A stretch of DNA of 63,993 nt, the filler included, from Dirinaria sp. TL-2023a (Eukaryota), in assembly GCA_051941275.1 (NCBI GenBank). It is 3 parts of 3 records of this genome, joined end to end, with 100 filler letters (N's around TTAATTAATTAA, not from the genome) between each part and the next. Parts side by side here need not be neighbours in the genome. Positions count along the whole stretch, not along the records: positions 21,485 to 42,836 come from JAVEBF010000260.1; 2 more parts are not named here. The stretch is one strand, 5' to 3'. Of this stretch, positions 1 through 63,993 are shown in pieces; within the stretch, counting starts at the first letter, position 1, and each line of letters begins with the position of its first letter. A program made the translations under genes and the position numbers. Under the pieces are notes generated by a model, which ran no database searches, had not been told where the DNA came from, and worked only from the letters and a program-made list of their open reading frames with translations.

Positions 1-660
1 CAAGGGGGGGGGGAAGGGGGAATAAGGGAAAAATGTTCGACAAGGCCGAGTGGATGACACCAGTGGATGGATGACGCTCTTTCCATGGGCAATCATTGGT
101 GCACACTAGCTTCCCCTTAGCTTCCTTCCTGAATCCTGAAACATCGTTGATATGCAGGGGGTTGTTGTGTGTCGATCAATCTTGGCTCACTTCGCACTTG
201 GCGTTGCTCGCTTCTCGGCCAACTCGGCCGCTAAGCCCGACATGGTCCGATTAGCGAAACTGGTCATGGAAATCCAGAATCTCAGATTGAGCAAAGCGAC
301 GGGAGGCAGGGAGGTGTTGTAAGGGGGCGCCTCACAGTCACAGAACGAGAAGAAGAAGAAAAAAAAAAAAAAAAAAAAAAGAGAGATGCGACTAACAAAA
401 GAGACCGGGTTAGAGAAAAGGAAAGGATCACCTCGCTGTTGTGTTTGAAACCATTATTGCCTGTACACTGTACACTGTACACACACGTACATGCAGTCGA
501 CGTATGGGCCGGAAGCAGCGGCCAGCTCGAAGCCGATCATATCCGTGCCTTCAAAACCCCCCCGACCCAGTCTCGCGGAACATGACGATTGCAAGGTTCG
601 AATTCGGTGAACAAACGCTTGGAAATATGTATGAACATGTATCATGTAGTTCCCTTTCTC

Positions 661-3600
661 TCACCGCCGCTGGCCGCGCCGGCCCGCTTCTTGCACTTCT
701 TTGACCGATTCAAAGAGGACGTTGGTGATCTCACGTTCTTCCTCCGCTCGCAGAGTGACGTGCCGGATGCTGCCCAGCAGATTCCGGAACCCGTCCACAA
801 GCCGATGATAGTTCCACTTCCCGGGCGAGAGACCCGAGTCAATGTCCTGCTGCGCCTGCACTCTGCTCGGTGTGTCGGATCCGCCGGCGGCTGTTGTCGT
901 CCCGGCAGCGGTCACCGGACCATCTTCTCCCTCGTCTTGTGGGTGATGATCTTCACCACAAACCTTCCTGCTTTCCCGGATAAGCCGTACAGATCGTCGC
1001 CGCGATGACGGTGTGCTGGCCGATCCTTTGCCGTTGGTGTCCTTATCTCTCTGCAACGAGCCGAGTGCAGGTTCGAGACCAGACCGGCCTTCTGCTGTAG
1101 CATGGCTTGTTGCGGTTCTTGCAGCGCTCTCGGTCTTCGACAACCTTCCCTTCTTCTTGGTGCTCTGAGCGACCGTAAGATTCTCTCGAACGCCTGGTGG
1201 GCTCGATCTCTCCAACTTGACGCTCCTAGGAGGGACTTCAGGTGTAGCCTCTGCAGACCGTGTGTCTACAATGATGTAGTCTTCTTCCGCGCCCATGGGC
1301 GTCTGTTTGTCAATTATCACTTGACACTGTTGCATCGGTGGTTTACTTTTCGATCTTTTATTCGGCGTAGTAGAGCTGCTGGCTCTTCGTTTGCGTTTCT
1401 TATTGTCTGGAGTCTTTGGTGAGCCGGCGCCTATTAGCTCCGCTTGTGATGAAGCTCGCTCCATGTCGACGGCCAGCTGGGCGGCAATTTGTTCGTCGTC
1501 GTTGGAATACTGACTTGTCTGGCTTTGGAACGAATCCGTGACTCGGCTTACAGAGTCCTCGCGTTCAATTGCCAAGTCTGCTGACTCCGGCTTTTCACAG
1601 TCTCCCGATTGATATGCTCTGACATGGTATGGCTCGCATGTGAGTTGCGCTTCAGGGGAGCTTGGTACTACAGAAACTGGTTGGTTTGTGACTGCCTCGT
1701 GAACGGGACTCCTGTCTCCTGCAGGCTCAGCAGGTGCATCGACGAATATTTCAGGGTCGGAAAGCAGAAGCATATCAGTGTCTTCGGAAACATTTGCTGT
1801 CACGGCCGTCCTCTGCTCCTGGGTTTCGCGCCGAGTTTCTCCAGGTTCGGTGTTCTTGTGATCCTCAAAATTGTCACCACCCTCAAAAGACCTTGGCGAC
1901 AAATGGTCCCTTGGTAGAGACTTTTGTTGCAGAGCTTCGTTTTGGAGTCCCTGATTCTGCGGAGATAGGAAATCTTCGTCTAAGATTCGGTCATTACAGG
2001 CTGGGGCTTCAACTGCAGAAACGCCAGGAGGGGAGGAAGGCGGCTCATCCGAGAGATGAAGGTCAGCAATGGGTTTGTTGCTAGATCTCGGTGTAGGGGA
2101 GGAGCCTAGGAAGGCTTCCATGTCTCCATTAATGACCGGCGAGGTCGGGCTCACTTGATCTCCAGGTTCGATATTGTCTCCTCGCTTCACGTTCGCATCC
2201 AATACAAGCCGCGGAAGCTCAGGATGGGTCTTGAGTATATTCGCCTGGGGGCTGGATCCCAGTTCGGGAAACATGGCTGCTTCGAGGTTTTGTCTGGCCC
2301 TGGTGTCTTTCTGACGTTCAGTCAACATTTGCGACTCAATATCTTCAAACGCGATAGGAGAAGACTCAATAGCCGCGAAGTGGATTTGGGAGTCATCGTG
2401 TCGCAGCCGAGCTTTGGGCGGCGTTTTGGAATTCCCGACCCTCGCATTCCGCTGCGTGGGCCTTGACGATGATCTAACATGACGGTCACGTGAAGCGGTG
2501 GATGAGGCTTTCGAGATACGACCCTGCAACATTGTAGGCCGTGCTCGTTTTAACGGGGTTTGAACACGTGCTTCGCTCCTTTGGTCTTCGCGATCCTGCG
2601 ATTCAACGAAATCAAATGGCAAGGACGCATTCTGTAGGCCATTAGTCAAATGCTTGGCAATGTTGTCACTGCTGCCTACCTCTATATGGTGATCATCGTC
2701 CATGGCAGGCGTATGAACCTCGGCCACGCTCTTGAGCCGCACGAGAGCGATGCGTAGGGCATCGCAGTATTCGAGATATTCTGCATTGCCGTAGGTATTA
2801 TTCCAAAATTCTAAAGCATCGTTAACAATCGATCTGTGCCTGCTCATCAAGCCGGCGGTCATTAAGTGGTGGAACTGGAGAAGCGTGGCGTTGGTGTGAG
2901 GCAGGGACTGGATGATGTTAATACTAGTAGTCCATAGCGTTCGTATCTGCGAATAATGAGGATCAAAATTTCCAACAGTCATGTCCGAGCTTACCATTGA
3001 ATAAATTTCCCCCCTGTTAGATCCAAGACCAGCCAATAGGCCGTTCTGGTCTGCTACCCAAAAACCCAAACCATGCTGGATCACCTTCAAGATGTTGCTC
3101 CTCGGTAGTTCTAAAAAGGACGCCAACAGGGTTTCACATCCTCGCAAAAAATCGATGACTGTGTCTGCCTGTACATTTGAGAAGCACTGGTATGCCTGAC
3201 CAAGTTGCTGCTGCACCAGAGCGTAAAAATTCTCGTACGTGTCTTGAGCAGCGGACTTATGAGCAACTGCAGATGTTCCCCAAAGAAGCTGGCGCGCCTT
3301 GTCCAGTCCCTGCTGAGACTGTGACCACATGACATTATGAGCCACAGAAGCAGAGCATGTGAGGAGATGGTTGTTGAACTCTTTTGAGGCTCGCTGGTAT
3401 ATTGCTCCCGAAAGGGGCTCTGTGCACATGAGAATGACACCGCCATCTCCTATCTCTTGCCGTAAAGCTTTGCAGACCGTATTGTACAAGCGCTGCCAGG
3501 CCAATGTAGCGTCATGGGAGCAGTAGCGGACACCAATTTCAAGCACCTTGGAGACATCTCTGAACTCGCTGCCAGCATACTGGGGGCTATCAGACTGTCT

Positions 3601-5997
3601 ATCATTCTGGCGCGGCTTCTCTAAGGCCGATTCTGCGGCATTGGCAAGAAGGCACCATAAGGAGTCTTGTGCCCCTGAATGTGTAGCATCCTCAGCGAGA
3701 ACTAATGCTATCAATTTGCGCAACACCGTAAGCTGAGATCGCCTTGACGAAGAGTAACTTGTCGCTGCTTCAAGCAAATGCACCATGATAGGTCGGTAGT
3801 CTTCGACGTCATCGCCATGAACTCCTGAGACAAGAAGTCGAAGTAAGTGGGTGATTGGGGAGCTCAAAGTTCCTGATTTCTGCGCCGATCGACTTGACGG
3901 AGTCTCAGCAGCCTCAAAGCGGTCCTGTGAGCTTTGTAGTAAACGCTGCTCGTTGAAAGGTATCATTCCAATGTTTGCGATAGCTCCCTCTGAGAGGAAA
4001 CGGAATCGACGCACTGCCACACTCAATGCACTTGATGACGGCTGCGGCTGTTGCGCGTAGACTTCATCCCAAATCATCTTTATCATGTTAAGAATGTGGG
4101 CAATTGCAGTCATAGTCTCGATCGAGACCTTGATCTCTTGCTTACTAGCTTCGCCTAAAGCCTTGGTGAAATTTTGCCAGGCTTGAATCAGAGGTGAGCT
4201 CAGCCTGTTGTTGGGCTGCTCTGACACAAGGCGAATGAGTTTCCCAAAGACAGCCAAAACTTTGTCAGCTCTTGACCGAACCCACTTGGGTTCGATCGAA
4301 GGAAGCTCATCCGGTTTGACAAAGCCAGTAGTGTTCGCTCTGTTCTCATCCCATGGCTTGGGCTGGTCGCTATACAAAAGCGCCGCTAGTATTTCGCAGG
4401 CTCGATCAGTATCTCTCTTCGTAGTTCCAAAGCTCTCGGGAAGGATCGTATTCACGTAGTGATCCCAATAAAGATCAACCTGACTATGGGATGCAGCTGG
4501 TCGAAATGAGTAGTATAATAGGTTGCAATAGCTGGATTGGGCAATGTGCTTGGTTTGTTTCGAATTCTTGTCGCTACCTTTGCGGCTCAATTGGGACACC
4601 ACAGGTTGACGAAGCATTTTGATCATCTGTGGGCTAGTAGAGGAACTCAGGTTGATAGCAAAGACGAAGCGGTTCCAGGCTGCCAGAGCGTATTGCTTGA
4701 CATGTGGTTCGTTTGAGTTGAAGCATCTTTGAAGTATCATTAGCCATGGTTTTAGATGACGCCAGCGCTCTAGCTTGTGCTTGCGATTTCTCAGTAACAA
4801 GGTTACCACTCCCCAGATTTGAGGGACATGCATGCTGTCGTCGTTAGATTTTATCATGTCGTTAAGGCGAGTAGCTACGAATTCCACCACAGTCTGCCCT
4901 TCTGGAGATTTCCTACTGAATAGGTCAAAACACGCTTGTGATAAGGTTGTGGTGTAGCCCAGAGTTACGGCGGCATCAATTCCAAATGTGATTGCCAAGG
5001 CGCGAATATCTCTTGTTGTGCTCAACATGCCAGAGATTAGATGATCTATCCAGTGTTCGGCGCGGGCAGCCATTATGGACTTGGCTTGGGTCAGCAAACG
5101 CTGATAGATTCTGAGCCTCAAGCCAATGACACTGTTGCCCCTATGACGGTCAGTGAGTCCTTTCAGGGCGGTCATCAGGCGAGTCGCTCTTTCAGCTGTC
5201 ATGACCTTTTCATTGAATTGCTGCTTCGCAAGAACCTGCATGTAGTGCGTAGTGAGTATCTTAGGCAGGTCCACGGTCTCGAGACTAGTTATCGATCGCT
5301 CTAGTATTGAGCAGTGAAAGTCATCTGTTAAAGCAGCCGCGAGTCCGGGGGTGCAAAGGAGGAAAATAAGCAATTTCAGGGACTGAACTGTCAGCTGTGT
5401 ATCCTCTGCCACCTTTGCGTTAACCGTTGCGGCCATGTCTCGCCGTATGAATTCCACCAGACTCGGCATGCTATTCGACAATGCTTCGGCATCGGATAAA
5501 TCGCCATGAGCGCTGATCCAACTCAGTAGAGCCGAGTAAGCGTCCAGGCGCGAGCTTCGAGAAGTACTCTTAAGATGCAATATCGCAGACTCAAGCATCA
5601 TAGGCGTATTAATTGGGTCTAGGGAGGGTAGCTGGGCTATAGGGGATGACCGGCCGGTGTCTTTGAGTATAGATTTGGCCGATTTGCAGTCTCGAGAGGG
5701 AGGTAAATGCCGTACATCGTTCTCTCGACCAGTGTGTTTGCTCTCAAAGTCCAATGGATTGTGGTATTGCAAGAATGGCACGAATTCAACTCTTTTGGTC
5801 CCTTTTCCCGAAGATCCAGGGAAGTATTCTGCGGAGGACGATGGAGACTCATTCGGCGTATCGAGGAGGATGTGATGAGGAACTTTGGCAAAATAGCCGT
5901 TGGGACTCGATCCGTCTATAGGCTGCTGATTTCGTTCTTTGGGCGGCGTGGGAGGTCGTGTAGACAAGGAGGTCAGACGTTGGGATAATTCGACCAT
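661..5997 (-). CDS. RIF1: Telomere/replication-timing regulator Rif1
   Basis: N-terminal PP1-docking motifs KRVEF (RVxF) and KSILK, long helical Rif1_N-like region (WLMILQRCFNS, AWNRF), conserved RLRHDDSQIHF motif; two in-frame 48-nt GT-AG introns at 2632-2679 and 2947-2994 are read through in the ORF track. Confidence 0.92.
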   Translation of the reverse strand: MVELSQRLTSLSTRPPTPPKERNQQPIDGSSPNGYFAKVPHHILLDTPNESPSSSAEYFPGSSGKGTKRVEFVPFLQYHNPLDFESKHTGRENDVRHLPPSRDCKSAKSILKDTGRSSPIAQLPSLDPINTPMMLESAILHLKSTSRSSRLDAYSALLSWISAHGDLSDAEALSNSMPSLVEFIRRDMAATVNAKVAEDTQLTVQSLKLLIFLLCTPGLAAALTDDFHCSILERSITSLETVDLPKILTTHYMQVLAKQQFNEKVMTAERATRLMTALKGLTDRHRGNSVIGLRLRIYQRLLTQAKSIMAARAEHWIDHLISGMLSTTRDIRALAITFGIDAAVTLGYTTTLSQACFDLFSRKSPEGQTVVEFVATRLNDMIKSNDDSMHVPQIWGVVTLLLRNRKHKLERWRHLKPWLMILQRCFNSNEPHVKQYALAAWNRFVFAINLSSSTSPQMIKMLRQPVVSQLSRKGSDKNSKQTKHIAQSSYCNLLYYSFRPAASHSQVDLYWDHYVNTILPESFGTTKRDTDRACEILAALLYSDQPKPWDENRANTTGFVKPDELPSIEPKWVRSRADKVLAVFGKLIRLVSEQPNNRLSSPLIQAWQNFTKALGEASKQEIKVSIETMTAIAHILNMIKMIWDEVYAQQPQPSSSALSVAVRRFRFLSEGAIANIGMIPFNEQRLLQSSQDRFEAAETPSSRSAQKSGTLSSPITHLLRLLVSGVHGDDVEDYRPIMVHLLEAATSYSSSRRSQLTVLRKLIALVLAEDATHSGAQDSLWCLLANAAESALEKPRQNDRQSDSPQYAGSEFRDVSKVLEIGVRYCSHDATLAWQRLYNTVCKALRQEIGDGGVILMCTEPLSGAIYQRASKEFNNHLLTCSASVAHNVMWSQSQQGLDKARQLLWGTSAVAHKSAAQDTYENFYALVQQQLGQAYQCFSNVQADTVIDFLRGCETLLASFLELPRSNILKVIQHGLGFWVADQNGLLAGLGSNRGEIYSMVSSDMTVGNFDPHYSQIRTLWTTSINIIQSLPHTNATLLQFHHLMTAGLMSRHRSIVNDALEFWNNTYGNAEYLEYCDALRIALVRLKSVAEVHTPAMDDDHHIEVGSSDNIAKHLTNGLQNASLPFDFVESQDREDQRSEARVQTPLKRARPTMLQGRISKASSTASRDRHVRSSSRPTQRNARVGNSKTPPKARLRHDDSQIHFAAIESSPIAFEDIESQMLTERQKDTRARQNLEAAMFPELGSSPQANILKTHPELPRLVLDANVKRGDNIEPGDQVSPTSPVINGDMEAFLGSSPTPRSSNKPIADLHLSDEPPSSPPGVSAVEAPACNDRILDEDFLSPQNQGLQNEALQQKSLPRDHLSPRSFEGGDNFEDHKNTEPGETRRETQEQRTAVTANVSEDTDMLLLSDPEIFVDAPAEPAGDRSPVHEAVTNQPVSVVPSSPEAQLTCEPYHVRAYQSGDCEKPESADLAIEREDSVSRVTDSFQSQTSQYSNDDEQIAAQLAVDMERASSQAELIGAGSPKTPDNKKRKRRASSSTTPNKRSKSKPPMQQCQVIIDKQTPMGAEEDYIIVDTRSAEATPEVPPRSVKLERSSPPGVRENLTVAQSTKKKGRLSKTESAARTATSHATAEGRSGLEPALGSLQRDKDTNGKGSASTPSSRRRSVRLIRESRKVCGEDHHPQDEGEDGPVTAAGTTTAAGGSDTPSRVQAQQDIDSGLSPGKWNYHRLVDGFRNLLGSIRHVTLRAEEEREITNVLFESVKEVQEAGRRGQRR

Positions 5998-7075
5998 GAC
6001 TGAAAGAAGACTGCAGCAAGACTTGTAAAATAGCGATCCATCAGCTCAAAATTATTAATGACTCATGGATGAATGGTCGCCGCGAGTCAAGGACAGCAAG
6101 CAAACTGGCCTTGAACATGGAAGAATTAGGAGAAAAGCTCGAGGAGCCCCATAACGTAGAAACTACTGTAGAAGAAAGTGATGCATCATGTCTTGGCGTT
6201 TCTTGCAGGCGACGCGCAGAAAGTCGCGTTCTCGGCAGGCACTTTAAAGTTCAGGGAAGCGTGACAGTATAAGCGCGTGCACAGATCTTCGGAATACTTG
6301 GCATTGAACCACCGAGCGCTTACCCTAGTGTGTCCCTGTGCTGCTGAAGAAAGGTACAGTATGCATGCTTTGACAGTATGACATTACCGGGAGCTTAATT
6401 TCATCATTCAGGAGAAGCTACGGACTGGCAGAATGGGAAGGACAATGCTATTTTTGAACCAATCGCTGTCTCACGGAAAATCGGTAGGAACATTCGGGAC
6501 CTGAATCCACAAAAGTACCATCGCTTACCTGCAGCAGTCGACAGCGAACGAGGCGTGACCAGCACGGTCATAATATGACAGGTTCGTAGTACCTTCATAT
6601 GACGGAGGCAGCACAAAATGTTGCGTAGGATTCGGGCAATGCCAAGTGTCCCTGCAGGCTTTTGCACACGCTACGGAGTACTGTTCTGCCCTTGGCATCA
6701 CCCATACTCCGTACTAAGGTCCCTCGGGTGCATTAGCGTGGACGAAAAAGTTCAGATAGAGACCGTATGCTTCATCGCGAGGATTGTATCATGAGGGAAA
6801 TCGGATCAAGCTATTTAATCTTCAATATTTTTTCAGTGGACGTCTTCACGTGTATGCCTTAGGAAGGGATCTCCTCCTTGGCTAAGGTCGCACGCGCTTA
6901 GCGCCAGCCCGCTTGTTCAGGCCGACAGTCTCCGTGGGCTTCGCTCATTTGCTATTGTGGTGTTCAGCCTTCAACAATAATCAGAGGATTCAAATAAACC
7001 TCTTTTGTTTCCCATCAATTCGGGAATCCGCTGGTTTGCAAGAGATCCGGGTGTATCAATTTATGTTCCTCGAAC

Positions 7076-8804
7076 ATGACCGAAACCAAACTTAGCGGTC
7101 CCGGTAAGTGCTGACCGCAACTGTAATCTATTCAGAGGTCTCGCTGATATTGAGTTGAGCCAAGCGAGACGAGCTCACGAGACTGATGAATGTACTGGAT
7201 GCGGATTTCGATGAGAAAAATCTGTTTCCGCCACGTAAGGCCTTTGCAATCGGCTGCTAAGATTTCATGGAACTTATCCATTCGTAGAGAGGAATGAGTT
7301 GCTGCGTGGACTCAAAGTGCATACTCAGTCTGCTGAGTTTTCAGAGCCTCTATTCACAAAAGCTGTGAGCGCTAGATTTTCCCTATGCGGTAAAGGGGAA
7401 CTGATCACATATATCTTGACGACAGAGCGTAAGGACACTCTGCCGGCATAGCTACGACGGTAATTCTCTTACCACTTCACGAGAAGCGTTGAAATGCCTT
7501 GCCAATGTTCTGCTTCTGGAGAGCAAGACTCGTCAAATATTTGTCGATCTAGGCTACCCAGCGAAAGCCGCAGAACGATTAAAGGTACCTCCAACCAGAA
7601 TGGCCGGAAATGACCTTTTTTGGAGGCTGAGATTTTCCAGAATGACAATCGTGAAGACGAGCTGCTCAACTCCCGTATTCTGTTCCTGATGACTTATGAC
7701 ACCACACTTGATTTTACCGCTCTGTTTGACAACCAACAGTTGGCTGAAAGCGTCGTATCGGTAATTATATTTTTGTCAGCTGCATGATTGATACCTAATG
7801 AACGCTCAGAATATCACTCGGCACTCGAAGGTCTTCTCTAGATCGAGCCTCAAGCGTCCGGCTTCACCGAGTGACACTCCAGCTTTATCTGAGACCCTCA
7901 AGCTGCTCTTCAATCTGGCACAATTCTATCCAGCGCAAGCGCCTGCATTTGCCAAGTGCATACCTAACATCCTCAAAATCCTCTCGCGTATCCCTCTTGC
8001 TTCACCTCCAATTCAGCCACCAGTGACTTATCTGATCAACTCTCTACTCAATCTCGATCTTGAAACCGGCAACAAGCCCCTCTTTCCTTCTTCCGACCCA
8101 AAGTGCAACGCCAATCGCCTAATTTCGATCCTGGACGATGCTGTTCGTACTTACAAAGAAGAGGAGCTCGAAGGCCTCGCCATGCCCTTGCTTGCACTGC
8201 TACGGCGAGTTTATGAACTTGCTCCTCCGCTCGTGGCAGTACACATGCAGAATCTCCTCTTGCCATCCGATGAAGAACGTGCAAAGCCTCTGGGCAAGGC
8301 GGACACCTTAGCAGGCTGCTTACTCCGGCTTTCAACCTCTCCCGTAGCGCCCAATATTCGCGAGAGCATTTCCAGCATGATGTTCGAGCTCTCGGACAAA
8401 GATGCCGCAAGTTTTGTGCGAAATGTTGGGTACGGGTTCGCATCCGGCTTCCTGATGACACACAACCTCTCTGTGCCGGAGAACGCAACCGAGGGTTGGA
8501 GCACGAGTGGAGAAGATATAGGGGAGAAGATGACGAATGTGAACGGCCAGGAGGTGAATCCCGTGACTGGCCAGAGAAGGGATATGGAGCCTGTAGATCA
8601 AGGGCCAGAAATGACAGAGGAAGAGAAAGAAAGGGAAGCGGAAAGGCTGTTCGTGCTTTTCGAGAGGTAAGTCGACTCTGGTGCATATCTTCAGTAATTT
8701 GCTTACCATAGTCGCGACACAGATTGAAGGCGACGGGTGTTATGAACGTTGTCAACCCTGTCGAGAAGGCTGCTCGTGAGGGTCGGTTCGAGGAGCTGGA
8801 ATGA
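7076..8804 (+). CDS. RIC8: Ric8/synembryn G-alpha GEF and chaperone (multi-exon)
   Basis: EALKCLANVLLL, FVRNVGYGFASGFL, NPVTGQ, EMTEEEKEREAERLFVLFER|LKATGV motifs; ATG 7076, several GT-AG introns, stop TGA 8802-8804. Confidence 0.92.
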
Positions 8805-8880
8805 ACATGATGAGGAGATGCATGTTGACGTGCGTTAAGAGGCGTTGTCATTATTCCCCCAAGATCTCAATTCTCAATAA

Positions 8881-10611
8881 TCAGGCCTTCTGTGAGCTTT
8901 CCCCATGGACATAACCTCGGGCAATGCCATTCCTTCCCTCTTGAACGAGGGCGCCATTCGACTGCTCGCCTTCGTCATACGCAATTTCAAAGTCGCTACC
9001 TAGACCTTTCCAAGTCCTCTTCGTTCGTAAGAATTCCGCTCCGGGCGAGGTCTCGCCACCAATGACTGCCAGCTCCCCTTTCGCTCGTTTAATCAGGGCG
9101 TTGCCGACCCCAGCAGAGCCATTATGGGAAGTGGTCGCATCGGCCACCTTCAGCGAAGACTTCATTGGTCTTGAATGTGAGACATAGCGACCAGTCCGTA
9201 GATCATATTCTGGCGGTTCAGATTCTTCCTCTGAGCCATCGTCACCGTCTCGTGCATCTTCGGTCCACGTCGCATCTGCACCTCCTCCTGCGTCATGAAG
9301 CTTACTACTACTGTTCGATACTCCGCTGTTCTTCTCTGCCTCATCCAAGACTTCCTGGAAACTACTCCTCCATTCCCCCGTCCAAATCCTCTCATGATCC
9401 CTCTTCAGCGCCAGCTCCAACTCAAACGGGGTCAGCACCGGTTTCCAAAAGTCCTTGCTCTCGATCAAGGAGCTCTCCCAGCACCCCACCACTACCCATG
9501 CCCCGACTTCATCGAAGTTGGCGATTTTCGCGGCGTTGATCTTGCCGACGACGAACACGTAGCTCTTCTTGCCTGCGGCGTGGATCTGGGATTTCACGTG
9601 CGAGACGATGTGCATGTAGTTCTGGACGCTCAGGGTGTTGATGAGGATGCCGAAGATGGATGTTGTAGTCACAGAGGTTAGGAGGGCGTAACGCTTGCGC
9701 AGGGCGCGAGCTGTGGATGCCAGAACGGGTTTGGAATCCCCGCCGGCATCGGTAAATGGAGGGCAGATATAGATATTCCGAACACGCGAGGAAAGGGTGA
9801 GTAACAGCGCTTCGGGGGGGCTAGAAATGTGGAAGATATCCCATTCTTCGAGCTTTTCTGCCCGTAGGCTTTCAGGCAATGCCTGCACTTCGGCTGGCAA
9901 GCTTCGATTTGGTATTAGGGAGGAAGGATCATGCAAGACATCTGGAATGGATATCCTGTCGTAGCCTTGCTCTATTAAACCACTTTGAATATCTGCTAGA
10001 CAGTACTGGCACGATATGTCGCCTGTAATGATTACATTGCTACCTTTCTCGGGATACAGATCTACGAACGCCTGGATGATTGCGGGTACATCCAGAAGCT
10101 GCTTCGTGAACACGTAAATGACAGGCAGCCGTGCTGTGGGAGAAAGACATGAGCGTCCATAATGGACCACGATATCTGCGCCAATGTGCTCCGCTGCGAT
10201 CTCGTCGACGCAGCAAGCTCCGTAGGACGTATCACCTAGGATGTAAGGCCTTGCTTCGGCATCATCGCTGGATGCCAGACGCAGGCCTTCAAGATCAGCA
10301 GCAACATCGATTCTCACCTCCGATCCATGATCCGGAGTCGTTGCCGATGACGGCGCTTTTTTCAAGCCGCGACGCAATAACTCGGAAATCCTCGGCGCGT
10401 CCGGGAGCATTTCGTCTGGGAACTGCAGAGCTATCCTTTTGCATCTCGCTGCTCGGATCTCGGCTACGGTGCGCTCGATTTCGTATGTTATCGTTAATGA
10501 TTCGTCGGAGCGTCGCCGTCCAGGGTCTCGCACGTTGTGGAGAATTGAGTCTTCTTCGAAGATGTGAGTGGCCGGCGTGGATAGTACAGGAGCCACTGCA
10601 TCCCCTGCCAT
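8881..10611 (-). CDS. DPH2: Diphthamide biosynthesis protein 2
   Basis: RIALQFPDEMLPDA, YILGDTSYGACCVDEIAAEH, VVHYGRSCLSPT, GKINAAKIANF, C-terminal RTWKGLGSD...GRNGIARGY; first ATG at 10611. Confidence 0.93.
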   Translation of the reverse strand: MAGDAVAPVLSTPATHIFEEDSILHNVRDPGRRRSDESLTITYEIERTVAEIRAARCKRIALQFPDEMLPDAPRISELLRRGLKKAPSSATTPDHGSEVRIDVAADLEGLRLASSDDAEARPYILGDTSYGACCVDEIAAEHIGADIVVHYGRSCLSPTARLPVIYVFTKQLLDVPAIIQAFVDLYPEKGSNVIITGDISCQYCLADIQSGLIEQGYDRISIPDVLHDPSSLIPNRSLPAEVQALPESLRAEKLEEWDIFHISSPPEALLLTLSSRVRNIYICPPFTDAGGDSKPVLASTARALRKRYALLTSVTTTSIFGILINTLSVQNYMHIVSHVKSQIHAAGKKSYVFVVGKINAAKIANFDEVGAWVVVGCWESSLIESKDFWKPVLTPFELELALKRDHERIWTGEWRSSFQEVLDEAEKNSGVSNSSSKLHDAGGGADATWTEDARDGDDGSEEESEPPEYDLRTGRYVSHSRPMKSSLKVADATTSHNGSAGVGNALIKRAKGELAVIGGETSPGAEFLRTKRTWKGLGSDFEIAYDEGEQSNGALVQEGRNGIARGYVHGESSQKA

Positions 10612-12302
10612 TGCTTGCGAAGAACGAGAAAATGCTTTTGAATTTGGATCTGTGAGACCGTCCAAGGGCTTCTTGGGAATCTACAGGCGGATGAAGTAAG
10701 GGTAAGGTAATAAGGGACTAAGGTTAGCTCTACCTTAGTAGTTTCGTTCAAGGTAAGGTAGTGCCGAGCTTTTCGACTTCGAAAGGTCACGTGATATATG
10801 TAGCTTCCATCCTCCTATCCTCTTCTCCAGCCGGCTGTGGACATTATTCTGAATTATTCGCACAGTAAGCTCAGTCGAAAGCGCTAACTAAACCTGCCTT
10901 ATGTTCGAACCTCTTCTTCAGCTACCTTACTTCTATTTGCTAATATACTGTAAAATCTCGTTGCTAGTCGATGGTGAAATTTTTTGGAGTCTCATTAAAT
11001 TTTAATTTGATCAACGCTTGCAGCGCGACTAAATGTTGGGAATCATGTTGTCCACCGGGAGCAGTCTCCTTCTTCAAACCATGTGTTGATGACTACCGAA
11101 GGACTTCTTGAAACATTGCTAAATCTCGATTTAAGACATTCTGCCCCAAGCATGTAGATGATGGAAAAGAGCCGACTCGACTACGCGACGTCTCAGCTAT
11201 CAATTCTCTTTTGGGTGAATTGTTCTTTCTTACTGGCTTGCTCTGCTCGAACAGGCCTGACACCTTTCCACCTTACCTCTAACCTCTACCATACAGACAC
11301 TTCCTCGTTGCGGTTTCAATACTGCCCTGTTCCTGTTGATTCGAAGTCTAGGGTAAATGTGCATGTACTTCTTCCGTTAGACTCACATTTTCCTGTTCCA
11401 ATGCGTGGTTTCTCATCTTCACTGTCACGCTTTCTGAAGCTGCAGATTTCTTTTGAGCGAGTGCTCAACAGATCAAAACCCGAGTAATGACCTGACCCAT
11501 TGGGTTACTAGCTCAAGCTCATCCCTTTCCTACGGATGAATTCAGCAATCTTACGTTCAGTCAGTGCAACAGATCAGAGTCTTTTCAGAGTAAAGTAAAA
11601 ACAGTACGAAATGGAAACATTGCCGAATATCTGGGTCTTGGTTTACTCCCTCAACCTTTTATTCGGACAAGGGATTTTTTTCTTGACTACAAGAGAAGAT
11701 TAGCAGTCGAGAAAATTATCGTGCTCTCGGAGCTCATCAAGCATCCTACGAAAGCAACCTTTTGTTTCCACCATCGTAGGATATGGATTGTGGTAGAAGC
11801 CGGCCATACTTGCATTCTACACATCATAGATATGACGACTGTTTCAGGAGATACATTAGCATTGTAAAAATCATTGTGACTTCCATGTCTGCTGGATTTG
11901 CTGAGGTATAGTTAAGGTATGTGCACCAACATTGTTTGGCCAGTACCCAGTAGTGTGGTCGGGCTGCGGCAAAAGTAGTAAGGACTGTAAGATTAATACC
12001 AGTAGGTTGGATGACGAGTTGAGTGCAAAACCCTTATGTCATTTCGTTGCGAATGCATAATATGCACATATGGGGTTACACAAACGTTTTGCCACATCGC
12101 TGGGACCGGTGCATGGTGCAGGATACTTCAATCAAGCAGTGTAGATCTGCCTGTCCATAAGGTACCTTATGGTTCTCCCTTCGATGGTCTATTGTGGGGA
12201 AGACGCATCCTTTAAGGCAACATGTAGCTTTTCGCGAACACTCAGAATTGCTATGAATTGCTGTGACGAGTGTTGAATCGATACCTGGAGTCAAATTAGA
12301 CT

Positions 12303-13557
12303 GCCAAGGGACACTCTTCAACACTCCTGACCAGAGTCTATCCTCATGGCCGGGCTCTACTAGTATCTTGGCCATGGATCCAGCGTGACGTTGGACTCCA
12401 AGCAGTCAGTCGACGAGAGCTTCCAAGTGTGGCCAGGGACCAAGGACATCGATGTAGCTCATGATATACGTCTTCGATAGCATACCTCGGGCAAAGTCTA
12501 TGTGGAGTCCACTGCATCACTATGCTTGAGTGAAGCACGAGCACCAGGAGTATATTCTTGCACTGGGATCGGCAGAAGAAGGGCACAACGTCCAGTACCA
12601 CGGTTCCGGGGATACGGCAATGCCTTGTCAGCTTAATGCATTCTTACAGCATGCAGGATGATGCAGTGAGGCTATGCTGACACCGTGCCTTGGAAAAAAG
12701 TTGCATTGAATATTTCGAATCCCACACAACACTGCTGATCATGATGCCCAAGCTCTCTTTGCCTTGGAAAGACCGCGACGGTCGAACGTGCAGTACGAGT
12801 ACAGGCATTGACCACTAAGTTTGCAAGGTTCTTTTAAGCTGGATAGATGACAATTAGGGATACTTGGATGAGGAGAATAGACAAGATGGATAGAAATGGA
12901 AAGAGTAGGTCAGCCTCCATTTGGACCCCTGACTCCGAATTTTTTTCAGGTTTCGGGCCCCACCTTTTGGACCCTCACCCGGTCTGCTGGCGCACAGGCT
13001 GCTCATCATCCTCAACCTCCACTAGATTTGGCTCTATCAAGTGCTGATACCATCGGTCGAACGGGAGACGAAGGCAAAGGGGGGCCTGGGCGAGTATTTG
13101 AAGAGAGTCTGGGAGCAGGAGAAATACTCTCTGTGCCTTATCTCTCGTGTCTCTCCACCTTACGCTGCCTCGCGCCGAACAAACAAGCATTTTGGCTTGG
13201 CTTTGTGCTTGGCAGCGTTGCCGGCGACGCGGCTATTCCGATTTTTATCGTGGGATTAGCTGAAGAATTCTCTGTACTGTACGTATCAGTCCCCATCCTC
13301 GTCGAATATGGCGAGGTACTCTCTACATGGTGCTTTTGCCACACGAGGCCCACTTGCCGCGCTTTTCTCCAAGTCAATGCGGCAGCCTCGTACTTTTTGG
13401 GCTCCCAGCCAGTCTTCTAGGTCCTTTCACTCTATGAGCGCCATCGAGCCTCTAGAGCTGTCCTTTGGTGCTCCGTATATCCTGCTCTAGTTCTAGCTAA
13501 CCCCGATAGAAAAGGAAACGTGCGCTGTCATACCTACGCCGGTTTCCTGGAGCCAAG
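12303..13557. promoter_or_regulatory. Cluster of PacC/Rim101-type GCCARG sites upstream of palF
   Basis: GCCARG on either strand at 12303, 12367, 12432, 13196, 13208 and 13552. Confidence 0.4.
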
Positions 13558-13607
13558 TCCAGGGATTCCATCCGTCAAATGGTGGTGACTTGAGCGGATC
13601 CATAGCC

Positions 13608-15964
13608 ATGAGATCGACGCCCAAGGCAGCAAATACCGTTCAGACAAGCCCAAAATCGCCCTCTCTTCTGTCTAAAGTCGCGACCCCTTTCAATTCGCGT
13701 AAACGGACCCTCGCTGAATTTTCCATTGAGTCTGATGAACCGTATCGACAATACTCGCCAGGAGATACGGTGAAAGGGAGCGTGAACATTAGGATTGATA
13801 AAGCAATCCACATCACACACCTTGTCATATGCTTGCATGGCTTTGTCAAAGTCTTCAGCAACGCCAGGGTGCCTGGGAAAACTATCTCCCGCGATGGCGC
13901 GTTAATGAGCAGTGGCGCCGGGAAGCGAGGAGCTGAATATTTCGGGAACGGATTCGCATCACTGTTCGAAAATGAGGTTGCTCTTTGTGGTAAAGGCCAA
14001 TTGAATGCTGGGAAATACGAATTCCGATTTGAGCTGGACTTGCCTTCACAAGGCCTCCCAAGCAGTATAGACGTAAGTCAGCTGAAAGAAGCGTGCAATT
14101 GTGTATTTGCTAATTTCTCTAGTTTGAGCGAGGTACGATAGCTTATATGCTGACATCGACACTAACAAGGCCCACCACAATCTCACCCACAAGCGCCTGC
14201 CATTTGCGGATCAAAGTTGTAGAGGATCTTGACGTAGCTCGATTCCAGGCACTGAAACCTCAAACATTCTCATTAGAAGCTGTGACCAAAAAACCAAAAC
14301 ATAAGAAGCAAGCGAGGCGAGCGCCTGATCATGCGTCTGCTCTCTCTAAGGGTAACCCACAATCGCCACATGCGACCACTCCACGACTATCAGGCGATCC
14401 TCCTCAAAGTCCAGCCCCAAGTGAAAGCAGCTTTGCAAGCACTACGAGCGGTAGTAGTGTTAGCTGGCAACTTCACTCGACAGCCTCTATCGCAGGGAGT
14501 ACTAACAGTGGTGGCCGAAAAAACATAGGAACAAATGCCCGACACCACATCAGCGCGTCTATAGAAATATTGCGCGGAGGATGTTTGCCTGGAGATACTA
14601 TACCCCTGCACGTCTTCGTCAGCCATACGAAAGCAGTCAAAAGCTTGCAAGGCATAATTATCACGCTATACCGACTGGCGCGCGTAGATACCCACCCAGC
14701 AATACCTTTAGGTCCATCTCAGCAGGGGAAAAAGCCAGAATATGAAGACTACTACCCCAAGTCTCGCACGGGTCTCGGAGGCCTCTCCCTTTCATCAGCG
14801 GGCTCAAGCAGATCTTTTCGACAAGACCTAAGTCAGACTTTCGCACCTCTTATCGTTGACCCTCGATCTCTTACCGCCACGGTCAAAAGCTCTGTACACG
14901 TACCTGAGGATGCTTTTCCGACGATCCGCATTGTACCCGGCCAAATGATTAGCTTTAGGTACTATGTCGAAGTGGTGGTTGACCTACGTGGTAAGCTCGC
15001 GAGTCAAGAGCGTGTCCGATCACAGTTTGGCATGGTCAGCGGAGCGTCAGGGTATGGCAAAGGAGATCCTAAAGTCAGCGGTATCGATGGGTCTAGCGGA
15101 TTGGTGTTCCCTCTAGCTTCTGGATACGGTTGCCTTGATACTTCCCAAATTCGAAGGGAGAAGAGTGTCATCTCATGCCCGTTCGAGGTCGTAGTTGGAA
15201 CTCGTGACAGCGAGCGGAGAAGATGCAAGCACTACGAAGAACCGCAATCTCCGGGCACCACGCGATCAAGACCGCGACTTGATGCCGACCGGGCTTCGAC
15301 GCCAAGCATGGAGCTTGGCACGGATCAAAATCCCGGGGACATGCACCAGAGCCTCCAGGAGTCTGATGATTTCAACCCTCTTTCGGATGTGTATAGGTCG
15401 CCACCATATACTGATAGAAGTCAAACGACAATTGTTCCTCCACCGGAGCAAGAGGATGAAGTGGACGAGAAATCTCGATTGCGTCGAGCAGAACAGCGAC
15501 TTCTACCCAGTGCTCCGCCTGATGAGAGCGGACTTCCAATAGCTAGTTACGGCCAACCTTCAGCCCCTGAAGCCGCGGATTACGAGGACTTCATAGATCG
15601 GTATAGACTTCATCAGCCGGAAGCTAGTGGACCATCTGCTTCTTCAATCGAGACAATCTCGCCAAGCGCCAATCGTCATTACTACGTAGACGAACAGAGT
15701 GGTGGGGAGCTTCCGCCTGGTGCCATAGCATCAAGTGATGACAAACAGGAGCTCGAAATGCGGCGTCTTGAAATAGCTGCCAGCTCCCCTAGCGAGGACG
15801 AAGAGGATTTGGGCCCGCCAGCAAACGCCCAGCTGGAGCCCACAGCACCTACCCTCGAGGAAGTCGACGAAACACATGGTAGCGATCTGGACGAGTCACA
15901 TCCCTGGTCTCTCGAGCCCGACAATCAAGTAGAGGTCGAGAGCCTACCGAGGTACAGAAAGTAA
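13608..15964 (+). CDS. palF: pH-response arrestin-like protein PalF/Rim8
   Basis: Arrestin N-domain (YSPGDTVKG, ITHLVICLHGFVKV, LPSSID|FERGTIAYML across intron ~14073-14122), EDYYPKSRTGLGGLSLSSAGS, DEKSRLRRAEQRLLPSAPP, C-terminal LPRY. Confidence 0.92.
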
Positions 15965-16207
15965 TGATCTACTATCAACGGTATGTAATCGGGAATCTAG
16001 ATGGGAATTTACGGGCGGCGGGTTTTGGCATAGCAAGCGACGCAAAGAATTGTGGGGTGAAGAATCATCCGAAGACGGAGTTCGGGCGGCATGGAGATTG
16101 GAAGGTTGATTTTGAAGATACCCAATATCACTGAAACTGGCGTCATCTACCAGCCGCAAGGTCTACGCTATATAATCCTGTAGTCTCGACGTATTATATA
16201 GGAGCTT

Positions 16208-16813
16208 TCATTCTGGTATTGCAAGACCTCTCTGCGTGTCCTCTACCCATTTTTTCCCGGCAACCGCTTGATCAGTCACACCTTTCACAGCATTTCTCCA
16301 AAAAAAGTTGCCTGCTCGGGGCGCCGCGATGTCTCGTCCTAAAGCATCCTCCTGCTCAAGCATCTCGTGCCATGCACCAGCCTCTGCTAGTGATTCACTC
16401 GTGATCCTCTCAGTCCGATCGCCAATCAGCCACTTCTCATCCACACTTCCCACACACACCTCAATTTCCTCCTCCGAGCGGGCATTTCGCCACACCAGGG
16501 TGCCCCCGCAGTCGCCGCAGAAACCGCGGCGCCCCATATCCGAAGACCGATACTCGCGGTAAGGTGGAGGGAAGACGAGGTTTTGCGACTGCAGCGCGCT
16601 CGCCGAGGAGTCATCAGGACGCAAACAGGTCACGTTCCGCGGAGACACGACGAGGAAATGGGCGATCAGGGATCCGGTGAACTTCCGGCACTGGGTGCAC
16701 TGGCAGGTGGTCGACGTGGGAGGCCAGCTCGGCATGTCGATTGCATAGCGGACTGCACCGCAGAGGCAGCCCCCTGTAATGGACTCATAAGCTGCTCTCG
16801 AGGTCGCCATCAT
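16208..16813 (-). CDS. GFA/CENP-V (Mss4-like) Zn-binding protein
   Basis: GGCLCGAVRY, CQCTQCRKFTG, RRGFCGDCG cysteine pattern. Confidence 0.85.
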   Translation of the reverse strand: MMATSRAAYESITGGCLCGAVRYAIDMPSWPPTSTTCQCTQCRKFTGSLIAHFLVVSPRNVTCLRPDDSSASALQSQNLVFPPPYREYRSSDMGRRGFCGDCGGTLVWRNARSEEEIEVCVGSVDEKWLIGDRTERITSESLAEAGAWHEMLEQEDALGRDIAAPRAGNFFWRNAVKGVTDQAVAGKKWVEDTQRGLAIPE

Positions 16814-17405
16814 TGATCGGGCGAATGGATCTTGCTGATGTGAGAGTATGGGCCAGCCGCACACCCGAAATTGTAAGCTTCTGGGACGATGGACGGCAGC
16901 CACCTCAAGCTGTGTTGAACCCTGCTAGAGGCTAAGGTACTGTCGACCTAATTGAGCATGTATGAGGAACAACGTCACTTGGTGTCGTGAACGGCCAGAC
17001 TAGAGAGACTAGCCAGACACCCCACCAACCCCCACCACACCCACCTTTCCCCTACATTACTTATGCCGCTAGGCTCTGGGACGGTGGGACTGGGTCACTG
17101 GGACCCCTGGGCTGCCCGGGAACCACCAGTATCGGATCCTTCGGGCTCTAGCCGCTTTTTGATCAAGATCCGGTTCTGGGGTACGATACCATACTAAGGT
17201 ATGTACTACTGTACTCGGACTTATCTTAGCTGTGTACAAACTACAAAGTGATAGCCAGTGATTACGCAGTACTAGTGCCCAACTGCATCAACCTATCCTC
17301 CACTCTCAACATATTTACACTCGCGATGTGGATTTAGCAAAAGAAATCACCTTCGGACCCAAGCCAGGATTGCTCAATATTACCGCTCAGTGGCCCACCT
17401 CCAGC

Positions 17406-18482
17406 ATGGGAAAATACGCCGAGTCTGAGGAATGGGAAGATGTTGTCCCCATACCCCAGAACGATGGAGGCCCAAACCCCCTGGCTGCCATTGCATACAC
17501 AGAAGAATACAGCGAAGCGATGTCCTACCTCCGAGCTGTCATGGCAGACAACGAGAAATCCGCACGGGTACTTGAACTCATCCAGGACATCATTCAAATG
17601 AACCCTGCCCATTATACGGTTTGGTGCGATCCTCCAGCGAATCCACCGTGCCGTCTCCTGCTTATTCAGTATAGGTTATACAGAGCTTCAATCGTGTTCG
17701 AGATCAAGCGAGATCTTTTGCTAGAGCTGGAATGGCTCAACCCAATCTCCCTCAAGCATCTCAAAAATTATCAGATATGGTGCCTCAAGCCTCGAGGATA
17801 ACGAAATCGTGCGAAATCTTTCTGCTAATTCTTTCGTGGCAGGCATCATCGTCAGACAATAATGGCGCATGTTCAAACCCTTCCTCCAAACGAGCTCTCA
17901 TTCCTCTCCCAGATGTTCGCCAAAGACGTTAAGAACTACCACGTCTGGTCATACCGACAATGGCTCGTCCGACACTTCTCGCTCTGGGACTCAGAACTAC
18001 CCTTTGCCGAGTCCCTTCTCAAGGCCGACGTGAGAAACAACAGCGCCTGGAACCATCGATGGTATATCATCTTCGCTCGCAATGTGGATCCTACGAAAGG
18101 CAGTAGAGAGGACGCGGATGCCGTTACAGTAGAGCCAGGGATCATCGAACGAGAGCTCGAGTACACTAAGGACGCGATCCGACTGGCGCCGCAAAATCAA
18201 TCGCCGTGGAACTACTTGAGAGGAGTGTTGAGGAAGAAAGGGAAGGGTTTGGCGGAGCTGAAAGAGTTTGGCGAGGAGTTCGCCGATGTCGACCGAGAAG
18301 ATGAGGTCCGAAGTAGCCATGCGCTCGACTTCCTGGCCGATCTGTATGCGGAGCAAAAGTGCAAGGAACGCGCCGGGATGGCGCTGGAGCTTTTGGTGAG
18401 AAGGTATGATCCTATAAGGAAGAATTATTGGAACTATAGGCGGAGTCTGCTAGGCTTGAAGGACGTTGAAGGAGTCCATTGA
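17406..18482 (+). CDS. RAM2: Protein farnesyltransferase/GGTase-I alpha subunit
   Basis: WEDVVPIPQ, PPTA repeats NPAHYTVW, KNYQIW, KNYHVWSYRQW, RNNSAWNHR, PQNQSPWNY, YDPIRKNYW; two introns. Confidence 0.93.
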
Positions 18483-18720
18483 GGAACTCATACTGGCGTG
18501 ATACAGAGTTTGTCCTGCCCATCCACTCAGAAGGGCTTCGCCAGGGCTTTCATTCCAATGCAGAAAACTCACGACGAGCGCCTCTCGACAGGTAATCGTA
18601 TTTGGGAGCTTCAAATACAAACACATCTGGGCAGATTCCATCACAGTGAGACCATAACTGAACGATCCTAGAAAACAAATGCACACCAAACATGAATTTC
18701 TGGGGGAAAGAAAAAGAAAT

Positions 18721-18924
18721 CTAATAATGAAAGAATCTATGGAATTCGCTCGGGATTAGATTCCGGTCTCCTGCTACCATTGCTGTACACCATCCATGTC
18801 GCCGCCCAAGACAAGTCTGCCAAGAGATGTCGTTGTAGCGCGACCATCGACCAAATAGAGGATTGAGTGCATGAGCATGAACCGAGAGGCCGAGACACAG
18901 AAAGAGAGTCAGATATTGAAGCAT
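18721..18924 (-). CDS. Possible 67-aa small secreted peptide
   Basis: ATG followed by a signal-peptide-like segment MLQYLTLFLCLGLSVHAHA (AxA cleavage); no recognisable homology. Confidence 0.3.
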   Translation of the reverse strand: MLQYLTLFLCLGLSVHAHALNPLFGRWSRYNDISWQTCLGRRHGWCTAMVAGDRNLIPSEFHRFFHY

Positions 18925-21384
18925 TCCCCCGTTTCAAAGGAATCCCCTTCTCGGCTGGAAATGTATACAGGATTTCTGCATCCTATCCCTTAGATCTCGG
19001 CGGAGGCGGGAGGCCTGTCCCGTGGGGGTCTGGAATGACAAGCACGGGATTTTAGGGACCCTCCTAAATACCTACTTTAGGTACCTTAGCTTTGGTGAAC
19101 CAGGCATCTTACGTTAAGCGTACCTTACCTTGGTGGTGACCTACATGTACCTTAAGGTACTACATGATCATTGGTTGCTCTTGAGTGTGCTCTTGATCAC
19201 CTTTCAAAAGGTATCATATCGCGCACTTAGGCCGTTCGAAAGGGACCGTACATCGCCTAATGAAGGCCCCTACCTTATTCATTCTCTACCTTCTGTGCGA
19301 TCCTAACCTTCTTCCTGGCCTTTATATACTTCAATAGCCCAACATCACCAATAGGTTCTCGCCCGCCTCGAATGATCTTCATAATCGCGTTTGGGGTTTG
19401 CCTCAGTGCCGATGCAACTATGGACCTTCTTTTCAGCCACACACGCCCTCGAATAACCGCCGGAGCCTCCATCCTTGACCCAAACTAAGGTCCTGAGTTC
19501 GTTCGTTCGCTAACACCCTCAAACCCCGATGACCGTACTCTTGAACTTCCACCCAAGACTCACCGCTGCGGCAGTATCTTCCCATACAACAGCAGAGGCC
19601 ATCACTGTATGGGAGCCTTATGTAGGGGAATCGGAGGAGAAAGATACCTTAGCGATCAATATAGCTCAGAGCGGAAAAGGACAGCCAACCCCCAAAAAAA
19701 AACTCCCTCGCTCTACGAAGTCTACATAGCTGTTACGATGAGCCACCACAGCTGGATATTGGGGGTACACACGCCACACTGAAGCTAGGCATGGGAGAAA
19801 AAAAACCCTGGAAGCACTAATGTTCAGCCGAAGACAGTAATGCTTCCATATGTAGGCTGTGGGGCCTTATAGCTTTCGGCTCCCTATCATTCGGCGAAAT
19901 GGAAGCAGGAATTTGTCTATTCAGTACTACCTCAATGATCACTTTCCATTGTTGATGCAACTACCTATACGCTCGTGTCTGAGATTGACGCTTTTGCCGT
20001 CGCGTACCTAAATGCTTGTATGACTTATGTTCGATCGCCGGAACTTCGTGCAGGATCTATCGTGGTGTTCTCCTCGAAGCTATATGTATGTATGTGCTGT
20101 ATATAGACAGCAAACATAACCGAGTCAATAATATAAAGCTATATATAATACAGGAAGCTTCCCCCTCTCAGATACTTCCTACATTTATTCCCCTATTAAC
20201 AAGCATTGAGAAAACTCGTTCTACTACGTGTCTTATCATGTCAATCACGAGCTATCTCTCAAATAGCATAATCCTTGCCTAAGGCTTTATCCTCCTCTCT
20301 AAAAAAGCCAATCCTGTCCCTATAACACTGCTACATACCAACCTTCTCTGTACTGTCCTTCTCATACCGGCTTTTCGGTGTATCCCCTATCTATCCCCAT
20401 TACGAAAGATCCACAATACCTATCCTCTTATCTCTAATTATACAATGTTGGATGGACTGAGGTAGAGAATTCGAGACGAGCTACGCTGCTTTTGGGGAAA
20501 AGGCGCTGGTGTGAGATTTGCAGCACATGAAACATGGCTGAGAGAACTTGGATAAGGCCCAGTTGTACGAAAATTTTTTCATTTTGAGATGAATCAGGGG
20601 TAAGCTTCATATCTCCTTCCTCCACCCCCTTTCGTACCCACTCGTACGGGATATTTAGAAAAAAAAGACCTTCATCATTGCCGTCAGTATTCAATCATGC
20701 AGAGAGATCTTTTCAGATTCGTGGCAGAAACCCTTGCTCCAACAGCAAATATTTTAAAAAATAAGTCGATGCGAACAAAAGCTCTCGTTCGACATATCAG
20801 TACCATTCATACTTCCAAACGTTGTACAACAGAGGAGGGGGTACATTATCTAGGGTAAGGAAGGAGTGCAGTGCACAGGACTATCTACATAGACCTGATC
20901 AGATACGGTATGTACATAAGGTGGGTAAGGTGGTAACTTGTATGTAAACAGGAAACGCGAAGCTTAGATTAAAGAGGTATAAAACAGATCATGGATGCTC
21001 TATTAGGTATTCGGAGCTCTATGTTGGTGTTGTGAGGTGTTTAAGGTAGGGAGGCGCTTTTCTCTCTGATTAGTTCTTACTGCACGTTTTTCATACGTAT
21101 ATACGCGCGCATTTATACACATTTCTCCTCTCGTCGATTGTTTTCCTTGAAGAGAAACAATGAGCGGATGGAATGTGGATTTTTTGAAAAGGAGGATGAT
21201 GAGTGTTTATTATGATTGATTAACAGTTGTATGCCGGGCCGCGAACTTGAAAGATCAGAATGTAGCAATACAGGGTTGAGATACGATTCTTTTGAAGTTT
21301 AAGTACCTATGGAATCAGTTAAGGTAAGGTAGGGGCTTCATAAAATAACGGAATATATTACAGGTATATATTCTAAGGTAAGAT

Positions 21385-21484
21385 NNNNNNNNNNNNNNNN
21401 NNNNNNNNNNNNNNNNNNNNNNNNNNNNTTAATTAATTAANNNNNNNNNNNNNNNNNNNNNNNNNNNNNNNNNNNNNNNNNNNN
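21385..21484. other. Artificial contig linker (N44-TTAATTAATTAA-N44)
   Basis: Six-frame stop spacer at 21429-21440 flanked by Ns. Confidence 0.97.
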
Positions 21485-22144
21485 GGGAGGAGTGGGGAGA
21501 GGTGAGGGAGGAGGGACGCGAGGGGTTGAGGGTGGGTGTAGATGGTGGGGAGGAAATCGGAAGGCATTTCTGGTTGGAGCGATTGGGTGGGAGGGGAAGA
21601 TATCTACAGTATTGCATACCCTGCACGCAGGCACTGTTCTACGCTTTCTGCTGGCCTACTAGTCCTGAGACATTGTTGAGAGTGATCGTGAACGGAGAAA
21701 GCGAATTCAGAAAGGCACTTTGGAATATGCAAATGATTATGACTCCGTCTCTGCAGCTCTATCCTCTCTCGGAACGCCATGCATTGCAGAATCGTAGCCC
21801 GCTCCCCTCCCTCATGCGAAGCAAGACCCAGCGCCGCCTCGGAAGTCTATCGGCTCTAGATGTGGATATGCATGCTTATTTGTTAAAAGCGTAGTCGAAT
21901 GGAGCTTATGGACTCTGGAGATCGCCTGGCGTAGGAAGGAAGTCGCCGTCGGCCCTCGATTCACAGCCTGGGCAAGGCGGTGAACGAGAAAAGAAATGAG
22001 GAAAAGTCTGATGGTGGGTTCATAATGCAGTATCGAAAGGGTTCTAGGTATGGCCGCCTCCGGGTATACGTTCGTGTCGGTCTTTCCCGCAATATGACAT
22101 GGGAGCCGTATCCGTTCATTCTTTAGTGGCATCGTCACATGGTC

Positions 22145-23556
22145 TTACTGAGATGCGCACTGCATTCGCTCCGCGCCCGGAGGAACACCATCCTCGTCAT
22201 CTTCGTCCATATGGGTGGCGCCTTGGGCACGGCGTTGACCGCTCGCCTCGACGGCTTCAAGGTTGAAGTCTTCAATCATAGCGTCCATAGGGGGTTGCAC
22301 AGCTTCTTTCCGCGGTGGTAATATCGACTCGAGCAATTGGATCTTTTCAGGGGTGTTGAACATCTCAGGGGGGAATTTGACATCGAACTGGATGTAAAGG
22401 TTGCCGAAGTCGTGATGCCGCATTGAAGGCATACCCTGGCCACGGATCATCTTAACCTCGCCTAGTGGAAACGTCAGTACTAGTGCCTGTGCCTTCAAAG
22501 ATGGGATCTGCTCACCTGGGCTTATGACCTCGCCAGGCTCAACAGTCACGGTCAACCACCGATCGTCGAGGTGCTCAATGTGGATCTGACCACCGGCCAA
22601 TGCAGTCAATAGGTCAATTTCGGCGTGGAAGAAGAGGTCGTCGTCCTTGCGCTGGAAGCGCGGATGTGGCTTCTGCTCAATCTCGAATTGTACGTCGCCC
22701 GGTAACACACCTGGCATTTGGTCTCCTTCGCCTCTGAAATCAATCTTGTGTCCACTCTTGACACCCTTGTCGACGTGAACATGTAAAACTTTCCGCTCGA
22801 TGACGGTTTTCTTCCCTGCACAACGCTTGCACCGGTCTTTGTCACGGACAATTTCGCCTTCTCCTTGACAGTCTGGGCAGACGGTTTGAAAGCGCTGGAT
22901 CATTGGCCCCATTTGACGCATCATAGTCTTCATGCCAGCGCCATTGCAACCGCTGCAGGTTTTCACGGCACCTTCTTTACCTCCACGGCCGTCGCACGCA
23001 GGGCAGATGACTGATTTTTGCAATGCGAGCTTCGAAACCTTTCCGCGGTAAATGTCTTCGAGTGACACCTTGTGGACATGGTGAATGGTTCGCGCTTTCT
23101 TGGGACCTGTATCGCGCATGCCACCGCCGAACATGCTGCCGAAAGGCCCACCGCCGCCGCCTCCGAAGAATTGAGCGAAGAGATCCTCAGCAGCCATCCC
23201 CGCGCCGCCTCCACCCTGTTCAAGGCCTTCCTCGCCATACTGATCGTAAATTGAGCGCTTCTGTCCATCATTAAGGACTTCGTAGGCGTGGGAAATCTCC
23301 TTGAACTTTTCTTCAGCAGCAGGATTGTGTGCATTCTTATCTGTAGAACGTGCATCAGATTTCATTGTTGCGGATGTTCGTACATTCTGCAACGTACCTG
23401 GATGGTGTTTCAGGGCACCCTTCTTGTACGCCGTCTTTAGCTCTGCATCTGTAGCAGACGGAGATACCTAAGATTGCTTAGAGACCAAGAAGCTGAGGTT
23501 TTGGCTTTGTGAAATCTTACCCCCAGTACATCATAAAGCTTGGTCTCTTTGACCAT
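22145..23556 (-). CDS. YDJ1: Type I DnaJ/Hsp40 co-chaperone Ydj1/Mas5
   Basis: [12 protein letters not shown] start, HPDK J-domain across introns, G/F region, CxxCxGxG zinc-finger repeats, C-terminal CaaX CASQ. Confidence 0.96.
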
Positions 23557-23927
23557 ATTGCCGGTTTGCCAGTGCGGCTCGTTGAGTTTTGGGGCTGGTG
23601 ATCAATAAGGGGCCCAGTGAAGAGAGCTGAATCCTATTAAAAATTGCTCAGAAATCTGATGAGTGTAATTTGCTGAGCTACGACTTGGGCGAGCTCTATG
23701 GACTTATACTTACGAGGCCGGCAACCAGGAGATTCGCAATGATTTGTTGAGCTGGGGTGGCGCGAGGCGGGTGAACTGTATCTGTGTTGATGTAGAGCTC
23801 GGGGAATAGAAACTGAAGGTTGAGCAGAGGTGCCAGGGTAGGTGAGGTCAACCGGTGATTGAAAATTCAAGGTAATTGGGAGAGAGAGAGAGAGCAGAGG
23901 GACTAGGCTAAAAATAAGCGCGTAGAT

Positions 23928-23950
23928 TTCCGCCTGATTCCAAACCCTTC
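23928..23950. promoter_or_regulatory. Step-type heat shock element upstream of YDJ1
   Basis: TTC-N7-TTC-N7-TTC at 23928, 23938, 23948, ~370 bp upstream of an Hsp40 gene. Confidence 0.55.
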
Positions 23951-24432
23951 CACAGCCTGGTGACGAAGCCACTTGACAAATTCTTGTGGTGAGTGAGCAA
24001 GTTCGCCTGTTTTACCAGATATTCACAATACTTCGAAGGCAAACTCGACTTCTCATCAAAGGAACAAAGTGAAGGTAGTGGGTAGGCTTTTCTGGCAATT
24101 CACCTTGAGGTACCTTGAATGGCATCTACGAGAGCCGTTAAGGTACCTTATCTAAGATATCTTAGCGGTAGGGCTAGCGGTGAAACGATCGCCCGAAGGG
24201 CCCGGTACTGTACCTTGACTCCTTGAGTAAAGTAGTGTACCCTAGGCATTCTCGGCATTATTATTGCAGCGGTAACCCTAACTGATCAGTACCCTCGCCT
24301 ACCTCGGCAATCTGACGATCGTTTTTGCTCCACTACCAAATGTCCAAAACCCCATTGGCATCAAGATCGTGATTAGGCTTTTGCATTTTCACAACATTAC
24401 TGTCCCTGACCGCCCATCGATACCTCGTTAAC

Positions 24433-24997
24433 ATGGACCAAGAGCCCGGCTACCGCGCAGCTGTAGCTGAAGCCAAGGCAGGGGCAGAGGAAGGAGGTGT
24501 GCCCATTGGAGCCTGTCTAGTCTCCAAAGAGGGTAAGATATTAGGAAAAGGACGTAACATGAGGGTGCAAAATGGGAGTGCAACTCTGCATGTAAGCTGT
24601 CGCAGTATTGACTGAGGTGACCTTGATTGATTGCTTCGTGCGCGAAGGCGGAGATGTCCGCCTTCGAGAATAGCGGCAGGCTTCCGGCATCCGTGTATGA
24701 AGGTGCTACAATGTATACCACGCTTTCACCGTGTGACATGTGTACCGGCGCATGTATTCTGTACAAAGTGAAGCGCGTAGTACTGGCCGAGAACGTGACT
24801 TTTGTAGGAGGCGAGGAATACCTCAAGCAGCGAGGGATTGAGGTGGTTGTGCTTGAGGACCTTGAATGCCAAGCCTTGATGAAGAGCTTCATCGAGGAGC
24901 ATCCTGAAGTGTGGTAGGCCAGTGATTCTTAACAACTTGTGACCTAGCTATTTGCTAAGAACCGTACCCGTACAGGCATGAAGATATCGGTTTCTGA
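24433..24997 (+). CDS. FCY1: Cytosine deaminase
   Basis: EGGVPIGA, NMRVQNGSATLH|AE, YTTLSPCDMCTGA, W|HEDIG; two introns. Confidence 0.95.
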
Positions 24998-25100
24998 CCC
25001 AAGTGGCTGGAATTACAGCGTAGCGACGCCAAGCGGTATCGACAGCAGAGTCTATAGGGAAAATATTGTACAAATCGTCTTGTTGACCTTCTTTGCCATA

Positions 25101-26384
25101 TCATGACGAGGGGGCCCTCGTCATCCTGTGGATCTCTTCGAAAAAGAATTTCAGCTTTTCTGGATCCACAAAAGGAGTGACGCCTGGGGTTTCATCAGCA
25201 CATAAGCTCTAGCATCGTCAAGACAGTCGGAGGATTCCTAACTCACCGTGGCCCAGATTCGCAATCCACCCCTGCTTTCCCCCTCCAAAACCGTTGACCA
25301 TTTCCTCTACAGCTGCAGTAATCGCGGCCCTGCTACCATACAACACCCCCGGGTCTGCATTGCCCTGCAATACTACCCGACCTTTCGTGCGTTTCGCAGC
25401 ATCTGCTGGAGATTGAAGCCAGTCTAAGCCTACAACTTGGTACCCCGAGCTGCAGAGGTCGTCCAGCGCGTACCATGCGCCTTTGGCAAAGACCACCATG
25501 GGCACCTGTTCCAACCCCAGCTCCCGAAGCCGCTGCGGAAGATAGGTTGATATGTGTTGCAAATAAGGTAAAGAAAATTGCTTAAAGCACGATGGCGAAA
25601 GCTCTGCCGCCCATGAATCGAAGACTTGGACAATCTGAGCACCTGCTTTTACTTGCAGTGCTAGGTACTCGACGCACAATCTTGCTATTTTGAAAAGCAA
25701 TGCCTGACTTTCGGAAGGGTACTTGTAGATCCATGTCTTCGACTGAACGAAGATCTTGCTCCCACCACCTTCCACCATATAGCATAGAAGCGTCCATGGA
25801 GCGCCGCAGAATCCGAAGAGCGGTACCCTACCTCTCAGCTTTTGCCTTGTCATAGTGATGGCTTGGTAAACGTAGTTAAGCTCGCTTTCCACATCTATGT
25901 CACGCTCCATGATCTGGCTGTACTGTTCATCCGTAGGCGCCCTTAGTGGGTTGGGGAAATGGGGACCTTTCTTGTCAAGCATTTCCACAATCATACCCAT
26001 TGCTTGGGGAATGACAAGGATATCAGAAAAGATGATTGAAGCGTCGATGAGACCTTCAAAGCGATCTACGGGTTGAAGAGTCAAAGTCGACGCTATTTCA
26101 GGAGAGCGGCAGCAAGCGAAGAAATCATTGTCTCCTTTTGCTTCGTGATACTCGGGGAGATATCTTCCGGCTTAGAATTCTCAGTCCCTCAACAAGCCAC
26201 AGTAAAAGAGTAAGAGCATTTAGTGACTAACCCTGACGCATCACCCATACAGGAGGCCTCTCGACCCGTTCGCCTGCACATAGATTCTTTAATATGAAAA
26301 CTTCTCGAGTGAAGAGAGGCTATATTTACCTCTTGCTGTACGAAGCAGTAAATCATTCTTAAGTGGCTCGAAGACGGCCATCAT
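25101..26384 (-). CDS. HEM12: Uroporphyrinogen decarboxylase
   Basis: [61 protein letters not shown]; three introns. Confidence 0.96.
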
Positions 26385-27035
26385 ATTATTATTACCAAGC
26401 CCAATTGATGGTCTACGTGTCTCAGAATTCAAGCTGGACGCTTTTTGAAAAGGACCGACTCGATGTTTGCTAGTAATCTGCCATCAATGGTGTTTCTTTG
26501 ATAGAATTTCGACAGCAGATGCAGATAAACCCCTGTTTGAGATGCGCTAAAACCTAAGGCAGCTACTCGTACATGCAAGAGGACCCGGGTATCGATAGGG
26601 GGGATCATCAGGCGGGACCCCTCGGACCTGCCCACCTACCTCCCTGCCACGCGGGTACAAAATAATTCGGACACTCAATTAATAATAATAATGCGCCAAG
26701 TCTCACCCAAGTTCCCAATTTCTCTCTGGCCAAGACTACATGATATATCCCGTCACCTTTTCATATGGGAAATTCTGGAGCAATGGAAACCCTATCCCCA
26801 GCTATTTTCTTTAATACCTAAAAACCCAGTATGGGGATTCTAGCTTTCTTACGCAGCCCGTAGACTCTAGGTAGCTGGCCCTCAAGGCTTCCGCGTTAAC
26901 GGAAAGAATTAGGGATGAGGTGCTTCGACAGCCAATTTTCAAGTCTCAATTGACGCCTCGCAGCAGGATGCTTCAGGATTGATTCATTAAACGAACTTGG
27001 CTGAGCCTTTTGGCGGGTTTCATTGATCTTCATTC

Positions 27036-28705
27036 TTAGTCTTCTTGCGTTTTCTTTCTTAATGTCTCTAAATTATAGAGCCACGAGTCTATTTCTTTAC
27101 CGTTGAACGGCGCATCCTCTTTGGCCCACTTATCCATGGCTGACACCAGTTCCATGGTCTTTGCTTTTGCTTTGGCTCGATCCTCTGTTGTTGAGGCTAG
27201 ACTGTATGCGCCCATACATGGTCGATTACTGATGACGTCCTCACTTAGCACTGAAGCCGTCGTAAAGCCTTTGCGAGTATTGTCTAGCGAATATAAAACA
27301 TTTTCACTATCGTCCATCACTACGACGTCAATCACGTTCGACGTCGTCTCTACGCTATTAACCCATTCGAGCTCCGTTTGCGAGTTGAAGACAAATAGAA
27401 AAATTGCCGGGACTCTGCGAAGCACTGCATTAGCATGCTTCATCTTTTCAAGGAACATACACAAACGCTTCACAAATGACAGCCATATCAACGCTGCGCG
27501 TGTGGGACTCGGTAGGCCCTATGTCCCATATTCCTGAAATTGCAATGTTGAGGTCTTCTTCCTCTTCCTCGGCTTTCAAAGCTCGCATCTGGATCACATG
27601 CTGTCGCAGGTCAACTTTCTGCCTTAGTGCGCCGGACAACCAGTCCCACACCATCAAGCAACCGTCGCCACCGCCAGACAGTAGTAGCTGAGGATGTTGC
27701 TTGGGCACGCATATTTTGCTCACGAAGTCAGTGTGACCTAGACAATAACCTTCTATAATGTTAGACTGGGGTATACCTCGAGACACACGAATATGCTCGT
27801 CTCGATCTGCAGTGATTATGTAGTCCCTAGCTTTGCCAGAATGCGAGTACCAACCCGAAAGGTGTACCGAAACCAGGTCAGTCAGAAGCGAAACATGGCC
27901 GAGCAAAACCTTATGGTCGAATTTTAGAACGTCTTTTTCCGACTTCTGTCTAGCCTGTCGCTGTTGGTTTCTTAGCGCCTCTCTATTTTTCTTAGTGTGC
28001 ACTGTCAAGGGGGTCGCCGCAGGGCTGAAAGGTTTGGATTGTGGCTCATTGGCGTCTCCATTTACGGCTGGCGAACTCTGCTTGCAGTCTGCCGATTCTG
28101 TTTCGTAAGAAGTGCCATCCAATGGAAGAGAGTAGACGTCGCCAAATTTGTCGCCGCATAAGATAGTAGTATCGTCCGGACTCAAAGCTATTGCGCACGG
28201 CCTTTTCGGCATAGACCTGCATCGTATCAGTCAACCAAAACCTCCACCAAGTCCTTACACGATCATGCCTTTCGCTGTTTTGCATTATACTGCCATTATC
28301 AAGTAGAGTGAACACTCTGATGCACTTGTCCTCAGCAGTAACAGCGACGATGTATTTGCTGTCTACAGTGCGAGCAAGCTTAGCAACGTAAGAATTTGAT
28401 ACTCGCGTGCTTCCTGCAAACAGATCTAGATTCTTGCCCCTCTCAACAACTATCTCAGCCGATTCGCTGCTAGATAGATCTTGTGGGAGCATTGTCTTCT
28501 GCCGCTTTGCGGGACGGCCAGAAGGCTGTCCATTGGAGTCGCCGGCAGCAGATCGCTCCTGAGCATTTTCTGGTGCAGACGGCCAACTAGAAAGAAAGGA
28601 TCCATTTTGAACATCGAAAGAGACTATATGAGAGTCAGATGCAGCAAGAAGAATATCAGGCCTCGAAGCTCCAATAGCTGGGCAGTAAAGGAGACATTGA
28701 TACAT
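27036..28705 (-). CDS. TRM82: tRNA m7G46 methyltransferase non-catalytic WD40 subunit
   Basis: VAVTAEDKCIRVF, MPKRPCAI, CGDKFGDVYSLPL, LLGHVSLLTD, ITADRDEHIRVSRG, C-terminal LYNLETLRK; two introns; 5' end approximate. Confidence 0.93.
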
Positions 28706-29056
28706 TGCAAGCAGATCAGTGGAGGTATCGGCGATGGATGTGGCGAAGAGTCAAATGCGGAGTATGACAGGTTCAATTCAGGGTCACGCTCTTTAAGATC
28801 AGGTTAGAAGAATTGAGAGGGAAGCGTGTGCGGTCCTCGAGTATGAAATCCCTACCTTGGCCAGCTACTGGGATTAAGGGCTCCCAAAACCCTGACCTAA
28901 CCCTTGAAAACGAATGATACTGCGACTGTTTAAGCGAGCGAAGCGCACCCGAACACGCACACATTCTCCAGCGTCTTCGAAGCAACCTATCGCGCATCAA
29001 TTAAAAATCCACCCATAATTTCCCTTAAAGATCCTATCTTCGTATCCAAAGAAGAA

Positions 29057-30187
29057 ATGGGGGGAAAGACGAATACCAAGTCGGCGTATTTCGACAAGTT
29101 GAAAACTTTGTTGGAGGAGTACAATTCCATATTCATCGTCCAGGTCGATAATGTCAGCTCCCAGCAAATGCACAAGATCCGGAAGAGCTTAAGAGGGGAG
29201 GGGGACGTGAAAGGTATAGTGCTGATGGGCAAGAATACTATGGTAACCTGGCAATAATCGACTTCTCTTTTACAACGCTGACGTCTGTTCTACAGGTCCG
29301 TAGAGCTATCAAAGGCTTTATCAGCGAGTTCCCCGAGTACGAGCGCTTGCTTCCCCATGTCAAAGGTATCTTGGATGAGTAACATGCTTAAAATGAAAAC
29401 TGAAATTCTGCAGGCAACGTCGGTTTCATCTTCACGAATGACGATCTCAGCAAAACGCGTGACGTTATATTGGCTGAAAAAGTCGCCGCACCCGCACGTG
29501 CTGGCGCCATTGCTCCCCTCGACGTCTTCGTTCCTGCCGGAAACACGGGTATGGAACCAGGAAAAACGTCTTTCTTCCAAGCGCTCGGAGTGCCGACGAA
29601 GATCGCTCGTGGAACCATTGAAATCACCACCGATCTGAAGTTGGTCGAAGCCGGCACGAAAGTCGGAGCGTCAGAGGCTACACTGCTCAACATGCTCAAT
29701 ATCTCTCCCTTTACGTACGGTATGAAGATCGAGCAGGTTTATGATTCCGGCCAAACATTCAGCCCCAGCGTCCTCGATATCAAAGAAGACCAATTGCTCG
29801 CGGCACTGAACTCCGCCATTAAGACTATCACCACCATCTCTCTTGCTGCCAACTACCCGACTCTCCCGTCTGTTTTGCACACCCTGATCAATGGATATAA
29901 GAAGGCGCTGGCTGTTGCAATCGAGACGGACTATAGCTGGGAGGGTATCGAGGAGCTCAAAGACCGGATCGCGAATCCAGATGCTTACGCTGCTGCCGCA
30001 CCTGCTGCCACTGAAACCGCGCCCGCGGAGGCAGAAGCTGCGCCTGCAGCGGAGGACAAGGAGTCGGAAGAGGAGAGTGACGAAGGAGGTTCGTTTTCCC
30101 CCCTGGGTGCTCCCCAGAAATCCCACTTTTGAGACTGTCGCAATTGCTAATGAGGCCTTGTCAGGTTTCGGTGGTCTCTTCGATTAA
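29057..30187 (+). CDS. RPP0: 60S acidic ribosomal protein P0 (uL10)
   Basis: [38 protein letters not shown], acidic tail [14 protein letters not shown]; three introns. Confidence 0.97.
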
Positions 30188-30687
30188 GTCCATAGGCCAA
30201 CCATTTCAAGTGAAAACCCTAATTTCACAAGCGTTTCTCCACTGAAAATTTATATCGTGACCCCATCCCACAACTGTCCTCTCTCCTCCGACTAGTACCG
30301 CATCTCAATATAGATTTAGTCTCCAGCAGCGCGCCCTTTTCAATCGAATGCCGCATCTCAATAGCTCCAGTCGTTTTCATCCATTGCAGTAAGTTCCCTC
30401 TCCCCCCCCTTCTCTATCAAAGCATGCATCCATGGGGCGGACGATTAGTCCTTTTTAACCCAGATCTCCAATATGAAGAGAGACAAAAACAAGCAACAAC
30501 CACACTCTAATTTTTTGATGACGCCCCGTTTTCTGCTCTAAGTTTCATCGCATACCACTCATTATCATTATCACACGCTAACTAATGAATGTGTTGGTTG
30601 ATCCCAGGGAATCCGTATTATCCATTTTTTTACGAAAAGTTTTCCTTGGAGTTCTATCCTGTCCCAATACGCAGCAATAAAATGATC

Positions 30688-30832
30688 GTGCATCCTTCCA
30701 TCAGGGCTTTACTCTCGTGGATCCCTCTGTAAAGTTCTGTTACTGACTGCACTGATACCACGATTAAAAACGATTGGCCCCCGCCTGTCTGACAATGGCG
30801 CTTCCATACTCAGGTAGACTGACCGAACAGTC
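30688..30832 (+). ncRNA. Probable box H/ACA snoRNA
   Basis: Hairpin 1 GTGCA/TGCAC with pocket and upper stem CAGGGCTTTAC/GTAAAGTTCTG (G-U pairs fix the + strand), H box ATACCA 30755-30760, hairpin 2 CTGTCTGA/TCAGGTAG, ACA at 30827-30829 plus 3 nt. Confidence 0.65.
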
Positions 30833-31069
30833 CATCATCATCTCGTTCATAAGCTCTTTTTTTGGGTGAATTTGATTGATTCAATTTCTGTCTTCTCGGA
30901 AAAGCAATAACAATAATGATAATCATCTAAAGGAAAACAAAAGCTACCGATTTATCCCTGTTTCGCCAGCTAAACGCAAGAATTTTGTGCCCCAAGACCC
31001 GAGCACGGTCTGCAAAAATACAATTCCCAGTAATGCCAACCATCCATCCCCATGGGTGGAATAATGATG

Positions 31070-31333
31070 TTCAGCACCCGTGCTGAAATGCCCATCAAAG
31101 TAGCCAGATCCGCCTGAATAAAACTCCGTCGCAACACATTCCATGAAAAAGCTAGTGCTAGAAATCAGCTACACCATAGTTGGTGCGATTCAGCTTTATG
31201 CTGAAAATGGCGCCCATTCAGCCAGATCCGTCCTCTTAATAAACTCCGTCGCAAAAAAATCCCGAAAAGACACAACCCAATCCCAGAAGTAAAAACTCCC
31301 AATGATTTTTTCCCCAATGAAACTCCGTCGCAA
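31070..31333 (-). repeat. Dispersed repeat (2 full + 1 partial unit) downstream of MEX67 stop
   Basis: AAACTCCGTCGCAA ends at 31134, 31254 and 31333; the two full units also share TTCAGC-loop-GCTGAA and AGCCAGATCCG. Confidence 0.85.
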
Positions 31334-31442
31334 CATTCTTCAGAAAACCAAGTCGATAAATGAAAATTCTGGCAATCTTTTCTTCAATCTGTAATGTATC
31401 GTCCCACCTCTGAAATATTCCCATCGAATATGATTTGGTGGA

Positions 31443-33728
31443 TCAAAGCTGGAGGAATGCATCCTGTGGCAAATTTGGCTAGAGTATGAGTTAGTATTGA
31501 TAGACTCGCAGACTGTGGGAGTGATAGTTGAAAGCATACCTTTGCTGCTTCAAATGCTCCAAAAGCACCTTCCAGATTCCACCCATTCTCGTCGAGACAC
31601 ATGCCCGAGTATTCCAATTTCATGCCTGTACGTTGGGTCAACTCCATCGCAATCTTCTCCTTCAAAACCTGTTCCTCGGTTTTGCCCTCCATACGCTGGC
31701 CGAAATCCTCGGGTAAGCCGAGCTCCTGTGGCGTGAGCAGGTGGGTCTGGCAACGTGACCGCTTCGTATGTGATTCTGCGGCTGGGGCATCGGGTTTGAA
31801 TGCTTCAAAGCCTCCGTAGGCGCGAAGAACGAGCAGATCGCTGACAACTCGGATTCCCGCAGGGCCGGTGCCGGGACCGAGAACGAAAGTACGATCGAAG
31901 CTCCGCAGGGCGTTCGCGTGGCGGTTCCATGGTTTGTTGTTCGCTTCCATATACTGTCCGTGGACTGTGATCATCAGTCCGTTTACCCCGCCCGGTGTAT
32001 TGTCATCTGGGACACCGGGTAAAGAGCGGCATTCAATGCACCACTTCTCTTGCTCACTGATAATACTGGGATGAACCGTAGGTGGCATGACGTCGAACGC
32101 GAATTGTATCGAATTCTGCCCCTGATAAAGGCGATCGGCCCTCTTCTTCGGGTCTTTGAGTTTCTTAAGATTCCGGCTGTTCCTGAGGTAATGCTCCCAG
32201 CTCATCGGGGGCTCAGCTGACGACTGATCTCTTAGCGCAGAATTGTTAACGCTCATCGAAAATCTGGAGTATTTGTCGTAGCACTCTCGAACCAGAGCGT
32301 GCCGATCCGTGTCGAAAGCTGGGAAGAAATGGGTGACAAAATGCTTTGCGATATCCATGTCGTCTTGGAAGCTAGCGGGCGCGGTGGGTATGGATACGGG
32401 CGGAGACATAGCTGCCTGCGCCTCTTCTTCGGACCTAACCTGTGTGGTGCCAACGCGGCGAAGGCTTGGATACCACCGCATTAATTCAGCGATAAGTGTT
32501 GGTTCATTATCGACCACCGGATTTCCAGTGAGAACGACGTGTTCAAGCTTGCGGAATTTCATCCGCCAGCGGTCGAGAGACTGGATTGATTTGAATTGGT
32601 TGTTCGAAAGATCCAGGTTTTTGAGGTTGGGGAATGTTTGCGCTAGCGTGGTGACCGAGTCGAGATTTGCAAGGCCATTGCCGGCTAATGACACACTGGG
32701 AACAGCTTCCATCTTCTGCTGTTCGGTTGCGAAAACGCTATCACACACTTTCATGAGCGCAGGGAAAAACTTCGATGTGGTTGAAGTCGAGCCGAACATG
32801 CCGATGCTGACAAGTTGGGGATCTTGGCCCAGATTGGACAGGTCGAGGACTTTCGCATCGTGATCGTATCTCCGATCGAGCACGTTCTTCAGCAATTCGC
32901 TTACTTCAACTCCTTCAGCGCTCGTGGTTTTATTGGCGTTTGATGTTGGAGACTTGCGAGGCTCAATACTCATGGCGGCAATCTTCAGAGTGGCTCCAGC
33001 AAATTGGTAACCATTAAGTCTGGTTATTCTGGGAGCATCTTCCGATCGTACAGATATGATCAAAGCGTCACCCTGGTCGCGTGACTACACAATATTAGCA
33101 AGACATTCAGGCCTACAGACGGCGGGGCTAAGCATACTTTTCTTATTCTCACCACTTCGTGAGACATTGCATCTGATGGCGTGGCCTTTCGCTCCAAGAA
33201 GTCCAATAGATCTTTCACTCCACCCCCAGGATTGAATGCTGCTTTGCTTTCTTTAAGACCGTAGACAATAATGTGTTCCAAGCTTTCTATCGCCGCTTCT
33301 GCTGGTGACGCTATATTATTGTCGGCACCCCTGTTGGTTGCAGAGAAATTCCTTTTGCCCTTGCGGAGAGGTTCCTGAGATCCCAATGTACGGAGGACAG
33401 CTCTCTGAATGGAAGTGGGATCGACCCTTCTGGTGTCTCTAGAAGGATGCCCGCGACCCATGGATCCTTGCGATGACACTCGAGAGCCTGAAGGATGCCC
33501 ACGACCGGAAAATTCTTGTGATAGCACTCGAGAAGTCTTGCGCCGGTTGTCGATGCCGCGGCCCCGCCCTGTATTGGGTGATGCGGCGTCCATGTCCAGG
33601 TCGCCATCCTTGTCCACGCGTGTTGATTGTTGGCCTCGTTTTTGGATGCCACCACGGTTGAATAAGTTGTATGATGGTTTACGGCCTGCGCGAGGGCCAG
33701 TAGGAGGATTGAGAGTTTGCATAGCCAT
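31443..33728 (-). CDS. MEX67: mRNA export factor Mex67/NXF1
   Basis: DKDGDLDMD N-terminus, RRM-like LNGYQFAG, LRR (LDLSNN), NTF2-like (RSFDRTFVL), UBA/TAP-C (RTGMKLEYSGMCL..NGWN, |PNLPQDAF); introns near 33085-33137 and 31479-31539. Confidence 0.93.
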
Positions 33729-34629
33729 TTTAGCTTGCTGAGTAGAGTAGAGTAGCTAGATTTGGTGTGGAGGTTTGGTAGATTATGTGGATGTTCTGTT
33801 GGTTTTCAGAACAGCGCTGTGGCAGATGGTATGTTTGTAGATCCTTCGCGATGTGGATCTCTTCGTGATGAGGCTCCTTGAGTAATGAGGTTTGCAAAGA
33901 GTGTTTTGTGGTGCGGATGTGGGACAAGGATGGCAGGATATGACGGTGGACAAAGCGGTAGTGGACCCGAGACAAAAGGACAATAGGCCAGGACAATAGA
34001 CCAGGCCAATCCTGAGGACAATGGCGGCGATGGGCTACTTTGTTCTCGACGGCGCGGGTTCAGAGTGAATCAAATGGACAATAGAATACTACGATTTCAA
34101 CTAAGTCACGGATGACGGATGCCAAGAAATGCCAAGACCGGGGATGAAATTTGCGATAGCTTCGCTTCAGATCAAGAGAGGATGGAGAATTGAAGGGAGA
34201 AGGAGATCATTTCATTTTTATAGTTTTTGCATAGGGGGGTCTGCACGAATTCTCTGCTAGCGCATCTTCCCAATTTCCTGATCGAGGCATTTGCGGGATT
34301 TTTGCGCTGATTTGTTGGGTGGCGACCAAGATTCGCCAGAACCTAGAGCAGCGCAGCGTCTCTCAACCCTTCTACAGTGGTTGTTGAGCGGGATTCAATC
34401 GCAAATGGGGAACACTACTGATCTACGGTATTGAGATTTGAGTATTCAGTGCATCGGACACTTGTCGCGTGCCCTACTCGGTTCGGCCCGTACCATCAGC
34501 TGCTTCTCCTGCATTAGTCGAATGTCTCGATTCAGCAATGAACTGCCCTGCTTAGCTCTTTTTGCATGAGCTAAAGAAGCACCGTATCCACCTCAACTCC
34601 TCAAGCCATCGACAGTTCAGGTATTACCC

Positions 34630-35699
34630 ATGCCTTCTACACAGCTAGTCCATTTGGCAAAAGCTACCTCCCGGTAATCGCGCGCTCGAGAGCCCAGTGA
34701 TGTTCGATTCTAACAAATGGGAGACTTCTAGGTTGGATCTAGTAAACATGAATTCGAATGCTATCTCGTGCGCTGGTCGCTGATGCGCCTTCAGTACACT
34801 CGCGTGGTCACTATCATTCTACCCCCAACCGATACTCAATTACCGCCGCCGCTCTACCATAGGCACCACACCTGCCTATGTAACGCTCAACGTCCTCGGC
34901 TTCGTAGCTTACCTTATTTCCAACTGCGCGCTTTATGCTTCGCCCGTTGTACGGGCCCAATATGCCGCTCGCAATCCTCGCTCACCCGAGCCAACTGTTC
35001 GGCTCAACGACTTGGCCTTCGGCGTTCACGCCGCGCTGCTTAGCGCCGCAACATGGAGCATGTATTCGAAGCGGATATGGGGGTTCCGGCAAGGGCGGGC
35101 CAAGATTGGCAGAGGTATTTTGGGCATCGCTCTAGGCTGCCTTGCGGGAGTACTTTGGATGGTGGGAATGGTGTTTCTGATGGGAAGAAATGGCGGAAAG
35201 GATCCGTCCACATGGGCTTGGATTGATGTGGTATGTATCGGGGAACAACACAGCGATTGTAACAGCCTGATTTGGAAAACCAGATATACGCCGTCGGATA
35301 TTGCAAATTAGTGATCACCGTCGTCAAATATGTTCCCCAAGCATGGACAAATTACAAGAGCAAGTCCACAGAAGGATGGAGCATTGATCAGATTCTTCTC
35401 GATCTGACAGGCGGCATCCTGTCAATACTACAGCTTGTTATCGATTCAAGCCTGCAGAAGGATTGGTCGGGACTGACGGGCAACCCTATCAAGCTAGGGT
35501 TAGGCAACATCGTAAGTCAAGGTGCCAGCATCATGTTGAAGCTGCTGCTCAATTTCAATAGAGTATCACATTCGATATTCTTTTCACGGTCCAACATTAT
35601 CTCCTCTATCGTGGGAGGAAACAATACAATGAGGTTCCCCATGGTGAACGTAGGCGCTTGCTGGCGAGTGATGATGACGAAGAATGTGCTGCAAGATAG
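34630..35699 (+). CDS. Cystinosin/Ers1-like PQ-loop vacuolar transporter
   Basis: [48 protein letters not shown]-terminal ERRRLL dileucine; multi-exon, exact 5' exons uncertain. Confidence 0.85.
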
Positions 35700-35940
35700 T
35701 ACGAAATTTTATTCTCACTGCGAAAACCTTCAATGAGGTCGGGCAAATTCCAGCAGATAAAGGAATCTATCTACAGTCCGACTTCATAGTCTTCTTGTTA
35801 AGTGGACACAAGATGCTCGAAACAGGTCATTTTTGAATGGACCTTGCGCTAAAGCGAACCGATAAAGTATCAGTATCATAGTATGAGAGACAGGTGAACG
35901 ACGTCACCATGAAAAATGCTACCAATCGACCCTTCTATAG

Positions 35941-38161
35941 TCATGCCCCAGTACCCGGCCCACGAACTTGCGTCAATGGCATCCAGCCCGGGCCATTTGG
36001 GACCCTTGGGCGCCCAAAATTCTCGTCAAGGTCGAGAATGATCTTCAATGCATTCCGACTTCTCAAGTACGGAAGCGGTGCTTTCGCCTCCTGGAGTCCG
36101 AGCGCCGGTTCGCTGTGGCCAGCAATTGACGGCCCCTCTGTATCGCTTCCGGGCATTGGCAGCAGCTTCTGGAGAACCTCGTATCCTGCCAATGTAAATC
36201 CAAATTGGGGCGACGACCTCAGAATCCGAGCAGGCCCACCCTTGAAAAATGCTTTGAAGCCTTCCTCACGGTACACCGTCGAGGCACAGTGTCTAAGAGA
36301 GGTGTATTTAGTTTCGCCTTTGCGCGCTTCGACCTGCAGGCGTGTCTTTATGACATCGCATGGTGTTGTGAGATACGCTGCTGGCATACCGGCAATAGCG
36401 CCTGCGGTTAGTAACTGGACTATGCCAAGCTTCTTATTCGGACCTTCGCCGAAAAGATCACGTTTGAGATGGTTATATGTCGGAAAGTAGATACTGGAGA
36501 ACGGTACATCTCGAAGCAGACATGCGCTGGCGCCTTTGTAGAGGCCAACAAGTCCTAAATTCTTTACAATCCAGAGTGCTGACCTTCGCTCTACTCCTTC
36601 GACTGACTTGGTCATCTCTCCTTGGACTTGCAATCGAATCTTCACAATCTCTAGGGGATTCGTGAAAATCTACTCTCTGTTATTGGTGGACTTTTTCAAG
36701 CGGACGGCTCTGACTCACCACCTGGCACGCACCAGCTGAGCCACCGGCCAAGATTTCCCACGGCCACCAGATCTTGTTTGTGTTCTTGTCCGTGAAATGG
36801 CCTCGGACAAGGTCGTTCACTGTGAGCTTTATGGCTTTTTCAGGTGCAACACCGACCAGTTGGGGCAGGACACCGGAGTAGAGACCTCGAAATCCCTCGT
36901 TCTTAACGACTTTCCTTGCGCAGTCGATTGAGTTTTTGTACAGCATCTCTCCCACTCGTTGACTACGCTGATTCTGCATTCGAGTTTTGACCAGGTCAAT
37001 AGGATAGACCATGAAGGCACCGAAAGCACCCGCGATACTTCCCAGCGCAAAATGGTGCAATGACTCAAGAATGCTGTGTAGCCATCTCTTCCCACGAGAA
37101 ATAGCTTTGCCAGCGCTCCCGGCAGCGTCAACACCAAGAGCATACGCGCTTTGCCATGATGCGTCTACCACCTTCGCAAAATCTCTAAGCGAGAGTCTAC
37201 CAGAAGGCGCATCAAGTCCGGCGAAATGGAACAGAATGTCGGCCTCCATGGGTGTAAATAGTGAGAATCTCGTGATCCGGGCTGCCTCATTGAGGAAGTC
37301 CGTACGGGTAATCGTTCCGTCTTCGCTCTTTTGCGTAGCATTCCGTATGATCAAATCTACCAGATCCATTTCTCGAATGATATTCTGGAAAGCTCGGACG
37401 TTGGCGTAGGAAATCTTGCTTCCGGTCCCTATGTTACATAATGTGTGAAGATTGTCCAATAAATGGTCCGACAATTTATGCCTTGCAGTTTCCACGATGA
37501 TCTTTTGAAAATCTCCTGGGTCTATATAACCATCCTGATCCTTGTCAAAGTAGTGAAAAGCTTGCCTTATCTTCTCTCCTTGAAGGCCTCGTAGCATCTG
37601 CGAGAATTGAGGGTATGTCATATCATGGCGGTGCTTCTTGCTTCCAATGTACAACGAAGCCCATTCACAATTCCAGTCGAAGGGTATGGTCTCGTCGCCC
37701 TTATTGAGATTGTATAATTTTTGAAAATCGTCGTACTTGATCGTTCCGGTTCCCCTCTCATCGAAAAGGCGAAAGGCAATCTCATACTCAGCATCGGGCT
37801 TGGCTAACAGATTTTCGAAACTACCCCAGTCGTGCAGGTCGATACGTCCTGTTTTCCGCCGGTCTGCTATCTGAAAGAGGATCGCATATTGTTCCCTCTT
37901 TATTTTATGCTTCAAACACCCCGTCGTTAGTTACGGTTCAGAAGCTCCTTTGGCCCGGACAGCTGTTAAAAGGTGTCTTACATAGTCTTCGGCATCTGGC
38001 GCTATAGCATCGACAAATTCGTGCTCTGTCATATAAAAATCCCCGGTGGCCTCATCCTTCTTGGCGTTGCGGTCAAATGCTTGCCGAGTCTGAGTTGAGA
38101 GCTCTGGTTCCCGTGTCGTCCCAAGCAGGCTCTCCTTGACCTGGGTCTGGACGGTCGCCAT
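35941..38161 (-). CDS. AGC1: Ca-binding mitochondrial aspartate/glutamate carrier (aralar/citrin-type)
   Basis: N-terminal EF-hand region plus three carrier repeats ([35 protein letters not shown]), RSSPQFG; two introns. Confidence 0.95.
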
Positions 38162-38716
38162 TCCGGCCAGAGACAGCTTTGCTGAAGTGTTGCCTGGCGG
38201 ACTGCTTCTTTTCCGGGACTGCTAACACAGCGCACGATCTTGGCTTCAAGGTTGGTCGACAAGCATATTGGAGCTCCAGCGGAAATGGGGAGTCCAATCA
38301 TCAGTAGGGAGATACTGGCAGGTCGTTATTAAATTGAAAAGAGAGTGTAAGACAGCAGCCAAGGTCAGGTCAGATTCCAATCCGTTCACTCTGGCAATAT
38401 CGATAGCAGAGAGACGACATGTGGTGACGGAGCCATTGATTGACTCTGTGAAGACCTGGCCACTACCTTACTACAAATTGGTACTACTCGGCCAAAATAA
38501 TTTCATTTGTCCGATCGCCCGGCTGAAAGGCTAAAGGACCGCACCTGGGCTGTCCCTGGCTAGACCCTTCTTGCATTAGTCGCCGATCTCAAGCGCTACC
38601 TTATCTTCCATGTACGAGTACAGTCGAAACAGTAGTACTTTAGGGAGCATTCTGTCACGAGACTGCGTACAAAGGTTCACTGCTGTGCATTTCTTTGCAT
38701 GCATGGGAGCATTCGG

Positions 38717-40367
38717 ATGCTGGTATTACGACGGATAGGATATTTCGTCTCTCTGGCTCGACCTCGGAGGTGTCAAAGCTCCCCTGGCGGCCCAAGAGGC
38801 CTCTTGACTTTGGCAATCGAGACTTCCTGGTAGCTTTGTCCGAATTTTTGAGCTGCGGTCCAACTCATATGAAGACTAACCAGTGGGCAGTGACGACACA
38901 TCAGTGGCAGTCCTTGAAAAGCCTATCAAGTCTGAAGCGGTCAACAAAGGTGGAGACCACGCGAATGGAAATTTGGGACTCAATTCAGCATCCTCATCTG
39001 AACATGATGAAAATGAGCACTGGACACCGGAGGATCGGGCCGCTCACAGGTCGCAAGCGATCCTGCATTTCCACAAGAAGATTACTGCAAACAACAGCAA
39101 GTACCAAGGGATTCATCCTATGATCGCTCTGGATTCGCACCAGGTAAACCTAGCAAATCTGGTCCAGGAAGCTCTGCAAAGCTTGCCGCCATTCATACCC
39201 AATCACCATGACACCGCCCTCCCAAGGGGATCTATATCCGTATACGAGCCATCAGGACAACGATTGAAAGGGAAACGAAAACCTGATTTCGTCTCAGTGA
39301 CCCGAGGGCCGGGTATGAGAGCCAGCTTATCGACAGGTTTGGATACTGCAAAAGGTCTAGCAGTAGCATGGCAAGTCCCTTTGGTAGGCGTCCACCACAT
39401 GCAAGCGCACAGCCTGACGCCGAGGCTAGTATCGGCCCTTAAAAGGGACACAATAGCCAAGTCAGCAGATGAAGACAGCACAAAATCCGGCTACGAGCCC
39501 ATGTTTCCATACCTCTCCCTCCTGATATCTGGAGGCCACACCCTAGTCGTACACACAGCCTCCCTAACTTCCCACACCATCCTTGCTACAACAATCGACA
39601 TCGCTGTTGGGGATTGCCTCGACAAATGTGCTCGGGAAATCCTCCCATCTACGGTACTTGCAGCTTCCACCGAAACCATGTATGGCCGGCTCCTCGAGCA
39701 CTTCGTTTTCCCGTCCAGCGTGCCCAAGTATGCCTACATCCCACCTCGCTGCCGCGCCGAAGAATTCGCGCGAAAACCTACCCAGTGGGGCTGGGCGCTT
39801 ACTCCCCCCTTAGCGGTGACGACATCACAAAAGAGTAAAAACAAAGGCATGCAATTCTCATTCACAAGCGTTGGCAGCACAGTCAAGTGTATCGTGGAAG
39901 ATCGGATCAAAGCAAGCGGCATGGCGCCCGACGAGCGTCGAGCATTAGGTCGCCATGTCATGGAAGTCGTTTTCGAGCACTTAGCCAGCAGAGCCGTCAC
40001 GGCTCTCCAGGCCCTTCAAAAATCAGAAGAAACAGAACCAGAACACCACACCCGCGTGCGTACATTAGTAGTAAGCGGCGGCGTAGCGAGCAATGGGTTC
40101 TTGAGACACATCCTCCGCTCATACCTCGATTGCCGCGGCTTCGCGCACGTCGAGCTCCTGTTCCCACCCATCGAGCTGTGTACCGATAATGCGGCGATGA
40201 TTGGGTGGGCGGCTATGGAGATGTATGAGGCCGGTTGGGAAAGCGAGCTTGCCATCCAAGCGGTGCGCAAGTGGTCCCTTGATGCTAATGATGCCGAGGA
40301 CGGTGCTGGTGCTGGCATCCTTGGCTTGGGCGGTTGGAAGAAGAATCATCGCCTTGTTCGTTTGTAG
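38717..40367 (+). CDS. QRI7: Mitochondrial t6A tRNA threonylcarbamoyltransferase (Kae1/TsaD family)
   Basis: Arg-rich presequence from ATG 38717, LAIETSC|DDT across one intron, VTRGPG, VHHMQAH, LLISGGHT, GDCLDK, SGGVASN, CTDNAAMIGW. Confidence 0.92.
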
Positions 40368-41319
40368 ATGTTGCTGCCATATCATCTTAAAATGCACGGA
40401 GTTTAATCTTGCCTTCCTATCACAAGCATGGCAAACCTGCTCTGTGTACCTATGCGGCATTGTAAAAGTCTTCTCACACACACATGCAAGCACACACAAA
40501 AATAGCCTGCTGGCAATTTCCCTACGCATGGTCGCCTCGCTTCTATTTTTCCTTACTGTTTCATTTTTTTTTTGGTTTTGTTTTTTTTTTTTTTTCACTA
40601 CCTTTTGATTAAATTAAAGGATCATGTCGCTGGGCGGCTAATTAATTAAAATCGTGTTTGAAGTAAGCGCGAGACACCCCAAGATCTGGCAAAGCCAGAC
40701 GAGAGATAAAGTAGGCGGGTGATTTGCACACCAAGGATGGTGCGACGAACCCATGAACAAGCCTCACCTTTCTTTTCACCCTCGCTTCACTGCTGATGGT
40801 GACGATGGAGATGATGGTGATGATGATGGTGATGATGATCTTCGCAGGGCACGTACTAGATATAACCATTGCTGTCCACAAGAGCCACCCGCTGATCTAA
40901 TAATACAAAGGGAGCCTACTACTATCTAATTGTACAAGAAAAGGAAATATAATGCCGATCCTCCCAAGCCCAAGCAGAGGAGGAAAGGAAAAAAGAGTTG
41001 GGGGACGAACGCCAGGACCAGACTTTTCTACCTCCCCCCCAGCCTCAAGTCGTTTTACACTAGTGATACATGGATTTATTCTCGTGAGCGCCGTCGTCGT
41101 TCTCTGTGTGCAATGAGCAAAAGCAAAACCCCGATCCTCATCCTTCATGAAGGCTTTTCAGTCGCCCCTTCCCGACCCTTTATCCATTAGGGATTACCCC
41201 CTTACCGAGAGCGCCATGCGAAAGCAGATTCCAACGCCAAAAGAAAGGTGCTCCATGGATGATGTTTCCGACATACAAGTACAAGTAACCGTACCAAAGG
41301 GGTGGAGGATGGGAGATTA

Positions 41320-42219
41320 CTAGTGGGTCGTGACGGCTGTCCCCCGCCCAGGAGGAGCAGCAGTCGCGATGATATGAGAAATGCTAGGGAGGTTTTGGCG
41401 GTGATGGTGTTGCTGTTGCTCCTGTTGCCGCTGCTGTTGCTGCTGCTGGAGAATCTGAGAAGGTGGCTGATACGGACCGGATGCAAGTGAACCATGAGGC
41501 TGGAGCGGATATGGCGGGTTTTGAGCTTGAGGAGATGGAGTGAACGGTATCATTGGCGTTGTCGGCAAAGTATTCGGAGCAAATGACGACGTACTGCCAC
41601 CGGTGCTGCGACGAGAAGAATGGGAAGCAGAATACGGATCGTGCTGCGGTGCGACGTCCGGAAGGAGGGCGCTATTCCCGAGGCCGCTATCCTCAAACCT
41701 GGAGCTTCTATCACGGCGAGCGCTAGAACGACTGGTAGTCTTGAGAACTTTTACACCTTTCTCCATACACTCCGAGGCATTAGATGATGGTGGTGGATGG
41801 CCAGGATGAATGCGATAACTTACTTTACTCTCCACAATCTCCCACTTCTCGTTCATACGGCTGGCTATAATTCGCCACATCTGCTCTCGAAGCTCAACAT
41901 ATAAATGCGCTAGGTCTTCGATCTTCGCTTGATCCCAGTCTTCGGTGCTACGCTGCTTGTCGACGAGACGTTCATGCCGTTTACGGCATGCATTGGCGCT
42001 TTTACCGGGAAAATATGTCTCGGCAATATGCGTCCAGTTCAGGCCTTTCTGCCGAGCTTGCCTAAGCTCAGCGTCGTCTTTGGCAGTCCATGGGCATGCT
42101 GAGCGATTGCCAGCTGTTGGTGATGTTGGCGAGGGCATAGCTGTCACCGGCGAGTTGGTTGGATAAGGTCGAGTACGGTGAATGTTCTTGTTTGAAGATA
42201 CCTTGGGAACCGGGGGCAT
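41320..42219 (-). CDS. Myb/SANT-domain transcription factor with poly-Q tail
   Basis: WTAKDDAEL...LNWTHIA..FPGKSANACRKRHERL; 54-nt intron 41770-41823 restores KWEIVESK|CMEKG. Confidence 0.85.
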   Translation of the reverse strand: MPPVPKVSSNKNIHRTRPYPTNSPVTAMPSPTSPTAGNRSACPWTAKDDAELRQARQKGLNWTHIAETYFPGKSANACRKRHERLVDKQRSTEDWDQAKIEDLAHLYVELREQMWRIIASRMNEKWEIVESKVSYRIHPGHPPPSSNASECMEKGVKVLKTTSRSSARRDRSSRFEDSGLGNSALLPDVAPQHDPYSASHSSRRSTGGSTSSFAPNTLPTTPMIPFTPSPQAQNPPYPLQPHGSLASGPYQPPSQILQQQQQQRQQEQQQHHHRQNLPSISHIIATAAPPGRGTAVTTH

Positions 42220-42836
42220 CTTACTGGGGATGGCGGACTCGTATATGTATTACCATTTGAGGGAAGGGAAGGATCAATTGAGATTGTGGAAGAAACTGTA
42301 ACGGACAGGGAAGGAAAGAGATCAACACTTGAAACAGGTGGGGGCCAGAATATATATTGTATCTTCTTTCGAAGAAGGTTCTGATACGATGGTAGATGCA
42401 GGGTGCATAATCAGGCAAAAGAAGGTGACCACCACAGCAAAGGAGAGTGAACGGATCGGGAAAAGCTTATGATATTTGGGTCAACTATACCTTGTGTTGC
42501 ATCAGAAAGGAAGGGAGGGGTTGTGGGAGAGAGGCGAAGCATATTTACTTATAATTCAGTGCAGGAGCTGGAAATGCGGGTCATCATCATGGTGACCGCG
42601 AGAGTGGTCTGGGTTTTGACGCCAGTTCATAGGATAGTGGGAGGACTTAGTGGGTATTGAAACCTTTCTTTAGAATTGGGATAAGGCTGAAACGGAGTCC
42701 CTCCTGCACGATGAACGGTTAGTCGGTTGCTGTAGCCAGGGGAAGCGCTGCTGACCTATTCCGAGGCCTGCCTCATTGCCCTGCTTTCAGGGTTTGCACA
42801 CAGTACAGTAAGGCCAGGTCAGGTAAGCTTCTGGGT

Positions 42837-42936
42837 NNNNNNNNNNNNNNNNNNNNNNNNNNNNNNNNNNNNNNNNNNNNTTAATTAATTAANNNNNNNN
42901 NNNNNNNNNNNNNNNNNNNNNNNNNNNNNNNNNNNN
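42837..42936. other. Artificial contig linker (N44-TTAATTAATTAA-N44)
   Basis: Same spacer as at 21385. Confidence 0.97.
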
Positions 42937-44232
42937 GTTGGGTAGTGTGTAATAGGATGTGGGTCCAAGAACGCGGCTGGCGGCTTTTGGAAAATATATG
43001 GTTCGAGTGTTTGAGGAGCTTGAGATGGTTGATCGGCTGACTGGCCTAAGATGGATATACGTTGATATGAGCATTGTGTTTCGCGGGGATGTTTTTTGAT
43101 TCCCCCCATCTTACGCTCCCTTCTTTTTTCTTTTTTTCCCTTTCGCTCGCTGAGCTGATGAGGAGACATTGCGTATACCATGGCGATGAAACATATTTAC
43201 TAAGCTAGGGATATCATCACCTGGCTACCTTGTTTGGTTTGTTGTGGTTCCTCCTGCTTGAACTTTTTCTCCCTTTTTTCCTTTTTTTCCCCCCTTTTTC
43301 CTTTTTTTTTTTCGTTGGATTCGCGTTCTAAGTAGGACAGGAAAAGGGGTTTTGTTTTTGAGTTTAATTCCTATTGGCGACTATGAAAGGTATTAAAATG
43401 ATAAGCAGTTTTCGGGATCATCTTGCGGTCGAGCTGGGTCTTTTAGGTTGAAAATCTGATTTTTTCTGTTCTTCTTTTGGGCATATCCTTGGGGATTTGG
43501 GTTATTTGGTTTGGTGTTTTAGATTGAGGGACTGGGAGAGGGAGAGGGAGTTATCTTTGTTAGAGAGGCCAGCTGGATGCTGGATACTTCACATTGAAGA
43601 TGACAGATGACGAAGGGAAGGATATTTTGGGTAGTTAGGGGGCTGCCTGTTACAAAGGATTAGAATGGATGGTCAAAAATGGGGTTGCTGTGAGTATACT
43701 TTGTATAGAAACGCTGATGTAGCCAATTTCGATAAGATCGTTGGCCTGTGTTTGTCATCAGACTTGATTCATTTGGGGAGCTAAGTGTGAAGGCGGATGG
43801 ACTGGTGATGTGAGCCTGCGCTGATGCCTGTTTGATTGCCTTCTTAGAAGTACTAGATGTCAGTGATTCAAACTTGATATATGATTTAGCTAGATTCTTG
43901 TTTACCTTATGTCACTGAACTGAGGTTTGAGGGGTCTGCTCTGAACGAGGTCCTTGATAACACAGTGAGTCTTCCTCCACGCATATGAGTATATGAAACT
44001 TTGACCGTCACATTCTATGTCACTGTGTTGTTCGCTTCTTGAAATTCACACAAGGTAGGCTTGGTGATATGCATGACTGCACTGCCTCACTGGCTTGTTA
44101 TTTATCTTCGTCCTCCAGGAATTCTTCTTCCCCAGTACCTACTCTTTTCCACAATCGCACAATTCTTCTTGAGCGATAAACTCAAACACCTCAGCAGGTT
44201 ATCAAAACTCAAATATCTCTGACCCTATCACC

Positions 44233-44955
44233 ATGCATCTCACCATCTCCTCCCTCGTGCTGGGCCTTGTCGTCATGACAGCCTCAGTCGATGCTTCACC
44301 CACGGACATCAATTTGCCAAGTGGGGCTGGCACATTTATCCCTCCCCGCAAGTCGAAAGTGGTAAGTAGTTCACTTCCTCACTCAGACTGATATGTGCCC
44401 TTTCTGAATCCTCGGCGGCGCTAACCAAACACCAAAAAGCTTTCGGTTGTCCGTGCCGCAGCCTCTTCACAAGTGAAACAGTCCGCCTTCGCGGCCGAAA
44501 TGAGCAAGATTCCACAGGCTAAAGGCCACAACATCCCTTCCGACATCGCCATCATCGCCAACGACGCCCTCTATTCAAGTACAATAGATACAGCCGTCCT
44601 GCCTAGCTGGTTCAACGCCGCACCGTCTACCAACACGGCAATTGCGTCCGCCATTGTATCTGACGTACAGTTGGGAGAGAAGACGAGGGTCGAAGGCGCT
44701 ACCAAGGTCACCACCAATATTGCCGCGGCCGTAGCATCCGCTACGAAAGACGATGCGGCGCCCGTCGGTGGTGCGGCCGCCACCACTGGAACCAAAACTA
44801 GCGATACCACGACTAAGACTTCCACGACGGGGAAAACTACAAGCACCACGACCACTAAATCCAGCAATGCCGGCGGCGCCAGTCAGTCTACCAACGCCAT
44901 CATGGCCGCGGGAGCTGCGGCCGCCGGGGTCCTGGGAATAGCTGCTATGCTTTAG
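44233..44955 (+). CDS. Secreted Thr/Ser-rich GPI-anchored cell-surface protein
   Basis: Signal peptide MHLTISSLVLGLVVMTASVDA, intron 44362-44439, Thr-rich stalk, omega-site-like SNAG and hydrophobic tail AAGVLGIAAML. Confidence 0.85.
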
Positions 44956-46150
44956 GGATCCGATTTGGTCAACCGGAGGTGTGGCTCATGCTCGTATCTT
45001 GGTGAGGGAATACGGCTTTTGATAATCATTTTCTAGTGTGGCAATGGCGATGGCAGTAGCGAGAGAAATTGTACGATATGTTGACTGAACGAATAGCTGC
45101 TACTTTAGCATCTGAGTGGAATTGTTAATGCAGAGTAGCCTTGATCATCACCCACGATTGAACAGAGACGCAGGACATAGCTGGATTGTGACACATGATG
45201 GAAGAAAGAATCAAACCTTTCTGCATACGCACTGCATGTCGTCCGAGAAGAGTTCCTCATGTTCTAAGTACAAGTGGTGAAGAGAAGATAATGATGTACT
45301 CGTAAAGGGCCTTAGGCCGATCTTTCCTCCAGAGCTTTTCCGGATTTGATTAGTAAGCCATCACACAGCCACCAATGACAAACTCCAGTGGCTCAGTGGC
45401 TGAGTGGGTACATTTATGTCCTATCTACCTTAGGTACATGTACCTTATCTAAGAGGCCCATCGCCACTGATTGATGCACTTCTTGAATGGAGCTTCGACA
45501 TAACTTATTGGAACAAATTGGCTTTTCCTGTGATAGACGCATTCTTCAATTATCGTATGACGTTTGATGTCTCTACTACTGATCCATCTGAGGCCGCCGC
45601 GGGTGGTATGCGACCTTCACCTCTTCCGCTCATAAAGCGCCAGCATAGGCTTAACTTTGAATGCCTTGATGCCCCAGCAAGAAGTTAAGTATTGTGATAT
45701 AGAAAGAGACACATTGTGCAAGGTAAAGTTGTTGAACCCTTGTGCGCGATTTCAGAGTCATGCTTGAAGCAATGGAGCCCCGTCGGTCCAAGCTTCTTTC
45801 TTGCGCAGCCATTTCTATGAATACCCGTCAATGCCGTACCATGATATCTCTGGCTTTCGCACATGATTGAATTCATTCCTGTTTATTTCTGTGGCTCAGC
45901 GCGCATGGAGCGTTTCTGATACCTGGCGTGGCGGGAAATTCTCCGTAATGGCGGGCTGTTTCACGTGCTAAACGCGTGCCGTGCTATTTCGAGCGCACGA
46001 TTGGAAGGTTCATGGATTGTTTACGAGGTAGTATAAATCCTCTCCATGTCCTCGAGCACGTTCGGGGTCTGTTCATTTTGCCTGTTTTGCCTGTTAAGCG
46101 TTACACGTGCGAGATCCAATAGATTAAGCCTCCGGAAATTCCCTCGAGAT

Positions 46151-46960
46151 ATGCTACTCAAAGCTCTCTCAGCTGCCTGTCTGGTGGCTCGTTTTCTTAC
46201 TCCCTCTATTGCCACGCCCCTCATGCGCCGCGAAGATGACCTCGGTCTGCACTGGGCCCCCAACTCCGGCTGCGATGGCCCTTCCACGACCGCCATCATG
46301 AATGCTATCGCGGATACCCGGACCCTTTGCACTGCAGGCAACAACGCCTTCAATTCTCCAGACCAAAGGCTTGCCGACTACTTATTTCCTTCGAATCTCA
46401 AACAAATTGGAAAAGGCGTCCTAAGTAACGTCACCTATGCCATCCAGGGACAAGGCGATCTCCACACCAATCCCAAGGGCAATCTCAATCCAATCCAGCT
46501 CTTCTGCACAGATCTAGACAATTATTGCAATTCGCCGGGCCGAGGCAATGACCCTGGCACAGCTACAACCCGCTGGGGGTATGCCCGCCCCAACCAAAAC
46601 CCTCCGCCGGGTTTTGGCTCCTCCAGTGCCCCAGCGCAGATCGTCATATGCCCAGCCATGTTGACACTCCCGCGTACCCCCGCACCATGCTCTCCAAATC
46701 CGGGAACTGCAAACCTAGGGTGGGCATTCCTGAGGACTTTTGTTACGCTTCGGAGCGTGCAGGGCGGATTCGACCGGCTGGGCAGGGACGCGATTGCAGA
46801 TCGAAATCCGGGATTGGAGGGCAGCCATCAATTAAAAGTGGATAAAGGCATCGTGGAGGGGAATACAGATAGTTACGCGCAGTTGGCGACTTGGGCAAAT
46901 GACTTGGGCATAAGCACCAATGGGACGTGGCAGTGTCCGCAAGAGTGGACTGCCAGTTAG
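46151..46960 (+). CDS. Secreted deuterolysin (M35)-like protein lacking HExxH
   Basis: Signal peptide, RR site, FCTDLDNYC, IVICP, PC...LRTFVT (HExxH position), IAD..G, NTDSYAQLA (NADSYA motif). Confidence 0.75.
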   Translation: MLLKALSAACLVARFLTPSIATPLMRREDDLGLHWAPNSGCDGPSTTAIMNAIADTRTLCTAGNNAFNSPDQRLADYLFPSNLKQIGKGVLSNVTYAIQGQGDLHTNPKGNLNPIQLFCTDLDNYCNSPGRGNDPGTATTRWGYARPNQNPPPGFGSSSAPAQIVICPAMLTLPRTPAPCSPNPGTANLGWAFLRTFVTLRSVQGGFDRLGRDAIADRNPGLEGSHQLKVDKGIVEGNTDSYAQLATWANDLGISTNGTWQCPQEWTAS

Positions 46961-49113
46961 CTGTACATCGTTGCCATCGGATATCTCTGAGTACAGTCAT
47001 GGAGATTCGAATACATGAGTTTGTCCATCGTCATATTTGGAGAAATCCTTTTTCTGAGTTTTATATGATGGTGCTAGCGTGCTTTTTCTCCTTCATCTTT
47101 GGCCCTTGTTAATTCAGGCGTCAATTTCCGAGGAATCCGACACCCTCTACGTGATGTGTTCGAGATTGTGAGTCTGCACGTCGCAGAGAACGGAAGCTGA
47201 ACATAAGCGACTAAGATTGCTATGTTTTACTTGATAAACCTTAGCTGTGTACCTTCGTCTAATGTAATAAGCCCATCTTTATCACAATAAATTTAGCCTC
47301 CATAAAGTGTAAGTTTGAAATCCCAGGTCGTTTCTTTACATTGACACTTCGCGAGTGGCGGAGTGCCTATGGGCGAGGTCACCCTCTTGAATTGATACGC
47401 TTATTTTAGTCGATCCAGAAGGTCGAGATGATGAGTCTTTGCTGGAGTCGCGAGGGATGATTGTTTTCTTACTGCTTTGCTGCCTATCTAATTACCGATC
47501 TAATGGATTCGATCGTGGTAGTGCTGACACTTTCATCAGGGTTCACTTCCCCGGAAATACGTAAGCCATGCATCGGTGTAGATGCTAGTGAGTAGTTCAA
47601 GGAGCATTACGGTCAATTGGGAGAAATATGAGAGAGGAACGGAGGATACTTAGTGTAAGACTGAGAGAACTCACCACCACTAACAGAATGCCAAGGATAG
47701 TTTGACGAAAAAGGTTAGACTGTAGCTTAGTCAGTAGACCCCGGGTACCTTATTTACTGCCCACAAAAGTTCTTCCTTTCATTTTAGGCAATTGAGCACA
47801 AATACGCATACAATAGTCCCAATTCACCTCAAATCTGACACATAGACTTGTGGGAGATGAGATGGGTCGGCGGCCTCGGGGCTGTATTGAGTCGTATCCC
47901 ATGACATTCTTGGCGATAGCTCATTGAATCTTGCAACAAGGGAACAGGAGTAATCAATTTCTTTGTTCATTTCCTCGCATTACTTCTACTGTTGTTCATT
48001 ATTGATCAGCGAACCTATCTGTTGCCACGCGATGATCTGAGAATCAAGTATACAAAATGATGCTTTCGGCTTAGTACACAGCTTTTGTAACAACTGGAGG
48101 CCATAAACAACGTAGTCTCCATTGGATATCTCCATTGGGGAATAGGAACAGACTTGTGAGTCACTGCACATTCTCTGGACCAGACTTCAATTCGTTGAGA
48201 CTAAGGAATGTAGATTAAGCATATATTATTCCTCTCATTACTAATGTACCTAATCGCATCAACCAATCTGGATTCCTATAATCATGCCTGCGTCGTGGAA
48301 TCGAGACGAAAAGGTTTGACCCTGCCCATACAAATGCTTACAGGAGCGATTTGTCACTTATAGCTTTAGTCTATGAGCGAAGATTCAGTCAGTATGCTTT
48401 CAATTGCTTAGATTAGCTGGATTCCTATCATGGGGGCGTTTTCCTACTTTGTCACCCCTTTCAGCACCCAGATTCTCTCACCTGAAGAGGTATCGACCTT
48501 CAGAAGCTCCTCGATAGCGGACTTTGGCTCTTAGACGTCTGGTGATTCAATTCACCATCACCCAGTTGTCAAGATAGCTCATAGAATTGGGTGGAGGCAC
48601 ATTGACCATCGTTGCCCGGATGAGCAGAGCATAAGATTCCCCTCAGAAGAGCCTAGTTGGCAAGTCTTCCCACATGGGGTGGGTACTTCTTTGTTTTTGC
48701 TTATGGGACAGGCAGGTCTCCAGCTCCGTGATACCTGATAAATAATTGATAGTCTATCTCATCTCCTCTTTTGAAGTACATGACCTTCTATTCGTTGGAT
48801 AATGATCTCCGTCATTGGTTCAGCAAGAAGCAGATCCTTTCTAAGAGCTTTGTCAGCCGCTCTCATCCCATACCTTTGCCGTGAGATCTATAGTATAGTG
48901 TGTTTCGTCATTCCTCGGTAGCGTGGACTGTTCCACTATACGATGCGATTGTTCCCAGTCTCAACACTGTCAATAATCAAGTGTCAACCTTTGCGAAGAT
49001 TCAAAACCTTTGTTCGCAGGAATCCTTACTATATAGGGGCATGCCCCTTTAAGGACTAGAACACGGTTTTCCACCAATCAATCCCACAAAACGCAAAAAG
49101 AGGACACTTTACC

Positions 49114-49575
49114 ATGTCCGCTAAGACTTTCATTTCCAACCTGCCCATCGTCGATCCCGCCATCCTCGAGCCAGAGGACCGACACTGCAACATCTGCTTT
49201 TTGAATTATCGTGACGCCCATACGTATTACAGCCCCAATGCCAGCAAAGCAGAGGTCCCAGTAAAGCTGCCCTGCAATCACATTTTTGGCGTTGACTGTC
49301 TTGCGACTTGGCTCTCGGAAAACGATAGCTGCCCAGCTTGCCGCTGTACGCTCTACAGTACCACTGAAGACGAGCGCTTTGATAGATCACTACGTGTTTT
49401 CGGCAGCCCAGAGGATTTGCGCGCTCTCATGGCGGTCCTGGAGGCTGTTTCCAGTTATGAGGCGCGCACGGAGGCAAAATACTTTCTGGATGCTGGAGAT
49501 CTAGCGGATCAAATGCAGGGTGGAGCACCGTTCGAAATGCCCAGATCCAGGCAAAGGCGCGCAAGCGGTGCGTGA
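49114..49575 (+). CDS. RING-H2 finger protein
   Basis: CNIC...LPCNHIFGVDCLATWL..NDSCPACR; TATA-like TATATAA at ~49029; 3' end may be extended by splicing. Confidence 0.8.
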   Translation: MSAKTFISNLPIVDPAILEPEDRHCNICFLNYRDAHTYYSPNASKAEVPVKLPCNHIFGVDCLATWLSENDSCPACRCTLYSTTEDERFDRSLRVFGSPEDLRALMAVLEAVSSYEARTEAKYFLDAGDLADQMQGGAPFEMPRSRQRRASGA

Positions 49576-52311
49576 TTATGATATTTCCTTTGCAAATGCT
49601 GACGCTGGCTGTCAGAATTGAAAGCTCGATTGTGGACGGAAGACATCAGCACTGATCGATTAACGCACGATTGCTGCTGGACGCATGTAATTTTTCTCTT
49701 TTATCGCATGCAGACTCCTTTTACACCATTTTAGCCAAGGGCACTCTTAAAGTTAATAAGTATATGAGGATAGTTCTATATCTCAAACTACTATTCCAGG
49801 TTAGGTGCTTACCTTTTGTATAATGTATGCTCTTCGAAAAGGTACCTACTGCCATACGTGAACTCCCTCAATACTGCGCCTTGACGCACTTCAGAACCCG
49901 TGAATAAGCTTCCTTCGCTTACACTTGTCTAAGGGTCAATAAAGCGTTCCTCGCTCTCTGTCTTCAATACCTTGCATCATCTACAGCTTGAAGATCGCTG
50001 AAAGAGATATATAATCTATACTGTCATTGAAAAGGTCCTAAGATTTGTGGGTTGCTGATCTTTGTTATCCACCTCGAATTCAATCTGGCATGATCACTAT
50101 ATAAACACCTTTGTTCTTGCTTAATTATGTTCTTTGGCACCCAAAAATCATCACCAACGTCACAAATTCTCTCTCGTTCACGATACAGCTATTTTATGTC
50201 TTAAAGTATCTCTTACTCATTTACTAGAAGCGCATATATCAAGCCTTATAAAGCATAACGCTCGACTGTTCTGGCTGCTTCCAATATCACACTCAAGAGA
50301 AGTTTTTCTCACTTGACCCCATCTTGACAAACGCAATCAAAGCTTCTCAGGTGGGGAACGAGGTTAGCGACTTCTCTTTCTGAATTTATTTGAAATCCAC
50401 GAGTGCCGCAGTTCAGCTGCTGACTGAGGAGAGTATTGCTGTCACATGACATTTATATTGCAAGCGAGACGAGGTGCACATTCGGAAACACGAGAACCTC
50501 TTATAGCAGAGAGATGTAAACTCTTTGATAAGTTTCAGAAATCTAGGAGCGCAAAATGTTGGATATCACCTCCCAGTCGCTAATTACCATTACAAGCGAA
50601 CCGGTCTCGGGATTTCCCAGAAGCAGAGAAAATCACGCTCGATCTTGGCGATGGAAAACCGGAGACTTCCTGTAGACATTATCTTCTAGGTAAATTGTTT
50701 CTTCGGAGAAGCTATCCTCACTCAATTCTGTTGAATAGAGATTAAAAGCTAACCTTCGAATAGGATAAATCAATGCATACTCAGCATTCGATTTAAGGAA
50801 GCAGAAAGAGATGATTGAGCCGGTGAAGGCGGCGGAGGTCAAACCTGTCCAAAACGTGGCACTGACCGTTTGTCGCTCGGTATGAGGCGGATCGACTCGC
50901 GGCAACGCAAAATTCAATACTCGATAAATTCATATTGGAATCGATCCGAACGTGTTTTAATGCTGACATGTCCTTAGATCAGTTGAAAGCACTGAGCGCC
51001 GCCGGAATCTGCATCGATTTGTAGTAAATTGTTCTGAACAGGATTGATAAAGGATATAGTTTCGTCTCCAGCTGTGCAGATTGGTACATCTCCAGCTCGG
51101 CACCAGACCAAGTAAGCCAAACCCTCAGAATCCGGTTTTAGATAGAATAGAACAGACTTTGCCGATACCTTTGGAACCAGATCAGTGTCTCGAGAACCAG
51201 GCACATATTGAAACAGCTTTTGTCGGAGCCAGAGAATCTTTACGCGAGCGTAGGCAGAGCTGTCGAAGCAACACAGACGGGATCAGCATCAATTTGCCGT
51301 CTTGCCGACATGTAACCCTCTACCTACGCGGCGGATGAATGCTTTTAAATGGGGCCCATTCGAGGAAACCTGGAACTATGGTGAGAAGGCTCTATGAATA
51401 TCCTCAATTAGTCATCTCAATAGCTATCAAATACATTAAGAAAGCTCACACAATCCTCAGTATTATCTCATCGCACTCTAGCATACATTATCCAGATGAC
51501 ACCGTACCTAGCTCAGCTAACTCCATATAAGCGAAATTAATTCATCTATATGAGTATACGATGTAGTAAGGCGTAAGGATAAAGAGGCCCTGGTATCAGA
51601 TATTTGTGTTTCCCTCTCCCGAACTAGGCCTTCCGTGCATCCCGCCTTTCTATCAATTTCTAAGAAGTACTGTAAGACAGCAAATATCTTGCACATTGCA
51701 CCGAAAGAGGACACCTCTTTTGGTGAATGATTATTGCTGTATTTGTTGACTTTTTCTGTCCGACAAGTACGTAAGCTAAGTCCTCATTGAATTGAAACAA
51801 AAGCCGAGTGAAAGCGAGAACCATTCTCGGCGCACAGGAATGAGATAGCGCATCGTATCACGAGCAAAACTCCACAGGAAAAGGTAGGGAAAATCGGGCA
51901 AAAAATTTGGCCTTTGGCTTTTTCGTAGCTAAGATACTTATTCCCCGCCGGTAGGCAACGCGAACACTCCCGCTTCTCTATGCTCTAAAGTAAGTCTAAC
52001 GAATTGAGAAAACCAATGTTTGCTAAGTTGAGTCGGAAGCTTGAACCAGCCACCAAAGACCCACCACAGCCAACACAAACCCAAAAAATAGCACCCGGCA
52101 AGAAAACCTCTCAAATTTGGTGCGAAGTGTTGCCCGACAGGCAAGCGCTCCCCAAACAAACCCTTTGTCATTGCTCGACCGGGATATTGACTGGCGATTT
52201 TGCGCCTGATGGCTGACTGTCGAACGTCTAGTGTCTGAGTGCCGTCGGATCGGGTCTCCATTGAGCTATCTCGAGGACGGCCCCGTCTTTGGGAGGGTCT
52301 TATTGCGGCTG

Positions 52312-52419
52312 CCCCGGTGCGTAGGAAGCACCTTCTTGTCACCGGCCCCCCAAACCCCGTGCATTGGAAACACCTTCTTACTGCTCCCCCCGTGCGTAGG
52401 AAGCACCTTCTTGCTCCCC
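52312..52419. repeat. Three imperfect tandem copies of CCCGTGCGTAGGAAGCACCTTCTT
   Basis: Copies at ~52312, ~52355 and ~52388, spanning the stop codon of the minus-strand RING gene. Confidence 0.8.
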
Positions 52420-53211
52420 TGCCTCCGTGCTCGGCGGGAACAGCGGCAGAGTGTCGATGCTCCCGATGTCCGGATGCACCAACGGCGGCCAGGGAGGTGG
52501 TGAACGTGAACGAGGTGGTGAGCGCGAAAGGCGGTGAGCAGGTAGACCTGCCATGGCGGCGAGGTCGCGCACCTCATTATCCGGCTCACGTTCCTCTTCC
52601 TGGACCCTCCTCGCTTCTTCGATCGAGAAATCCGGCATCCGGGCCTGCGGCGGTGGCGGCGATGGGCGAGGCACGAAAGCAGACCAGTCCGATGGATCGG
52701 CGCCGTTATTGCCATGCTCGCCGGGGATCTCGGCATTGTCCTCTACTCCTCTGCGAGGTCGAGGTCGCGAAAGCGCGTACCTCGCTGCGCTCGCCATGAT
52801 ATCGTCAAATGACCACATTTGTCGTGGCGGGATCCTGTCCATCTCTGCCGAGTGCTCTTCGTCGTCCTCGGTCTCATCCCCAGCTTCATCGTCCCCGAGC
52901 TCGTTCTCGTCATCTTCATCTTCGAATTCATCCTCGGATACACCAGCCCCGCCCCTTTCGTCCCCGAACAGAGTCGTCCTGCACAACGGGCAGCGATTCG
53001 ACTGCGTGAACCACGCGCGTAGACATTCCCCACAGAAGTGGTGGCCGCATGGGAGTCGGAGGCCTGGCTCGGTCGTTGTGTTTTCTTGGGAGCGTGTCCT
53101 TCGTCCCGGACGGCAGTACCGGTCCTGGCAGATGGAACACGTGCGATCAACGGCCGGGAGAGAGCTGGCGTCTAGGAGCGGCAGCGTCCTGAGGTAGGTT
53201 TCGGCGTTCAT
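52378..53211 (-). CDS. RING finger protein with acidic and Pro/Arg-rich tail
   Basis: MNAETYLRTLP..DRTCSIC...LPCGHHFCGECLRAWF..SNRCPLCR; ATG at 53211. Confidence 0.8.
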   Translation of the reverse strand: MNAETYLRTLPLLDASSLPAVDRTCSICQDRYCRPGRRTRSQENTTTEPGLRLPCGHHFCGECLRAWFTQSNRCPLCRTTLFGDERGGAGVSEDEFEDEDDENELGDDEAGDETEDDEEHSAEMDRIPPRQMWSFDDIMASAARYALSRPRPRRGVEDNAEIPGEHGNNGADPSDWSAFVPRPSPPPPQARMPDFSIEEARRVQEEEREPDNEVRDLAAMAGLPAHRLSRSPPRSRSPPPWPPLVHPDIGSIDTLPLFPPSTEAGEQEGASYARGEQ

Positions 53212-53222
53212 GGTCGGCGGAG

Positions 53223-53340
53223 CAGATGGTCCGGGTAGTAATCGGGGAGGAGATGGTCCACAGAACAGATGGTCCGGATAGTAGTTGGGGAGGAAGTCGC
53301 TCACGCAACAGATGATCCGGGTAGTAGCTGGGAAGGAAGA
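53223..53340. repeat. Three imperfect copies of CAGATGGTCCGGRTAGTAR..GGGARG upstream of RING gene
   Basis: Copies near 53224, 53266 and 53308. Confidence 0.7.
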
Positions 53341-54906
53341 GACCAAGCGGTCTAATATTCTGTGCGCTTCGAGCAGGTCTTCCTTTCTCCGGGTGCAGCG
53401 GTCGATGGGGTGGAAGCACACGAAGAGCGGGTTTCGATGTGGACGCGCACGCAGAAAAGAATGCCTTTGTTCGCTGTCTCTTGGTCAAGCTTTGCTGTGG
53501 TCGAGATCGAGCTGTTGCGTGCGAATATGATGGACGAAGAGCAACAAATAGGGGAAGAGGCAGATTTGTAGACGAAGCGGTGGCAGGTGATCGTGGTGCT
53601 GAGGAAGGTTGATAGGAAGGTAAGGAGCCGGGGAATGATACTCTTGAAAGAATAAGAAGCGGTGGTTGGTGATCGTGCCAGTAAGGTAGGCCCAAAGAGA
53701 GGTAAGAAGCTAGGGGGAACAGACAATAGAATTCGAAGAATAAGATGAAGTAATGGTAGGTGATCGTGGGTACGAAAAGGTGGACCAAGGTGGGTGGGTC
53801 TATAGTAACCTCCTGGATTTCTTCTATCTTTCTAGTTTCTGCCTACAGGTATTTTTAAAAAAGACGTCTTATTGCCACTGGCACTCTATAGTATTCTTTA
53901 CTCGCTTATGAATGATATGTATTTTACAGCGTTTTCGGTTCCGGAGGGTATAAGATCACAAAATGGCGTTTGGATCGAAGGTTTGAGCTGGGGGCGATGT
54001 CGGAAAGGTTCTACATTAGAAGGCTCTATGTGCTACTATTGGAATGAAAGGGAAGTCTATCTCTATAACATGTGCGGCCGGTGTCCCAGATTCCTGACCG
54101 ACTTCTTGATATACTTTGTCTACCAGAGAGGATCCATTCTTGACGCGAGGCTTGGTGGTGGGAAGATGGTATAAAGCGTTGGGTGGTGAAGAGGCGGAGG
54201 AAGGCAGCAGAGACCAGTGCGAGCTTCTCATAATCCTCCGGGATTAGATTCCTTCAGCGGGCTTGTCGTAGGCTGGAAAAGCAGATACTTCGGACTGTCT
54301 GTTGTAGCTGGAAGCACACACGGAGACTCGTAGGTCTCCGTGGTATTCGTGGTGGAATCTGATTGGGGTCTGAAAGAGCGGATTCGGGTCCTCTTTGGCC
54401 GGGAAATAGATCGTTCGGGGCCAGCTGATAGAGGTGGTTGGCTGGTTGGCTGGCTGTAGCCGTGTGCAGCTCCTCCCCAACATCCGCGGGTACATCTCTT
54501 GCAGAGCTCCTGGAACGCTCGAGACTAGGTAGCCTCGGCCTCCCAGGATGGAGAACGGACGGCGGAAGACGCGCAGCAGCAATGGTGCTGGAGGCCAAGG
54601 TTGGTCGAGTACTGGACGTTGAAGTCAGTAGACATACATCGAAGCAAGTGTCTGATGTTGCATGCACTAGAAGGAGATTCTGAAAAGAGGGGTGGAGGCG
54701 GGGATGCTGATATGGGTGGATCGTACTCACATAGCTCCTCGACGAGCACCCCCAAGAGAGCCCTTGCTGCTCCAGCTCGAGGTCGGCCTGATGTCTAATA
54801 TCGGCATTAGTATGCGTATCTCGAAGTATCGTTTCGATCTACCGAGCACCTGAAAGAAAAGAGACATCGCACTGGGAAATGGACGTGGAGATGGTGGTAC
54901 ATACCG

Positions 54907-55371
54907 CTACCTCTCCACGAGGCGCACCCCGACCTCCTCTGCCATTCGCTTGATGAATCCGAGGACGTCGTCCCAGCCGCACTTAGTGGAGCATGGGCGA
55001 GGAGGAATACCGCCCACCCCGTCCGCCGCCCCGTCCGCGGCACGGGCTGTCCCATAGCAAACCCAGTCATGTCTGCAGCTCAAGTACTCCAGGCGCCGTT
55101 GCATGGAGGGTAAATTGCGTACGTAGAGCGTCTGAACGCTCCACATCTTGTGCCACTCATTTAGCGTCATTTGAACCGGCGTAGGTCCGGAAGCAGGGAA
55201 GAACAGGGCGTTGAAAACCTGCAGGAGTTGGCGGTGCGGGTTTATATAGACGGTGCGCAGGATCAGCATGTATGTGGTTTGGTGGCTGAGGATTCCGAAT
55301 GAACGGAATGGGAGAAGAGGCGGCGAGGTTATGATTATGGATGATCTAGGGGGCCAGTCTGATTGAGACAT
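54907..55371 (-). CDS. Hypothetical ~154-aa protein
   Basis: Open GC-richer frame from MSQSDWP with an upstream TATA-like element; no recognisable domain. Confidence 0.3.
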   Translation of the reverse strand: MSQSDWPPRSSIIITSPPLLPFRSFGILSHQTTYMLILRTVYINPHRQLLQVFNALFFPASGPTPVQMTLNEWHKMWSVQTLYVRNLPSMQRRLEYLSCRHDWVCYGTARAADGAADGVGGIPPRPCSTKCGWDDVLGFIKRMAEEVGVRLVER

Positions 55372-58300
55372 ATTTAGTAGAAAGAGGATCGATAGGCTTT
55401 CGAGTTTGTCTTTGATGAGAAATGTGGATGAGCAGCTGCAGAGGAGTAAAAATTGATGAGCAATAGAGCACAAGCAGAGATAAGCAAATGGTTGTAGCAA
55501 TGATGAGTGGACAGAGATGGACAGAATTCTTTGTTGATGTTCTTCTATTCTCTTAGAAGGCGGGAGATTACTATATAGCCGAGGCTCCACTCTCGCTTCG
55601 CTTAGTGACTTTGTCAACAAGTGTCATCCAGGTCATTCATCAGACAGCTCGTCTGCTGATTGGCTCTCGAAGCGCTGAGAGTCATATTGTTCATTGTGTT
55701 GTGGAGCCCATTAAATACCGGCTCAGAGAGAAATGAAGTAAGGTATTCATCAGTATCTTACACCTCGGTTCCAAGCAGTATACGGAACAACATGGTCCTC
55801 TCCTGGAAGCTGGTCCATGTGATAGGGGTCTCATGACAGCTTTTGCCTGTTCATGTTGCTGGGCACTAGGCTGTGTCCAAGAGTTTTGATAAGATAACCC
55901 TTATGCTGTGTAGGTTGTGTTATATATCCAAGGATTGAAAGCAAGCATAATCCGTTGTAGCTCTATATCCGGCTCCACATGTCCCATAATCATCTCCTGC
56001 CATGCTTTCGAAGGCTTCATTTTGGAGGGATGGTGGAGGGGAAAAAGAAGTCTCTTCACTTTTTGACCTGTTGTTCATTCCCTCAATCCAAGCTGGGTGG
56101 AAGCACTCGTGAAACATGTTTTCAGACTCAGTTCTCATGATGTGCCAAATTAACTTATTCACTCACCGAAACCGAGTAAGTCATGAAGGTTCACTTGAGC
56201 ACTGACCCATGAACAGATGGCTTCATCGCAAGCATAGCTTGTTTGTGAAGAGAGTATTCCCTTTGATCAGAATCAGCACTCTGTACAGGGCCAACGTCCG
56301 TAAGTTTGACTCCACATGCAGACATTGTGGTGATCTCCACAGATCATGCCGCGGCTGCTTCGTATTTAGTAAGAGAGACGCGCAAGAAAGAGATTTGCAT
56401 TATTCGCTGCCACGATTAAGCCAAGTGTCGAACGTCCGGGGTGTAGTTAGCTAATTTTCTGTATACCATGTCCTCGTGAATCGTTACTGGTCACGAGGTG
56501 GCGTCTTTCTCTCCAACGTGTCGCAATTTTCTTCGTCCTTAGAAAGAAATACGGTATAGCTGGACCCTTGGCTCCTGTGCTACGGCAATCTGGACAAGGA
56601 TTGAAGGCTAAGGGAAGACCGGTGTCTCTATAGCTGTGTCCCTCTGTCCCTTGTTATTGGAAGTAGGATTGTTTGGCGGAACTTAAGGTGAATTTTTCGT
56701 ATTCAGGATGAGGAACAATGATTAAGGTTTTGCTTTGACATTCTAGAAGATACAATCCTGAATCCGTCATGGGGAGATCGACGTAAAATGGTTCTCAGTG
56801 CTTCGCTTCCGTGTGGTCTGTTTGGCGAGCTAGCAGAGGAAAGTCATCATCGGAGGTTGAAGCTGCAAATGAGTATATATATATATATATAAGACCACCT
56901 TTCTCTTGGGCGGAGCTGTCTTGAATGCCGAATATGCCTTGCACGATCCGGGCTCTGGAAAAGCGCAATACGGTTTTTCTTAATTCTTCATATGCTACAT
57001 GATAACATCGCACATTCACAATGATGCTTTGAGGCAGATACTCTTCGCTTTTCGATTTCAGCTATCTCCAGAAGTAGATCTGGCTGATAGATGGTACCAG
57101 AGGTTGAGTCATCGTAAGGGTTATAGAATAGCGATTGATTGACTTCGTGCTTCGAATCTGGCTGGTCGGAAAATGATGAAAGGTCTCACAGGATGGACCT
57201 TTCGGAGACCTGGAGAATCCAACCGACACACGCACTCTGATTGCTGAGCTTCTCATGATTCGATGTCTTGTCTTCGCTCTCAACACGGAATAGCGGACAC
57301 TTTCAATGTGTCTACCTGAGGATATACAATCACAGAAGAAGCCAGACCAATAAGTCAGAGAGTCCGACATCGAGGACTTTTCCGTGACTATCGTTAGATA
57401 CGCTCGTGTTGCAGGATTTCTCAGCAGATAATCAAATCCTATAGACGCTCCCAGAGCTGATACGTCGGCCGAAACACGATGCAATGACGGTTGCCAATTC
57501 GATACAGGATGGATAGTCTTGAGGGTCAGCGACAATACCGTTGGTCCCAGTTTGAGAAGCTCCCTTTTGTATTGACTTTTATAGCTGAATTGCCGTGCAA
57601 TTTGCCTTGGTAGATTCTCGGAACCGCTCACTGCGCAGAGAGTGCTATCGGCGATAGAATCTATGTTGCTGATCTGGTCACTCGTAAAAGGATTCGTGAA
57701 ATAAAATGTTGAACCTTCAGGAAATTCTTCCTCGATAATGTCTGAATCGGACTTTAGAGAGTCAATCATTCGATAAGCTCAATAAAATACTTCACTCCAA
57801 TGATTGAGTGTGCTGTAAAGCTGATGCTGAGCGTACCAGTCTAGTGAAGGGATAACTCTGCATAGATCGGGCAAAAGAATAACAAGGTGAGGGAACCTCG
57901 CGTGTATGATGCTTCGAAATGGAATTCCTTTTCTGCGCTCGTAAGCAAGGATTATTTCTTGAATGATGTTGTCCTAACGTAGAGACTATTGATGATATAT
58001 TGGGATCCGACTGAACTCTGCAACGAGTGAGGTTTTCAGGGGATCGCTGGTGTTGAGTTGAGAGATTGAGGATCCGTAGTAGGTAATCCAAGCGGTGCAA
58101 TGGAAGAAGATTGGATTGATGTAATAGAAGGCTTAGCCGCTCAGGTCGCTCTTTAATGAAAGCGGTAGAGCGGTTCGAATTGGTGTTTTTTTTTTTTCGG
58201 TTGGCGTCTTTCGCTTGGTCGACCTTTGCGGAAGTCATAAAGACACAGACTAGCAAAATGAGCTGAAACGGCCGTACAGACGTCGCCCAATATCCCTTGA

Positions 58301-60988
58301 CGGGTTGTTTGAGGGAAACTCAATAGTTGATGATCGGGGTAGAGCAAGCCAGCCAACCATCAGAGCCGGCGTATCTATCAGCTTAATCATCATATCTGAA
58401 TCAGACGTCGAATTTTCATCCCAGTGATGTTTTCACTCTCATCAATGATTAAATTTCCTATTCCGAGACTTCGATTGGAGCGTCTCTGAAGGGCTCTGTG
58501 CTATAAAAACCGTCTTCTCATCCTTAGGAGTGTGTTTAAGAGTCTTAGCGGTCTCAAATTTTTCTCAAAGATAGGCTTTCTCATCCTACACTGGTTTTTT
58601 GTAAAGAGGGTTTAATCCTAGTACGATTAATGAGTTCCGTGCTCCAAGGGTGAATTGTTTATCTTTCGCTATTGTTAGATCTAAGACCTGTTGCTCGTAC
58701 CGCTTTGGATTGTAATATGTCGCTGGGCCTGAGTTGTTGGTTCCCCTTACAGCTCCGCTACTTCAGGGCTATTATTCGATAGTCCTATGGGCACAAGGGC
58801 CGCAGAGGCTGATTTTTCTTGTGATCGGGTCTTCTTGTACCGTGGTAGTCGGACCTGAGCCGCTCCTTTGAAGGGAAACTCTCTCTCTAGACTTGAGCAA
58901 ATAGGCAGTAAGTCAGCTATGAAAAGTGATATTGAAGAGAAGGTTTTCAGTACTTGGAATGGAATCCTTACTTATACAGCCATTGTCTCTTTCTTCTTGA
59001 GATTGGAGGCGCAATTCGGATGATGTTCTGGTGAAATAGGTGGAAGATACGGAGTAATTACCGTTGCTTAACGATTATTTGCCACAAAGAATTGGGGGAA
59101 GAAGCGAGTGTCCGAAGAGCTCCAGTCTCTCGCTCTTTCACCACCCAGATGGAATATCTTATGTGATAGGCGGTGATATATTCCCCATTCGGTACTGTAG
59201 GTGGCTGCTCTCGAGCGGTTAATACCGTTCATAGCGATGTCTGCTGCCTTGGAAGTAAAGATCTTAAGCCATTGCTCGTCTCGAACCCCGCACCTCGTTT
59301 TTTTTGGCCAAGAGATAACTAGTATGACCATTAGGTGCACGGCTTGGAACTTGAGCGGGAGTGATATGTATCAATGAGAGCGCGCTCGAGAGTAGCGTCA
59401 CACTCGCAGCAGAAGAAAGGTACTGTTTCCGAGATATTGGATTCAGCCTGAAGTAGAGCTGTGTGATCCTCATCAATAGTCGAAAGAATCGTGCAAATTA
59501 AAAAACTAAGCATCGTGTCAAAAGATTCAGTTGCACTCCCTGTAGACCTGATCAACTGGTAAAATCTGTATAGAAGAGTACGTAAGAGATTGATCCAACG
59601 GAATTCGGGCTAAGGCTACACGAACCTCTGTTGGTTGTGCACTAGATTGCCAGGACACACGTACGTAACAAAAAATTTCTTACCTTAGCGCCGCAAGTAT
59701 ATGCCTGTAATTTCAAATGGAAGCTGAATTCTTGAACACTGATCAGATCTTGACCTACAGAATAGTAATACATAGCAGGTCTTGCTGCGATCTATTGAGG
59801 ATGGTTCTACTGTGGATATCTCTTTAGTGGTCCATGTTTTGGAGTACTAGGAGATACGGATACGATATTATATAGGCCTTTGAGAACGAATAATGTATCA
59901 GAAAGATGGCTTCGCGAGGCCTGGAAAATTAGAACTTCATCCAAACATTTAATAATCTAACAAGCGTATCTCTGTACAAGCAATGTACTCGGTATTTATT
60001 CGATATGAGTAACTGGGGAAAGTGTTGCGCGAAGAGCTCGGATGGGACAATTTTAGCTCGGAATCAAGTGAGGATGGAACTTTGACGGATAAAGGAAGTG
60101 TCCGGCGGTCGCTTCGTGTCATAAGCAGAGGACAAGGGACTCTATTTGGCCGTCCCAGATGATTGCTGGTCACGTATCTGGATATCTTTTTCCCCATTTT
60201 TTGTGCAGCTGGCTAGTCTAACAAGCGTCAGAGGATGTATGGAAAACAATGGTACGGTTTGAATTTCCGCGGAGACCGCTATTGAGATTATTAGGCTTGT
60301 TGGGGAAGAAAGTCTTGTGTTGAAGACGATTTTCGCATGGTGCGTCTGGCCGTGGACAGAGTGTTGAAAGTCTAACAGACCAGAGCCGAGCTACACATTG
60401 CTCATTTTCTTGCCTTTTGGGAGATACGAGAACATATGTGAGAGGACTTGTTGGGACAAAAGCTCACGGTGACCGTTGTCGGCGTTTGGGGTTTCTAGGT
60501 CTGCTAGCTCTGCCGTTGTATGGAGAGCATACCATTGTTGTGTATCCATCGAGGTGAAAGTTCCATGTGCAGGATATTGTCTGCATGGTTTATGAAGATT
60601 GATGTGATGATTCCCTTCATTACCTGAAGTCCCTCGAGCCTAGGGGACCTCGGACCGAGGGGACCGAGGGGACCTAGGGTTACGGTTAATTGAAATTCTT
60701 GCAGATTTCGGGCCGTCAATTTCTCCGACTTGGCGTTCCAGCGATAGGCTCGGACCTCGGGAGCGCGTAGAGTACATGTAGGTAAGCAGCCGAGGCTGAA
60801 GCCAAGGCTGGGCTTTTCGGGCATTCAAGAATCAACGAATCCAGTAGTACTAGTGATGCAAATCGCGACGAGGCTGAGCACGCTTAGGTACATGAATTCT
60901 TGCCATTAAATGATGATAAAAGCAAGAAGACAACCCCTCATCCTGTTTCCTAGCTTGTAAATTCCAATGTGTTGTGCTCAGCACCATC

Positions 60989-63277
60989 ATGGACCCACTG
61001 TCGGTCATCGCGTCCGTTGTGGGCATTCTCTCCGTCACTGGCAAGCTGACTACCAATCTTTTCGACTTTATTCAACGAGAGCGAGATGCACCGGCGACAA
61101 TGCATGGAATCATTTCTGAGCTGTCGGCTCTGAGAGGATGCCTAACTCAGTTGCAGCCTTTCATTGAAGGATCCAAGCAGGCTACTCGGACGCGGACCTC
61201 CCACGTGACTTTAGAGCACATTATTGTGATAAATACATCCTGCGTGCTAGCTTTATCAGAGCTAGACAGGGCTATGGACGGGTTCAAGTTTCAGAGACCA
61301 TTTTCGCTGTTGGACAAGATGCGATGGGCCAAAAATGAACCGAAGATCAATCGTTTACTTTCGCGGATCCGTTCATCTCAAAGCTCACTGAACATGATTT
61401 TGGCAATATTCACCTGGTGCGCTGTTGTTCTATTATATAGCAACTCAAAGTTCATTGCTTAATTATTTTACAGTACGTCTACCGACGAGGTCCGCAGAGC
61501 AGTTGAAAGTCTTGCTGCAACAGTCGAAAACATTCGTGCAACTTGTGAAGATGTCTCTCAGCGACTAGCCTTCATTGAATCCAATCCTTCAGGCATCAAT
61601 CAGTCAGCCATGAGAGAAATCGATAGCCTTCCATATGCTGATGCGGATTATGCATCATTATCACAAGGAGAACTGATGGACGAATTGGAGACGTTGGAAG
61701 TGCCAAACTTCTCAATACCGCACCGAGGTCAACGTAAATTCTCAAGCATCGATTTGGCTCATGATCATGATAGAGACATATCTCTAGGCAGCAATTATAC
61801 CACGCATATTGGTGCATCTGGTATTGATACTGATCTAGAGATGCTACTCCAAGAATCTAGGGCTTATTCACATGGAAGCTGGAGAAAGTCACGAATATCG
61901 CTCCCCTCCTCCGATAACTGTACGGCCAGATGGTCTTCCCTATCAGAAATCACGAATCTATCAATTATCTCTCTTCCAATCTCGCGACATGAACTCTGGA
62001 ACAAGCAGCATTACCAGTCCAACACTCAGAATAGCGTCAGGGACATCATACCCACCGCAAAGACGAACGCGCCAATTACTCCGAAGACATATATTGAAAA
62101 GCGTTGGTTCGATACAAAATCGAACGCGAAAATCAAAAGCTTCACAAATAACCGGCCTATACACCCAGTCTCCAAATATGGTAGGGCTTCTTTTCGATAC
62201 GATACTATTACGAGATGCCCGCAAATAAAGCTTCTTCTTACCGGTAAGTCTTCTTAGAGGTCCGAAGACTGTGATGTCGTACAAGAAAGACCTCACCCCG
62301 CATTAACCAGCTGGTCGTCAGGTACCCTTGCCGCTGGAAAATCTACGATACTAAAGCAAATGCGGATGACCTACGCCTTCAGTCTTATCACCTCACGCGA
62401 AAGGGACGACGCTCGGCAGCTTCTTCTCGAAACTACGGCAAGCGCAATAAGAGATATAATCGTAGAGAAATACGATGAAGCTTCTAAGATCAATTCAATT
62501 AAAGTGGAAAGTTTCATCTCAGAACTCCATGATCCAATCACAGCCTTCGCCAATCTCGACAAGGAGACACTCGACGAGTTTGCTGAAGTTGCATCCAGGC
62601 ATATTGATGACTATACGATAAACGAAATCGTGCAATAGTTTGTCTCCCTTATTGCTAGGCAAATCCCTGCTAACAATACCAGCTGCATTCGCCATAGACA
62701 TCGCCTCTTGAAGGATGACTATGCGGCTAACAATGATGATTTCTTACGTGCATATGCGAAGACAACAGGCGTTTCTGAGACTTACCTTACATCCCATCGA
62801 TTGGGCTACCGAGTTTTCGACGTCAGTGGTTCCGCAGCTGAGCGGAAGAGGAAGTGGAACATCGCGGCTGTGGATGTCGACTGTGTCATATTTATCGTCT
62901 CATTGGCTGGATACGATAGACATTGCGATAGCGATTCTAGTATTCGAGACGCTCTGGCGGTGTTTGAGTCACTTATTACTAGAGGTGACTGGCTTAGGAA
63001 AGCCACTATAGTCTTGCTGCTGAACAAGACAGACATTTTTCGAGAGAAGATCAAACAAGTCTCTGTTAGGGAGCACTGGCCTGACTTCAACGGGCCTGAA
63101 GGGGACTATGACGCCGCCTTAAAGTTCTTCACCGAAAAGTTTTGCTCCTTACAGCGAAAAGAAGACAGCCGAAATGTTTATGTCTATTGCGCTAATCTAA
63201 CGAACACTGAGGATTCCGAAGCTGTTTTGAATAGTATCGAAGCTCTAATGGTGTCCAGAAGTTCTTGCACTTCTTGA
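60989..63277 (+). CDS. HeLo-like/SesA-type N-terminal domain fused to atypical G-protein alpha domain (~702 aa)
   Basis: Exons 60989-61416, 61474-62243, 62322-62637, 62683-63277 join in frame; MDPLSVIASVVGIL N-terminus; G-alpha motifs IKLLLTG|TLAAGKSTILKQMR, DFLRAYAKTTGV, FDVSGSAAERKRKW, IFIVSLAGYD, LLLNKTD. Confidence 0.85.
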
Positions 63278-63848
63278 TCGGGATAAGATTGTATTATTAA
63301 AGCGAGTGAGGCAAAGCTTTGAAGCGACAGTGAAAACCACTCATGTGATGTACTTAGACGGCGTATTTACCGGAAGCTGCAAGCGTACTTCTTGATCGCC
63401 TTGCATTATTGGGCGAGATTCCTATATCTCTTGGGCAAAATATTACAATCTTGAAATCTATTCAGCAAGCAAGAAGTTGAAAGGCAGCCTCTAAATCAAG
63501 CGCGATGCTGGGCGCATAGGCTGACCAATTTGAACAAAGGACTTCAATTGATAACAATTATCCCGTTCAATCTCATTTTCCCTCGTCTTCAAGTATATCT
63601 GGTTCCCAAAAGGATTAATATGAATAGACGATGATAGATAGCGTAGGTATGTGGACGCACTTAGAGGGTATTTACGGCTAGGGTATGGCTAGGGTAGTGT
63701 GAGCCGTGCAAAATGGGATTTAGAGAGATAGAAGTGCGAATCCGCAATACATGAAAAAGGAGCAAATATTTGTCCCAAGTTAAGAGGGCGCCCATTTCTC
63801 GTCGTAAGCAAAAAGAAAGGATAGAAAAACGAGAAAGTAGAAATGAGT

Positions 63849-63929
63849 CGACAAGAGCAGGATTTGAACCTGCGCCCCCGAAGGGAATTGATTTCTAGTC
63901 AATCGCCTTAACCGCTCGGCCATCTTGCC
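63849..63929 (-). tRNA. tRNA-Ser(AGA)
   Basis: GGCAAGATGGCCGAGCGGTTAAGGCG-ATTGA-CT AGA AA-TCAAT, long variable arm, GGTTCAAATCC, CTTGTCG; oligo-T downstream on the minus strand. Confidence 0.95.
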
Positions 63930-63993
63930 ACAATAAGTTTTATTATGCATTATTTTTTTATATTTTCACTTTAACTAAAGAAAACAACCCCCC

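Follow-up and report, generated by a model that had tools for sequence, protein, structure and literature searches.

The MEX67 locus and its 3' UTR

The window, i.e., the whole 63,993-nt stretch of DNA that was analyzed, carries on its − strand an NXF/Mex67 orthologue, recognized by Pfam matches to NXF_NTF2 (3.2e-44), LRR_NXF1-5 and TAP_C, and by a weak match to RRM_9. The predicted product is identical to P0001, a hypothetical protein from a lichen-fungus genome bin. The C-terminus ...PNLPQDAFLQL (AAKPNLPQDAFLQL) is the same in both, and the stop codon of MEX67 was therefore placed at 31445-31443. Downstream, on the opposite strand, there is a gene for ribosomal protein P0 (Pfam RL10P_insert and Ribosomal_60s), with a stop codon near 30187 by our own reading, and the box C/D snoRNA Afu_298 at 30437-30523 (+), which scores 60.5 bits in Rfam (gathering score, 40). 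Given that MEX67 and P0/Afu_298 are on opposite strands, the repeated element described below lies within a 1.26-kb spacer between convergent genes. Afu_298 sits ~250 nt past the P0 stop codon, and the surrounding segment 30390-30606 (+) is intron-like (GTAAGT at 30390, CTAAC near 30578 and CAG at 30606); no RNA contig from the four runs introduced below covers this segment. The features that delimit the end of MEX67 are as follows.

31443-31445, − strand: MEX67 stop codon (TGA), from sequence reading, with a C-terminus equal to that of P0001
31479-31539, − strand: last MEX67 intron, 61 nt, spliced out in RNA contigs X1, X2 and X3
30862-31442, − strand: MEX67 3' UTR under contig cover, with contigs ending at 30862, 30899, 30900 and 30947

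The evidence for transcription comes from four small RNA runs on one lichen sample from one study; the fungus is a relative with ~96% identity, and the four runs were counted as one source. In three of the four runs, a single contig contains MEX67 exons with the last intron removed and continues unbroken through all repeats. The splice joint is 31478/31540 in X1, X2 and X3, with CT..AC at the intron ends (GT..AG on the − strand). Contig X1 spans 30899-31478 plus 31540-32228, X2 and X3 are alike with 3' limits at 30947 and 30862, respectively, and contig X4 covers 30900-31412. The contigs have neither a poly(A) tail nor strand information of their own, and do not represent minor isoforms. Since spliced exons and repeats are joined in one contig, the repeats are part of the MEX67 3' UTR, and the contigs support a 3' UTR of at least 496 and up to ~581 nt that contains the whole element. 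The initial annotation had placed the element in a presumed 3' UTR, and this placement is borne out: in these molecules the transcript is not terminated by a poly(A) site before position 31333, and the contigs extend to 30862-30947. Segment 30303-30803 has zero RNA cover in the four runs, with P0 contigs ending near 30240-30261; taken as a hint, this makes carry-over of genomic DNA unlikely.

The indels that distinguish the relative in the region of an open reading frame starting at 31337 are 1, 2 and 1 nt long, i.e., not multiples of three, so this stretch of the UTR is non-coding. The frame itself (46 codons, ATG at 31337), which runs through the third and second copies of the motif described below, was rejected as a candidate; the motifs are out of frame with each other.

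Two minor observations concern the coding part of MEX67. A tandem repeat at 33442-33533 (48-nt unit, 1.9 copies, 77% matches) falls in the low-complexity N-terminal coding region (GRGHPS.. repeat). In addition, P0002, a predicted protein with 83% identity, reads through in frame at the position of the last intron and has ~21 extra residues between ..EAAK and NLPQDAFLQL. The extra residues are probably a gene-caller artefact, and the read-through shows that the last-intron position is open in frame.

A diverged tandem triplication

The 14-mer TTGCGACGGAGTTT occurs on the − strand in exactly three exact copies, at 31121-31134, 31241-31254 and 31320-31333; these copies, UUGCGACGGAGUUU in the mRNA, share the strand with MEX67. 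An 11-mer, AGCCAGATCCG on the + strand and CGGAUCUGGCU in the mRNA, has two copies, at 31102-31112 and 31220-31230. In two of the three copies the order along the mRNA is the motif, then CGGAUCUGGCU, then a hairpin with the stem UUCAGC/GCUGAA. The stems of the two hairpins are identical and the loops are ACGGGU and AUAAA, as the initial annotation described; its three exact motif copies were likewise recovered, and the element starts 110 nt and ends ~372 nt downstream of the MEX67 stop codon, in agreement with the 110-370 nt proposed there. The parts of the element are listed below in the order of the mRNA, followed by the units to which they belong.

31320-31333, − strand: motif copy 3, UUGCGACGGAGUUU, from exact motif search
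31241-31254, − strand: motif copy 2, from exact motif search
31220-31230, − strand: CGGAUCUGGCU block, copy 2 (repeat family D3)
31189-31205, − strand: hairpin B, from folding; the loop in the relative is GUGGA
31121-31134, − strand: motif copy 1, from exact motif search
31102-31112, − strand: CGGAUCUGGCU block, copy 1 (repeat family D3)
31070-31087, − strand: hairpin A, from folding; its CGGG loop fits the SRE consensus CNGG
31262-31363 (approximate), − strand: unit C, 5'-most in the mRNA, U-rich stretch and motif, no hairpin, from alignment
31160-31284 (approximate), − strand: unit B, motif, 11-mer and hairpin B, from alignment
31045-31164 (approximate), − strand: unit A, 3'-most, motif, 11-mer and hairpin A, from alignment

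The element is a diverged and decayed tandem triplication of a unit of ~80-120 nt. The units are arranged head-to-tail with spacings of 120 and 79 nt, and their mutual similarity is significant: the local alignment scores are 45 for A/B, 36 for A/C and 29 for B/C, each reached by none of 300 shuffles. When the units are aligned at the motif, a U-rich stretch, G(R)A and the 14-mer with AUU after it are common to all three. Units A and B additionally share the 11-mer, AUGGGC..CAUUU and the hairpin, and unit C is decayed downstream. Tandem Repeats Finder reported nothing at the element because the copies are too indel-rich. Membership in a dispersed transposon or MITE family would call for further copies, terminal inverted repeats and a target-site duplication; no other copy turned up in the 64-kb window or across 316 kb of loci from other fungi. 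Local scores between the units and the UBA-coding exon of MEX67 were only weakly above shuffles (5-8 of 300 scoring as well), and for this reason we took the resemblance to be due to chance and rejected the exon as a source of the units. An 11-nt inverted repeat, 30976-86/31363-73 (91%), is at the chance level by our own arithmetic.

Repeats of this kind are rare in the window. The motif is the sole 14-mer outside low-complexity sequence with at least three copies, and local exact direct repeats of at least 14 nt were detected at just two loci, including the MEX67 UTR. The other locus, 52317-52419, is a tandem repeat with a period of 33 and 2.1 copies; a further tandem repeat, at 53223-53339, has a period of 43 and 2.7 copies. 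When up to two mismatches to the 14-mer are allowed, a fourth copy, TTGCGATGGAGTTG, appears at 31639-31652 (−) within the MEX67 coding sequence, at the codons that specify ..IAMEL.. in the C-terminal TAP_C domain. In 100 dinucleotide shuffles, the mean number of such matches was 0.38, and four were never reached. It should be noted that the segments 21385-21484 and 42837-42936 of the window each hold two runs of 44 N separated by 12 nt.

The predicted structure of the element is modest as a whole. For a 311-nt stretch, folding gave z = −2.04 for the mRNA strand (2 of 100 shuffles are as stable) and −1.47 for the other strand; taken whole, units A (z = +1.04) and B (z = −0.88) fold no better than shuffled sequence. 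Hairpin A (UUCAGC/ACGGGU/GCUGAA) is predicted by ViennaRNA to form a 7-bp stem, UUCAGCA/UGCUGAA, with a CGGG tetraloop and an outer 6-bp stem that extends it to 31062-31097; in a 41-nt context its energy is −11.2 kcal/mol (z = −2.51). Hairpin B (UUCAGC/AUAAA/GCUGAA) has a predicted 6-bp stem and reaches −11.9 kcal/mol in a 36-nt context (z = −3.42). In Rfam, the element matched no family, either at the gathering threshold or with E <= 10 as the limit, in searches of 4 kb and, with lax filters, of 601 nt; the weak rows CRISPR-DR21, ceN28 and Vax2os1_2 (E = 1.4-2.4) are outside the repeats or noise.

Uneven conservation and narrow distribution

Conservation along the element is uneven, and two independent comparisons, among the units and between the two fungi, hint at constraint. 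In a MAFFT alignment of the three units, 31 of the 126 columns are identical, and the three-way identity run at the motif comprises 13 columns (14 nt by eye), a length found in none of 20,000 column shuffles. For A and B alone, 62 of 126 columns are identical and the longest run is reached in 45 of 20,000 shuffles; such long runs are less surprising here because these two units are about half identical. Compared to the ~96% relative, 30947-31442 shows 23 differences among those listed (16 substitutions and 7 indels); 62 lesser-supported differences were omitted overall, none of which would fall in 30947-31412 judging from the per-contig totals. None of the 23 is within the 88 nt shared between copies, i.e., the three motifs, two 11-mers and four stem arms (p = 0.011, one relative). 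The p-value is 0.067 if a 2-nt deletion in an A-run is placed inside motif 2, and 0.13 if the motifs are taken alone.

Of the six positions that abut the motifs, four differ in the relative (two of them in A-runs), and the loop of hairpin B differs at three of its five positions (AUAAA > GUGGA, from T > C at 31196, 31197 and 31199) while the stem is identical. Unit B is the fast-changing unit, with 8 substitutions and 1 indel in 31153-31212; no substitution is listed for the region of unit A (31009-31152). The uneven conservation gives a hint that the motif, the 11-mer and the stems are under selection, and we regard constraint on the cores as moderately supported by these comparisons. The initial annotation had argued for selection on RNA structure, taking conserved stems with unrelated loops as the sign of it. 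The uneven conservation agrees with the part of this argument that concerns selected sequence blocks. The structural part did not stand: there are no compensatory pair changes, so the data do not discriminate between structure and primary sequence or between RNA and DNA. Common ancestry of the duplicated units accounts for identical stems just as well, and stems that outlast their loops are not evidence of structure here.

To place the element in a wider range of fungi, we used Mex67 loci from a metagenome scan with a 20-sequence alignment (A1), which yielded 43 loci, the best with 58-59% protein identity; the same scan with the single MEX67 protein found no relative. Closer Mex67 proteins are known, namely P0002 and P0003 with 83-85% identity and P0004 with 68%. 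We examined 38 of the 43 loci, some with short flanks (e.g., 144 nt in L021); L016, L024, L035, L038 and L040 were dropped because their matches end before the C-terminus. Within 1.5 kb downstream of MEX67, the motif (up to two mismatches) is absent from 37 of the 38 loci, and the single match, in L043, is in reverse orientation and at the chance level. Over all 43 loci (316,307 bases) there are two matches with up to two mismatches, about the number calculated for chance. A profile HMM of the three units run over the loci with nhmmer gave a best E of 0.26, outside any UTR, and Smith-Waterman comparisons of UTRs were at the chance level, with 65-119 of 200 shuffles scoring equally well.

Six loci, L001-L005 and L014, retain the gene order MEX67/Afu_298/P0 (16 of the 43 loci were searched with Rfam), and the snoRNA is the only part of the spacer in the window that is conserved there. 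The loci L001-L005 were counted as one lineage because they are 92% identical to each other; L001, L002 and L014 were found to contain no comparable repeats. A look-alike in the UTR of the L001 clade, CGAAGGAGTTTTA followed by ATGGGCAT, was rejected as a chance match (65 of 200 shuffles as good, nhmmer E = 34), and in L004 and L005 it is broken by a 5-nt insertion. Conservation near orthologous MEX67 genes, the absence of which the initial annotation had named as grounds for refutation, is therefore lacking at the distances that could be tested, and by these searches the element is restricted to a narrow lineage that includes the ~96% relative.

Candidate docking sites and competing explanations

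The best reading of these data, to which we would give slightly less than even chances, is that the element is a lineage-specific, multi-copy putative docking site for an RNA-binding protein. The element is a ~300-nt part of the long MEX67 3' UTR of a lichen-type ascomycete and was built by the triplication of the ~80-120 nt unit, in which, in the mRNA sense, a U-rich stretch is followed by UUGCGACGGAGUUU and, in the two fuller units, by CGGAUCUGGCU and a 6-7 bp hairpin. The cores have stayed identical while the intervening sequence decayed, and according to this proposal they would be docking sites for at least one sequence-specific RNA-binding protein that tunes the stability or translation of MEX67 mRNA; the element may be a regulatory site specific to a group of species. 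The data show transcription within the UTR, duplication as the origin, uneven conservation and a narrow distribution; from these we infer core binding, its partner and its effect. Against the proposal stand the absence of the motif from 37 of 38 other fungal loci, the modest folding and the lack of compensatory changes, and a conservation signal that comes from one relative and has p = 0.067 or 0.13 in the variants of the test. We favor docking sites over a neutral relic, followed by a function of the other strand or of the DNA itself and, last, by CTE-like self-regulation.

The main rival, for which there is a substantial though smaller probability, is a neutral relic. Duplicated twice in tandem, the sequence would be decaying slowly and without function in a long 3' UTR that tolerates it, and the cores would owe their identity to chance, to a low mutation rate at this site or to short-tract gene conversion. 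Such an origin accords with units that are plainly duplicates, with the A/B identity run that 45 of 20,000 shuffles reach at 62 of 126 identical columns, with the rapid change of unit B, with the absence of the element in fungi whose protein is 58% identical or less, and with the modest predicted structure. What a relic accounts for poorly is the three-way run, seen in none of 20,000 shuffles, the lack of any of the 23 differences in the copy-conserved 88 nt (p = 0.011), given that bases touching the motifs did change, and the rarity of loci with such exact local repeats, of which there are two in 64 kb. Gene conversion between copies could be another source of the identity run. Weighing these points together, we find a functionless relic possible and the docking sites somewhat better supported.

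Some features of the locus instead invite a reading on the + strand or at the level of DNA, in which unit A would be a short box C/D snoRNA, or CGG-triplet motifs would be protein-binding sites on DNA between convergent genes. On the + strand, unit A has a C-like box, AUGAUGU, at 31065-31071 (6 of 7 positions of RUGAUGA) and CUGA at both 31083-31086 and 31115-31118, at plausible spacing. The real box C/D snoRNA Afu_298 is ~540 nt upstream on the same strand, where its surroundings look like an intron; no substitution is listed for unit A over 31009-31152, and the RNA contigs are themselves unstranded. However, the putative snoRNA does not include the best-conserved 14-mer, which lies 3 nt past the D box, and unit B has lost the C and D boxes yet keeps the other blocks. 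Terminal pairing of unit A is at most 3 bp by our own reading, which leaves it without a terminal stem; no Rfam family was matched in the 601-nt search with lax filters, and in the syntenic spacers of L001-L005 and L014 Afu_298 alone is conserved, with no counterpart of unit A. Segment 30303-30803 is without RNA cover that could feed a host transcript on the + strand, and the guide strings are absent from seven supplementary files of the Neurospora snoRNA paper. As for sites on DNA, the units do not space their CGG triplets equally (13 vs 15 nt). We therefore consider it unlikely that the working strand is + or that the DNA itself is the functional form.

The initial annotation had likened the element to the constitutive transport element (CTE) and inferred a fungal analogue by which Mex67 or another RNA-binding protein would control its own mRNA; the form weighed here is one in which Mex67-Mtr2 itself would bind and regulate the mRNA. 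The element does resemble the CTE of MPMV and of NXF1 intron 10 in being an RNA element with repeats in the transcript of an NXF-family receptor gene; in the retroviral CTE, the binding loop is repeated. There is also some conservation signal in the MEX67 element. The NXF1 CTE is bound by Nxf1/Nxt and, according to PMC4338338, lies in the retained intron 10 and has a 53-nt core stem-loop whose sequence is conserved from fish to mammals. Unlike this element, the MEX67 repeats are a decayed direct triplication in a 3' UTR. The one intron close by, 31479-31539, has been removed from the contigs that bear the element, and in place of an extended stem with a conserved internal loop there are two separate hairpins of 6-7 bp. 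Across NXF orthologues, the motif is missing downstream in 37 of 38 loci, consistent with a narrow lineage, and no Rfam model was matched. No feature of a CTE was found; location, architecture and conservation all differ, and a link to animal or retroviral CTEs is unsupported.

A fungal precedent that bears on self-regulation is YRA1 of S. cerevisiae, the pre-mRNA of which has five structurally distinct intronic modules that act in Edc3p-mediated decay and translational repression and need Mex67p/Mtr2p; the yeast complex is required for translational repression through the intronic elements (PMC2864733). The likeness lies in fungal, transcript-specific cis-elements of an mRNA-export gene; however, the YRA1 modules are intronic and belong to another gene. 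Our literature search surfaced no report of an element in the mRNA of Mex67 itself. We consider CTE-like self-regulation by Mex67 highly improbable. Equally doubtful is a young, lineage-specific feedback device in which the three UUGCGACGGAGUUU copies and the hairpins would recruit the export machinery (Mex67-Mtr2 or one of its adaptors) or a decay factor such as Vts1. If such a device were real, the general mRNA export receptor would have its abundance set through its own 3' UTR, and the device would be a functional fungal counterpart of the NXF1/CTE system, of independent origin and made by tandem duplication.

Returning to the docking sites, we know of no protein that binds the 14-mer. For hairpin A, a candidate is suggested by comparison with the Smaug recognition element (SRE): Vts1/Smaug recruits deadenylation and decay, and nanos carries two SREs. 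The SRE has the loop consensus CNGGN0-3 on a non-specific stem (Smaug/Vts1; PMC4053848), and hairpin A, with its 7-bp stem and CGGG loop, fits this consensus; it is located in a 3' UTR beside a duplicated second hairpin. In contrast, the loop of hairpin B lacks CNGG in both taxa (AUAAA here, GUGGA in the relative), and the best-conserved part of the element, the linear 14-mer, is unexplained by the SRE model. The match of hairpin A was noted post hoc, against a background of CNGG hairpins in the window of 0.07 per kb per strand for stems of at least 7 bp and 0.50 for stems of at least 5 bp.

Another point of comparison is the transferrin-receptor mRNA, with five IREs in its 3' UTR. Like such tandem arrays of stem-loops, the MEX67 UTR has several copies of a small element, from which multivalent binding would follow; unlike them, its copies are visibly decaying duplicates that are conserved no further than the close relative. 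If the cores do bind a protein, the locus would show tandem duplication building a regulatory 3' UTR module in the transcript of an essential export factor, and the 14-mer in three copies would offer a short, defined RNA bait for finding that protein.

Several potential pairings within the transcript were observed in addition to the hairpins. The first six letters of the motif, UUGCGA, can self-pair between copies (with two G-U pairs), and in the minimum-free-energy fold, motif copy 3 is paired with the region of copy 2. A perfect 11-nt complement connects 31052-31062, in the UTR just past hairpin A (AUUCCACCCAU in the mRNA), to 31576-31586 in the MEX67 coding sequence (AUGGGUGGAAU); by our own arithmetic, ~0.08 such pairs are expected in 800 nt, and the relative keeps both arms unaltered.

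Follow-up and report, generated by a model that had tools for sequence, protein, structure and literature searches.

The gene at positions 60989-63277 (+ strand) of the Dirinaria sp. TL-2023a DNA analysed here (the window, a stretch of 63,993 nucleotides with filler included) raises the question of what a HeLo-like helical domain would do when joined to a G-alpha domain that has lost both catalytic GTPase residues, and whether the two belong to one protein at all. Joining the exons gives a single intact four-exon gene with an exon sum of 2109 nt, running from the ATG at 60989 to the TGA at 63275-63277. The original prediction of four in-frame exons and about 702 aa was recovered as an exact 702-aa translation with one terminal stop. 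The features are as follows.

60989..61416, + strand: exon 1 (aa 1-142 and 2 nt more); opening helices of the HeLo-like/PigL_N domain, the first of them the hydrophobic helix MDPLSVIASVVGILSVTGKL; PF17111 match, E 5.9e-6, 26.3 bits
61417..61473, + strand: intron 1, 57 nt, GTGCGC..ACAG, phase 2; skipped in an RNA contig of run X1
61474..62243, + strand: exon 2, aa 143-399; closing helix of the N-domain, variable linker, DLEMLLQESRAY helix, linker motif and start of G-alpha beta-1
Within exon 2, + strand: end of the N-domain at about aa 185 (61600); DLEMLLQESRAY helix, 61832-61867; linker motif ARWSSLSEITNLSIISLPISRHELWNKQHY, 61925-62014; beta-1 start, IKLLLTG
62244..62321, + strand: intron 2, 78 nt, GTAAGT..GTCAG, phase 1, within the P-loop Gly codon; intron at the same place in L001
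62322..62637, + strand: exon 3, aa 400-504; carries the P-loop GTLAAGKST, which ends at 62347, and the greater part of the helical insert; Pfam G-alpha match over profile positions 32-128 (E 3.3e-5)
62638..62682, + strand: intron 3, 45 nt, GTTTGT..CTAAC..CAG, phase 2; donor and acceptor conserved in L001 and L005
62683..63277, + strand: exon 4, aa 505-702 plus stop; switch I, switch II, NKTD and G5 region; Pfam G-alpha, 155.1 bits, E 3.3e-45
Within exon 4, + strand: switch I DFLRAYAKTTG, 62738-62770; switch II DVSGSAAERKRKW, 62819-62857; NKTD, 63023-63034; YCANLT (G5 region), 63185-63202

Exon 2 holds one open frame of 256 codons that bridges the last helix of the N-domain and beta-1 of the G-alpha domain, and removal of intron 2 yields KLLLTGTLAAGKST, collinear with the canonical KLLLLGAGESGKST. 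L001, a 743-aa copy on a different contig that is itself intact, is interrupted at the same three positions by introns of 50, 76 and 46 nt, and the junction peptide at intron 1, IFTCTS, is kept in P0002, P0008 and L001. The first base of the intron 3 donor is the G of an in-frame TAG, and the joined codon is therefore TA/C, Tyr; this donor (TA/GTnnGTCTCC) and the acceptor (CAG/C) are common to L001 and a further related copy, L005. Two other donors were considered for intron 3 and rejected: no nearby acceptor is in frame with GTGCAA at 62630, which, with the acceptor at 62682, leads to a stop after four codons, while the in-frame donor at 62578, used in NCBI P0001, was dropped because L001 and L005 share the TA/GTnnGT donor.

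The RNA comes from one sequencing run of a related lichen (X1), with contigs about 96% identical, a 0.06 share of the window's words and 13 of 30 bins covered. Its contigs span 61123-61415 in exon 1 and 62689-62869 and 63073-63330 in exon 4, and in one of them intron 1 is spliced out (61416/7-61473 skipped). Of the three junctions proposed for an RNA check, removal of intron 1 was thus seen, but no RNA of run X1, at 13 of 30 bins covered, spans the exon 2-3 or exon 3-4 junction. This gap could be taken to mean that two adjacent genes, one HeLo-like (N-terminal) and the other G-alpha, have been wrongly merged, and so could the NCBI automated model P0001 (409 aa, Dirinaria sp.; the sole 100%-identical database protein, with exon 4 100% identical), which lacks the N-terminal 110 aa and the bulk of exon 2. 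Between the domains, however, there is neither a stop codon nor a start context, exon 2 alone links the N-domain helix to beta-1, and the same layout is found in the related proteins P0008, P0121 and P0122 as well as in L001, all of which makes a merger of two genes extremely unlikely. The continuous frame of exon 2 and the same three introns in L001 argue for one gene.

On the evidence of profile matches, residues 1 to about 185 probably belong to PF17111 (HeLo-like, now PigL_N), as had been proposed for the N-terminus. Exon 1 alone falls 0.9 bits under the Pfam cut-off of 27.2 bits. A phmmer search recovered 858 relatives at E<=1e-3, and among the 63 nearest longer ones (matches at E 1e-38 to 1e-15, from the best 150 of the 858) PF17111 is matched in 57 at E<=1e-3, in many above the cut-off and at up to 48.4 bits. 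The SesA-type alternative found no such backing: neither SesA (PF17107) nor HeLo (PF14479) matches the window exons at E<=1 in Pfam, and among the matches listed for the 63 relatives SesA appears once, below threshold (E 2.4e-4), and HeLo in none. Pfam's present name for PF17111 comes from a pigment-cluster protein. In the available text of PMC9815663, PF17111 heads NLRs, and HeLo-like domains are described as pore-forming effectors and aligned with the MLKL bundle.

The AF2 model of the relative P0123 has helices over residues 3-184 at pLDDT >90. Compared with known folds, it matches MLKL at Z 11.5 (rmsd 2.5, 100 aligned), where a Z under about 13 is helical-bundle background; NRG1 CC-R (Z 10.3-10.9), Rx-CC (Z 10.3-11.2), and MLKL, NRC2 and similar chains together (Z 9-11.5) likewise lie in the background range for helical bundles. 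Other bundles match the model equally well or better (IncA, Z 13-13.5; the Cbl four-helix domain, Z 12.3), and Foldseek returned nothing from the PDB at E<=0.001. The HET-s HeLo domain is not among the listed fold matches of the P0123 model, and is not thereby excluded. A profile of alignment A1 gave weak, short matches to the PDB sequences of influenza M2 and I-CreI, which we took as spurious.

After the N-domain lies a conserved motif of about 30 aa, the 'SLP' linker motif (WS.LS..SL.E.SN.S...LP....ELWN...Y), whose HMM matches about 60 family proteins irrespective of their C-terminal domain. The linker had been described as Ser-rich; it is enriched in Ser (14.5%), but less so than this implies, as the whole protein already has 10.8%.

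The second domain is a full G-alpha domain, as predicted, since exon 4 scores 155.1 bits against PF00503 (cut-off 48.8) and exon 3 covers profile positions 32-128; its identity to canonical G-alpha is about 30-35%. The nucleotide and Mg2+ motifs are present (G1 GTLAAGKST, the G2 Thr in AKTTG, G3 DVSG and G4 NKTD), and motif alignment with canonical G-alpha agrees with the earlier statement that GKST, the switch-I Thr and NKxD are kept; G5 has diverged (ANLT vs TCAT/TNAT). Both catalytic residues are missing, again as predicted: the Arg finger position holds Tyr (DFLRAYAKTTG) and the switch II Gln position holds Ser (DVSGSAAERKRKW), at columns where all ten aligned canonical G-alpha have Arg and Gln, respectively. 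With the binding motifs kept and both Gln and the Arg finger lost, the module should, judging from its motifs, bind GTP without turnover and thus be a pseudo-GTPase. The helical insert between G1 and switch I is shortened, but by about 9 aa only (115 aa vs 122-125 in five comparators), and in the model of P0008, a Cladonia borealis member of the fusion family, its helices stand at pLDDT ~90. The protein begins with MDPLS, so the MG lipidation site is absent as had been noted, and about 390 aa precede beta-1, with no alpha-N helix; the P0008 model has the stretch ahead of beta-1 disordered (pLDDT ~30).

Fusions of PF17111 with PF00503 have been predicted independently in P0008 (712 aa), P0121 (691 aa) and P0122, and sequence matches indicate that the design of a HeLo-like domain with a dead G-alpha recurs in many lichen fungi; among the matches listed, all named carriers of the G-alpha fusion are lichen-forming fungi. 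The catalytic Gln is absent from 12 of the 12 fusion sequences that cover switch II (10 distinct clusters), and also from L001 and L005, while the Arg finger is kept in 2 of 11 fusion relatives. In the tree, the fusion family adjoins one Pezizomycotina G-alpha group, and its G-alpha branches measure 0.6-4.7 against a median of 0.18. In 20 of 21 pairs the N-domain is no less conserved than the G-alpha domain. The copies are only 22-46% identical pairwise, and still retain GKST, Thr, DxxG, NKxD and the linker motif.

Some of these copies are broken. L002 and L003, which are identical, carry an extra nucleotide in exon 2; exon 4 of L005 is short of about 5 nt; and gaps of 1 nt and 11 nt interrupt the X1 RNA contigs of the close relative. 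The family may therefore be dispensable. Seen together with the lost catalytic residues and the long branches, such changes would suit a lineage-specific fusion that is decaying or has no function and yet is still transcribed. We consider this highly improbable, as the frame of the window copy stays open over 702 codons and its three introns are consistent, L001 is intact, and the binding motifs and the linker motif have been retained at so low an identity.

The C-terminal partners of the N-module in its 63 nearest longer relatives (from the best 150 of 858) are G-alpha, RhoGAP, CRIB/PBD, Spa2-SHD and ubiquitin-like domains. In the sibling RhoGAP fusions the Arg finger is lost in 5 of 6 clusters, and the other sibling partners (PBD, SHD, ubiquitin-like) are binding-only. 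A Cdc24-CH cluster, with an Atlas structural match at TM 0.70 and PigL_N on 12% of its members, is a lead only.

The original prediction had further proposed that G-alpha replaces the NACHT/NB-ARC switch of an NLR, in an accessory region of the genome. The window instead contains housekeeping genes from 0.6 to 42 kb (Rif1, Ric8, Dph, DnaJ, URO-D, ribosomal P0, NXF, Kae1-like), and the idea of an accessory region was not borne out. Pfam matches none of the NLR/STAND domains (NACHT, NB-ARC, ANK, WD40, TPR) to the four exons at E<=1. A scan of 46 of the window's 93 ORFs of at least 110 aa gave neither NACHT nor NB-ARC, and, among the matches listed, none of the 63 nearest longer N-module relatives carries NACHT or NB-ARC at E<=1e-3, with ankyrin repeats in one. 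Replacement of a NOD switch is therefore an analogy and not a documented swap, and does not stand as it was written. The protein has no C-terminal amyloid signalling motif either, its C-terminus being the G-alpha domain.

An integrated decoy had also been suggested, in which the G-alpha-like domain would be bait for antagonist effectors or toxins that target host G-alpha, and their action would release the HeLo-like executioner. A fast-evolving C-terminal module on a more conserved N-module would fit such a bait, as would the sibling fusions with copies of other G-protein-cycle parts and the signs of birth and death among the copies. G-alpha-modifying toxins, however, are known to target Gln in switch II and Arg in switch I, both of them absent here and in most relatives, NOD and repeat modules are absent, and we know of no effector. 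We found no direct support for a decoy and regard it as quite improbable.

The same protein could be read as a signalling G-alpha paralog that is membrane-anchored and permanently 'on'. The N-module would then take the place of the lipidated alpha-N helix as a cortical anchor or scaffold, and the GTP-locked G-alpha would signal, for example in symbiosis or development, with no cell death. Canonical G-alpha without Gln and Arg is constitutively active, and the loss of both residues here would be in keeping with this, as would the absent MG site and the disordered stretch ahead of beta-1 in P0008. The sibling partners are all cortical polarity or G-protein-cycle domains (RhoGAP, PBD, SHD and the Cdc24-CH lead), a pattern that fits a shared localisation module. 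Armaleo et al. 2019 reported that Cladonia grayi has five divergent G-alpha paralogs that are MAG C-like, and proposed a role in symbiotic signalling (PMC6652019). These resemble the Dirinaria protein in being highly divergent extra G-alpha copies of a lichen fungus, but are presented as G-alpha subunits only, with no mention of an N-terminal HeLo-like module or of lost catalytic residues in the available text and supplement of that paper, and those five are putative members of the fusion family at most. For a signalling G-alpha one would expect slow evolution, yet the branches are very long and pairwise identity is 22-46%; several copies are frameshifted, and the available text of PMC9815663 describes PF17111 as an effector domain that forms pores and is MLKL-like. 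We think a purely signalling role rather unlikely.

The reading that we favour, tentatively and at slightly less than even chances, is that of a sensor-executioner outside the NLR class with a pseudo-GTPase, in which the G-alpha-like module would be a nucleotide- or partner-binding sensor that controls or positions the N-terminal membrane-targeting module. Module 1 (about aa 1-325), a HeLo-like/PigL_N bundle with its hydrophobic first helix, the short helix and the 'SLP' motif, would be the putative membrane-targeting part. Module 2 (about aa 394-702), the fast-evolving G-alpha, would hold GTP without hydrolysis and serve as the regulatory sensor. A sensor rather than an enzyme is suggested because the N-domain is conserved, the G-alpha branches are very long, the RhoGAP Arg is lost in 5 of 6 clusters and the other sibling domains are binding-only. 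We infer that the protein may attack membranes or cause cell death, and that its modules may be coupled. A complex prediction for the N-module and the G-alpha module of P0008 scored 0.00, which gives no verdict.

Several known systems resemble this arrangement in part. In MLKL, a dead kinase restrains a four-helix bundle, and the G-alpha-like module might control or position its N-terminal partner in a comparable manner. The two would share a membrane-targeting bundle, a linker and a nucleotide-binding domain without catalysis as a switch (at Z 9-11.5 the structural match is non-discriminating), whereas the regulatory domain of MLKL has a kinase fold and that of the Dirinaria protein is G-alpha; we know of no upstream activator for the latter. 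Fungal HeLo-like (HELL, PF17111) NLRs and HELLP-type effectors share the N-terminal position and the hydrophobic first helix, and probably the helical bundle and PF17111, but the Dirinaria protein lacks NACHT, NB-ARC, repeats, a C-terminal amyloid motif and an NLR neighbour (46 of 93 ORFs scanned), and has the 'SLP' linker motif and G-alpha instead. Canonical fungal G-alpha (PF00503) has the same full Ras-like and helical-insert architecture and G1-G4 motifs, but differs in its MG site, alpha-N helix, Gln (here Ser), Arg (here Tyr) and G5. Plant XLG proteins bear a long N-terminal extension on a G-alpha-like domain whose catalytic residues are degenerate, and they act in immunity; their extension is rich in Cys and has a nuclear localisation signal, in contrast to the HeLo-like bundle of Dirinaria, and we take the origins of the two to be independent. 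A search of the published literature for HeLo-like domains with G-alpha or a GTPase found nothing relevant, and the available text of a Xanthoria preprint mentions NLRs and HeLo, not the G-alpha fusion.

A broader proposal, which we offer as a speculation and think unlikely as a whole, is that of an undescribed Pezizomycotina family in which an MLKL-like/HeLo-like executioner with the 'SLP' motif is fused to dead or binding-only G-protein/Cdc42 polarity parts (G-alpha without Gln/Arg, RhoGAP without the Arg finger, CRIB/PBD, Spa2-SHD, ubiquitin-like and possibly Cdc24-CH). Its members would be non-NLR guards of, or baits on, G-protein switches, with the G-alpha branch expanded in lichen fungi and policing partner recognition or thallus integrity. 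HeLo/MLKL-class fungal cell-death domains have two known controls, NLRs or amyloid templating. If the coupling is real, the Dirinaria protein would represent a third mode of control for an executioner of this class, and would connect G-protein and polarity signalling with machinery of the innate-immunity type. If true, it would also account for the 'unique G-alpha paralogs' reported in 2019 as expanded in lichen fungi, and lichen biology gains a concrete candidate with a testable function.

The gene runs on the + strand from an ATG at 60989 to a TGA ending at 63277, and its four exons join in frame, as originally predicted, to give 2109 nt and 702 codons with one terminal stop.

Exons of the fusion gene (all joins in frame)
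60989-61416, + strand, exon 1
61474-62243, + strand, exon 2
62322-62637, + strand, exon 3
62683-63277, + strand, exon 4

The junction peptides at intron 1 (IFTCTS) and intron 2 (KLLLTG/TLAAGKST) are collinear with homologs. Intron 3 was placed at 62638-62682 (45 nt) because the same donor and acceptor layout is shown by L001, a metagenome contig with an intact copy of 743 aa; introns interrupt that copy at the same three places and measure 50, 76 and 46 nt. The first base of the donor is the G of a TAG that lies in frame (TA/GTTTGT in the window, TA/GTCAGT in L001), the acceptor CAG/C is preceded by a CTAAC branch site, and the join yields a Tyr codon. A donor GT at 62630 was out of frame with every acceptor nearby, and a donor at 62578 was dropped on the evidence of the third intron of L001. 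The latter donor is used in P0001, the automated NCBI protein of this locus (409 aa), which begins at an internal Met, omits most of exon 2 and differs from our model in its third intron; these errors conceal the fusion in the public database record.

A single public run, a lichen-metagenome RNA-seq dataset (0.06 share of sampled words), contained part of the stretch. Its contigs are approximately 95-96% identical to the window, indicating that they derive from a relative and not from this Dirinaria genome. A 548-nt contig maps to 61123-61415 and 61473-61728, skipping 57 nt with GT..AG ends, and hence has intron 1 spliced out; two further contigs map to 62689-62869 and 63073-63330. In this run the first predicted junction is therefore seen in the relative's RNA, and no contig crosses exons 2-3 or 3-4. 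At a depth of 3-4, the contigs show gaps at 61329 (1 nt, within an A-run) and 62816 (11 nt), which may be errors or genuine frame-breaks in the relative.

We scanned 46 of the 93 window ORFs of at least 110 aa. Among them, ORFs at 0.6-42 kb match Rif1, Ric8, a diphthamide-synthesis protein, an arrestin-like protein, GFA, a prenyltransferase alpha subunit, DnaJ, URO-D, ribosomal P0, NXF/Mex67, PQ-loop, mitochondrial carriers, a TsaD/Kae1-like protein and Myb, and those at 42-60 kb comprise two RING-finger ORFs and several without a match. No NLR was seen among the scanned ORFs. With such matches the window is not obviously accessory, and the proposed accessory location is not borne out. The Ric8/synembryn ORF (7792-8667, + strand, E 2.5e-87) and the G-alpha-like gene are 53 kb apart; Ric8/synembryn is a G-alpha exchange factor and chaperone, and their sharing a window is probably coincidence. 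A tRNA-Ser (anticodon AGA, 63847-63930, - strand) lies 570 nt beyond the stop codon, close to the window end, and GGGGACC/GAGGGGACC units form a short GC-rich repeat (60638-60680) approximately 310 nt ahead of the start codon. Low G+C (0.435) and strong GC skew (0.27) mark 42001-44000, bordering the housekeeping and poorly matched parts of the window.

Exon 4 matches the Pfam G-alpha profile with 155.1 bits (cut-off 48.8), and exon 3 covers profile positions 32-128. Every motif assignment of the original prediction holds in an alignment with 10 canonical G-alpha sequences.

G-alpha motifs, window protein and canonical sequences
G1 (P-loop): window GTLAAGKST; canonical GAGESGKST
Switch I: window DFLRAYAKTTG; canonical second Arg replaced by Tyr, Mg2+ Thr retained
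Switch II: window DVSGSAAERKRKW; canonical DVGGQRSER, Gln replaced by Ser
G4: window NKTD; canonical NKxD
G5: window ANLT; canonical TCAT or TNAT

The N-terminus reads MDPLS, with no MG site. The helical insert, which had looked shortened, is scarcely so (115 aa vs 122-125 aa in comparators).

The same layout is found in P0008 from Cladonia borealis (712 aa), P0121 (691 aa) and P0122 (labelled Calogaya), and in partial automated models labelled Heterodermia, Usnea, Teloschistes, Seirophora, Caloplaca, Gallowayella, Villophora, Polycauliona, Ikaeria and Xanthomendoza. All 15 of 15 species labels are, we take it, those of lichen-forming fungi, the one lineage looked up being that of Dirinaria (Caliciales, Lecanoromycetes), and this host range is biased since the search began from a lichen query. 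P0134 (633 aa), with DUF7923 and a CCCH zinc finger upstream of the N-module and G-alpha start, may be two genes fused by the gene caller.

The anatomy and the motif losses recur across this family as an observed pattern. The switch II Gln is missing in all 12 fusion sequences covering it (10 distinct 90% clusters, with S, A, G, A, H, T, T, S, R and S); L001 and another related copy, L005, have Asp. The Arg finger is retained in two of 11 sequences (P0121, P0122), the switch-I Thr in 11 of 11, NKxD in nine of the 11 covering G4 (exceptions P0008 and P0121) and GKST in seven of the eight covering G1 (P0122 has GMST). The toxins known to modify G-alpha attack this Gln and Arg, so the proposal that the protein is a decoy for them is less attractive, these targets being absent from it. 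A quick maximum-likelihood tree built from 93 G-alpha domains has a branch (SH-aLRT 93) with the nine fusion domains to one side of it; their end branches measure 0.6-4.7 changes per site vs a median of 0.18, and the tool flags long-branch attraction as possible. Compared pairwise, the N-domain equals or exceeds the G-alpha domain in conservation in 20 of 21 pairs (32-58% vs 22-46% identity). Decay of the gene is a live minor option, favored by frame-breaks in some related copies: L002 and L003, identical over the compared region, carry one additional G in exon 2 (about position 2879 in L001 numbering), which ends the reading frame at 235 aa, and L005 has lost approximately 5 nt of exon 4 (about 1880-1895) inside the Ras-like domain. 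L001 is free of frame-breaks.

Armaleo et al. (2019, PMC6652019) describe five divergent MAG C paralogs in Cladonia grayi, stated to occur in Endocarpon pusillum too, which by description rather than by sequence are likely members of the fusion family. In the accessible portions of its text and supplement files 10 and 12 we found neither a HeLo-like domain at the N-terminus nor any loss of catalytic residues mentioned, and our literature search found no published account of a HeLo-like/G-alpha fusion. Each half is of a known kind, a HeLo-like effector domain in one case and a divergent lichen G-alpha paralog in the other; the gene combines them in one protein.

Exon 1 matches PF17111 (currently PigL_N, earlier Helo_like_N, and termed 'HeLo-like (PF17111)' in PMC9815663) with E 5.9e-6 and 26.3 bits, slightly below the 27.2-bit cut-off. 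A phmmer search with exon 1 against 1.84 billion representative proteins returned 858 at E<=1e-3, and we scanned the 63 relatives of at least 240 aa within the best 150. PF17111 is found at E<=1e-3 in 57 of these 63, in many over the cut-off (maximum 48.4 bits); SesA gave one sub-threshold match and HeLo (PF14479) none. Of the predicted HeLo-like/SesA-type assignment, the HeLo-like half is the one favored by these matches. An AlphaFold model of P0123, an N-module relative (150-sequence alignment), has helices at 3-30, 36-60, 75-97, 108-142 and 145-184, with pLDDT mostly >90. Its top 50 structural matches include MLKL executioner domains (Z 9-11.5), NRG1 CC-R (Z 10.3-10.9), Rx-CC (Z 10.3-11.2), NRC2, MLA13 and AtMLKL3. 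Because IncA (Z 13-13.5) and the Cbl four-helix domain (Z 12.3) match equally well or better, and Z below approximately 13 is helical-bundle background according to the tool, the modeled fold is compatible with an MLKL/HeLo-type bundle, short of proof; Foldseek alone gave no match to the model at E<=0.001.

The domains that accompany the module in the same 63 relatives change the interpretation.

Partner domains among the 63 scanned relatives (best 150 of 858 matches; C-terminal except where stated)
G-alpha: 11
RhoGAP: 6
P21-Rho-binding (CRIB/PBD): 2
Ubiquitin-like: 2
Spa2-homology (GIT_SHD): 1
SH3 (weak match): 1
Ankyrin repeats: 1
PNP_UDP, upstream of the N-module: 1

NACHT or NB-ARC occurs in none of the 63. 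Labels of siblings without G-alpha include Xylaria, Neopestalotiopsis, Colletotrichum, Fusarium, Bacidia, Bogoriella and Diplogelasinospora. An ESM Atlas Cdc24-CH cluster (12% of members with PigL_N) matches P0008 residues 1-303 (TM 0.70), a lead to a further partner. An HMM of the window motif SLSEITNLSIISLPISRHELWN finds it at about residues 230-320 in approximately 60 relatives whatever their C-terminal domain, and we therefore regard it as part of the module; its pLDDT is 69-89 in the P0008 model and low in that of P0123. The RhoGAP siblings (P0177, P0187, P0197, P0208, P0234 and P0236) appear from their alignment to be likewise catalytically lost, with T, S, A, I, I and R in the Arg-finger column, a loss in five of six clusters; HMMER aligns the P0177 Thr with the p50RhoGAP Arg finger.

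What these proteins share is a HeLo-like module that is conserved, attached to a part of the GTPase cycle that evolves fast and is catalytically dead or binding-only. MLKL has a pseudokinase that controls a four-helix bundle. By analogy, the G-alpha-like part may be a pseudo-GTPase sensor that binds GTP or G-protein partners and controls or positions an N-terminal membrane-targeting bundle; we infer that the protein would bind nucleotide without hydrolyzing it, attack membranes and couple its two modules. In the main rival reading it would be a signaling G-alpha that is anchored at the cortex and permanently active, which fits the symbiosis suggestion made in 2019. The original observation is confirmed and its interpretation supported in part. 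For the pseudo-GTPase sensor, the function is a predicted one, and the pattern across the fusion family is coherent and testable.
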